Assembly: GCA_964270895.1 (NCBI GenBank) | Contig: OZ185444.1 | DNA: 64,000 bases | DNA from: Podarcis filfolensis | Taxonomy: Eukaryota | Reading direction: 5' to 3' (one strand) | The notes under the pieces: model-generated | Seen by the model: the letters and a program-made list of their open reading frames with translations, nothing else | The model's database searches: none | What the model was told of the DNA's origin: nothing | Position numbers and translations under genes: made by a program | Shown: piece after piece, positions 1 to 64,000 of the stretch | Position numbering within the stretch: position 1 is the stretch's first letter | Layout of the letters: the number at the start of each line of letters is the position of its first letter

Positions 1-220
<220 letters not shown>

Positions 221-499
221 TGAGTTCATGCAGCCAAAGGGAAATTGCTCGTTTCTGTGTGGAAAACTTGTGTGCAGTAATGTCTTAGGCAAATATTACT
301 TTCTGGAATCATTTTTTACCAGTTATTCCATCCCTGACTCTCCCTTCTTGCCATGTGTATGTGGCAGTTTAGATAATATATATCATTATTTGTTTTGTTT
401 ACAGACTGTCTTATAACAAAGTTCCCAAATAATAATAAAAATAGTTAGTAACAAGAAAGCTAATAAATTATAAAGTACAGCATAAAAACAGGTGCAGAG

Positions 500-1150
500 A
501 GTCAGAACAAAGTCTTCTCCTGGTGCCAAAATGGCATTATGGTAGGCACTAAGTGAGCATTTCTGGGGAAGACAATCCATAGTTGAGGCACCATCACTCA
601 AAAAGGCCCCCTCTCCCATAGCTACACTTCACTTGGTGTGGGGCATTTGGAGAAGGGCCTCTGAAGATCTCAGGTTTCAGGTAGGTTCTTGTGAAGAGAG
701 GTATCCATCTAACTACAGTCGTACCTTGGTTCTCAAATGGAATCCGTTCCGGAAGTCTGACTTCCGAAAACATTCGAAAACTAAGATGCGGCTTCCGATT
801 GAGTGCAGAAGCTTCCTGCACTCAATTGAAAGCCACAGAAGCCACATCGGACATTTGGCTTCCAAAAAAAGTTCACAAACCGGAACACTCACTTCCGGGT
901 TTGTGGCGTTTAGGAGGCAAAATGTTTGAGTCACAAGGTGTTTGAGAACCAAGGTACGACTGTACTCTGATTCCTAGTCATAAAGTGCCTTTAAGATCAA
1001 AACCAGCACCTTGAATTCAATCAGGCTCAGAAATGGACTGAGAATCAGTGAAGCACTGTTGTGATATACCGTACTTGTATTGCCTGGTCCCAGTTAGCCA
1101 TCTTGCAGACGTATTCTGAACTAACTGATATTTCCAGACCATTTTCTATA
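500..1150 (-). mobile_element. Degraded L2-like LINE fragment interrupted by the 716-962 MITE
   Basis: Stretches such as ttaagatcaaaaccagcaccttgaatt resemble reverse-strand squamate L2 3' regions; boundaries approximate. Confidence 0.45.
716..962. mobile_element. Tc1/mariner-superfamily (pogo/Tigger-like) MITE
   Basis: TIRs CAGTCGTACCTTGGTTCTCAAA / TTTGAGAACCAAGGTACGACTG with TA on both sides; sits inside a degraded L2-like fragment. Confidence 0.85.
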
Positions 1151-2193
1151 ATGATCCCACATATAGTGCATTGCAGTAGTCCTCTTTCCCTCCAGCATTT
1201 CATAATCATAAGATATTTTGATGAAGATTCACATGACAATGATGAAGATTCTCATAACCACTTGCGCGGCTCAACTCTATCTTCATTATATGGCTCTTTC
1301 CTTAGGAACCTGTCTATTTTAAGTTCACCACTAGAGGGCTGTCTCCGGGTGCTCTCATTATTATTGCTGCATTTTAGGCACCAGGTTAAAGATTTATTTT
1401 AAACCAGACTTTTAATGAAAATTATTGATGAGTTTTTACCTGCCTTCTCTTTTAGATTCTGTTGAATTTTATTGTGATGTTTTATCTTGTAGTTCTAGTG
1501 GTGTTTTATTAGCTGTCATTAGGGTTCTTATATATTTTGCACTCTTCTTTTATTGTTAGCTGCCTTGCAAATTTTAATTGAAAAGTGTGGTGTAAGTGTT
1601 TAAAACATATAAATAAATTGCACAAGGGCTGAAAGTTATCAAGATAAATTTGAATTCTGCTTTGTGGGATTGGCCTAGTATAAACATTATGATGACCCCA
1701 CCGCAATTCCCCAGAAACCAAGAAGCCTGGTCCCCTTCATCCAAGAATGAGCACACACAATCCAGATTTTCAACCAATCTGGCTTTGATTCCAAACTGTT
1801 TTCCCATCTGTTCTTGTTGGTTTTCACTGAGCTGATCTCTTCAGTGAGGTATTCTGGCTTGCTTTGAACAGCTGTGAGTGTTGTAATGAGGTTGGCTAGA
1901 ATGTAACTTACTGAAGCAGCACCTACTAATTGCTGTATATTTATAACACTTTTTGAAAAGTAATCTTCCCGGCATGCTAGGTGCAGAAGTGGTGGAGGAC
2001 TTGTGTGTTTTTCACATGTGGCCATAAAAATGCTCATTAACTGCGTAGGTCACATTATCATAGGGAAGCTCATGAATGGTTCATTCCTTCACAGGCTGTT
2101 TGGAAAAGGCATGTTTATAGACACCATACAGCCTGCCTGAAGGTGATACCTGATGCAGATGAGCAGTATCTGCTTTGGACAGAAGAAATGTAA

Positions 2194-2460
<267 letters not shown>

Positions 2461-2736
2461 TAGATTCAATGACAGTGTAACATGGTGAATAAAGCTCTTG
2501 TGCCGATAAAAATTATAATAAACATTCATTAAAAGCCAGTTGGAGTTAAAAATAATAATTTTGCAGCATTTTCTAAAAGCCAAAGGTGGGCCTTCTTGGG
2601 GACATGCTTTTCATAACAAAGAGGCCACCTCTGAGAGGTTCTATAGCCTAACATCTCATGGAGATCTTAATACAGGAATGGGCTTGTTATAGGGAGAAGC
2701 ACTCTTGGGAGATGCTGAGGTCAAGTTATTTAGTTA

Positions 2737-3331
2737 CCGTATTTTTCGCCCTATAGGACGCACTTTTCCCCCTCCAAAAATGAAGGGGAAATCTGTGTGC
2801 GTCCTATGGGGCGAATGCAGGCTTTCGCTGAAGCTTGGAGAGCGAGAGGGGTAGGTGCGCACCGACCCCTCTCGCTCTCCAGGCTTCAGGAAGCTATCAG
2901 CAAGCCTGGGGAGCCCGCGGGAGTTCCCGTAGGGCTCCCTAGGCTGCAGATAGCAGCCTGCTTCCCGGAGTGCGGGGCGTGCTGGAAGCAGAGCGCCCGG
3001 CGCTTCGGGAAGACATCCGCAGCCTAGGGAGCCCTGCGGGAGTTCCCGCAGGGCTCCCTAGGCTGCGGGTAGCAGCCTGCTGCATGGAGCGCGGGGCGCG
3101 CTGAAGCAGAGTGCCCCGCGCTTCGGGCAGACATCGGGCAGCCCCACAAGCTCGGGGGACAGCGGGGAGGCGGAGCGCCACCATCCCACTGTTCCCCGAC
3201 CTGGTTTGGATTCCCCGACCTGGTTTTGGGAGGGAAATAAAGGAAAAAATGTTTTCCTTTATTTCCCCCCGCCCCCGAAAAAACTAGGTGCGTCCTATGG
3301 GCCGGTGCGTCCTATGGGACGAAAAATACGG
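2737..3331. mobile_element. CpG-rich Tc2/pogo-like MITE with internal duplications
   Basis: TIRs CCGTATTTTTCGCCCTATAGGACGCAC / GTGCGTCCTATGGGACGAAAAATACGG, TA-flanked; internal ~120-nt duplicated unit with palindromes. Confidence 0.85.
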
Positions 3332-4440
3332 TAACAACGTTGTTGGGGCTACTTCAAACCTATAGAAGCAGCATATGATACAATCTTGGAGGACTGTACC
3401 ATTTTAGACTAATGCTGTGATATCTCATAAAAGACTCCCTGTTGTTAATAATGTGCACAAGAGATGCATTCAAGCATAGATTTCTGGTGTAGAAAGGAGA
3501 TAACATGTAGAAGTATTCAAATCTGCAGTTCCCAACCTGAAGTAGTACAGTTCTTACTAGGGATATGCAGCAGCTTCAGATGAACCCTAAGTTGAATCAG
3601 GGGACTGGGGGTGGGGTGAACTTGCCCTATGCAACCAGGATCTCTGTGAAGCCTCCTGTGTAACAAAACAAAAAAAAGTGATTTCAATGTTACTATACTA
3701 TACTGGTTGCATCCTTCCTGTTCAGCTAGCTAGCTAATGTAAAACAGGCACACCAGAACTTAGTTTGCAAATCACTGTGAGTTCTGTGCTTTTGTTGTGG
3801 GGCATACTAAGGCTTTTTGATTTTCAGATAGTTACAGCTATCCACCAGTACAGGGACAGTTTCAGAGATGACTCAGAAATTGCTATTAGAACATCACACT
3901 CTCACTGGGGATGCCACAAACACCTGCAATATGATTATTCACACTGCAGTATTTTCCTACTTCTCCTCCCCATAATATTTTATATTGCCCCAGGAAAGAG
4001 AGTCTTGGTACTTCATTTGCAGGTATGGTGCTGCTAATGTGCCTGTTCTAGACTGTGCTCATTATGCCTATAAGAGCACATCAGATGTTAACATTAAATC
4101 TACTTTTCAGCTGTGTTCCCAGTCAAATTTTAAACAAGTCCTTAGTGTGTGATATCTATGTCACAGGTGTCACCAGAGAGCCTACAAGACATTTGTAATG
4201 TCAGTTAATGTGCAAAGACAAGCTACTGTACAGATGATGGATAAAGACGCCCGTTCCTGCATGGCAAATGCCAAGGCACTTCCCCTCCATAACCCGCATT
4301 AAGAATGGAAGTTGCAGCACATGTTAGGGAGGGCTTCTTTAAGATAGAATTTTGTGTTCTCTCTAACAGATTTTTTTGCAGGTTTTCTGCAGGCTGTCTA
4401 ACATTGTGTGTCCCCCTATTGGTGGGAATGTGTCATTTAG

Positions 4441-6926
<2,486 letters not shown>

Positions 6927-7946
6927 TAAACCCTTTGTTTCTAGTTTGGTATAAAACAATGCCCCTAGATGGTTCTTGAGAGTAAAGGCATGTCCAATCA
7001 GCCACATTTTATATCCCTGGTTTGGTATTGTAACTTACAGGTAGGATAAAAGTAGATTATCTTTCCCTTCTGTGTTCATTCTGATAAGCCAAATATTCAA
7101 ATGGCAGAGTTGACACTGGTACTGGTCAACCATGTTGGCTCACTAGAGACTAGTGCTTCCTGTGGCTTGGTTTTAAACATCAGAGAGGCAGAAACCACTC
7201 AGTGCCCAAAATTAATGCTTCTGTGCATGTGTGTCTCAAAATTTGGTGGTTTTGGTTGTTATATGTTATTCAGTCAGCATCTATTAATCTTTCAAATTCT
7301 GTGGAAGCTTCCATCAGATGAAAAAGCATCCATAAAGGGGGTGGAGAGAGAGAAAAAGTATGAAAATAAGTTTCTTTCCTCCTCTACTCCCTGAAAAGCC
7401 CCTCTGGAAAATGGGGGCCATTCTGAACTACGTGGGGTGGGGCATGGGAGCTGCAGAGGGGAGGGGAGCATGAGAAGCTTTTCTTCCATGAACTTCCTTA
7501 AATTACCTTAGGCTGCAAACCACTGTATTTTTGAAATTCTCTTATTATATAGTTAATGGCATCTCGCCAGCTCATCTTAATGAGAGGCGAGGTCTGTGTT
7601 AAAATAGAAATGAAATGGTTCAGCAGGTTGCCTAGGAGGGTCCTCAAAGCCATCCCTTTTCATACTTTAATGACCTCCTATGAGAAGGCATTCTTTTCTT
7701 CTCACAATACCAAATTCTTCTCCATGAACATGAAACAGACATTGTTCATTGGAGTTTCAAGATTTGGGGGGGGGGGCAGCGATAATAAAGGAGATAGGGG
7801 AACACCTCTGCGTCATGTTCCTGTCAGAATTGTACCAAGTGCTTGTTGACATGATAAGCTATGCACTAGTCATGGGAGTCTGTAACAGAAAACACCATTC
7901 CATATTTTGCGAACATTTGCATTTCTATTTTTTGCTGAATTATTAG

Positions 7947-8067
7947 GACTGCTAGTCCTGAAAAGAAACAGGAGCCTGAGAAGCCAGCTGTGGAGGGGGA
8001 GACAAAGGAGGAGAAAATTGAACTGAAATCGATCACTGCCGATGGAGAATCTCCACCTTCTAATAAG
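7947..8067 (+). CDS. CACNA1C: Exon 17 (121 nt; II-III loop)
   Basis: tattag|[41 protein letters not shown]|gtctgc. Confidence 0.95.
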
Positions 8068-8187
8068 GTCTGCTGCTTGTTACCTTCCAACTTGCTTTGC
8101 CGAATCATATTTATGAATGACTGAATCAATAAAATGGGATGGATGAATAAAGCAAGCTCTATTATGGTTTTCCCTTCTTTTTGTCAG

Positions 8188-8257
8188 AGCAATGTAGATG
8201 AATATCAGCCTAATGAAAATGAAGAAAAGAATCCTTATCCTACTACAGAGACACCAG
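8188..8257 (+). CDS. CACNA1C: Exon 18 (70 nt; II-III loop)
   Basis: ttgtcag|SNVDEYQPNENEEKNPYPTTETP(G)|gtaatt; preceded by a 120-nt intron. Confidence 0.93.
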
Positions 8258-8439
8258 GTAATTCACTGCTGTGCTCACTTTTTTCCCTCCCACTAGCACA
8301 AGAAGCTGAAACTTAAAACACCGAAGGCAGTTCCAGCTGCATCACAGATAGATCCATATCACCCAATAAAAGATAACCAGCTGATAATTGTACTTGACAG
8401 GATGGAATCATCTCTTTAGTTCTATGGAAATAACAGGTA

Positions 8440-11400
8440 TTTGCCAGATCCAGATGGGAGACATTCCTAGATTGAGATGATGCCTCCTACTGGAGGATCA
8501 GGCAGGGTCATTTCAAGCCTGTTGCCTCCTCTCCAAAGGGAGGGGTCATCTTTCTAGCCAGACCAACCCTGCCTGTGGTTGGTGAAGGCTAGGCTCTTGT
8601 GTACTCTTGCTGTCAGCCAGTTTTTTCTGTCCCTAACGTCTCTCCTTTTCTTGTGGTTCTATTACTTGGATCTATGAGTGTTTTGGTTTTGGTGTTTTCT
8701 CCTCTCTGTGTTTATTTTTCTCTTGACTTTTTTGTTTCTGTTTCTGTCTTTTCCTTCCCTGGTTGTTGTGCTTTCCCTCCTCTCCTCATTGTTGTCCTTT
8801 CTGAGTGGTGTGGAGGAAGGGGAGAATTTCTTTGGATCTGGTGGGTCTTACTAGATCCTGGAAGGCGTTGTACCTCTGATGGGGCAGTCTTTGGGCACTG
8901 GAGTGCGGTGGCATGTCCACTAACAAGCAGGAATGCCGTTTTGTTTTCTCTTGTTGCTTGAAGCAGCTGTTTTCCTCTGTGCCTTTTTCCCCGGATGGTC
9001 CACAATAATCAACCAGCATGGCCATCAGTGTTAGACTACTCCCACTGTCAGGCTGGTGATTGCCCAGTCATTTGGTGGTTCCTGGCATTGTTGTGATCCC
9101 AGCTATATAACTAGCAGGTACACTAGTGCCTGGAAGTAGGGTTGTTACTGCACACTGTTGACAAGTGGTTTAGCATGCTGAAATTGTTTCCCATCTTTTT
9201 CCCCCTGAGGTTATGGGAAACTGTATTTTTGATGGCTTTATCTCTACTTTATGTGGGCTCCTGCTATTATGGTTTCCCAACAGTGGACTTGTCTGACTGT
9301 AGAACTTCCTTGGCTAAGAGGTCTCTGTGTTTGAACCCATCTTTGTAGCTTTAGACCAGCAATGCATACATCATTACTACAGAAACTCCTGGTGTCTTTT
9401 CTTGGGAAGGGAGAATTCCCTTGTTTTTTCTCCTGGGTCAGGAAGTTTACTTTCCAGGAGATTCAGAGAGGTTGAGTATTCCTTGCAGTTTAGTTCTGAG
9501 GGAGGGGAGAGGAAGGATCCCTTCTACGAAGTCTTACAAGCACCATAAGAAGAACGGGGGCAGCAAATTCTAGTTCTGTGGGATCCCCTCCTCCTCCCCT
9601 TTCTTCTAGGGCTGTTTCTTGAAGTCAGTCCAGGTCTCATGCTAGGAAATGTGTGTTGGAGACTGAGGCTGTAGTTGCTGGGACAGCTGGCATAAGAGAG
9701 TCAGGAGCTGCTGGTCCTGAGGCTAGAAGGAAGTATCAGCAGGCAACTCTGGTGGTGAGCTCTGAAGCCCCTTTTTCTTATATGGACCCCCCCATTCCTC
9801 CTGCCCCCCTGAAAGGAAGGGTAGGTGAGGAAGGGCTGGAAGTAGTTCAGTCTGAAAGTATTTGCTTCTGATGTTTTTCTGGCCCTTTTGGCCAAGGCTC
9901 ACAGGGTCCTAGAACTGACTTAGGAAGATCTTCATGTGCAGCCTTTCTCCTCTCAGTCCTTGGATGTGGGTACAAAGAGAGTCTTCCCTACTTCTTTGAA
10001 CAAACTCCTGCATGTATCCAAGAAAAATAGACACCAGAGCCATCTTAGACCTCAGCAGGCTCAGCAAATGTGTGGAGAAGAAATGCTTCAAAATGAAGAC
10101 TTTGAGGTCCATCATGGCAGCACCAAGAAGGGGAGACTGGATGACCTTAACTGATGTCTCCATGTCTCAATCCAACCTTCCACTGGTGGTTTCTCCAGTT
10201 CACCTACAGTCAGGATCTCTACAATTACTGGGCGTTGCCTTTTAGTCTCATTTGGCAATGAGAATCTTCACCAAGGTATTGATAGCACTGGGCCCATTTC
10301 CACACCAGAGGCATTTGCAGTCATCCATATCTGGTCAACATTCTGATCTATACTCCATCTAGGGGACAGGTTCTTCAAGTGACCATGGCAACAGTCTCCT
10401 GCCTGCATGACCTAGGGTTTGTGATTAATGTGAAGAAGAGTGCCCTCTCTCCCACTTAGTATTGGGCACACCTTGGGGTTTGTCTAGACACAAACTAGTT
10501 CTCCATGTGTCTGACATTAGAGTGAGTGGCAGCACTTCATCTTGCCCTGGGCACTGCTTTAGTGGATCTGATAGCTTGGTGTCATGTTTTGACTTTGTGT
10601 CATGGACTCAGTTGCACACTCGGTTACTGCAAAGACCATTAACAGAACCTCACTGCAGTGAGGCATCATTTGCAGGTGGAAATCCTATTGACAGTGAAGA
10701 AAGAACTGGTCTAGTGACTGACTCCATGGCACCTAACTGTGGATGTGTCTCTGGAGGAGCCTTCCCAATTGGCGCTCATGACTTGTATATCTGCAGTTGA
10801 GGAACTTCTCTAGTTAATAAGGCTACTCGAGGTGTGGACCACTGAATAAACACAGTTCAGTATCAATGGAGTTGGACCCAAGCAACTGGAGATGGACATC
10901 TGGGGCCATCGCCTTATGGTCAGGATGGATAAGCCATCTGCCAAAGCTCACATCAGTTATCAGTGAGATGTGAGATTGATGGTGGAGACGGATACACTTC
11001 TGAGATGAGTAGAGCAGCATTTACTCAGCTTGAAGGTAGAACATTTAGCCAGAGTGGACAACCAGACAGCAGACTGGTTGAGCCAGGTATCAACAAGGGA
11101 GGCCAAGTGGCAGTTAAAACCCCTGGTATTTTGTCTAGTAGTGCACTGTTTGGATCAGTCAATAACAGATCAGTTTGCTTCATAGAGCAATGCCCAGCTC
11201 GATACCTTTCTCTTGTTTTCAATCTCTGGGACCATGGGGTGTGGATGCTTTAGAGATTGAGTGGCCTCTGGGGTTGCTATATGCCTTTGCACTGTTTAAT
11301 GCAGAAAATGCTTAAGAAGGATCATCAGTGTAGGCTAAGGTGATCCTGACGGCCACTTACTAGCCAAGAAGGCCTTGGTTTCTGCACCTGGTGAATTTGG

Positions 11401-12790
11401 CAGTGCAGGATCCTTTAATATTGCCAGTTTGGGAGGACTGAGCAGTGTACTGGCTAATCTTGAAGGCCCACCTTTGTCTGCTCACCCTCTTTGTAAAAGA
11501 TTTATTAAAGGTGTGGCACTTGTTGCTCCTCCACTTGTCCATAGATTTTTTTCTTGAAAATTGAATTGGGTGCTCTCAGTTCTTATGGGACCTCTTTGAG
11601 ATGATGGCCACTTGCACTCTGAAATGGTTGACCCTTAAAGTCATATTTTGGGTGGCTATCACCTCAGCCAGATGTATTGGAGCTGGAAGCTGACCCCTCA
11701 ATTTTATTTTACGTCCTGATAAAGTGGTTCTTTGCACAGACCTAGCTCTCACGCCTAAGGTGAACTCCATTTTTCTTAAGTCACAGGAAGTGAACGTATC
11801 TTTGTTTGGTAAGAATCCTTCCTACTCCCAATAATGTGAATAGCATACTTTCCCCATTTTTAACTCAAGAGGTCATTCAATTTCAGGAAGTGTGAGTAGC
11901 TGTTTCTGTCTTATTTGGGCTTCTCTGTTGGGGGGAAAAAGTCTCATCGTCCTCCGTTTCCCTTTGGCTTCAGGAGGCAGTTAGTGAAGTGTATTGTTCA
12001 CTGGGTCAATTGCATCCCAAGTCATCACAGCTTATTCTTTGAGAAGTGCTGCAGTCTTGGTTGCCTTGAAGAGAACTTTTCTGGTGGGGGTATCTGTAGG
12101 ACAGCTATGTGGGCCTCCCTGGCCCTTTCTCTAGACATCACAAAATTATTTGTTTTGTGGTGGCTGACACAAATTTTCATAGGACTGTGTTGCTGAGGCC
12201 TATGATTGAGTAAAGTGATTGGCAGAGGAAGTCCACTCTGGGTTTCTGCTTGCACCTATGTTATATGCCAGTCTAGAAATGCCTTCCATATAGATTTGGC
12301 AAAAACAGAAAATTGTTTTAAAATAAATTTCTGTTTGAAGATCCAGATGGAAGACATTATGCACACCTCTCCTTCCCCTGCTTGCATTTGGCAGGGAGGG
12401 AACTAGGTTATGGATTTGCCTGCTTTGTCACATACTGTTAGGGCTTCCCTTTCCATCTTAGGGCATTATCTTCTGGGGGTGGTGGAGTAAGGGGTTCCTG
12501 TGTTGTTTCTGGCAGTTCAGTTTCTGTTCTTTGTCTATGTCTGGGTTTTTCTGTTTTTTCCTGTGAGTTTTTTTCAGTTAGGCTCAGGGTTTGTGGTTTG
12601 CCAGTCGAACAATCGATTTGGGGTTGAGGAGTTGTCTATGCTTTCTAGAGAGGTGACTCCTCCCCCTGGAGAGGAGGCAAAAGGCTTGAAAGGACCCTTC
12701 CTGATACTCCTGTAGGAGACGTCATCTGAGTCTAAGAATGTCTTCCATCAGGATCTTAAGAAATTCATGGTAAGACAAATTTCCATTTTT
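8440..12790 (+). mobile_element. Decayed full-length DIRS1-like tyrosine-recombinase retrotransposon
   Basis: 112-nt ITRs (8446-8557 vs 12645-12756, 95/112 identical, no gaps); ICR at ~12272-12358; RT remnant RAILDLSRLSKCVEKKCFKMKTLRSIMAAPRRGDW at ~10030-10140; RNase H-like debris ~10700-11150; YR remnants RPDKVVLCTDLALTPKVNSIF at ~11710 and ICRTAMWASL at ~12090. Confidence 0.88.
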
Positions 12791-13997
12791 ATTATACAGT
12801 ATTGTATGTTATAGTCGCGGCTATATGCAATCTGTGTTACAGCTGTGAGCAGCCACTGGTATGTCAGGTTTTACAGCCTCACCAGCTGAAAATTAAGCAG
12901 GTCTGTATATATCTGCTTAATTTACATGTCTTTTCTTGTTTCTCATAGCCAAGGGGATGGAGCAAAAACCTTGCTGCCTACCCACTGGAAAGGCAACTGG
13001 GGGTCTACTCACATGAGCATTGGGTTTGTGGGAAGATAATGTGAATTGCGTTATACACCATGACTCCCTTTCTGCGATGAGCTCGTTGTACATGCCTGAT
13101 ATTGCTCAGTTGCAGGATTTAATGGCTTTCAGCGTTTTTTCATAGGTGCCATTTTAGTGCTACCTAAACACTGGTGTGCCAGCCAGTGGATTAATTCAGC
13201 CACTGTGTACGGAAGTTGTATGAATCATTCCTGAATCAGTATGGTTTAGTGGGCAGGACGTTTGACTCGGAAACATACGCAACTATGAACTTGTTTGGTG
13301 GCCTTGGATAAACCACTGTCTGCAGTAGCAGTTGGTAGGATAGGGTGGGCTGTGCTATTTATCTGGCTTCTCATTACCAGTGTTACTGCTGGTTATCAAG
13401 AAGGAGAGAAGCAAGGCAACAGGGAGGCTGGTGTGGTTCAGGCACAGCAGTGGAAGCACTGTGTCTACACCTCACCGACTTCCTCACTCCCTTCCCCACT
13501 CGATAGCAGGCTGCAACCATAGCACTGGGAAGCAAACAAACAAACAAACACATTTTGGCCCATTACCTCTGACCGCTACTCACTATATGTCTCAGTACTT
13601 TTGACTCCATCTCTGAAATGAGAATGAGAGTGGCTTGCTTTGTAGGGGAGTTTTAAGTATGAATCTTGTCTTTGTACATTATGTATTTTCACCTCTTAAA
13701 AGCTTTAAAGAAAACCTCAATAGTTACCAAAACATATTCTAAGTCTGCCATGCATGAAATATTTGTCTCAAGACCAAACTAGGTGTTACATGCAATTCTG
13801 AGTTATTTCCTTCCGCATTTTTCTTGTTTATTTTTGCTGTTACCAAAACTATGGTGGAAGTCTGGAAAACAGCAGGGAATGGAGAGGTACTCTAACCTTT
13901 TCTCCTCTAACTTCAATTTTCCAGCTTAAAATAATCTCCCTAGGCCACAGCTTCCCCTGCAAGGAAAAACATAATGGGTGGTTTGGAGCTGGAAAAT

Positions 13998-14231
13998 ATA
14001 GAACCAAAGAATTGTAGAGTTAGAAGGGTCCCCAAGAGTCATCTAGTCCAAACCCTTGCAATACAGGAATCTCAGCTAAAGCATCCGTGACTGATGGCTT
14101 TTCAACCTCTGCTTAAAAACCTCTAAGGAAGGAGAGTCTACAACCTCCTGAGGGAGACTGTTCCACTGTCGAGCAGCTCTTACCATCAGAAAGTTTTTCC
14201 TGGTGTTTAGTCAGGATCTCCTTTCTTGTAA
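13998..14231 (-). mobile_element. CR1 LINE 3' end
   Basis: Reverse complement of the CR1 tail (ctagatgac...ccttc(t)aactctac...ttctat); similar to 49995-50205. Confidence 0.85.
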
Positions 14232-14789
14232 ATGATTTAGGGGGTGGGGGTGGCGTTAAACACCAAGGCTGCTTTGTAGTGTGTCCCTAAGATATTTGCT
14301 TCTGAGGCACAGCATCTGGGGAGTTGCCCTATATATTTGCATGTAATTTCCCCAATCATGTATATTTATTCCTGTTTGCGTATCAGCTGTTCTGTGATCA
14401 TTGAACATGTTGGACTCCTTATTAGCAAACCAAACCTGTGGCACTGCAGATGTGAATAATGTTTTCTCATATCACCCATCTGGAACAGCATCTGACTTTA
14501 GACCTCTTCTTGTACTCTGTCTGCATGAAGGTGCTCTTGTTAAGCCAGGCTTTTGCTACATCCAGACAACTCTGGATATCATTATTTTTATCCTGCATCA
14601 GCTATTTCAAAGCATTTTTTAAAATCTCAAGTCTTATTACCAAAGATTCTTTTCCAGATACCACCAGCCAATCTTCTAGAAATCTCTCATAGTCACCAAA
14701 TCCCTCAAATCTGTTATTTTATCTGCTGCTTCAATGAGATCAATTCCTTTCTTCAACAGTGTTTTTCAGCCTGCCCAACCAGATGGAAA

Positions 14790-15148
14790 GAGTACTCAAA
14801 GCACTCTTGGGCTTGCCTATCGGAAGGTTGGCAGTTCGAGTCCACCCAAGAGGGTGAACTCCTGTTGCTCTGTCCCAGCTCCTGCCAATCTAGCAGTTTG
14901 AAAACATTCCAGTGTGAGTAGATAAATAGGTACTACTGTGGCAGGAAGCTAAATGGTGTTTCTGTGCACTCTGGCTTCCATCACGGTGTCCCATTGTGCC
15001 AGAAGCTGTTTAGTCATGCTGACCACATAACCTGGAAAGCTGTCTGCCGACAAACACCAGCTCCTTTGGCCTGAAGTGAGATGAGTGCCGCACCCCATAG
15101 TCAAGTCTGCCTGGACTTAACCATCCAGGGGTCCTTTGCCTTTTACCT
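14790..15148 (+). mobile_element. Sauria SINE (older, diverged copy)
   Basis: tRNA-like head with ggcagttcgagtcc, agtagataaataggtac core, tail ggggtcctttgccttttacct. Confidence 0.85.
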
Positions 15149-15434
15149 GCCCTGCTGAAGTTGTGGATAGACAAGTTTGGTTCACTGGAGTCCTTTGGGG
15201 GGGGGGGTTGTGGTAATGGGAATCCTTACAAATAGGTAATCAGACAGTCTTTGACTATAACTACCTTGCCCATCTGCAAGCTTTTGAGCAGGTTCCCCAT
15301 CTAAATTATGTCCAGGAAGGTGTTTCTCAGTTTCCACTAAATGGCAGCTGATATTCATAGTTCAGCAACAGGACAGATGCTGCATGACATGCTTGCTTGC
15401 CATGGTCAATTATGGGTGCTTTGTTGTTGCAATA

Positions 15435-15750
15435 GCTTCTTCTTTCGCAATCACTCGTGGCTGAATAAGATTGTCTTCCATGAACACTGTGTCAACAGTG
15501 GAGGCCAATTCTGGATCCACATGTCCTTCCACAGTGGGGACATAGGTTTTTGGACGAGAGTTGATCACGGTGAGGGTTTGTCAAACATGCCTTCCTCTTA
15601 GCTCGTTTCTCCTTTTCACCCTGAGTTTGTGCTTCTTCAAAGTCCATGACACCTTTGGTAAAGGCTGTTGGTAAAATCTCCCTGAGTGTTAAGATCTGCT
15701 TCAAAGGTGCTGGTCATTGACTTGTCGATTTTGGAGTATATACTGGGAGA
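15435..15750 (-). mobile_element. RTE-clade LINE 3' fragment
   Basis: Minus-strand ORF ends in CPHCGRTCGSRIGLH, an RTE C-terminal Zn motif, followed by a (GAA)-type tail. Confidence 0.75.
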
Positions 15751-17465
15751 ATGTAGTAGCTCCACAATTGTTGAATTCACTTCCCATTGAGCTTTGCCAG
15801 CCTCATCCCCATCCTCCACCCCCATCAGCTTTTAGAGGTGGTTGAAAAGCATTTCGGGATTGATTTTAATTTAGATCTATATTTTAATTATTTGCTGCAT
15901 TTTAACTGATATTTATTTTATTGTAATTTGATTGTTGTTTTCTTCTTTTATTTGTAAAACTTCCTTGGGAGAACTTATTCTTAAAGGCAGGATACTTAAA
16001 CTAAGGACCTTTGCAGTAGAACCTCTGGCATGCTGCTCTCAACCAGCGCTACAGCTTGCTTAGATAATGTAACTGCTGGCTTGACTGTCAGCTTCTCCCA
16101 TTGTAACATTTCACTGCAGGTGGCTTGAAGGTGGTATATCAACTCACCAGCACAGCAGAGGGCTGATGACACAAGGCACTATTTGATTTCCACTAATTTT
16201 TACCAATCTTCTGACTCTGGCTCCTCCATCCGAGTAACTCATTGCTCAGGTATAGGCTGAACAGTTCTCACACTACTTGTGTTGGATTTTTCACCCACCT
16301 TCAAGACTGCCTACCAGTTTCCAGGCTCAACTATCTATCAGATCAATACTTGCTTTTCTCAAGACTGCCAGCTCTGACGTAAAGCTTACCCACTGAGAAT
16401 CTAAGAGGAGTGCAGTGGGCATTTGTATCATTGGCCAATTTATGACATGTCTTCAGGGCTTAGGTATGTAAATGCAGCCACAGTTGAGCTCTCCATGGTA
16501 GCTGCTGCTTGCCTGGAAGTTTCTCCACTTGCATCTTATCAGCACCCACCTCTCATACCTCCAGGATTGGGATGAGGTTGAGCAGGTCCAGACCCATCAT
16601 GCACTTCATTCAGTTTTTTATAAGCTCACGTTGCCCCAGTTTTCACATTAATCTTCTTTGCGCTACCTTTGATGTCTCAGCTTCAGACTGCAATGCTGCT
16701 CCAGGCATCCCCCAGCGGCAGGCCCTCCAGGCACTCATTATGCAACTCTTCAACCTGCCTCTTGGCTCTTGCAACTGCCACTAAAGAGATCTGCTATGCT
16801 GACAGGCTTCTTTTCAGCAAGAGAATCATGATGATGATGATGTATTCAATGAGAGTAGACAGAGTACTAATTTTACAATCTAGTTTACAGGCAAATTAAA
16901 GAGTTTAAGCTAAATAAGTACATACAATGAGGATGAAAGCCAGAATGATGCGAAAACCTGGAAGATAAACTCAGAGCAAAAGTAAACATTGAAAAGGCTC
17001 CATCAATATCATTATCATCATTATTAGTCAAATGTACTGCACTTCTAAGTTCCAAAGGGCTTTCCAGGCTTTCCCTTGTTCTCCTTTATTTAAGGAAGGC
17101 AATTGTGTTTTTAATATATAGGAATCATCAGAGAGAGTAGATTCTGGGTTGAATAAAGATTAACCATAGGTATCCAAGGCTCATTTATTTGTGAAGGAAA
17201 TTTTTATATTGCCATCTACCACATGTTCTCAAGGCAGGTTCCAATAACAACTTACTGTGCACTTACTTTTAAAAAATCATTTAAAAATCCCTTTATTTGA
17301 TAAAGACCATTTAATTACTGTTGTTCAGGGGCTCAACAAAAGAAAAATGTCTGCCCCTGATATTGGAACCCATTTGGCATTGGTGTCTATCTGATGTCAA
17401 GGACAAGAGAGTTTCAAAGCTGGATCACTACCATGGGAAGAGACTGTTCTTGGTTCTAGTCAGTA

Positions 17466-17827
17466 AAGGTAAAGGGACCCCTGACCATTAGGTCCAGTTG
17501 TGGCCGACTCTGGGGTTGCAGTGCTCATCTCGCTTTATTGGCCGAGGGAGACGGCGTACAGCTTCTGGGTCATGTGGCCAGCATGACTAAGCCGCTTCTG
17601 GCGAACCAGAGCAGCACACGGAAATGCCATGGGTTAAACGACAGAGCCTAGGACTTGCTGATCAGAAGGTCGGCGGTTCGAATCCCCGCGACAGAATGAG
17701 CTCCTGTTGCTTGGTCCCTGCTCCTACCAACCTAGCAGTTTGAAAGCACGTCAAAATGCAAGTAGATAAATAGGTACCGCTCTGGCGGGAAGGTAAATGG
17801 CGTTTCTGTGTGCTTTCCCCCCCCCCT
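17466..17827 (-). mobile_element. Sauria SINE with inverted 5' half inside a 12-bp TSD
   Basis: 17466-17628 is the reverse complement of the 3' half (ACCTTT tail); 17629-17814 is the 5' half in forward orientation; TTCTAGTCAGTA at 17454-17465 and 17828-17839. Confidence 0.88.
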
Positions 17828-18009
17828 TTCTAGTCAGTAGGTACCTGTTAATGGTGGTTCTATCAACAGGGCCTCCCTTGCAGATATCAACAAATGGGTA
17901 GGCCAATTTTGAGAGATGCACTCTTTCAGGTAGTTGTGTTCCGAGTCATTTGGGGCATTATATATCAAAGCCAACTTCTGGGATTAGCCTCTGTGACATA
18001 TAGGCACCC

Positions 18010-18260
18010 AGTGCATGTGCTTCAAAATTGATTTATTGGGCTGCCATCCTTGTCAGCACCTTTGCATCTGTCTTCCAGTCTCCAAACCAAATTCAAGGGT
18101 AGCTCTCTGTAGAGCACATAGCAGTAATCAAGCCAGGAAGTTACTAGGCCATGGATTATGGTGGCTAGGCTATTCCTGTCCAGCAGCAGCCAGCGCAGGC
18201 AACAGGCACTCTGCACCCCACTAGCTATCTAAGGTTCTGGTAACAAGGTGGAATCAGTGA
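18010..18260 (-). mobile_element. L2 LINE ORF2 fragment
   Basis: Minus-strand LATIIHGLVTSWLDYCYVLY matches the L2 motif HALVTSRLDYCNALY. Confidence 0.7.
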
Positions 18261-19083
18261 GTGCTCCCAACTATGCACTTGATCCTTTAGGGCAGGGTTA
18301 TCCAAACTTTTGTCTCCAGCTGTTTTTGGACACTTGGCTTTTAAAGAAGAGGCAATTTATGAACACAGAATAATCATAAAAATGAGATAGTAAAGGAAAG
18401 CTTGCTTAAGGATTGCTATTAGGATGCCAGTGCAGACAATTAAACACGGCTATTGTTTTGTACCATCTTTTAGTTTTTCTGTTTATCTAGATAATTACCT
18501 TAATGGCACCTGTGGAGTGTGTGCGTGTGCAAGTTTTTAAGCATCTTACTGTTGTTCTGTTCACAAACACATTAGACTTCTGGAGGTGCTTGAAATCCTC
18601 AAAGTATTTTTCCGAACCCTCCCTGTATTCCCACAGGCCATCCAGGGCCCCTTCTTGCAATTTCTTCCTTGAAGGATAGTCTCAGATCTCCACAGTGCCT
18701 GGAGCTCTCATTTTAAAGAATTTGTTTCAAGAGTTTTAGTTTTTAATTCTTCTGCCTTGCCTGAATTCTAAACAAGCAACAAAATGAAGAATTTATTTCC
18801 ATCTCTTTTTAGGGAAAAATGGCCATTCCACCTGGTGTTGTGTGCCCTATTGACATCTAAGGGCAGAGGGTAGGGACCAGGTCAGGTGTTAACTCCATGC
18901 ATGGATTCACAGAGGTGGGAAAAACCAATGCCCAATTTGCCCCAAAGCATTCGTCACAGCATTATTATTATATTTTCTTCTCATTATTATTATCAAATGA
19001 TTACCTATGCTTCACCCTAAGGTTCCAGAGTAAGTTACAACAATTTAAAGTAGAACATTAAAAACAGTGTAAAAATTACAGCT

Positions 19084-20345
19084 GAAGATCCTAAGAACTC
19101 TCTTCTGAAAGTATTAGAAAAAATACAGGAATTTGGGCAAGTAGCAGGTTTTAAATTAAATAAAAATAAGACAAAGCTGCTAGTCAAAAACCTATCACAA
19201 TCAGATAAAAAAGTATTATATCAAATCATAGAAATCGAGATTCATAAAAAAGTTAAATATTTAGGAATCTGCCTTACAAACCAAGAACATTAATATCTTT
19301 AAAGATAACTATGAAAAGATTTGAAATGAAATAAAAAGGAATCTAGAAATATGGGTTAGAATGAATTTATCATTATTAGGAAGAATTTCAGGGATTAAGA
19401 TGAACATATTGCCAAAATTTTTGTTTTTGTTTCAGTCAGTGCCGGTAATAAGTAACACAGCGTGCTTCAAGAAATGGCAAAAGGATATCTCAAAATTTAT
19501 ATGGCAAGGGAAGAAAGCAAGGATAAAATATAAACTACTTACTGACATTAAAGATAGAGGAGGATTTTCCCTTCCAGACTTTAAATTATCCTATGAGGCT
19601 GCTTGTGTTACTTGGATCTGGGATTGGATTAAATTAGAAAATATGGATATGTTAGATCTTGAAGGACATGACAACAGATTTGGATGGCATGCGTACTTGT
19701 GGTATGATAAAGGGAAAGTACGCAAAAGATTCTATAACCACATAATTAGGAGATCACTTTTAAAAGTATGGGAAAGATATAAAGATTTACTAGAACAAAA
19801 GACCCCGTGGTGGCCGTCTCCAACAGAAGCAACCTCAATTAAAAAAATTAATAGGAAATAAAAATGGTTCACATATAGAGATCTCTTAATAGAAATAGAA
19901 GGGAAATTAAAATTGAAAGAATTTGAAGAGTTTTGAGAACATGTAAATGATTGGCTGCAGTATCATCAATTAAATTAAGTATTTAAAGAGGATAAAAAGA
20001 AAGGATTTAGTTGCACTTTATCCAGATTTCAAAGAGAAATCATAGGTGATAATACTAAATTACTGAAGAAGGTGTACAATATATTATTAGAGTGGGAAAC
20101 TAAAGACGAGGAGGTAAAAATTTAGGACATAATATACAAATGGAAGATGGAAAGAAATTATGGAAAGTCAATTTAAAATTTACGGATTGTATAACTTTGA
20201 AACAGAATTATATGAAAATGATGTACCGATGGTATATTGTCCCTGTAAAAATGACAAAAATGTATAGAACAAGCTCCAATAAGTGTTGGGAATAATGATT
20301 GTATTGAATATAAAATTGTAAAACTTAATAAAAACTATTTTTTTA
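19084..20345 (+). mobile_element. L1-clade LINE, 5'-truncated and internally deleted
   Basis: EKIQEFGQVAGFKLNKNKTKLL, then ORF 19361-19861 GRISGIKMNILPKFLFLFQSVP...GGFSLPDFK; A-rich end at ~20325. Confidence 0.88.
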
Positions 20346-20585
20346 AAGAAGAAGATCCTCGGTGTCCCTTTCAACTCTACGATTCTACAACTCTATGTCA
20401 TGATGACGGAAGGATTTAATAGCATCCTGATCAACGCAGAAGAAAATTCCTGTTCCCTGATTATTTATTCTCTTCTATAGAGTCTACAGCATAATTAACA
20501 ACAGACTTAGCCTAGATTTTATGAGGGAAATCAGAAACCTTTTTCTGATTAATAGTATTTAAAAAGTATAAACTTTGCCTTTCAG

Positions 20586-20718
20586 GAGAAGAGGAGGAGG
20601 AAGAGCCTGAGATGCCTGTTGGGCCTCGTCCACGCCCAATGTCCGAATTGCACCTCAAGGAGAAAGCTGTGCCAATGCCAGAAGCCAGTGCTTTTTTCAT
20701 CTTCAGCCCCAGCAACAG
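20586..20718 (+). CDS. CACNA1C: Exon 19 (133 nt; proline-rich II-III loop)
   Basis: ttcag|[45 protein letters not shown]|gtattt. Confidence 0.97.
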
Positions 20719-21079
20719 GTATTTTGAGGTGGCTGTTTAGTTGTTACATTTGCTAACCATGAATAGCAGATCCAAAGTCATACTTCTGTAGTAGTCTGGG
20801 AGAGCATGTGTTTTGTGGTGTCCTTATTCTTTAGGATAAATATTTTCCATGCAAACCCACTGGAAAACTTCATGCTGTAGAGAAATGTCTTTCACTTGCA
20901 TGAGCCTGGAAGACTTTTTATAAGAAGCAAATCATGAGGAATATTTTGGAAATATGTAAAAGAAAAAACAAACTTACTAGTTAATAGGAACTGGACGTGC
21001 TAGTTTTCTACATGGTGGGAATATGTTGCACGGAAAAGCATTTATTATTGTTGTTGTTGTTGTTACCTGCCCTGTACCG

Positions 21080-23350
21080 AAAACCCAACTAAGAGTATTT
21101 TAGAAACATCATTAAAAACGAATGATTTTGGGAAAGTCTCAGGCTTTAAATTAAATAAAGAAAAATCCAAATTAATAGTGAAAAACATGGGTGAAAAGAA
21201 AAGAGAGAATTAGAAATTAAAATCGAATTAAAAATAACAAATAAAGTTAATTACCTGGGCATTTGGATTACGAATAAAAATATAAACTTATACAACGATA
21301 ACTTTGTAAAAAAATTGAGAGAAATAAAAAAAGATTTGGAGATGGGGGGGGGTTGAATCTGTCAGTGTGGGGCAGGATGTCAATACAGTGGTACCTCGGG
21401 TTAAGTACTTAATTCATTCCGGAGGTCTGTACTTAACCTGAAACTGTTCTTAACCTGAAGCACCACTTTCGCTAATGGGGCCTCCTCCTGCTGCCGCGCC
21501 ACTGGAGCACAATTTCTGTTCTCATCCTGAAGCAAAGTTCTTAACCTGAAGCACTATTTCTGGGTTAGTGGAGTCTGTAACCTGAAGTGTATGTAACCTG
21601 AAGTGTATGTAACCCGAGGTACCACTGTAATTAAAATGACCGTGCTGCCAAAGATGTTATTCTTATTCCAAACCTTACCAATAATTAGTGGAATCAAATG
21701 TTTCAAAGATTGGCAAAAAGATCTGGCTAAATTAATCTGGCAAGGTAAAAAACTCAAAATATTAACAGAAATCAGAGACAAAGGAGGTTTTGCGGTCCTA
21801 CATCTTAAATTATATTATGAAGCAACATGCTTTGTTTGGCTCAAAGAATGGATAATATTAAAAAATACCAAAATACTTGACATAGAAGGGTGGGATAACG
21901 TCTTTGGATGGCACAGTTATTTGGGACAGAATAAAGTGAAAAACCACAGAGGGTTCCTTAATCATAAAGTAAGGAAGGCCTTATACAAAGTTTGGGAAAG
22001 ATACAAAATAATTTTAGAACCCCAAAACTCCATGGTGCCTTTCACCAGTGTAGGCAATTGCCATCCACAAGAAGAATATGGGTGATAATTGGCCAGTGTA
22101 TAAAGATTTATTAGAAGAACAAAATAATCAATTAAAAATGAAAAAATATGAATAACTTAAAAAGATTGGAATAACCTGGCTACAATACCATCAGTTAAAC
22201 ACAACTTTTGAAAAAGATAAAAAAAATGAATGGCTTTGAAGGTAAAATATCAGCACAAGAGAAGGGCATACTACAAGATAATAGGAAGACACTATAAAAA
22301 ATGTGTAGGTTACTTTTAGATTGGAATTTTAAAGATGAAGACATAAAAGAAGTAATGATAAAGTGGGCACAAGATCTAGGCCACCACATAGAATTACAAA
22401 AATGGGATGAGTTGTGGAAAAGAAATCTAAAATTTACGGGATTTTATTTAATCAAAGAAAATTTCATGAAAATGCAATTTAGATGGTATTTAACCCCCTC
22501 AAAAATGGCCAAAATAAATATAAGTTACAACAATAAATGTTGGAGATGCAAAGGTCATGAAGGAATTTTTTCCACATGTGGTGGACGTGTCCAGAAATCA
22601 AAAAAATCTGGGACACGGTCTACAAGGAGAAGAAAAAAATATTAAAGTTTACATTCAATAAAAACCCAGAAGCATTCCTACTAGGGATTCTAAGAAATAA
22701 CAGTCCACGTGAAAAGAAGAATATTTCTCTATGCAGTAACAGCAGCTTAGGTCTTAGTGGCAAAGTATTGGAAGAGTGAGCGTATTCCACCAAGAAAGGA
22801 ATGGCAACTAAAATTCTGTGAGTACTTGGAACTCGCAAAAATGACAGAATCAGTAAGAAATAAGTTAGTAGATAATGTGAAAAAAGAGTGGGAATGCTTC
22901 AGAATTATTTGATGAAACCAGGTTCTACCTCTAAGATTTGATTGTGTTTGGAATAATTCCGTACATAGAGATACATTGCTCTCTCATACCAAGATGAGGA
23001 GAAAATATTAAATACTGGGGGGGAATTCAATCAAAATCAACTGTTATGAGGTAGATGGAAGTCCACAACAATTAAAATACGCAAAGAGATTCAGTCCATA
23101 TGGAAAGGTATCATATATGAGAAATGCTACTATAGGACTGAATCTCATTGAATAGTATCGAATGGAAGAAACCTATATTGTTTTTGTCATTGTCTTTGTT
23201 TTGTCTTTGTCTGTTTCTTATTTCTTTTTTTATATGTAGAGATGTAAGGTTATTAAGTGATATTATTTGATTTATGTAGTGGTTATTAATGCATGTGTCT
23301 GTTATCTATGTATTTATTTCTATATTTGAAATAAAAAATAATACAAAAAA
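21080..23350 (+). mobile_element. L1-clade LINE, 5'-truncated, with 3' UTR and poly(A); interrupted by a MITE
   Basis: FGKVSGFKLNKEKSKL, IKMTVLPKMLFLFQTLP, Zn knuckle CWRCKGHEG..HMWWTC; AATAAA at 23330 and A-tail to 23350. Confidence 0.9.
21386..21627. mobile_element. Tigger/pogo-like MITE nested in L1
   Basis: TIRs CAGTGGTACCTCGGGTTA / TAACCCGAGGTACCACTG with TA TSD; removing it restores L1 frame GRMSI-IKMTVLPK. Confidence 0.92.
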
Positions 23351-23370
23351 GATTCTCTCTCTCTTTGCAG

Positions 23371-23500
23371 GTTTCGGGTCCACTGCCACCGCATTGTTAA
23401 TGATAACGTTTTCACCAACTTGATCCTCTTTTTCATCTTACTCAGCAGCATCTCTCTGGCAGCTGAGGACCCTGTCCGACATACCTCCGTTCGGAATCAA
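23371..23500 (+). CDS. CACNA1C: Exon 20 (130 nt; IIIS1)
   Basis: ttgcag|[44 protein letters not shown]|gtatgc. Confidence 0.97.
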
Positions 23501-23890
23501 GTATGCCTCCCACCTTTCCTTGAGCCTTCACAGCTTGTTGAGAATGATGTTCAGCAGCCAGTTGAGGAAAACCTATCCAATCCCCACCCCTGCCTGCCCA
23601 CTAGCTTCATGTTGGTACAGATAAATATAGCTATATCAGTCCATGCTATTGCAGACTGCACCCCAAATTCATTGATAAATCTCTACATTTAGATTGAATT
23701 ACACAGTTGAAGCTATCACATTTTGACTCGCCATGATTTTATGTGGCTTCTGGCATTTGGAGTTTGTTTGGGCAAGATTTATGTGGTGGAAGGGAAGCAA
23801 GGAAATGAATGAATGAACAAATGGCACAGAGATGGCAAGCCGTGCAGGACTTTTGTAGAGCACTATAGCAAATTGTGAAGGCACTAAATA

Positions 23891-24235
23891 CCATACTTTT
23901 CTGTGTATAATACGCTCCCGTGTACAACATGCCCCCTATTTTGGGGGACTCAAAATTAAGAAAATAGGGGGGGGGGATTCCCAAAAGTTGTTGAGCTTTT
24001 TTGGGGGAGGATTGCACAGAAATATACACAGCAACCATCACTGAAAACAGCAGCAATTGCCGCAGAGACAACAAATCAACAACAGCCCTTGCAGCAGACA
24101 CCAATGACAATCTCCAACTCGCGGCAGCAAGCTATCCCACGGCCCCACAATGCACTACCCATGTATAAGACGACCCCTAATTTTGAACATGATTTTGGAA
24201 TAAAAAAACATAGTTTTATACACGGAAAAGTACGG
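23891..24235. mobile_element. Tc2/pogo-like MITE
   Basis: TIRs CCATACTTTTCTGTGTATAA / TTATACACGGAAAAGTACGG, TA-flanked. Confidence 0.8.
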
Positions 24236-24300
24236 TACCCATATTCTGGTTACTAGAAGCTGTGCTACTTAATTCAGATACTTCAGTATATACTTACTAC

Positions 24301-24374
24301 CAGGCACGCTAAGTTGGGCCCAACGCTGGGGGGAGGGCTGAAGCCCCTTCCTCCCCCTATAGCTGGCACCCCTG
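24301..24374. mobile_element. 74-bp hAT-type miniature insertion
   Basis: CAGG...CCTG ends with exact 8-bp flanking duplication CTTACTAC (24293-24300, 24375-24382). Confidence 0.7.
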
Positions 24375-24899
24375 CTTACTACATATTTCTTTAAGGGTGC
24401 ATCCAAATTAACACTCATAACCTGCTTATAGCAATTCCTGGTTAATCTGCCATTTACGAGTTTTCAGGCTGAAAAACTTTTCTGTGACTGGTCTGTATAT
24501 ATTTTTCCCCTGCCCCTTCTTCATTTTTGTTTTTGTTTTTAAATAAATGGTGAATTTGTGCCATCTCCATGTCACCTATTGATCCAGTCACCTTGTTAAT
24601 ATCTATTTTTTTGTAAACAGAGTAAATGCAAGAGGAAAAAGTACAAATGAATGGAATAATCTTAAACAATTTTGTTAATGTCCTCATAAATCCGTAACTA
24701 CATTACAGATTTCTTTTGGTTTTATACTGCCATGTTTCCCCCCCCCCAAAAAAAAATTAATAATTCTGGAAACTGTTGTTGACTGATGGTTCTGAGGATC
24801 TTAGTAGAGACTATTACATCATTTTAAGTTTGTGATGTAGATATCCCCAAAGCATTTCTAGGTCATGAGACCTAGTAATTTGTTTGTAGGGTGTGGGGA

Positions 24900-25357
24900 G
24901 GGACAAAGAAACCTCAAGGAGGTTAGACTGGCCTCGACCAGGGCCAGAGCCTTTTCAGCCCTGGCCCCAGTCTGGTGGAACGCTCTGTCACAAGAGACCA
25001 GGGCCCTGCGGGATTTGACATTTTTCTGCAGGGCCTGCAAGACGGAGCTATTCTGCTGGGCCTTTGGTCTGGGACCAGTCTGACCCTCTTCTTTCTATGG
25101 GACCCTGTATGTAAGTGGCCTCCTTGGCTCTTTCAATTGGCCCATATGGGACCAGCCCAGGTGCCTGGGCCTGGTGAACATTTAATTCCTTACTCCTATG
25201 GTTACAATTTGCGGGTTTCCACTTAATTTTATTTTGATTTTAAATGTGATTTTGAATTGTATTTTAAATCTAATCATTTGATTTTGTGTTTTTAATGCAC
25301 TATATATCTGGAGGTAGCCACCCTGAGCCCGGTCTTGGCCGGGGAGGGCGGGTTATA

Positions 25358-25396
<39 letters not shown>
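24900..25396 (+). mobile_element. L2 LINE 3' end with (AAT)n tail
   Basis: ARARAFSALAPVWWNAL...CRACKTELF; tail gggagggcgggttataaat followed by (AAT)n at 25358-25396. Confidence 0.85.
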
Positions 25397-25397
<1 letters not shown>

Positions 25398-26146
25398 CTC
25401 AAGTTACAAAGTTAAATGCTGGACACAAAAATTTATAATGGGCTTGCTGGTAGGCAGAATGCCCACTGCTCTGACTATATTTTCTTTTTGCTGTTTGACT
25501 CGGGGGATATGTATATCAAACCTTGATGTATATTGCAAATAAGGAAAAGGGACATTAGGATAGGGAAGTACCTTCAAAAACATATTCCAAGATATTGCTT
25601 TTATCTTCATTGGAGTGTTCTTTCTGAGTTATGCAGGACCTTACTTAAGGTCCAAAAAAGAAAAATAATATTGAGTTTACACTATTTACAGTGGGGAGTC
25701 AGACATGAGATTCAAAAAAGCCCGCTTTGAGTTCAGTCTGCAAAAGAAATGTAATCAATATGATTCAGGAAGTATACGGTGTGTTAATGTTTCTCTAACT
25801 GGGCTTTGGGAGGCATAACATGAAGATAGGTTTTTTTGCATTTGATATATCATATGCTACATTATTAGGGAATTTTGAATAAAATGGTAAAAGCCTAAGA
25901 AATGTTATTTAGTGGCCTAATATTAGTGCTCAGAAACTGGAGATACAATCATGAACATAGCTTAATAAATGTAAGCATTTAAAACATCAATTCTATTCCC
26001 ACTTGCTTGGGAGTAAACCTAACTCAGTGGGACATCTGAATAAATATGCATAAGAACAGGCTGCAAGATTTTCCTCACCATTAAGCATAGTGCTCTCCAC
26101 TGAAGCAAACTTAAAAACTATCTTTTAAAAGTAGAATAGCACAATA

Positions 26147-26482
26147 CAGTGGTGCCCCGCAAGACAAATGCCTCGCAAGACGGAAAACTCGCTAGACGAA
26201 AGAGTTTTCCGTTTTGGAGGTGCTTCGCAAAACGAATTTCCTATGGGCTTGCTTTGCAAGACGAAAATGTCTTGCGAGTTCCTGCGGGGGTTTTTTCCTC
26301 CCCCCCCCTTTTTCTAAGCCGCTAAGCCGCTTATCCGCTTATCTGCTAAGCCGATAAGCCGCTAAAAGCCGCTAATAGCGCTAATCCGCTAATCCGTCAA
26401 TGGGCTTGCTTCGCAAGACGAAAAAACCGCTAGACGAAGAGACTCGCAGAACGGATTCTTTTCGTCTTGCGAGGCACCACTG
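26147..26482. mobile_element. Tigger/pogo-like MITE
   Basis: TIRs CAGTGGTGCCCCGCAAGAC / GTCTTGCGAGGCACCACTG, TA TSD; internal GCTAAGCC repeats. Confidence 0.88.
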
Positions 26483-28573
26483 TATGATGTTTGGGTAACT
26501 GTATTGCTAAATAAGCCAGGTTGTAAACTAAAAAGCTCCCGGTGTTTTTGTGTTACATAGAAGCTGCATTCAAAATAATAAACTTTAGGTTAAAGGAAAC
26601 ATATCTCTTAACAGGACTATCAGAGCTGGAGATGAGGGAACAAAACATGTTTTCACAAAATATTTGGATCCTCCCCAAAATTTGTATGAAATACCCCTAC
26701 CCCACTTCAGCAATCCCTTTATGAAAGTACAAAATACAGAACTGAAGAATAAAAGAAAAAAGTGAAAGAAGAAAAAGAGATGCATTAATTGTCATACCAG
26801 TCCAGGGGATAGAAAACAGCTGTGAACCAAATATGACCAGAGTGTTAAACTGGACGCATTGGGATTACTGGATCTGGGTACAGTTGTTAGAGGTCATCAG
26901 TGAATGTGGCCCATAGGAATCCAATTGTACAATCAGCATTACCTAACACCCACACAAAAAATCTTCCAATTCAATTATTGGAAGTAAATCAAAATTGCAT
27001 TAGAAAACATCTTGTCCTTTGAAAGATTATTCACATTTTTTAAATTACAAACAAGCAAGGAGTTCCACTTGGGCTCCATTCCCCAAGTTCTTAATATGGA
27101 GTTGTTTTGAAGTAGTACTGCATCACATGCCATAGGAGTAATACAGATTGCAATGCTGGTGAATTAGACTGACTAGAGATTTTCATCCTATAAACGTAAA
27201 CTTTTTAAAATGTTGTAAATTATTTGCATTGTCAGGCATTTAACTTTTTACCTTTTGCACATTCAGTGAAGGAACAAAACAGGCTAGCTTTTTATCTTAT
27301 TTAGAGACAGTAATTAATAAAGGGCTTCCATACATTTGTTTAGGCATGTCAATCGAAAAATCACGGCCTTTTGGGGTCTTCTTAAAAAACTCTCAACAAC
27401 TGGTTTTTACTTTTTGAAATATGGCAGCCCTAAATTAATAACTATTCTATTAGTTTAACAAAGTAGCTTCAGACTTACATGGCACTATACTAAACTGAAC
27501 CTCAATTCACTCATCTTTAATTGCATTGGCACAGAAATGGGCACATCATTTGGGATGAGAGATCAACTGAGTGACCCAACCTTTCTTTCTGCCTTGGTTA
27601 ACAATGATTCCCTAAAGTACCTTTACACATGTTTTGTCCAATGGGTTTTTCATTTGTGAAGTGATGAAGTTTCTGTACTTTTCTAGAGACGATAACTCTA
27701 TAAGGCTTAACAGTGGAGTTAGGCCATGAGGAACACAATCACAAACTGTATTTCTAACAATGTAGTTAACAGTATTCAGGGAACAGAAGATTTTACTCTA
27801 ACATAGAGCTCTTTTGGCATTCTCATTTGCATAATGTTGAGTAGCAGCCCCACTATAACTCCTGGTCAGTTCAGATGGAGTGAGGATGAATCTTGCAGCC
27901 CAGTCTTACCCATGTTTACTCAGAAGTGAGTCTCACTGGTTTGAATGGCAAGTATGCTTGGGATTGTAAACCTGATAAAATGAAAGAAAATATTTCAAGA
28001 GATGGTTCTCTGAACATTGTCTTACAGCAACATAGGGTCGATCAATAACTCTTGGGCTTTTTTGTGCTACAGAGGTGAAACATAAAGTACTTACTATACT
28101 CTTCTTATTGACCCTGAGAACATGATACAATTGAATAAATGAACTAGCAGACTCTGCAAAGCAGTTTGAAAACACATTTCCTATTTATCTGCAATAGGTA
28201 CTCCTACTGTAATAGGTACTTGATCGAAACTTGAGCAAAAAGTGTTAATAGGGAAAGGAGTTGCACATGTTCTGCCAGAAATCAAGTATATTTATATTTT
28301 CTGATTGGAGTTTAATTTGGGAAATGTTATAAATTTCTGTTGTTTGACAGGCAAAATAGTGAAAAAAGAAACATGCCACTTAAATGTGCTGCTTGTAGCC
28401 TGATCATTGCCTTCACCAAGAAGTGTTTGTAAGCCAGCTCCTCCCTGTGCCCCCTTCCTCCTCCCCTCCAACTGAAACAGTTGTGCTTTCTGATTTTGAA
28501 TTGTGTTTTGCTTTTGCAGTGGTCACTCACAGATCTCCACTCCCCCTGCCCCTTATTCCCTTTTGTTTTACAG

Positions 28574-28633
28574 ATTCTCTTTTATTTTGATATATTTTTT
28601 ACTGTCATTTTCACCATTGAAATTGCTCTGAAG
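28574..28633 (+). CDS. CACNA1C: Exon 21 (60 nt; IIIS2, mutually exclusive with exon 22)
   Basis: ttacag|ILFYFDIFFTVIFTIEIALK|gtaaag. Confidence 0.96.
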
Positions 28634-28774
28634 GTAAAGTCCCCATCTTCTCTTCCATTATCTTCTCACTCATGAGCCCACTAGTTCTCTGCTGCTATTT
28701 GTCGCTAACACACACGCCTGTTTTTGTCTTGGCCACGCTCAGTAACCACTAACCCAACTGTGCTTATTTTTCAG

Positions 28775-28834
28775 ATCCTAGGCAATGCAGATTATGTCTT
28801 CACTAGTATCTTTACATTAGAAATTATTCTTAAG
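28775..28834 (+). CDS. CACNA1C: Exon 22 (60 nt; IIIS2 alternative)
   Basis: tttcag|ILGNADYVFTSIFTLEIILK|gtaacc; branch-like CACTAAC at 28747-28753. Not in the ORF track. Confidence 0.96.
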
Positions 28835-31800
28835 GTAACCAATCTGAGCAATACACTTCTCTCTCTTGCTTTTGCTTTGTCTTTTGTACCGCTTTAAATC
28901 CCTAGTGTGATCTCCACAGACAGGTCATATTTCCTAGCTCAGCAGTAACTGTATGTGCTTTCAAAAATGGTTCCATTTTAATATTAAAGTCCCATTGGTT
29001 CATATAATTGTTTAGTCCCTTGCCATGTATAATTAACCCCAAAAAGGTCTTATGGCATGGAACACAATATGTATTCACCACTCTTGGCAGTAATACCTGC
29101 TTATCCCAGTGGAAAAAGATGAATTTTTCTGGTGAGTCTTCCTTGTGCAGAACTTACACAAAACAATATGTCTTACAAGAAACATACTGTATAGGCCATA
29201 AATAGTCCCTTCTCTCACTGCAGACTATTTGGCATCCGTACTATTTTGTGCTCTTCTGTTTTAAGTGGGAATAGGTAGCAGAATATCTACACAACACTAT
29301 AGGCCTACCAACGTATCGCATTCCTAGCCAAAATTTATGCACCTCAAATGAATGGTGATCCACTAATGTTTGCCTGGAACTGCAAAAATGGGAGGGAGGA
29401 ATTACCAAGTTCCTGGCAAGCCAGTTAATGGCTAGTGAGCTGCATTCAGTTCTAGATTGGTCAGGCCCTTAATGGAGGAACAGAGGAAAGCTGGTCACTA
29501 GAAAGCTGGTCACTAATAGTCAAATTACACATTACATCCCCAATTGCTTTTCCTAGGGAAAACACCTTCAGGAATGGGGAATTTTCCACAGAAAAGCAGG
29601 AAGGGGACATTTAATCCTTACCCTGCCTGCTACTTTTCTACTGCAATGTACGATATATATATCCTTGCAAAAACTCATTTGGGTCCTTGCATGAGGGTGA
29701 AGTGGTTTGGAGTGTTGCACTGGTTAACTACTCCTTCCCCACCCACCACCACAGTTTCTCTGCAGTAATTCACCTAAGACTCCTCTATGATGTTAGATGT
29801 GCTCCTGTCCTATGTATGGAACCTTTAAACTTAGAGAAAATAGCATTGAATTGCTTCTGTTGCCACTCACGGTATGTGACAATTCCCTAATCCACTCAGA
29901 CATTTTAGTACCTACTGGTTAAATTGTGAAGTTGGAACTTAACTTTAGAGTCTGCTTCTCAAAAAAGACCTGTTCCTTAAATGCATAATTTACTTTTCAA
30001 GTCTATTCTGCCTCATTTCAGTTAATAATTGCACCTGTGTGATTTCCCGCAGGGTGACACCTAACCCAAGAGGCTACTTGACAATACACCAAAACATTCA
30101 GATACAAAGTAGACTGCAGAGAAAATAAATATAAGCTCTCTTACACTTTGCATTCATTTAATATTTTAAAGAATAACTAAGGGACACTTTGTCTTTCTTA
30201 ATGTATAGGTGTACCCATTAAATTTGGACATAGATCTACAAACAGCAAAGAAGAATATCATACTCCTCATTCCTTCCACTAATTTACATAGGCACTGTTC
30301 AAACACTTACTAGTCTGGGCATAACTACACATTAATTGTTAATATTAAATGCAAATCATGACTGGGAAGGAAAAGGTTAAACCTTCCCACCCCATGTGCT
30401 GAAAATCCCCTTGCCACTTTGTATTGATTAAAAAACTTGAGATGACACAGTACCCGATATAATTAACGAATTGAATTGTGTCGTTAGGCCTTCTCCTATC
30501 ACATATGTACATTCACTGTGTCAGTACTGACTATACAAACACAATTAACTATGGAAAGGTCATAAGTGTACAAAACACATTCCCCAGTTGCAAGTTGCCT
30601 ATTTATCCCACAGGGATTAGATTATCAACTTCCATGCTTTACTCTAAAGATACCCGTTAATTGTAAAGAAAAATTCCAATGGCAATACTGCCTTAAACAA
30701 AAGCTGCAACCAAGTTATGCAGCAATTTGCTATGCCAATGAATTTCTTGGCAGGGATAGATAAACACACCTTGTATGGTACTGAAACTCAGCAGAGCTTC
30801 CCATTCTGATTTCAATGGTGTCTCCTCCTTTCCTTTAAGATTGCCATGCAAAACCAAGCCCTAAAAAGCATCTTTACTACCTTTGTTATGGCAAGAACCC
30901 CCCTTCCCCCAACCAACTATATATTTTTGTATAAATTCTACTCAAAGAGCAGATTTTATACTTCCTTTCTAATTTCTGTCTGATAGATCAGTAGTCAGTT
31001 CTTCCTGATGTAATTTGGTTTTTGATGACTTTATATTTAATTTATTTCCTACCCCATCAGCACAACTTTGATAAGAACTGGCTGGAAATTGCTAGGCTTT
31101 CTGGCCTGAAAATACCCTGGGTTTGTTGCAGGAATTCAGGAATGCAGCAAAAGTGGTTGGTTCTTCACATTCCAATGAGTGTTCTTGTATGACCATTCTT
31201 ATTTCTGATGTGTATATTCAAACATAAGGGGGTCACACTGAAGTCTGTTTTGCAGGTAATGTTTTCCTTATTGCAATCAGTCATGGCTTTCTATATATTT
31301 CTAGCTATATCTTTATATATGAACAATAAACATTCCCAACAAATTAACTGTTGGGTCTTTTGGGTTTGCCATGGTCCAATAGATAAATGCAAAATAATCA
31401 GACAAAAAAGCCAGGGATACAGCTACTTCCAATTACCAAATGGATGATCTAAAAATGAAGAGGGGACTCAGTGAATATAATTGCTACAGTTATAGATTAT
31501 GTGCATGTCTTTACCTGCTGAAGCATACATAAGGAAGAGTATGTATTGGCATTTGACTTTTTGCTCTCTAGAGGAAAATGTTACTTGAAAAAGCTATCAT
31601 TGGAGAGCTCAGTTCTAATATGATCTAGATAACACTTCTCAACCACTATTATAAGTGTTTCAAAACTGGGACAGGTTGCAAATTTTGCTTCAGACCCACC
31701 TCAGTTATCACTGTTTGTAAATTCCAGTGTGGAGATCCTTTTTTTTTTTGCAGGCAGGTGGTAGCCTTTGTGATACTAGTATTAAGAGAAGTAATCTAAT

Positions 31801-32305
31801 TTGTATTGAACTATATTGACAAAACTATAATAGTAAGACAGGAGCAGGGATTTAATACTCAATTCAGCCTGAATGAGTAATGCTTAAAAAAAATGACAGC
31901 CTTGCTAAAAACTGCTAGGTCTTAGATCTAGTAGGCGTCTCTTGGGAAAGAGTTTCACAGTGATGGGGCCACTATGAAAAAACCCCTTCATCTTGCTATC
32001 ATTAGTCTAACTTCCACCAAAGAAAGTACATAGAGGAAGATAAAAGTAAATGATAATATGTGGAGCTGCTTACATGGGAGAATGTAATTTCCAGTCTATG
32101 TAATTTCCAATATGCAATGTAACAACCAAGGGCTGGACACTATTTGCAACCTTTCCTTACTTATGTCCCCCCCCCCCCAAAAAACTATCTCTTCTTTTCA
32201 CCTCTTTTTTAATGAAACTTTGCACTTAAAACCTTGCACTGTTCTGCAGTGTTACATTACTCCTTCCTCTGCCTGCTCTAAGCAAGAACTTGTGGCAAGC
32301 GCTAA

Positions 32306-32452
<147 letters not shown>

Positions 32453-32559
32453 TGAGTGAGCTATTTTCAGCTGGGAAAATCTAGTGTTTATAAAGAGTGG
32501 GGAAGAGGATATGGAACGAAGGGGAAAGTCAATAAAAAAAGGAAACAGACACACCTCAC

Positions 32560-33250
32560 TAGGGAGGATGTTCTACAACTGCATCACTGAAAAGGGCCTG
32601 TCTCGGGGCAACACCAACCAGGCAGCCCCCAGGCAGTACTCTTTTAGGTACTTGAGTGCCAAGCTGTCTAGTTCCTTGAATATGACCCAGTAGCTCAGTA
32701 GCAGAGCTTTTAGGACAGGTGACACATGGTCCCATCATGTTGCCCCAATTACCAACCTAGCACCAAATGCTGCACTAGCTGCAGCCTCTAATCTTCAAGG
32801 ACAACCCTAAGTAGAGTGCATTACAGTAGTCCAGGCAGGAGGTCACCAGAGCATGGATAACCGAGGTCAAGCTATCATCATCCAGGAACAGACTTAGTTG
32901 GCAAATCTGCCTAAGCTGGACAAAAGCATACCTAGCCACAGAAGCTGCTTGAGACTCCTTTAGCAATCTGGAATACAGGAGTATTCCCAGAGTGCAAACC
33001 TGTTTCTTAAAGGGAAGTTCAACCCTTCCCAGAACAGTTTTACATCAGACATGAGAACCACTTACACAAAGCACTTCTGCCTTACCAGGATTCAGCCTCA
33101 TTTTTTTGGCCACTATCCAGTCCATCACTGCTTCCAGACACCTGTCCGACACCTTCATAGCCTCTCCTGATTCTGATGAAATGGGCAGATAAGAGTTCCT
33201 TGTCATCAGTTTATGTATGGCACCATGCTCCAAATCACTGTATGACACCT
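32560..33250 (-). mobile_element. L2 LINE ORF2 fragment
   Basis: Minus-strand VIHALVTSCLDYCNALYLGL and CLEAVMDWIVAKKMRLNPGKAEVL. Confidence 0.85.
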
Positions 33251-33270
33251 AGATGTTGAATTGCTCTGTT

Positions 33271-33293
33271 TGTGTGTGTGTGTGTGTGTGTGT
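33271..33293. repeat. (TG)n microsatellite
   Basis: Pure TG run; another at 38655-38677. Confidence 0.95.
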
Positions 33294-34765
33294 AGCAGTG
33301 TAGCCAGCACTAGGCATCAAAAGAAAGCAGGTGCACAGCAATTTTATCTCTTCCTATTTATTTAAGCATAGGTTATTTGTACTGTGACACCAGGACTCCA
33401 CAATACTTTCATATTTTTGCAGTTTTAAGGTTCAGGCTGTGATTGCTGTGCTAAACCTTTGCTCAATTCCACAAAAGCAGCATAAGCAGAAAGTATGTGG
33501 GAATAAGTGACATCAGTGAAGCACATTGCCATAGTGCCATAGTGTATTGAAGGTGATAGTGGGGCAGGGGAGGAACATTCCTTATATGAACAGTTTTGGG
33601 ATAGCTGCTGGAAGCGTCAGACAACACACAGATTGCTTCTTTTGCCATGTGGCCATGGCAAAATATTTTGAGAGTGCAAATAATTATAAATGCACAATAA
33701 AAAGGATGTCTGGCAAAGGTCCCAAATCAGCTAAATAACACACTTATGCAAGACCTCAGTATTATGTTTTTATATGTGTTGGAAGCCATACAGAGTGGCT
33801 TGGGAAACCCAGACAGATGAGCAATGTCGTCGTCTTCTTCTTATTTATTTATTTTATTATAAAATGGAAATAGATATTACCCCCTTCTCCATTTTTTTCA
33901 TTGTGCAAAATGGCAACTAAGGCTTATATTTCCTTTTTGCGTTTTTGTGAATTTTTTAAAAAGCTGTACAGCCTCATGCATGTACACCTGCATGCATGCT
34001 CAGAACAGAAGAAGCCACTGGAGAGCATGGGAGGAGTGACTGAGGGGAGTGGGGGAACCCACATTCCAGATAACATTCTGTCTAGCTCCTTCCACTGGTG
34101 TGGACAGCAAGTGGCAAAATACCAATGCATATCCATGACTGAAAAAAATGGGAATGTGTGGAAGCTAACATATCAAATGTGCACACAGAAAAACCAGACC
34201 TTCACGACCCATTTGCAATATTAAAACCCCATCTGAAAGCTGCAATAAGACTTGCAAACTAGGGGGTTGGACCAAAAGCTTCATGGAAAATGTAGGTGTT
34301 GAGGAGGGTTTCACTCAGACCTTATCAGTTTGTGTTTCGAACCTGAAGGAAATGACAGAAATAGGACTCATGCAGATACTCTGGGAGGCAGTTCAAGCAT
34401 ACAGGACACCAGGTGACAAAGGGGAAAGTCTTTTGAGGGAACAAGAGACTTGCAGACATCTGAAGGTAATGGAAGTGGAGGAGCAAAGGTCATGGACAGG
34501 AACATATCAGGAAAATAAATCAGAATGAGAAGGGGGAACAAGACTATAAAGGGCTTTTAAGGTAAGGACCAGTAGCTTGTGCTGGATCTGGTAGCAGACA
34601 GGAAAACTGTAAGGATTTAAGAAGGGCTGTCTAGTGTTTAGAGTAATGAGAGAGATGGATGATTTTTCAGCATAATGCTGGATAGATATTAGGGGACCAA
34701 GATGAGATGATGAGAAACACCAGAAAGGAGAAGATTGGAATATTCTTGGTAAGAGATTGCTATGT

Positions 34766-35529
34766 AACTGTGCCCCTGAAGGACCAGGTGCACAGCCTGG
34801 AAGTCATTTTGGACTCTCAGCTGTCCATAGAGGCGCAGGTCAATTCTGTATCCAGGGCAGCTATCTACCAGCTCCACCTGGTACGCAGGCTGAGACCCTA
34901 CCTGCCCGTGGACTGTCTCGCCAGAGTGGTGCATGCTCTGGTTATCTCCCGCTTGGACTACTGCAATGCACTCTATGTGGGGCTACCTTTGAAGGTGACC
35001 CAGAAACTGCAACTAATCCACAATGCGGCAGCTAGACTAGTGACTGGGGCAGCCGCCAAGACCACATAACACCGGTCTTGAAAGACCTACATTGGCTCCC
35101 AGTACGTTTCTGAGCACAATTCAAAGTGTTGGTGTTGATGTTTAAAGCCCTAAACGGCCTCGGCCCAGTATACCTGAAGGAGCGCCTCCACCCCCATCAT
35201 TCTGCCCGGACGCTGAGGTCCAGTACCAAGGGCCTTCTGGCGGTTCCCTCACTGCGAGAAGCAAAGCTACAGGGAACCAGGCAGAGGGCCTTCTCAGTAG
35301 TGGCGCCCGCCCTGTGGAATGCCCTCCCATCAGATGTCAAAGAGATAAACAACTACCTGACATTCAGAAGACATCTGAAGGCTGCCCTGTTCAGGGAAGT
35401 TTTTAATGCGTGACATCTTAGTGTATTTTTGGTCTTTGTTGGAAGCTGCCCAGGGTGGCTGGGAAAACCCAGGCAGATGGGCGGGGTTCAAATAAATTAT
35501 TGTTGTTATTATTATTATTATTATTATTA
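34766..35529 (+). mobile_element. L2 LINE 3' portion, relatively young
   Basis: VPLKDQVHSLEVILDSQLS...HALVISRLDYCNALYVGLPLKVTQKLQLIHNAAARL; 3' UTR and (TTA)n tail. Confidence 0.92.
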
Positions 35530-36683
35530 GTCATGGATCATAGTTTTTGCTGAGATGACAGAGAGGGCATGGAAATGCAGGATGAGGGAGGGAACAAGGA
35601 CACAAGAGAAAGTGGATTATAGAACAGCAAGAAAGTTGCCTCTTCAACATACTGACCTAGCTCTATCAGCCTCTTGAAGTGAGCAGGGACTAAGCTGTGT
35701 CTATACTGGTTCTGTAGTACTTAGTTCTAGGTAGAAGCAAGCTGTAGGCTGAGTGAAGTGCCTTTGAAAGCACAAGTCACTGGAGAGTTAACTGACATGC
35801 TGCTTTCTCTGAATTGGCATTTTGGTGAAGTGCTTCATAGCACCATTATCTTACACTGCCCTGCGATGACTGCAGCTTGGCACCATTTTTGTAATATGTC
35901 TGCATTGCATTTGGCAGCCTGTTCCGTCTAAAGGAGTCCCTATTTCCCCCTTTTTGTCAACACAATATTCTGTATTCAGTTCAACAACAGAGTAGCCAAC
36001 AGTTACTTCCCCTACCTCCCAGTGACTTACTCATAAATTCAGTATCTAAACTAGTAGACTACTAAATTGCAGAAAAAGAAAGTGCACAATTCCGTTAAAA
36101 ATTAAGGATTGGGACAATATAAATGTCAAAAGAATAAGTTAATGCTACTGTGAAATATTCCCACCTTCATTAGCCACCATAGTACATCTGCCTTGCAGCA
36201 ATCAAATGAACAAAGACTGTTGCCAGGACCCATAAACTATTAAATAATAAGATGTCACATTCAAGGTTTATGAATTATTAAAAAACATAAGTATACCAAA
36301 GCATATAATTCTTTTATCACAAATTGAATTGCTTGTATTTTAGGTTATTTAAATAGGTATACCATGTGGCCACATTTTTTTGTCTCTATAGTACAGTATT
36401 TAGCTAGTCAATGGAAATGCTATGGGGAAAGTTTTGTGTCTTTTGTTAATGCTAGTCATATATTCTGCAAACATTTCTCTGAAGAGAACAACCTAGAAGA
36501 AAGGTAGTATGATGTAGCAGATAGTGGGGTAGCATTGATCAGTGAGATCTGGGTTCGAGTTCTGCGCAATCATAAATTACAAGTTGTAATGCACATTGAA
36601 CTTCAACTAAAGGCCACTATTAGTCCATAGATTATTCCCACAAGAATTGTAAAGCTTGATCTCCTACTGCTGTTCTTTTCCAG

Positions 36684-36771
36684 GTCTAGTGCCATCAACG
36701 TAGTGAAGATACTACGAGTCTTGCGAGTTCTCAGACCACTGAGGGCTATCAACAGAGCCAAAGGATTAAAG
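36684..36771 (+). CDS. CACNA1C: Exon 24 (88 nt; IIIS4 voltage sensor)
   Basis: ttccag|[29 protein letters not shown]|gttaga. Confidence 0.97.
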
Positions 36772-37656
36772 GTTAGAAGACATATAAAGATTAGATGTTA
36801 ACTTGCTTTATGTGACTTTACATCACTACTCTAGAGCAAGTAGATGAATAAATTGGTTTTCCAGTCTCCTGATTTTAGTGGGATATAATGCATATCTTTG
36901 CTGTGCATAGACAATGACCAAGGATTTGTTGTGGGTGAAAGCTGATTTTGCCCTCAAGGCAAGATTGTATTTTTCATTTCTTCACAAGCATTAATGACAG
37001 CCTGCCATTTTTATTGCAGAAAGCAGAGGGCACATTTAAGGGCATCACTAAAGTGGGTTTAACACTAGCTGCTGGGGTAAAAGTTTGGTTTTGCTCCATC
37101 TTAACATCTTTCCAAGATTTCAATCTACTTACTTTGTCTCAAAGAATTCAGTGAGAGCTATTCTACTCTGGTTCCATTTCATTATGATCCTGGAATATGG
37201 CAGAACCTTGGAAACTGGCTTTTGAGTAGCAGCATGTCCAGCAGTGTGACAGAAGAGGGGAGAATCTGTGTATTGCAAGGATTTGTGTATTCCTGTGTAC
37301 TGCTCAGGATCCCAGCCAGTGTGGACTTGGCCATCCTGTGATGGGGCAAAACTGTTCCTCCCGCCCACTTTGGGGTCTGATGCAGCTCATGGGTTCAATT
37401 TGCCACAACTACCACTGCTTTGGAGACATAGTGTCATCCAGCTGTAGGAAAGACAGACAATTCTACCTATTGTGGCATAGCGAGGATAACGACACTTGCT
37501 TTTTGTTTGCAAGTGCACAGTCTACAGACCATGGATTTCCTTTTCTATTTCATAGAGATACCATGTGGACTTACAGGAAGATGGCAATATAACAAGATTA
37601 CATTCATTCATTTATTTACATCAAATCCTAATACCATTTAAAAAGCAACCATTTAA

Positions 37657-37881
<225 letters not shown>

Positions 37882-38129
37882 TAGCCTGGTACTCTGCATA
37901 TATTCAGTACTGCCTCACAGGAATATTAAAGTGACTTACCTGGTTACCTTAAACTTGGTAAAGTAGAGTGTCTGGATGTTCATCTTTGGATCAAGATTTA
38001 GAATTAGGGTCAAGCCCAAATTATTCCCTTTCCTGTTATCTTAGACCAGGGATTGCCAATCCAGGGTTCATTTGTGCCAGACTAGTGGCCCCTTTGTATT
38101 TCTTTTTTTTAAATGGTGGGCACTTCCAT

Positions 38130-38500
38130 CACCTGTGGAGGGATTTTTCTGATTGCCAGGAGGGAGTGCCCAAGTATGCTCTCTCTGTGTGTGCGATTAA
38201 AAGAGATGGACTTGGACAGAGAGTGAGGCAGAGGTGTGTGTGGCCTGTGTGTGGGGGACAGGGAGAGCTATGTAGGCTTATGTGGTCTGTGAGAGATGTA
38301 TACAGTGTGTGGGTGTGGGTGTGGGAGAGGGAGAGAGGTGTGTGTGGTGTGTGATCCGTTAGATAGGGAGGGAAAGATACACTTGGGCAGAAAGGGAGAG
38401 GTGGATGTGTATATGTGAAGTGTATTAGTGTGTGGGAGAGATGCATGTGTCTGTGACCTGTGTGTAGTCAGAATACGCAAGAGAGACAGTATGTGTTGTT
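38130..38500. repeat. GT/GA-rich low-complexity tract
   Basis: Degenerate (GT)n/(GA)n; explains the His/Thr-rich minus-strand ORFs. Confidence 0.7.
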
Positions 38501-39409
38501 TACTTTTCCTGGTACTGAGGAATGCTTCCTATTGTTACTGGAGAACAACAGCATTAGTTTGTGTGTGGAGGGGGGTGGAATTAACATGAGATCTCCATTG
38601 ATATGACCAGAAGGACATAGGTGACTTCCCATGGCAAGCATGAGGTTGTCAGGCTGTGTGTGTGTGTGTGTGTGTGTAGAAGCAGTTGCTGTACACTCTC
38701 TAATTTTTAGTTATGCCATGCCCCCCACAGTAGCCATTTTGTGACTGGCACTCACAGGACTTTCTCAGAATTCAAAATGTGCCCACTGTTCCAAAAAGGT
38801 TGGTGAACCCTAGCTTTGATTCCTTCCCTTTTGCAGCCATTTTCCAGGAAACATTTTTATCATGTTTCAAATGCCCCTATTGTTTTCAGAAACATCTATG
38901 TACATTATTTGAACATATTGGGGGAGGGGGGAATAGAGATGTGCATGTTTTCTCCACCATCACTGTGCCCCCTGCAACAGTTCCACTTCATAGGATATTC
39001 CTTCAGACAAATAGAGGCAGGGGGGAGAGCATGTAATATGGTATCCTCAACAAAGGATGTGTAAAAGTTATGAATTCAGGGAAGGGTCTCTGAAACAGGA
39101 GGTGCACCACATAATTTAGAATGATTTGCCTTTGGAATAAAAGATATTGAGTCTTATGCCATCTTCAAGTTTGGGAATAAAACAAACCTAAAGAATATAT
39201 TCCTTGACCAATTAGTAAATGCAAAAAATTTAGTCAATGTAAACACAATGTATTTCTATAGGATATGTTGATCCGTGATGGGAGCATGAGCTCAACCATT
39301 TTAAAAAGTTGATTTCTTAAAGATGCAAAGGAAAGGTCAAGTTTGTTTTCAATATAGGCACATTTTTGTTTTAAAGAACAATATAAAAAAACCTTCTCAA
39401 ACTTGCAGT

Positions 39410-40945
39410 AACTACTGCTGAACAAGTGTATTAGCAAGGCAGCTACAGCAAAGGCTTACCTCTCCATAATGGTATGGGAGAAGGCATCTCCTCCTCCTAG
39501 AGGGGAGGAGTTGTGAGCGGGAGCAGCTTCCCGCAGCGGCAGGGAGGTATATTTGGCGCCCTACCTCTGATTGCCTCTGCTGCCGTGGCCAAACCTTTTA
39601 GCCGACCAATAATGCCAGCTGGTGAGCGGGGTTTAGCTGCATTTAAGCAGCCACGGCAGCACTCTGACCTCAGCCGGTTCCTGCTTGCATTGGATCTCCC
39701 GCCCTCCCTCCCTTTTAGGTCAGCTTTCTCTTCGTATTGACCTTGCTATGGACTTCAGTTGGTTGACTTTTTTATCCATTTGGCAAATTGGTACCAGCCT
39801 CTTGGTTTTTTCGCCTACCTTGTAGCAACTCGTCACAACTTTTTTGGTATTGGCGGTTAGGCATTGGAATATGTATACTGTGTTGGAGGATTGGGTATGG
39901 CCATCATCTACCCCTCCTCTTTTGGGTATTCTGTTAAAGGAATCCGGTGGTTGTGGATCCTGTCCGATGCCCTGCTGGTGGTGACATGACCCCCGGTGTT
40001 GTCATGGGGAAGCTTCCAGTTGTATTTGCATCAACAAGCTCCTTCCATTGGTTGTTAACCCCTGAAATGGCTCCCCGCTGAGTGGGGTGGAGTCATTTAT
40101 TGCTGTTTTATCCAAAGCCAATACCACTCACATGCTGTAACCAATAAAGTTGTGGCCTAATTTAGCCCATTAACCTAAAATAATGTGTCTTTGTGACTTA
40201 TTATAATCCTATGTGGGTGGCGGGTCCTCGACTCACAATGTGATGCTAATGACCAATACCTAAGATGAAGGTCTACCAGGCTTACATGTTGAGCCTGCTG
40301 CTTTATGGAAGTGAGTCACTGGCAACTTATACCCACCAAGAGTGATGCCTCAGTGCCTTCCAAATGCACTGTGTCAGAAAGATTTTGGCACAACATGACA
40401 GGTCAAAATCTCAAACAAAAAAGTGCTCTATCAAATCCACATTCCAGCATATTCACACTTAACGTCTCAGTGACAGCTACACTGGTTTGGTCATGTACAC
40501 AGAATGGAAGATTGCAGCATCCCCAAGCACATGCTCTGTGGGGAGCTGGCTTCCGGTACTAGGCCTGTTGGCAGACTAACTCTGTGTTACGAAGGTGTTT
40601 GCAAACGTAACAGGAATCCTGGCAACAATAACCTTGCCGTATGGGAAACACTTGTAGATGATCACAGTGCCTGGAGACAGACAGTCAGGTTGTGTATCCA
40701 CAGCAGTGACCAGATGAGGAATGACCACTGGGAGGAGTGCAGAGAGTAGAAACACCATGGTGTACCTGTAGCAGAAAAACTGGATACCTCCTTCTGCCCC
40801 ACCTGTAATAAAACCTGTCTCTCCCATATTGGTCTCTACAGCCACAGCAGGCACTTGTAATTCTCAAACGGTTTGACTTTACCCCTAAAGGCACACCCTT
40901 TCATTGTCTTCTGAGACAGACTGGTGCCATCAGCTACTACCACCG
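39410..40945 (+). mobile_element. RTE-clade LINE fragment split by an LTR-like insertion
   Basis: Left part LNKCISKAATA..VWE (39420-39482); right part MLMTNT-KMKVYQAYMLSLLLYGSE...FCPTCNKTCLSHIGLYSHSR (40238-40860). Confidence 0.75.
39483..40237 (+). mobile_element. LTR-like terminal repeat (solo LTR or Ngaro/DIRS-type repeat) nested in RTE
   Basis: TGTGAG (39512)...CTCACA (40237) inverted ends, CpG-containing body, AATAAAGTTGTGGCC at ~40144. Confidence 0.55.
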
Positions 40946-41214
40946 CCAACTTAACTAGACTCTACTCTAACCCATCTGTGTTGTGATGTCCCACATACAG
41001 GCTCTGTGACTTAGTTCAAAGATCAAATGCAAGGAAATCAATATAAGGAAAGAGATATGGCCTTGGTCCAAACAATGTGGTGGGCAGGGCAATAGCTACA
41101 TATATTTAAAATGCTAATAGATAAAGAAAACGCAAAGCAATTATTTTTTCATGTGACACTAAAAATCAGTGATCAGTAATTAATGGTGATTTTTCTGTTT
41201 TTATCCTCGTCCAG

Positions 41215-41267
41215 GGCAAACTATATAGTTGCACTGATAGCTCCAAGCAAACAGAAGCAGAGTGCAG
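41215..41267 (+). CDS. CACNA1C: Exon 26 (53 nt; domain III extracellular loop)
   Basis: gtccag|[17 protein letters not shown](R)|gtgagc. Confidence 0.96.
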
Positions 41268-41370
41268 GTGAGCGCATCATCTCTGATCAGCATTCCATAT
41301 TAACTGGACCTAATGCAAAAAACTCATTGCTGTATATTTGTTTCTCCCTTTTCCTTCCTTCTCCTAACAG

Positions 41371-41517
41371 GGGCAATTTTATCACCTACAAGGATGGAGA
41401 AGTGTCTCAACCAATTATCCAGGCTCGAAGTTGGGAGAACAGCAAATTTGATTTTGACAATGTCCTCACTGCCATGATGGCCCTCTTCACTGTTTCAACA
41501 TTTGAAGGCTGGCCAGA
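41371..41517 (+). CDS. CACNA1C: Exon 27 (147 nt; pore III)
   Basis: taacag|[48 protein letters not shown](E)|gtgagt. Confidence 0.97.
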
Positions 41518-42008
41518 GTGAGTACATAAGGCTAATTCATAAAACCATTTTTATTTGGTGGACTCAAAAGGAGCATTGAGAATGCATCAGCATGAACAAA
41601 TTATATCGTCTTAGTTCAACCCCCTTTTTCAAAAGCTCTACAAGAGATTATGACTTTCATTTTTGACACTTAATGAAGCATTCACAAGACAGGTTCAATA
41701 TGCCAAAACCTGGAAACTTTCTATGTTCAGATATTGCCTTCTTGTGCATGCTTCTAGCAGCTCAGGAAGTATCCTGGATGACAGCAGGGATCATTCTTTT
41801 ATCTTGGGATGCTTCCGTACTTGTTGTCTGAAACTGGTGACACAGACTGTACAGTTCAAGGTACTCCTATACTCGTTGCTGTCAGCCTTGTGATTTGCAG
41901 AGTCTAGTGTGGACAGAAGCACTCCTCAGATCAGTGTACCCAATCCCTGCAGCTAGGGGCTCCTGGAAGTGCCCTTAGTGTCTGTCTTGGGTTCTCTCCT
42001 TTTTTTAG

Positions 42009-42210
42009 ACTGCTGTACCGATCCATTGATTCCCATATGGAAGATGTGGGGCCCATTTATAACCACAGGGTGGAGATCTCTATTTTCTTCATTATCTACA
42101 TCATCATCATCGCTTTCTTCATGATGAACATCTTCGTTGGTTTCGTCATCGTCACTTTTCAGGAGCAAGGAGAGCAGGAGTACAAGAACTGTGAGCTGGA
42201 CAAGAACCAG
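42009..42210 (+). CDS. CACNA1C: Exon 28 (202 nt; IIIS6, III-IV linker)
   Basis: ttttag|[67 protein letters not shown]|gtaatt. Confidence 0.97.
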
Positions 42211-42419
42211 GTAATTTAAGTACTCCATGGTGTGGCCAAAGAAATAAAATACATTCCTTTAGTAGGTAAAATTCTTCTAATACGTAAAGTAATGTTTTTG
42301 ATAGAAGCTAATGTACAAGCCTAATTCTGATGCCACATATCTTTAAACAAGTTGATGGTTCTGTTCACTGAGGAAAGAAAGTTCCTTGTGGGAAATTTTG
42401 GTTGGAAGGTGAAGAGATA

Positions 42420-43065
42420 TATTTGATTTTATACCCTGCCCTTCCTCCCAAAGGAGCCCAGGGCAGTTAACACATGTTTTTGAAATTTTCCTGAAAGTCA
42501 GTAATGACGGAACAGACTCATCTCACTAGGGAGGGCATTCCACAAATGGGAAATGGCCAGTAAAAAGGTCCTGTTATGGGTCAATATCTATGACGAATCA
42601 ACACCAACCAGGTAGCCCTCACCTTCAGTGGCAGCATCTCCAACAAGGCCTAGGGTTGCCCTACATCTAGAATTTTCCGGACATAGCCAGGATTTGACCC
42701 TTGGATTTGACCAACTCAGGCGGAAATTGCTTAAATGTCCGGGAAAATCCGGACGTATGGTAACCCATGACAGAAGTATAGATATCCTTTAAAATAGCTC
42801 AAAACTCTCTCAACAACTTTTGTGTCCGGATTTTCACTTTTTGAAATATGGAAACCCTTTCAGTTGCCATTTATAGGGTCTGATATGGTCCTTAAGGTAC
42901 TTGGGTCCTAAGTCATTTAGGGCTTTATATGCTAATACCTTGAGTTGGGCATAGTAGCTAAGTGGCAGCCAGTGTAGCTTTGAGGACTGGTGACACATGG
43001 TCCCATCAGGCTGCCCCCCCTTACCAGCCTATCAGCTGCATTCTACACCACCTGCATTCTGCAAC
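42420..43065 (-). mobile_element. L2-like 3' fragment with a nested hAT MITE
   Basis: Reverse tail ataccctgcccttcctcccaaaggagcccagggc; cagcctatcagctgcattctacacc is the reverse of an L2 QNAAA motif. Confidence 0.6.
42651..42860. mobile_element. hAT-type MITE
   Basis: TAGGGTTGCC left end; right-end copies GACGTATGGTAACCCA (to 42767) and GAAATATGGAAACCCT (to ~42858). Confidence 0.65.
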
Positions 43066-43470
43066 TTAGAGATCCAAGAGATTCCATGTTGCACTTCAGC
43101 CTTCTTTCATTGACTGTCTTCTTGGGAGAAAATAGCATTTTTGTAGCTCACAAGTGTGTTTATGGAAATATATTCTTATAACAAACTCAGCTGATGAGTG
43201 CCAACAGGATTCGAGTCAAAACAGCCACTGAGAAACAAGAGCATGGTGGAGGAACCCTGAGGATTGCAGGTGTATAATAAAGCTAATAAAGAGTGGAATG
43301 GAGTATCCTGGAGTATGGCTGGCTGACTGACTGGAATGCTGTATAGAAATATTCCTGTTAGAATGTGAATATACAATGCATCATCTTGTTGCAGGTCCCA
43401 AATGCAAACATATTTGAGCCACCACCAACTTATTGTAGACACATACTGGGTTGTAGTCAACTACCTGTTA

Positions 43471-43696
43471 CAGTGGTACCTCGGGTTAAGTACTTAATTC
43501 GTTCCGGAAGTCCGTTCTTAACCTGAAATTGTTCTTAATCTGAAGCACCACTTTAACTAATGGGGCCTCCTGCTGCTGCTGCGCCGCAGGAGCACAATTT
43601 CTGTTCTCATTCTGAAGCAAAGTTCTTAACCCAAGGTACTCTTTCTGGGTTAGCGGAGTCTGTAACCTGAAGCGTATGTAACCCGAGGTACCACTG
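43471..43696. mobile_element. Tigger/pogo-like MITE, same family as 21386-21627
   Basis: Identical TIRs CAGTGGTACCTCGGGTTA, TA TSD, highly similar body. Confidence 0.92.
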
Positions 43697-44901
43697 TACT
43701 TAGAGGAGACCCATTGAAATTAATTGTCATCTTCCTGGTTTGTCGCTGACTACGACAGAGCGCAGATCTAGCCCTCTGGGGAAGATATGAGCTTTGCGGG
43801 GGGATAGAGGTCACACAAAGGCGCTGTGGACCTCAAAACCCCCGAAAGGATTTGTTTTGGGTGCACAGGATCTGGCTGCGCTCTGGGCGATCTCTCCTGT
43901 CTCCTGGATCGCTCTGTAAAGAGTGAAGAAGAAAGACAGGATTGAGGTGCAAGTGCTGGGATCCATCACTATCTCCACAAAGTGAAGTCTCTGGCTCTGA
44001 GTGGATTTAGCGGCAGGCTTTTCAGAACATAAAAAGCCGAAATTTAAACAGAAGATTTAAATTTTGAACGATTTGGATTGATTTGGAAAATATTCGGTGT
44101 GAGATGGGATGAAAAAAGGAAGTCCTCCCCAGCTGTGCTGAGACATAATTTGCTTGGAGCTTTTCTATAAATCTTAAAGTTACTTTTAAACTTTCCCTGC
44201 TAAGTGGACCTTTTTGTAAATTAATTCCACCCGTCCCCGATATAATGGAGGATGGAGTTTGCTTTATTTTAAGTTTTTTTATTTTTTGTATTGAAGTGGA
44301 CTGCTATTTTGATAAAACTTTGATAAATACTGTTTTAGTGCACAATTGATATACTTTCTTACTGGCAAGACCAAGAGTTAAAAACTGGCAAACTGTCCCT
44401 TATTGCTTCTCCCCTGCCCCATCCTTGGGGAGGCTACAGCGAGATTGGAGAGGGGGTGCCACACAGAGTATTTTCCAATTTGCATTTTAAAGCCTTTTGA
44501 TCAATCAGATCTATTGGCAGACTGTGATTTTATCTGAGCTATCTTGGAAATATTTTGTTTTTCTTTCTTTTTTTACCACCTCCTCCCCTTTTGTCCCATT
44601 TTGAGTTAAATACAACCCACTGGTTTTTCATATTTGTTTTTCAAAATTTATATGATGTAACCTATGGATAGTGGCAGCTGGTGTTTAAAAGTGTGGATAG
44701 AGCACCCCCAAATTCCTCCTACTCCTAAAGAGGTATCTCCTGGATTCTTACATATGATGCATACAAGTTCTTGTCACAGCTTGATTTTTTTAGTGTGAGA
44801 AACTGATGACCACCAGTGATAATTTCCAGAAGAATAGCATTAGTCAGTTGTAGCAAAAATAACAGTACATCTTATGACTCCTTAAAGACTGACAATTTAT
44901 C

Positions 44902-45037
44902 TAGGGTTGCCATGTTTTGAAGAGCAAAAAAGAGGACACTATGACAGCCATTCACAGCAAATACATGCAATCTGTCTCAAATTTTACCCCTGAAAGAAGG
45001 GACGTGTCCTGGAAAAAGAGGACACATGGTAACTCCC
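44902..45037. mobile_element. hAT-type MITE
   Basis: TAGGGTTGCCAT...GAGGACAC left and GAGGACACATGGTAAC right, with subterminal repeats. Confidence 0.6.
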
Positions 45038-45337
45038 CCCCAAAAAAAATATAGCATAACTTCTTGTGGAATTCTGAGTAGCAGTCTCATTGGTTACATC
45101 TGGCACAATGAACTTAGCCACGGTAAGTCATGTTATTATCTACGACATCACAAGGCTCTGTTATTATTAAATTGTGCTATATTTACAAAAACACCAACTT
45201 GCAATGGTCTTTTGCTATCACCTACCCTAGAGGACAGGAGCCTCTGTTTTGAAAATTTATGATCTAAAAGATTGAGTTGAATTGTCCAGAAACTTTTTTG
45301 TCACACAAGTATCATCTAACCCACTGTTCTTTCTTAA

Positions 45338-45571
<234 letters not shown>

Positions 45572-45854
45572 TGAATAGCTTGCTGGAAATGGGGAATATT
45601 TAGAATCTCCTGTAAAAGTTGTTTTAACTTGTTGCTTGCTATGGATTAGAGCTGTAATTAGAAATGACACTTATTGGCTATGACATTAGCAGTTGTCACA
45701 TATTCTGATAACTGAGGTATGTGTTTTTTTAAACATAACTATAGTGTTGTCTACTAGATATATAATTGTGGGCAACAAGGTGGTATAGGTTTTTGAGGGT
45801 GGAGAGTTGAGTATAATGCTGGAGAACAATAATCAAGAACGAAGTTCCCCATGA

Positions 45855-46060
45855 GTGATGTAGTACATAGGCTGGAAAAACCTCAGGTCAAATTTTACCC
45901 AGTTTAAACTCAGGAAGTAACTTTCAGCAAACTACTATTCTTTCAACCACAGCCCTCTCACTATAATATGAGGATAATAATACTACCCTACTGCATGGAG
46001 TCAATGGGTTGTTCTAAAGTTAACTGAGATGAAAAGTGTTTTATACATTTGAAATGAGTT
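45855..46060 (+). mobile_element. Old MIR/CORE-like SINE remnant
   Basis: gtgatgtagt...aggataataatactaccctac resembles a CORE-SINE head and core; similar heads at ~13240 and ~36505. Confidence 0.4.
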
Positions 46061-46226
46061 GTATTGTAAGTATTGGTGTGGTTTTAATAGATTTTAAATG
46101 TATATACGTATAGTTCAAATTCTATCAATGTTTAATTGTTTATTAATTATATATTTCTGTGTTTTTAGCTGTTCTTAATTTTCTCCTTAAGCCACCTAGA
46201 GTCCCTGTCAGGAGAAAAGGCTGAGG

Positions 46227-46270
<44 letters not shown>

Positions 46271-46272
46271 TT
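46227..46272. repeat. (TTTA)n microsatellite
   Basis: About 11 units, at an L2-like tail. Confidence 0.9.
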
Positions 46273-46576
46273 CATACATACATGCATACATACTCTGCCC
46301 ATGGTTGCTGGAAGTACCACTCAGACAGTGCATTGGCTTTCTCACCATGAAGGCAAGAAAGAAGAAAAAAAACCTTCAGGCTTCTAAAGAGATCATCATA
46401 TTGCAGTAGATAGAAAACCATACTCTGTGCTGTGAATTAATTAAAAGATAAAGGAATCACAAACTATTGGCAATGAGAACCTCTTTAGCAAACAGATAGA
46501 AAGGCAAAGGTGAATATGTGTACAATCCAAACAATATGCTTTTCAAAAATGAAAAATGAGGTGACTTGTTTTTCAG

Positions 46577-46687
46577 CACTATGGTCAGAGTTGCATCTTC
46601 AAGGAAGCAATGAACATCCTCAACATGCTCTTCACTGGTCTCTTCACCGTCGAGATGGTTCTGAAATTAATTGCCTTCAAACCCAAG
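46577..46687 (+). CDS. CACNA1C: Exon 30 (111 nt; IVS2)
   Basis: tttcag|[37 protein letters not shown]|gtagct. Confidence 0.97.
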
Positions 46688-49600
46688 GTAGCTATTGCCT
46701 CTCAGGTTTTCTCTCTGTTCATTGTCCTATGGGGTCAAAGGGAGGACAGGAGGATTTGGAATGAGGTAATAAACCTGGAATTATCTCCCACTGTTCCATC
46801 ATCTGTTCAGGAGATGGACTTGTGCAGTTGTTGTCTGGACTGGAGTCTCAATCTGTGCTTGGAGGAGCCTTTCATTCTTGTGTTAAGCATAGGGATAGAA
46901 TAGCCATGCCTCTTAGGAATACAAAATTCCAGCGATTATTCATAGTATTTACTCTAGAGCTGGGCAGTAATTCAGTATTTTCACATCTACATATCATACA
47001 GTACCGTCTTTGAGGCAGAGAGCCCCCACAAGGTGACATTTCCCATATAATTTTTAAAATGTTTTTTTGAGAATGCCTGCAACATGGTAAAATAACTACA
47101 TCTGGGAAACATTTTTTCCCCAAGACGTTTGTTTGTTTACACGGGGTCCTACTGAGTGTGGGTCTCTTTAAAGACCAGCCTTCCACATGAATGCTGAAGG
47201 AAACTACTGCCTCATTCTCATTTATCCAGCTCCAAAATGAATGTGTGACTTAGCCCCTAGACTCTGAAGTTTGTTGCATAGCTGGTACTGGTCAGAGAAG
47301 GTTATACGCCAGGCCCATAAACATAATATATTTTGTCTCTATGCATTTGAAAGGTTTCTACTTGTAAGTATTTTGTCCTTGATTTTGGGAAGCCTTTTTG
47401 TACTACACCAGTAGAAATGTGTTTTGTCTATGAATTGATAAACAGGAAGCTCTTCATTTGCATTTGAATAGTAGATTTTAAATTACAGTCAGTAACAGGT
47501 TTTTATAGATTGTTAAGGAGCTGGATTTCACTTTTCATATACACTTATGGTTCATCATGCTCTGTAAGACTGACATCCAAGTTTGTGTGAGAGTGAATAT
47601 CCTACTATTTCATGGGATACTGCAGATAAGAAGAAACTGTGGGTGTGAGGTCCTGGGACTATTGAGAGGAGTGTGCCTGTTATTAAATATATTTTTAAAT
47701 ACATAACTGAACCTGATACTGTATTCTCTATATCCGTGCTCTAACTCAGCACCCTTAACCAACTAATATTCCCAGGGGCTGGGACACCATTTTCTGGTTT
47801 GCCTCAGGCGACAAAGTGTCTTGGGCCAGTTTTCAAGGAGTCCACTACCTGATCCATTTATTATTATTATTATTTATTTATTTACGACTATTAGCCCATA
47901 AAATATGTACAAACATAAAAACACAGAGACTTAAAAACAGATATATCCGACAACAGAAGGTGAACACCACGATGCAAGGGTGGGTCACCTGATCCATTGG
48001 ATTCCTATGGAAAAGGCCTTTCATTACCTGAAGTAACTCCACAGACCAGCATTGTGTGGATACAATAGTAGCACAGGAGTAAAATTTATTTGCTACCATC
48101 ACTTCAACAGAATAAGCCCTATCACAGACCCAGTTTTACAATTTCTCTCAACTCTACAGAGTACCAAGAAGCTTAAAGGACTCTTCAGTTTGACTGAGAT
48201 TCTTGGGAGTGATCATATCTATAGCCTGGGTTATCTCCCTGTTACAGGCAAGGAACAGGACCTCAACAGGGATACTGGATAAGGCTCCAGAAAAATCCCC
48301 TAGGGCTGCATAAAACCTTTCGTATTCATCTGCTTGCAGGAGGCAGACTGATGAAATTGGTCCTCCATTCTTATGGAGGTTACAGAGGCAAAGAACATGA
48401 TGACTGAGAAGCTGAGTGAGAAGATGCAAAAGAAGGGGAATAGACAATGGCCAGAGGGAGGGGGTTGTAGGATGAGACAGAAGAGTGAGAGAAGGATGGT
48501 GAGATACAAATCACGGATTATTTAACTGTGATTCCTGCATTGCAGGGGGTTGGACTAGATGATCCTATGGGAACCTTCCAATGCTATAACTCTATGAAAT
48601 GGTGACAGAGCTTCCAAACCATACATATATATCTATGGAGAGGGACATCTAATCTTTTCAGCATGATTGCTCAGTAGGCAGCTGCACAGTTTATCATCAA
48701 TGAGCTTTAATGTGTCACATGGTGCTACATTTCTTGGGTTAGTTTTGGGAGATGTGCCATCCCCTTCTTTACTTTTTGACCTTATTGAAAAGAAATTGTG
48801 CAACATGGCTAACCAATTCCACAGCAGATAGATAATTAATCTGGCAGGGAAAATCTGGTGCAAAGAAACGGGCAGGAGCTTCATGGAACAGGGACCATTA
48901 CTTTCTCAGCAAATGTATCCAGGGAATTTGCATGTTACTGCAACATTGTGACAGATTTATTTCAAGACTAGAACTTGAAATTTTAACAATGTCATTATGA
49001 ATTATTTTTTTAAAAATTATATGACTGAGCACAATGTGGTGGTGTGGGAAGCACCAGATTAGCTATTATGCTTAATTATTTATTTAATATAGAAAATTAT
49101 TCGCACAGTTTAAAAAGCCCAGTGGGATGGTGCCTGCACAACTGTGCCTGCAGGAACAGCAGCTGCACAAAAAATGAATAATCCTAGAGGAAAGGTATTT
49201 CATTCATCAAAGGAAAACCCTCATCCCCACAGTATGAAAATGCACTCAAACAGTGAGAAACAGTTGAATATGTTTCAGTTGAGGTTAACTGATTCTAATC
49301 TATAAGCCTTGGAACAAGAATATCTCAAGGATTGATTGCAAGTTTCTATATGAACCAGCCTAGTTTGGGGAGTTTCTTCTATGGATACTTACACCAGCTG
49401 GAGCCAGGTGGTTGGTTACTGGAGATGTGGAGTTTTCAGTTGTGGCACCCCAGCTTTGAAATGTGTTCTCTTTGCCTAAATAGTGCCGGTAATAACTTAT
49501 GTTTTCTAGGTGTTTTAACTCAACTTCTTATTTTATCAGTAGCTGCTTTTAGCATTTTAGCAGCTTCTGTTTAGGGTTTTAGTTTTAGTTTATTCTGATG

Positions 49601-49775
49601 TTTCAGTGTTTATTGTTTCATGATTTGTAAGGTGCCTTCTGATGGGGATGTAAGAAGGCATTTGAATTCCATTCCAGCCCATGTTTATTGCATGCAGCAC
49701 TGTTTTTCTTTTTCACTACAGTCAGCTTCTGACAGACACAGCATTATCTCTCTCACTATCTACTGTGGCAGAATC

Positions 49776-49776
<1 letters not shown>

Positions 49777-49806
<30 letters not shown>

Positions 49807-49809
49807 CAT
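49777..49809. repeat. (TACA)n microsatellite
   Basis: About 8 units. Confidence 0.9.
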
Positions 49810-49994
49810 TATTATGTTATTCCATACCATTTATTTCAGCGCAAAGGGCATTCCTTTAAATGCAAAGGAAACACAATAGAAATGGAAAAAATATTGTCAA
49901 CTATGTACCTTTTATGGACTGAAAACAACAGCAAATACTGACTGTATTAGCTGGATTGATTTCTGTTCTGGACATGGGATGAATAAACTAACAA

Positions 49995-50205
49995 CTAAAC
50001 ATCAGGAAGAACTTTCTGATGGTAAGAGCTGTTAGTGGAACAAACTCTCCCAGAAGGTGGTGGACTTTACTTCCTTGGAGGTTTTTAAGCAGAGGTTGGA
50101 TGGCCATCTGTCATGGATGCTTTAGTTGAGATTCCTGCATGGCAGGATGTTGGACTAGATGACCCTCAGGGTCCCTTCCAACTCTACAGTTCTATGATTT
50201 TATGA
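49995..50205 (+). mobile_element. CR1 LINE 3' end
   Basis: ctaaacatcaggaagaac...gttggactagatgaccctcagggtcccttccaactctacagttctatg; shorter tails at ~48527-48598 and ~20354-20398. Confidence 0.88.
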
Positions 50206-53172
50206 ACAGAGTCCTCACTGCTTGAGATAAGCTGTCACACTGTAACAAAGCAAATCTCCAACCTCTGCTTCTCTTCAAAATCTCTAAAGCACCTACACAC
50301 TTAAGCTACTATACAAGACAATATCATGTTACTAAAGCTGTTGAGTTACAAGAAAAAGAGATGACACCCTGATTCTATTATCCCTTTTCCATTTCCTGTC
50401 ATAAGATCTCCAACATATATGTCTCCAACATACAATGAGATATTTGCCCCTTGTCTGGCAGGGACCCAAGAACATTATCCTTTTCAGTGTAAGCATCTTC
50501 CTCTCTGATCTTCATGAATAATAAATACTACGTACTTATCTCAATCTTAAAACCCCAACCCTTCCACAGATCTTTCTACAAGAGAGTCAAGTACACACCA
50601 CTTAAATTACATTTTACAGCATATGCAGATGTTGAACAGAGCAGTGCATCTGCAACACCTCAAAAAGATTGACCTGCTATTTGACTCTTAGGCAAGATTT
50701 CTAAGGTAGAAGATAAACAGCTGATAACTCCTTATAGTTTTCAAAAACTGCTAACCATCAGTATTATACTGGAATATCTATTTTAATTTTTATCTGAGTG
50801 TGTGAATAAGAATTTTGTGTAACACACAAGCTTATATCAATATTTTAAACAGTAATTAGATAAGCAAAAAGTTCCACATGGGTAAGCAAAAGTGTCCAAT
50901 CAAATCTTGTTGATAACCTGCAGTATCTGAGCTGCTTGCTCTTTCTGTAATGCATACAAATTCTCACCATGATCATGCTCTCTATAACTGCCCTTCCCCC
51001 CTGGATTATTTAAAGTGTGGGCTGGTCTCTGAGCTTTTATCAAAGACAAACTCATGGTAGAATGGCAAAACAAATAGAACCTCTTCATTTCCACCAAAGA
51101 GAATTGTATGGAATCATATGCTATCAACACATCCTGAAAAAATGTGCCTGCCAGACTCAAATAGACAAATCCTGTGGAATGTTACTGGGCATCAACAGCA
51201 ATGGACACCAAGCAGAAATAATGAGCTTCCAGAAGCTGCAATCAGCTAAGTAGAACCTGTTTGGCAAAGGATATTTCACAAAGTATCAGCCATAGTAGAA
51301 CAATTGGTGGCAATGGATCCAACACTGGCCCCTTTTCCAGTGTATATGGAAGCCATGTGTGGGCTCCATAGCAAATAATTATATTCTTGCTAACAGCAGC
51401 CCAATTACAAATAGCTCAGTATTATTCATCATTCTTCACAACTGCTGCTGTTCATTATTGTTCATTAATTTATATTCCACTTAATTGCCGAAGTAGCTTC
51501 TAAGCAGTATGTAACCAATTACAAAAAGTGTAAACGCACATGGGAGACATTTGCAGTAGTTAGTCATTACAGTACAGGCTCTCCCTTCCCTTACTTACCC
51601 CTGTGGGCCATACTGTCTTAGTAACCCCAGCTGGAGTGGAGTTTGGAATGGAGTATTTGTGTCTGAAGTAGGAACTGTGATAATTTTTGCAATAATCAAG
51701 CTTGCACTCTAGCTGAGGCCCATTTGCTTGCTTGCCAGCTGATCAGGTTTCATGTGAGTGTTAGCAATATTTAGCAGACCAAATTTCTTCAGTCATGAAA
51801 AAATGAACTGCCTGGCAACTTACTGAACCAGGCCATTATAACTGCAACTCATTTCGATATCAGATCTGTTGTGGTGCAAAAAGGTATATTCCCTAGAACT
51901 GCTTAATTGAGAAGATGACAGTAGCCATTAACATTCATTGTTATGTTTCTAATCCTGTATCCTACCATCATTGTATGTGAAGTAGTGGGAGGTAGTAATG
52001 CTTAATGGTACTTTCTGGGCAGCTCTTTTGTTTTTGTTGTTAGCAACCATACACACAGGTACACAGTTTGCTGTACAGTACAAGATGCTATTGCCATGGC
52101 AGTGTCATTGCTCTTGCTAATAGACGATAATTAAAAATAATACAAATTATGTACATTGCCAGATTAAGCAGAAATCTATTTCTAACCATGTCTATTCAAC
52201 ACTTAAGTCCCATTTAAATAAATAGTGCTTACTCTTAAGTAAGTTAAATTAGGATCCCACCCTTAACACACTCTTTAAAAAAACAACACTATCACTAAGT
52301 AAGTATCACAGAAAAATGTAGCCAACTCTGTACCCCACTCCTCTTCACCATTATATTGTTTACATAGAGACCAAATTATGAAAGAAAGAAAGAAAACCCA
52401 TTTACAGGTGTGATTTAAAAGAGACAAAACTGTTGTTCTGTTGATATTGCACGAAGATGAGAACAAAGACACCACTAGAAAAACAAATTACAATACCCCT
52501 GGGGGCACACAAATGGATTCTAGGTGATAGTGGGCAATGATTAACAGTAGCAGAACTGCACATAATCCATTGCACAATAAGTTCTCACAACACAGCCTGG
52601 AGAGTTTTTGCAAAATGCAAGAGTGGGCTCAACTGAGATGTGTTTCATGAGCTGTAGATGAAAATGAGCCAAGTTTACACAAGGACTCTGTGAGAAAATA
52701 CTAATGGGCACACAAATGAGAATACCATCTAATCTAGAGCCCCAGGGCAAGATATCTGTTAGGGTTCTAGGCAGAGGAAGTGTTAGAAATACACTCATGT
52801 TCCCCTCTTTGTAGGAAGTCAGGCTGTTTTGTGCAAAGTGTTCAATTGTGTGCAAAGTACCCTTTCACATAGTTTCCCATCACCAGAGTTCACTCTTGTG
52901 AGCTCTAGCTGTGCATGACCTGGTGCCAGAGAGATTGAGCACCATGCAAGACATCTGAGTATCTGTCTTATGGTCTCCATGTGTGGGGTTTACATCCCAG
53001 TTGCGATTTGCTGTGATTGGGTGCTGATTTATACCACATGATATCTTATGCTTTGCAATGGTGATGTGGGTAGAGTGGTTGTTAATTTGCAGGTGGCTAT
53101 TTTTAAATTTTCCCCTCCCATTCAAGGTCATGTAAAGTTACACTGAGCATCTCCAGACTGTCACTATTTTTA

Positions 53173-53277
53173 GGTGGCATTCAATCACAGACCAGCAAAT
53201 TCAGGTTGTACAATTAGAGCTGATTTGGAGCTCTAATTGTGGAACCTGGATTTGCTGGTATGTGATTGAATGTCACC
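53173..53277. repeat. Near-perfect inverted repeat (49-bp arms, 7-nt loop)
   Basis: On the + transcript: 44 Watson-Crick pairs, 3 G-U pairs and 2 mismatches, counted by hand. Confidence 0.9.
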
Positions 53278-54157
53278 ACAATGCAAGGCTGGTGGGCAAA
53301 AGTGTGGGTAATTACAGTAGCTGAGAAGCTTATGCAGCAAAGGAGAGTGTGTACAGAAGTTGTGAGATGTGATAATTTTACAGCAATGTGGGGGACCTTT
53401 TATAATATTATTAGACAAGGTAGCAATTAAATACCTCCAGAATCTCAGATGTATTTCTGGGAAGATTCAATACCGTAGCATTTCAATTCTCATTGCTATT
53501 TTAGTCACTTGTCTGTATTTAGATATCAAAAGTATATCTCCCATTGATGTTTTGAATATGTAAATGGCATGTATTATGCACCATTTTGTTGTATTCAATT
53601 ATTGTTTTGCTTTTTTATTACTATTATTTTAATTTAAAAAACTGGTTAGGTGCAGCTATTTTCTGAAGATCTCCCCACAGTACATGTGTGAGTTTACTTC
53701 AGAGGATGTAGCCTAATAAATTAGGCTTCTTAAAAATAGTAATAAAAATACAATGGTTTTGCATAATACATTTTTATTACTCTTGTACGCGCTCAATCAC
53801 TCTTGTACAATACTTCATTATTAAAAATTAAAAAACAAAAGAAATGGAACTGAGTATTGTCCCTCTTAAAAAGCACAAGCTTCCATTTTTCCCATTATGA
53901 AACATTAACCAAAGCTGGTAATGCTTGTTACTGCACTCTTGTACGCATCATAGGAACTGAACGTGCACAAATACTGAAATACCTTTATGCATACCCAGAA
54001 TGGAAAACGACTGTGGTATCCTTAAGAGGAGGGACCGAAAAATCCTCTATTACATGAAACTATACCCACTGGTGTGAACAGCAAGCAGCAGAATAGCAAT
54101 AAATATACATGACTGAAAAATTGGGATTGTGTGGAAGCTAACTTGCCAAATGCATAC

Positions 54158-54295
54158 CAGTGGCGTAGCGTGGGTTGTCAGCACCCGGGGCAAGGCAAGT
54201 AATTTGCACCCCCTAACCCGTGGATTTGCGCCCCCTAACCCTAACCCCCAGATGTTGCGCCCGGCCCCCCCTGCACCCCCCACGCTACGCCACTG
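54158..54295. mobile_element. hAT MITE with 8-bp TSD
   Basis: TIRs CAGTGGCGTAGCGTGGG / CCCACGCTACGCCACTG; TSD ATGCATAC at 54150-54157 and 54296-54303. Confidence 0.92.
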
Positions 54296-57200
54296 ATGCA
54301 TACACAGAAAACGCAGATCTGAATTACCGGTAGTCTTGTGATATAAATTTCTTGTCTGGTTACATCCAGTTATACACAGCCTCCCTGCCCCCCACAGAGA
54401 TGAGTTTACCTGCTTTGGGTACTCTGACTGGACACAGTCTTCTTTCTTGAATATGCATGAACGTATGAAGCTGCTTTATACTGAGTCAGATCACTGAACT
54501 ATTTAGCCCAGGAATGAGGAACTTTTGGCCCTCCAAATGTTGTTAGATTCCAGTTCCCTTCAGCCCCAGCTAGATGAATTGTTGTGGCTAATAAATTATT
54601 TCTATTGAGGTTTGAGGTAACGGAGCATCGTCTAGTTTGAATCAATGAACACCTTTGTAGGTAAGGTTCTACTGGGTCTCTGTGCAGAGGCCACAATAGT
54701 TAGTGGTGGTGGTGATGATGATGATAGTAACTAATTGAATTGTTTAGCAGTCTAATACAGGGTAGTATCCAGGCTTACAACCAAGTTTTAAACCTTTTCA
54801 AATTCCATTAAATGCCAGGTGACATGGAAACCTTTAACCTGGTGCCAAAAAATATCAGTTCAGGTGCCAGGAGAACTCATGAAGAAAGGAATTGCATAAC
54901 AGGGGGCCACAACCAAAAAAGGCCCTCTCCCTTTTTGCCACGTCTAAGCCTTTCTTGGAGGAGGCACACAGAGGGACACCTCAGATTACATGTCTAAGGT
55001 TTGGATATATTCTTGGCAGGAGAGGTGGTCAGTTGGGCATTGTGGTTCTGAGCTTTATAAGCTTCTATAGATGAAAATCAGCACCTTGAATTGGGATTGG
55101 AAACATATATGCAGCCAGTACACTTGTGTTAATACTGGTGTTATAAAATTGCTTTTTCTTACAGATCTTTAGTACTATTCCAAAGGGGCTCTCTTCTTAG
55201 AACTTGATATAGGCTCCAGTGGGTAATTTCCCCTGTTGTCAACAAGGCTTGCCTGACATCACATTTTGAGCTGTTTCATGGGATGTAAAAGCAGTGATCT
55301 CTAGAGAACACAATGGTTCCATTACTGCAGAAGCAAACCAGGGCTTTCTTACTAGCTTGAACTTAGCAGGCAAGGAAACCAAAAGCCGATTGGCAAGTAC
55401 ACTTAGAACAGTTAAAAGTAGCCTGCTTTCCTTGCACAAATGAGATTCCACACCAGCCAACTACTGCATATTTATATCAGTGCTTTCATTAACTAACTGA
55501 TCATGGGATGATTCATTTTCTTTTGATTGGGAAAAAGCAAGTACTAAACTGTAATGGTGGGACAAAGCTATACTTCACGAGAAAACAGTTCAACCTCCTG
55601 TCCTCCTCCCTTAAAAACCTTCAGGGTATTGTGTTTCTGAAAGAAATTGCCACCAGAAAGTCATGAATAAATTGGGAAGCTTCAGTATAATGATAACATG
55701 ACCATATCTCTGACATGAAAGCAAAAAAGACTTCCACTGGACAAGAGATTTGCTGTCACACACCAAACTTTTCACTTTAAAAAATAAACAGTGCCATCAG
55801 TTTACTCTTCGTTAGATCCTAACTCACTCTCCTGGGAGAAAAAGATCCCACAAGAAACTTTCTGGTAGGAAAATGCATCCTCCTTCTTAGATTGAAAACT
55901 AAGATTGAAATACCCCTTGATTAGGTTTTCTGTTCATACAACAATAAATATGACTTTAAAGTCTGTGGGGGCATACCAAACAATTTCTAGACATTGGAAT
56001 AATTCTTTTTCAATATGTAATGGTGACTATTGACAGCAATTTGCTCTCAATAAGCCAAAAGAAAGAAAAAAAGGTTGGCTTTTTGAGGAAGGATATCTGT
56101 ACAGGTGAGGTAAATTTGTAGGGTGTTTCTGAAATTATAGGACCTCATTTATTTGGCATGTACAGAATACATAATCAATAATAATATTTTAAGCCCCTCT
56201 TTTACCTTATATAGGATATGTGCTTTTTTTAATGAGTTTATAGTAAGCTGGAGAACTGGAGAGAATTGCAAAAAAGTTACATAATCCCATCTATAATAAA
56301 ATGAGACAAATGAGAAATTCTTTCATTATGTTCCTGGCTAGTGATATGTACCAAAGGTAGGCTTCACGATGTGAACCACTGATGTCAAAGGCACAAAGTT
56401 GAAATATTTGAAACTCAACAAGCTCAGGACCATTAGGTAACTGCAGTGAAAGCAGAGTTGCTTGTTGAAAGTTCAGGAAGCAATTCTGCACCATCTGTGG
56501 GTAAAAATTATGCCTAAGACAGTCTAGTTACTAGTATGTGAAAAAATGCATTTTCCTACTATGACCACCATATTCTGCTCTCAGTTTCAAAGACACTCAA
56601 GTGAGCATCTACATTCCCAGTAGTACAATTCTCATCTTCCTAGGATGCAATCCTACTCCAGTAGCAATTGATGGCAAAATTCCCATTAATTTTAATAGAA
56701 TAGAACTTCAGTCCTAGTGAGTTCATTGCTTTCACTTAGGCTAGAATTTGGTGCTTTGACTTCATTGTGCACTAGAGGGAAACATTCGGCTCTGGTGCAA
56801 ACCCTGCTTATTGCTAGCTATTGCTAGCTTTGTTGGTAATCCTAGTTGGCAATGAGAAAATATGTGATGGAAAGATTTTGAATTACGAAATTCGTTCTTT
56901 TCTAAAGTTAGTGCAACTTGGTTGAAGGCATATCTCCCTGCCCATTACTGTATTAAGGATTTGAAAGGACAAACTGTTATGTCTTGGTTGCACACAGATT
57001 CTTGAAACAAGCAATATACATGGACTTCCCACCTTCAAGTACAATACCAAAACCAGTTTTTAAAACCCTACTTTCTGATCTTTTTGCACTTCATTTATCT
57101 AAGTAAAATTATTTCTACGCAGCAACAGAAGCAACTTTACCATCACAGTGTTGTAGCTCTCATCAGGCATCAGTATTTTATTTTTATTTAACCAAAAAAA

Positions 57201-60200
57201 TAATATACCATTTGATTGTAATAAAACATCTAAGCAGTTTCAATAGCTTGATAAATGTACACATATAATAAAGAAGGGGGAAGAGTCTTGCTCTCTGTTT
57301 GTGCAGCAGAATGAATCCCATTCCCTTCTTTTCCTTATAAGCAAATGCTTCTTCTGATTCCTTACAAATCTGTGGACTGTTGAAATTGATAGACATTATT
57401 ATTACTGCTTTTAGTACACGTGGCAATGATCCTTCTCTTTCATATACATTTTGAATGGCTTAACAAATTCTGAGCTTTCGTGCGCGGCATAGCATGTCGC
57501 CAGTGCTTTTGACTCATTCTGGCTTGCTTTGGGTTTCCAGGGTACAGCTTTGTGCTACAAAACTGGTTCTACAAGAGTCTATGATGGGATACAAAAGATG
57601 AATGTATAAGCTATTAGCTATGGCCACTCTACAGTATCATTTCTGAGGTCATGAAAATATTAAGTTTGTACACTGCCTGAGGACCAAATTTGAGGTGGCA
57701 TTTGCCATGTGTTTTGCTCTTATTAGGCTATTTTTTCAAAACAAAACAAAAGCAGGAACGTCTGGGAGCGCCAAGCCATATCTGGACCATAGTGGGGTGG
57801 GAAACAGTTTTTAACCCTTTACCCCACAGCAGTCCTTATCCTCAGACCCTCTCCATGCCTATACTTCATAGTGGGATAAAATCTCCTGTTTATTTATTTG
57901 ATGCCAATAGCAACTTTCCTGCAACTGTGAATAGCAGGTGTGGAGAGATAATCAGTGGAGGATGGCTGATTGGGACAGTGGCCGGGGCAAAGGCTTAATT
58001 CCCACCCATGGACCTGATCTGGCTCTCCCCAAATCCCAGCTATTTGGTTTTTTTTAAATCACCCATTTAAGAATAAGGTGCCTTATTTGGCCCTTAAATA
58101 CATTTGATAGATCCCAGAAAGACTGAAAATGAATACAGACATGTGTGTCTGCTTAGTCAAAACAGAAAGGTCCTATGAATGAGTTGACTTGTTTCTAGCT
58201 TGCTCTATTGAAATTTCAAGTTCTTGTCAGTTCAGAGGTCATCGTGAACATATTTTTACTAACCTATGTATGCATCCAAGGTATGACCATGTTATTACTC
58301 AAACTACTTGTGCCTTTTCATTTTAATCTACTATTTTCCTCCTTCTCTGTGGTGTCAACCTTTAATTACAGATTTATTCCAGGTCCATTTGGTTCCTAGA
58401 AACGCTGGAGACCACCATAACACTCATTTTAATGTTTCACTGTGAATCTTGTGGGGCCGGTATTGACTGATATCACCCAGTTTTGACTTCCTGTACTCTT
58501 TCTTCCTTTCTAAATGTACTAGGCTCTCTGCTAATGGGATAACGTGGAAAGTTTCCCCTCCATGTTTTAAGCATCCAGTTGTCAAATAAGCCTGTGTTCC
58601 ATAGTGTGCATGGAATTTCCCTTGTGTACTTCAAAAATGTATTTATGTTGTTCTAACTCCACATCCTCTTCCTTTCCCCCCCGCCAAAAGACACCCAACC
58701 AGCACATCCCAATATTTTGACATATAAATCAGATAGAAAGATTTTCAGTCCCAAGATCTGTAGCTGGAGTACACTACAGAAGGGAATCCTTGGTCATTGT
58801 TTGGCCCAGATATGGGTCTTACCCACTTTTCTCTTAAGAGTCCCAAACCTGGTCTGGTTATTGCCAGTTGTAGAATCTATTGCTATTCCTCAACCCTTTC
58901 CCCTCCTTTCTTTTAAGTTTCCTGGGAACTCAACTTCACATTTTACTCATGACCTGATCTTCCCAGTGCTAAGAATAGTAACCACTGTGCCACTTAGGTT
59001 CAATCTCTTTGAAAACACCCCACAGCTGGAGAAACATGGAAGCCAGATTAGCACAAACAGATATAAACAACCAGAGGTTAGATTTATTAAGACTATAAAA
59101 AAGTCTAAATATCATTGTGGAACAGATAAGTGAGGAAAGGATTTTTGCAAGCCCTGCAAAAGTCTTGGGAAATAATTTGCAATCAATTACCATGTTTTTG
59201 ATTTTTTTGAAAGGAGGCAAACCAACTCTCAGGACACAGAAGGGACACAATCTTAAATTTACAACCCAGCTTTAACCAACTTATTTATAAATTGCCACAA
59301 GAAGAGTGAGGATCACTCAGTAGGGTAATAGATAGGTTAAAATACACATTCATTATGTAACATATTTGGTTGAATGATGATAGCTGTTCAGGGGCGAAAC
59401 ATGAGCTGGATAGGGCTTTTGAAGGCCTATCTGCAGTTGGCAATTATGCTATTTTTGCATAATTACCTTGGCTCTTTATCCAGTCCAGCCTGCTCTATCT
59501 CCAGGAGATGGATGATTTGTGTCAACCATATCTGTCTTATGTATTCTCTTTTACCCTAATGTGATCCTGATGCTTATCAGCTGTTAACTAACCTTGGCCT
59601 CCATTGCTAAGCTCCTATTTTAAAAACAAGGAATACTACCACTCAGGTTCTACATGCTGAAAGGATTATTTTAGAGCTGTATACATATAGTTGTGGGAGC
59701 ATATCTGTCTGCTATGAACAGTCTGCTATGATAGTGAAAGTCAGTGGAGGGCACAGAATAAGGAAGGGTCAAAATTAGAAGTGTTTCACTAAAAAGTTTT
59801 CTTGTATGTTAGCTACTATGTGGGAGCCATTTTCCCCATAGTGCAATAAGTATACCAGAATATGTGTATGAAGGTATCACATGAAGTTCCTTCCCATTCA
59901 AACTTCATCCAGCTGGCATCTCTTCAGAGAGTAAGCAGGTCCCACACTATAGTGTCTAAATGTAGATAAACCTTAGTCTCACCAGAATGCAGCACCTGGC
60001 TTAAAAAGAACCAAGGCATGTCTCTCTTTTCATGTTGCTAAGCTACATCTGCTCTTGTCTTAGTTCTACCATGTTCCACTGAAATTTGAACTACTGTACA
60101 GACCTGTTGGCTGTGTGTACAAAATGAATTTATAATGAAGTCTGAAGGGGAAAAAATGGCAGAACAAGGGAAGATGCAGCAGAACTAGAGGGAAGGGCTA

Positions 60201-60478
60201 CTTCATGCAATTCAGAACCCAATAACTATTCATCCTACAACAAACACACATGCAGGTAGTCCTTACATAAACACTCAATACCTTTGATTTCAATGGGATT
60301 GCTTATTTGAGTAATGCCAACATGTGTGGTTGTGTAAGAAAACTTATTCTCTAGCTACTCTTCTATAACCACTTGAGGACACCAGGGCAGTAATTCTAAT
60401 GCCGATTTTTGAACTGTTTTTTTTGTCTGTCTAACATTCCTTTTTAATCCCCATCCTGCCTGCCCCTTCCTTATGTAG

Positions 60479-60562
60479 GGTTACTTTAGTGATCCTTGGA
60501 ATGTTTTTGACTTCCTCATCGTAATTGGCAGCATAATAGACGTCATTCTCAGTGAAACTAAT
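60479..60562 (+). CDS. CACNA1C: Exon 31 (84 nt; IVS3, mutually exclusive with exon 32)
   Basis: atgtag|[28 protein letters not shown]|gtgagt. Confidence 0.97.
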
Positions 60563-60842
60563 GTGAGTATTACTCTACCCTCCCTAGGATGCCACCAAAT
60601 CCTCCTCTACTTCCTCCTCCTGTTTCCTTCTTTTTTATTATTTCTGGTTTATGTTTTCTTCCCTCTAGTCATGCTTTTATTGAACTTGCCGTCGTCCTTC
60701 TCCCAGGGGGAAAAAAAGGAGGGGGGTTGCATACCTCCTTCTTTTTCACTTGTCACAGCTGTGACCGGTGAAAGCACACAAAGCTTGGGGTACGTGTGCT
60801 TTTTTTCCCTCCAAAAAAATTCAGACATGTTTGAGTGAAACG

Positions 60843-60921
60843 TTCTAACTAACCAGGCTTTTGTTGATACCCTCCATCATGTTACAGAGGTATGAGCAGC
60901 CAATACTGTAGAGTGGTAAGA
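60843..60921 (+). promoter_or_regulatory. Complete set of splice signals around a candidate 28-nt microexon (60888-60915)
   Basis: Branch-like CTAACTAAC (60845-60853), pyrimidine-biased tract, TTACAG acceptor (AG at 60886-60887), donor GTG|GTAAGA at 60916. Confidence 0.5.
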
Positions 60922-60931
60922 GACTCTTTAA

Positions 60932-61291
<360 letters not shown>

Positions 61292-61739
61292 TGAAGTTTT
61301 TTTTTTTAAGGATTGCTTTTGTTCTGTTGTTCTGGATATTTTGTTTTTGCTTGTTTCTTTAAATTTGGAACAACTTTGAGGACTTTCTGACTGTTGCATC
61401 ATTTTCTTTCCCCCATAACCAGCCTGGCATGAATAAAAACTGTATAGTAGGAAAACCGATGAGAACTATGTGAAGTAAATGCACAAAGAGCAGGTTTGTG
61501 TCCTAGGAAGTTGGAGAAGTAGTCCAAGTTTAGGACTCCTGATTTGTCAAAGTTGAGTTAAACTTTCCATGGCACTGGGATACTTGCCACTTCACAGAGA
61601 TCTACAGGGCAACTCTTTCGAGGTGGAATAATGGGAGCCAAATGTCATCTGTTTTCTGCTAGGCCTTTATATTCCCAACTTTTTATTCAAAAACCACAAA
61701 TTCTTACAAGTCTGCTCACATTCTATGATATATTTGGTG

Positions 61740-61870
61740 GGTTGGATCCAGAGTAATTTAGTGATGCTTTAGTCTGACTGAAATCAATGAGGCTTGACAT
61801 GTTATTGTTACCAATTCATCTCACTGATTTCAAATTGACTAAATGTGACCAATTTAGCCTGGATCAAACC
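61740..61870. mobile_element. Old palindromic MITE-like element
   Basis: GTTGGATCCAG / CTGGATCAAAC ends with internal inverted gaaatcaatgag / ctcactgatttc; weaker relatives at ~25990, 27895, 52180 and 60255. Confidence 0.45.
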
Positions 61871-64000
61871 CTGTGTATCATGTTAACTGATGCAGTTTTA
61901 TCTCCCTATTATTTGTGGAAAAGCTGCCAGGGTAGTGTAGAGAGGAACATTGCATAAAAACCATTACATCCAATAGGTTTGATTAATTTTGGCATTTCAA
62001 TACCTGCCATCATGGATTGGTATTGCTTTCAAAATACAAAAGACTGAAGTTAAGTTCATGGTTTTTAAAAAGGAAAAAAATATATATACACAAAGTAAAT
62101 ATCTGGTATTTGGAGAAGAATTTGTACTGGGCATTTAAGTAAATAACATTGGATAGAGAGAAAATCCCAGTCCATTAAAGGCAATAATCTTATGGAATAA
62201 GGATTTTGCTGATAAATAGCCCTCTGAATTGGTGTGTGTGTAGCATGAGATTTAAAAATCTCACTTCTAGAACCTAGGCCACACACGATCATCCATGCTA
62301 GACTGGAGGAATGCATGCATCCATCAGCCGCTGGTTGGCATGGTTAGTTTGCTTCAAGCTAAGTATTTTTAGGGATCCACGGGGCCTTTCTCCCTATCAC
62401 ATCCAAGGGAGGATTAGTGCACCAATAAGAGGGATGATGTAAACCACTGGTTTGACATGTGGTCTTGGAGATCTTCACCAAAGATGCTGAAGGATTCTAT
62501 GTGGTGACACATCATAAGCGGGTGTGATTGCATACATTATATACAGGTAACTATGTTAGATAGATTTCTTTGGGGCGTATCTCACAACTATACTACTTTC
62601 CCAGTAAATTGTGGAGTTGATATTCAGGGAGTGGAAGACATTTTTGGTAATTTTCATTAAGCTGATCTCAGTTCCAGATCAAATTCTGATCAGGAATTGA
62701 GATCAGATAAGTAAGATTCACCAACCACATCTTCCACTTTCCATTGGTCAGCTCTGTTGTTTATCAGGAAAACAGGACTTTCAGGTTATGGTTAATTCTG
62801 TTCTCAATATTAATTGGCTGATACTGAGAATTGAAATAATGTGATTAAATAGGATCGATCTCAGTAAAACTTTAAGTTCAGCAGTTATTTATATATAGTT
62901 GAAGAACTGCCTAGAGCTGTCCTCTGCAGAGATTCTCCCAAAAATTTAAAGGTGGCATTGGTGGTTCTCTGAATCCCCTCTAAAGATTACCCTCCTACTA
63001 TATAGTCCCTTCAAAATTCTGCACATGTCTTTTTATTACCTGGCATGTTTGACTCTTCTCTTTTTAATCTTTGCTATTAATTCCTAACATTTGTTATTAA
63101 TAAATTAATTGGTTTTGATTTTTCTTTCCTTTTTAATTATTTTTTTTTGCACAATATCTGATGCACTGATAATTGAAAATCAGTTAAGGATGGAGTTTGT
63201 TTTGAATTGTTTCAAATCCTCTTGCACATAATTCTGTTAACTAAGAGAATGAATGGTACCGTACATCAATTTATTCCTTTAAAATACCCTTGCTGCTTGC
63301 GACATTTGGTATGAAATCCTGCAACCTCCACTCCCACCCCCAGCAGGCAGGCATTAATCATTGCAGCTCAAATTGAAATATTTTCCTCTTCCCAGGCAGC
63401 ACAAAATGGTTTGTGGATCAGTTGCACCTCCACTTCACCCTCCCTACCATGGGAGCTTCATTGCTTTGCTCACTGTTTGTGAGCCTGACAAAATCTGCCT
63501 TGTGTGCCTGTATGCTGTCTCATGTTACATCAACTGATCTGGAAGCATGGCAGGGAGAGAAGAGGAATAAAACTTCCCACAAGCTCTATGTGATGGTAGA
63601 TTTTAAAATGACTCCAAAACCAGGCATCATATGGTAGAATCCAGATCCAAAGCAATTGGAAAAATGAGTTTGCTGTAGACAACCACTGGCTGCTACACTA
63701 AGAACAAATCGTAATGCTGAGATTTGTTCTCTATTGAAGGTGAATCTTTTTTGGCATGAGTTACTTTGTCATAAAAGGTGATGGATGCATTAAACAGGAA
63801 CATTCTGTGAAGTCCAGCTGGGACTTTGCCATGCTGATCTAATCTGCCTAGGAAGCATTTGGTCACCAAAGCAATACAAGGCGATAATGAAAACACAAAT
63901 ATATTATGTTAGCTTGTGTGTGTATGTGTGCGCACGCGCATGTGTGTTGTGTGACAGAGAGAGAAAGAGCACTTATCTGTATGGTATAAGCTGGATTTAT

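Follow-up and report, generated by a model that had tools for sequence, protein, structure and literature searches.

Judged by its conservation, the site flagged between mutually exclusive exons 31 and 32 of CACNA1C marks a real conserved element. In the spacer between the two exons there appears to be a conserved pseudo-exon module, seemingly unannotated, and the flagged 79 nt (60843-60921) would form its 3' end. The fixed element of this module is a strong donor, GTG/GTAAGAG, at 60916 (a slash within a motif marks the splice junction). An invariant ACTAAC motif of optimal branch-site form (A at 60852) and an invariant AG/GT would give a micro form of 26-28 nt, and a conserved and much stronger acceptor about 220 nt further up would give a 247-nt form. 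A TAAC 26-28 nt past the donor, followed by an AG-free, UCUU-rich tract, is arranged as predicted for a distant branch point and a PTB-type regulatory tract. Recognition of the pseudo-exon, or U1 binding to its donor, may compete with the distant branch point of exon 32. If the exon were spliced in, a frameshift or stop would follow and the transcript would be degraded by nonsense-mediated decay (NMD). As a decoy, the module would help to set the choice between exons 31 and 32, or would remove transcripts in which both exons are recognized. That the conserved module serves as a non-productive or decoy exon, with a coupling to the distant branch point and selection of exon 32, is a reading to which we give a probability of about one half. 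More generally, the exon-like signals in the spacer probably control splicing, as their conservation suggests.

The exon 31-exon 32 spacer and its orthologues

CACNA1C encodes Cav1.2, the chief L-type calcium channel of heart and smooth muscle, and is a psychiatric risk gene. The exon-sized open frames of the window, by which we mean the whole 64-kb stretch of DNA analysed, translate to Cav1.2 segments IIIS1 to IVS3. Exons 31 and 32, at 84 nt each, are both frame-neutral. The spacer between them is 528 nt long, and 14.4 kb separate exon 30 from exon 32 (Table 1). Published exon 31/32 coordinates for human and rat give spacers of 584 and 602 nt, respectively (PMC5748662). The 31/32 switch shifts in heart development and heart failure, and its regulation has been described as unknown (PMC5748662). 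No tRNA-like SINEs were found. The original prediction had called the spacer free of repeats, which is left unconfirmed; Tandem Repeats Finder reports one small repeat (13 nt x 2.2) at 60990-61018. A second mutually exclusive pair is present in the window, exons 21/22 of IIIS2 (28574-28633 and 28776-28835, 60 nt each). The spacer of that pair is only 142 nt and holds the branch-like motifs CGCTAAC and CACTAAC.

Table 1. Features of the CACNA1C exon 30-32 region in the window, with the share of alignment columns that are invariant
Feature	Coordinates	Strand	Description	Invariant columns
CACNA1C exon 30	46577-46687	+	matches Cav1.2 structures, residues 1240-1276, E 7e-23	
CACNA1C exon 31 (IVS3, first of mutually exclusive pair)	60479-60562	+	from translation; donor GTGAGT at 60563	
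Exon 31 donor	60563-60574			10/12
Pyrimidine tract and YAG/TCATGC acceptor-like site	60648-60702	+	AG at 60667-60668, possible exon start at 60669; conserved 34-nt block follows	
Upstream acceptor-like block	60659-60694			7-9/12 per bin
Branch-site motif ACTAACC, branch A 60852	60847-60853	+	invariant in 8/8; 37-48 nt 5' of conserved AG/GT	
Branch-motif block	60851-60862			9/12
Tandem AGs	60886-60889	+	first AG in lizards only; second (60888-60889) within invariant AGGT	
AG/GT region	60887-60898			7/12
Micro-form body	60890-60915	+	26 nt from conserved AG, 28 nt from 60888; also 3' end of 247-nt form	
5' splice site GAGTG/GTAAGAG, G at 60916	60911-60922	+	most conserved signal of the module	11/12
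AG-free zone up to exon 32 acceptor	60923-61088	+	166 nt; preceding AG at 60921-60922	
Pyrimidine block	60935-60994			47/60
TAAC (branch-like A 60944) and UCUU-rich pyrimidine block to TTCATGC	60942-60994	+		47/60
Exon 32 acceptor	61079-61090			8/12
CACNA1C exon 32 (second of pair)	61091-61174	+	from translation	
Background, unconserved stretches between blocks				0-2/12

Orthologous contigs were collected by a word search with the open frame spanning exon 32, and many of the matches were frames on vertebrate genomic contigs. The protein queries covered 60986-61291 and 61085-61204, and a DNA pattern was taken from 60913-60958. Eight sequences were aligned with MAFFT: the window, L001, L003, L012, L002, L005, L007 and L008. 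L001, L003 and L012 are three other lizards near the window. Their exons are 99-100% identical to it and the spacer is 83% identical (computed for L001 and L003); the L012 spacer is, by eye, nearly the same as that of L003. L002 is a reptile-type sequence with exons 98-99% and a spacer 68% identical to the window, and the spacer of L005, also reptile-type, is close to that of L002. L007 and L008 come from a GC-rich lineage (L006-L010, GC 59%), whose exons, measured on these two, are 89-95% identical. The spacers of this lineage are 453 and 468 nt long and its exon-31 peptide differs; it is therefore neither human nor rat. Going by GC content, exon identity and intron length only, it probably represents birds. 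Pfam returned no match for the flanking frames of the GC-rich contigs.

Exon 31 was found at every orthologous locus. A frog (Staurois parvus, L004) and two teleost-type contigs (L011 and L015) served as outgroups. In L014 (ENA ERZ27256901, protein P0012), no exon-31 donor lies within 484 nt upstream of exon 32. This fits the 584-nt human intron, so L014 is possibly human and was left out of the DNA comparison. Going upstream from exon 32, its frame stays rich in pyrimidines over no more than some 90 nt, so this lineage may lack the distal conserved block or have it at another position. A 40-aa exon-32 protein query gave seven matches, none of them from a mammal. When metagenomes were scanned with the donor-plus-TAAC pattern, the sole match was a contig already in the set.

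Across the eight aligned sequences, ACTAACC, AGGT.TG, GAGTGGTAAGA and TAACCTCTTTCTTTTCT...CATGC are invariant. All eight also keep about 55 nt after GAGTGGTAAGA, a pyrimidine block headed by TAAC, where neighbouring intron is 25-50% identical. Invariant columns were counted in seven representative sequences in 12-column bins (Table 1). The GC-rich lineage is 77% identical to the window over 60887-60994 versus 25-27% over 60703-60844. An alignment-free comparison of the same two found the exact words GAGTGGTAAGA(G), TAACCTCTTTCTTTTCT, TTTTTTTCTCTTCTCTCC, TCTTTCATGCTTT and AGTCATGCTT in common, the last of them in the upstream acceptor block. The shared words reach 11-12 nt at the donor and 17, 18 and 13 nt in the pyrimidine block. 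Over the eight sequences, which represent three or more amniote lineages of deep separation, the branch motif, the AG/GT and the donor are thus strongly constrained.

Frog and fish have only low-complexity words in common with the window in the alignment-free comparison, and the block is absent from them. The bodies of the frog and teleost spacers contain no donor scoring above 6, the frog's only one lying 19 nt after exon 31. A 10-nt fish match was considered as a microexon remnant and dropped; it is not conserved between the two fish. L011 (at about 535-552 of its spacer) and, likewise, L015 share TTTTGTTGAT with window positions 60859-60868, just past ACTAAC, and one of the two shares TCTAACTAAC. 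These words could be remnants of an older branch-site element, or chance.

On the other side of exon 32, the first 40 nt or so of the following intron (window 61175-61215) look conserved between lizards and the GC-rich lineage. Read-through gives VSSW.LSM.VPAL in lizards versus VSTGVPP.DA.PA in the GC-rich lineage. This likeness suggests a further regulatory element 3' of exon 32.

Splice signals and possible exon forms

The signals named in the original prediction can be read directly in the window. The branch-like motif is CTAACTAAC at 60845-60853, with the branch A of its second CTAAC at 60852. The first AG follows 35 nt past this A, at 60886-60887, a second AG lies at 60888-60889, and the donor GTAAGA occupies 60916-60921. 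Translated in phase 0, the 28 nt from 60888 to 60915 give the expected RYEQPIL-stop. We scored splice sites with a crude, approximate matrix. On this matrix the micro form has an acceptor of 7.7 and a donor of 8.2 in the window, within the range of exons 30-32. In the 64-kb window, the + strand has five pairs of sites 15-60 nt apart that score at least as well, and the - strand has one. By sequence alone the candidate is an ordinary pseudo-exon, not beyond chance in 64 kb; what raises it above chance is its conservation.

Conservation treats the two ends of the exon differently. The donor and the AGGT are invariant in all eight sequences, and the donor scores 8.2 in every one of them on the approximate matrix. 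The first AG, proposed as the acceptor, is found only in the window, L001, L003 and L012, and it reaches 7.7 only in the window. The universal AG scores between -4.2 and 3.2, and in L002, L005 and the GC-rich lineage it reads GCCCAG/GT or GCCAG/GT. The donor is thus the constant element of the module. Measured from the conserved AG, the micro form would be 26 nt long in six of the eight sequences, 31 nt in L001 and 25 nt in L008, never a multiple of three. The predicted V-stop reading holds as V-TGA in the reptile-type sequences, but the GC-rich lineage has a frameshift with no immediate stop. The phase-0 TAG does not extend beyond the reptile-type sequences either, being lost in the GC-rich lineage. 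One exception is L001, where the 33 nt from the first AG are in frame and carry no stop. All other exon forms that can be drawn break the frame or carry a stop.

Two further acceptors can be paired with the same donor. In L002, L005, L007 and L008, ACTAAC is followed after 15 nt by TTTTGTCAG/G, an acceptor that scores 4.1-6.0 and would give exons of 49-59 nt. The upstream acceptor, at 60668/60669, scores 9.4-11.2 in all eight sequences; the acceptor of exon 32 itself scores 6.2-8.2. Together with the conserved donor it would bound exons that measure 199-273 nt (in the window 247 nt, 60669-60915) and contain phase-0 stops. Depending on the 5' end, possible exon lengths are thus 25-33, 49-59 or 199-273 nt, and the 28 nt of the original prediction may be simply the 3' end of a 247-nt exon. 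The upstream block (60659-60702) lies some 100 nt past exon 31; its word TCATGCTTT recurs at 60983-60991 in the downstream block, and CATGCAG forms the exon 32 acceptor.

At the level of sequence, the features expected of a poison exon are found here: flanking splice sites, a frameshift or stop (with the 33-nt exception in L001) and conservation. The idea of a poison exon therefore stands insofar as its signals are constrained and nearly all forms are non-productive, while the particular acceptor and stop first chosen are lineage-specific. Counting against an exon, the micro acceptor is weak except in the window, the 247-nt form shows no constraint in its middle part, and frog and teleost lack the block. 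A 26-nt exon is also hard to define, which counts against the micro form.

The donor, the downstream block and competing readings

The strongest constraint falls on the donor and about 75 nt downstream of it, a stretch that looks like a distant branch point and pyrimidine tract for exon 32. From the donor G to the branch A of TAAC the distance is 28 nt in seven of the eight sequences and 26 nt in the other. The AG-free zone spans 145-253 nt in seven orthologues and always begins 4-15 nt past the conserved donor; it spans 91 nt in the frog and 120 nt in one teleost. Long AG exclusion zones with a branch point at the upstream end mark distant-branch-point exons, which are often alternative (Gooding 2006, PMC1431707). 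The spacer has both: its zone of 166 nt compares with the 100-150 nt or more expected, and the TAAC, whose A at 60944 falls some 21 nt inside the zone, provides a consensus at the upstream end. On these grounds, 60942-60994 is probably the distant branch point of exon 32 together with a regulatory tract. In alpha-tropomyosin, the branch point sits so near the upstream donor that the two exons cannot be joined (PMC1431707). Steric exclusion of this type would call for a 5' splice site within about 50 nt of the branch point that serves the following exon. Here two other branch-like motifs are also conserved, CTTAT (A 60960) and TTCAT (A 60986), 44 and 70 nt past the donor. These lie further from the donor, so a steric coupling between donor and branch point is something that we only infer.

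The main alternative, a tentative one which we think may well be wrong, is that the block is a control region for exon 32 and nothing more. It would comprise a distant branch point, a pyrimidine tract and a PTB-type silencer, and no exon would be included. The donor-like GGTAAGAG and ACTAAC would then be, for example, a non-splicing U1 site or the arm of a hairpin. Conservation does peak from the donor into the pyrimidine block, the AG-free zone of 145-253 nt starts at the block, and the micro acceptor is weak in most species. RNAalifold predicts a hairpin in which the donor pairs with the start of the tract and TAAC is held in the loop. This hairpin counts for a control region by its layout and against it by its z of -1.1 versus column shuffles and its absence of covariation, which is expected because both arms are invariant. 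The alternative also leaves unexplained the invariant ACTAACC and AGGT 40-70 nt upstream, and the conserved acceptor at 60668.

Other pairings were considered and set aside. A duplex of the microexon donor with spacer positions +7 to +17 past exon 31 did no better than shuffles in seven of eight species. The purine run GGGGGAAAAAAAGGAGGGGGG (60705-60727), of which every lineage keeps some variant, might pair with the conserved pyrimidine block at 60946-60980 and loop out the whole region of the pseudo-exon. RNAalifold gives this purine/pyrimidine stem a z of -4.9, but both runs are of low complexity and the value was not trusted. No Rfam family matched the window spacer or five loci.

A control region would also agree with the human brain, where no exon has been reported at this place, which in turn counts against the preferred reading. 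A long-read study of human brain describes 39 novel exons, none between exons 31 and 32. Its transcript files contain no block start from exon 31 to about 35 nt before exon 32. Counted from the transcript start, these two exons lie at 580066 and 580734, respectively, and starts of the form 5801xx-5806xx were searched. This negative is weak, because NMD substrates are rare and isoform lists are filtered. The literature on poison or cryptic exons in CACNA1C yielded none between exons 31 and 32, and none of the 84 matches of the exon-32 frame query was a spliced protein fragment matching an exon form. One of the proteins, P0054, is a spliced fragment in which a lizard-like exon 30 runs straight into exon 32; the 75 residues that follow belong neither to exon 33/34 nor to anything that the window encodes. 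A search of sequencing runs returned six of RNA (X15-X20), with 17-20% of the 31-mers of 60400-61300, besides runs of DNA from three organisms. The RNA runs are labelled nervous system, reproductive system or chicken gut 'metagenome'. Their 17-20% exceeds the 12% possible from the two exons alone and comes close to the 24-25% given by genomic DNA of related lizards. Unspliced RNA, or else DNA, from a related lizard may be present in the six runs.

The original prediction also raised recursive splicing, in which an upstream exon would be joined to the AG/GT at 60889/60890 and the regenerated donor used next, so that the 26 nt are normally removed. We consider this very improbable. The AGGT is invariant in all eight sequences, a strong donor follows 25-31 nt further on, as in vertebrate recursive-splicing exons, and in the window the junction with the end of exon 30 reads AAG/GTATGA, where GTATGA scores 7.1. 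That GTATGA is unique to the window, however. Elsewhere the regenerated donor is GTTTGA, GTGTGC or GTCTGT, at most 6.0 in most sequences, and the downstream donor is stronger in every one. The acceptor at the site is weak, the upstream intron is only about 14 kb long, and exon 32 lies a mere 200 nt away, so the proposed layout is poorly supported.

It is also improbable that the block is a conserved element at the DNA level, such as an intronic enhancer, or a chance pseudo-exon inside a block conserved for other reasons. Equally good micro pseudo-exons do occur 1-5 times per 64-kb strand by sequence. Against this, the invariant positions coincide with sense-strand signals for splicing (a branch site, an AG, a donor and an AG-free pyrimidine tract), the spacing from donor to TAAC is fixed, and Rfam gave no match.

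A related role for the exon itself seems rather unlikely to us, namely that of a fail-safe. Double inclusion of exons 31 and 32 would stay in frame and escape NMD, so a frame-breaking exon between them would act as a safeguard. It would turn transcripts that recognize both exons, or that pair the wrong sites, into NMD substrates. With its donor 28 nt from the putative distant branch point of exon 32, the pseudo-exon would itself be mutually exclusive with exon 32.

Relation to known systems and meaning for Cav1.2

The preferred reading, a non-productive or decoy exon tied to exon 32 selection, resembles several known systems in part. SCN1A exon 20N is a conserved poison cassette exon in a voltage-gated channel gene (Carvill 2018 as cited in PMC12455821). 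Like poison exons of this type, the candidate is intronic, conserved and frame-disrupting, has good splice signals and lies in a channel gene. By analogy with poison cassettes, its inclusion would make an NMD substrate and lower channel output. Unlike them, its body is far less conserved than its donor and the downstream intron, and its 5' end is ambiguous. It also sits between mutually exclusive exons and is unrecognisable in frog and fish.

The distant branch point of alpha-tropomyosin exons 2/3 was reportedly described by Smith and Nadal-Ginard in 1989. As in that gene, a mutually exclusive exon here follows a long AG-free pyrimidine tract (PMC1431707), and the candidate TAAC is 26-28 nt from an upstream 5' splice site, too close for joint use. 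The difference is that the near donor belongs to the pseudo-exon, while the donor of the partner, exon 31, is 380 nt away. In addition, the exon 32 branch point is predicted, with two more conserved candidates at a greater distance from the donor.

Vertebrate recursive-splicing exons, said to have been described by Sibley in 2015, share with the candidate the AG/GT, the short exon and the strong downstream donor, and here too inclusion would lead to a premature stop. Unlike theirs, the regenerated donor here is not conserved at good strength, the surrounding intron is not long, and the next exon is 200 nt away. Decoy elements provide another parallel. Caspase-2 has the In100 decoy acceptor with an adjacent PTB site, and decoy exons are known that drive intron retention. 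The CACNA1C module similarly combines conserved intronic splice signals with a pyrimidine-rich tract, and purely by analogy it could engage nearby sites unproductively and in this way steer exon choice.

Whichever way it acts, the module offers defined, mutable sites for study of the 31/32 switch: the donor at 60916, ACTAAC at 60852, the two acceptors, and TAAC at 60944 with its tract. If the fail-safe role were true, it would be a new way to enforce mutually exclusive splicing in a major disease gene. Should mammals share the block, it would be a candidate target of splice-switching oligonucleotides and could help to interpret deep-intronic variants. If it is limited to reptiles and birds, it would add lineage-specific control to an exon pair that is otherwise very conserved.
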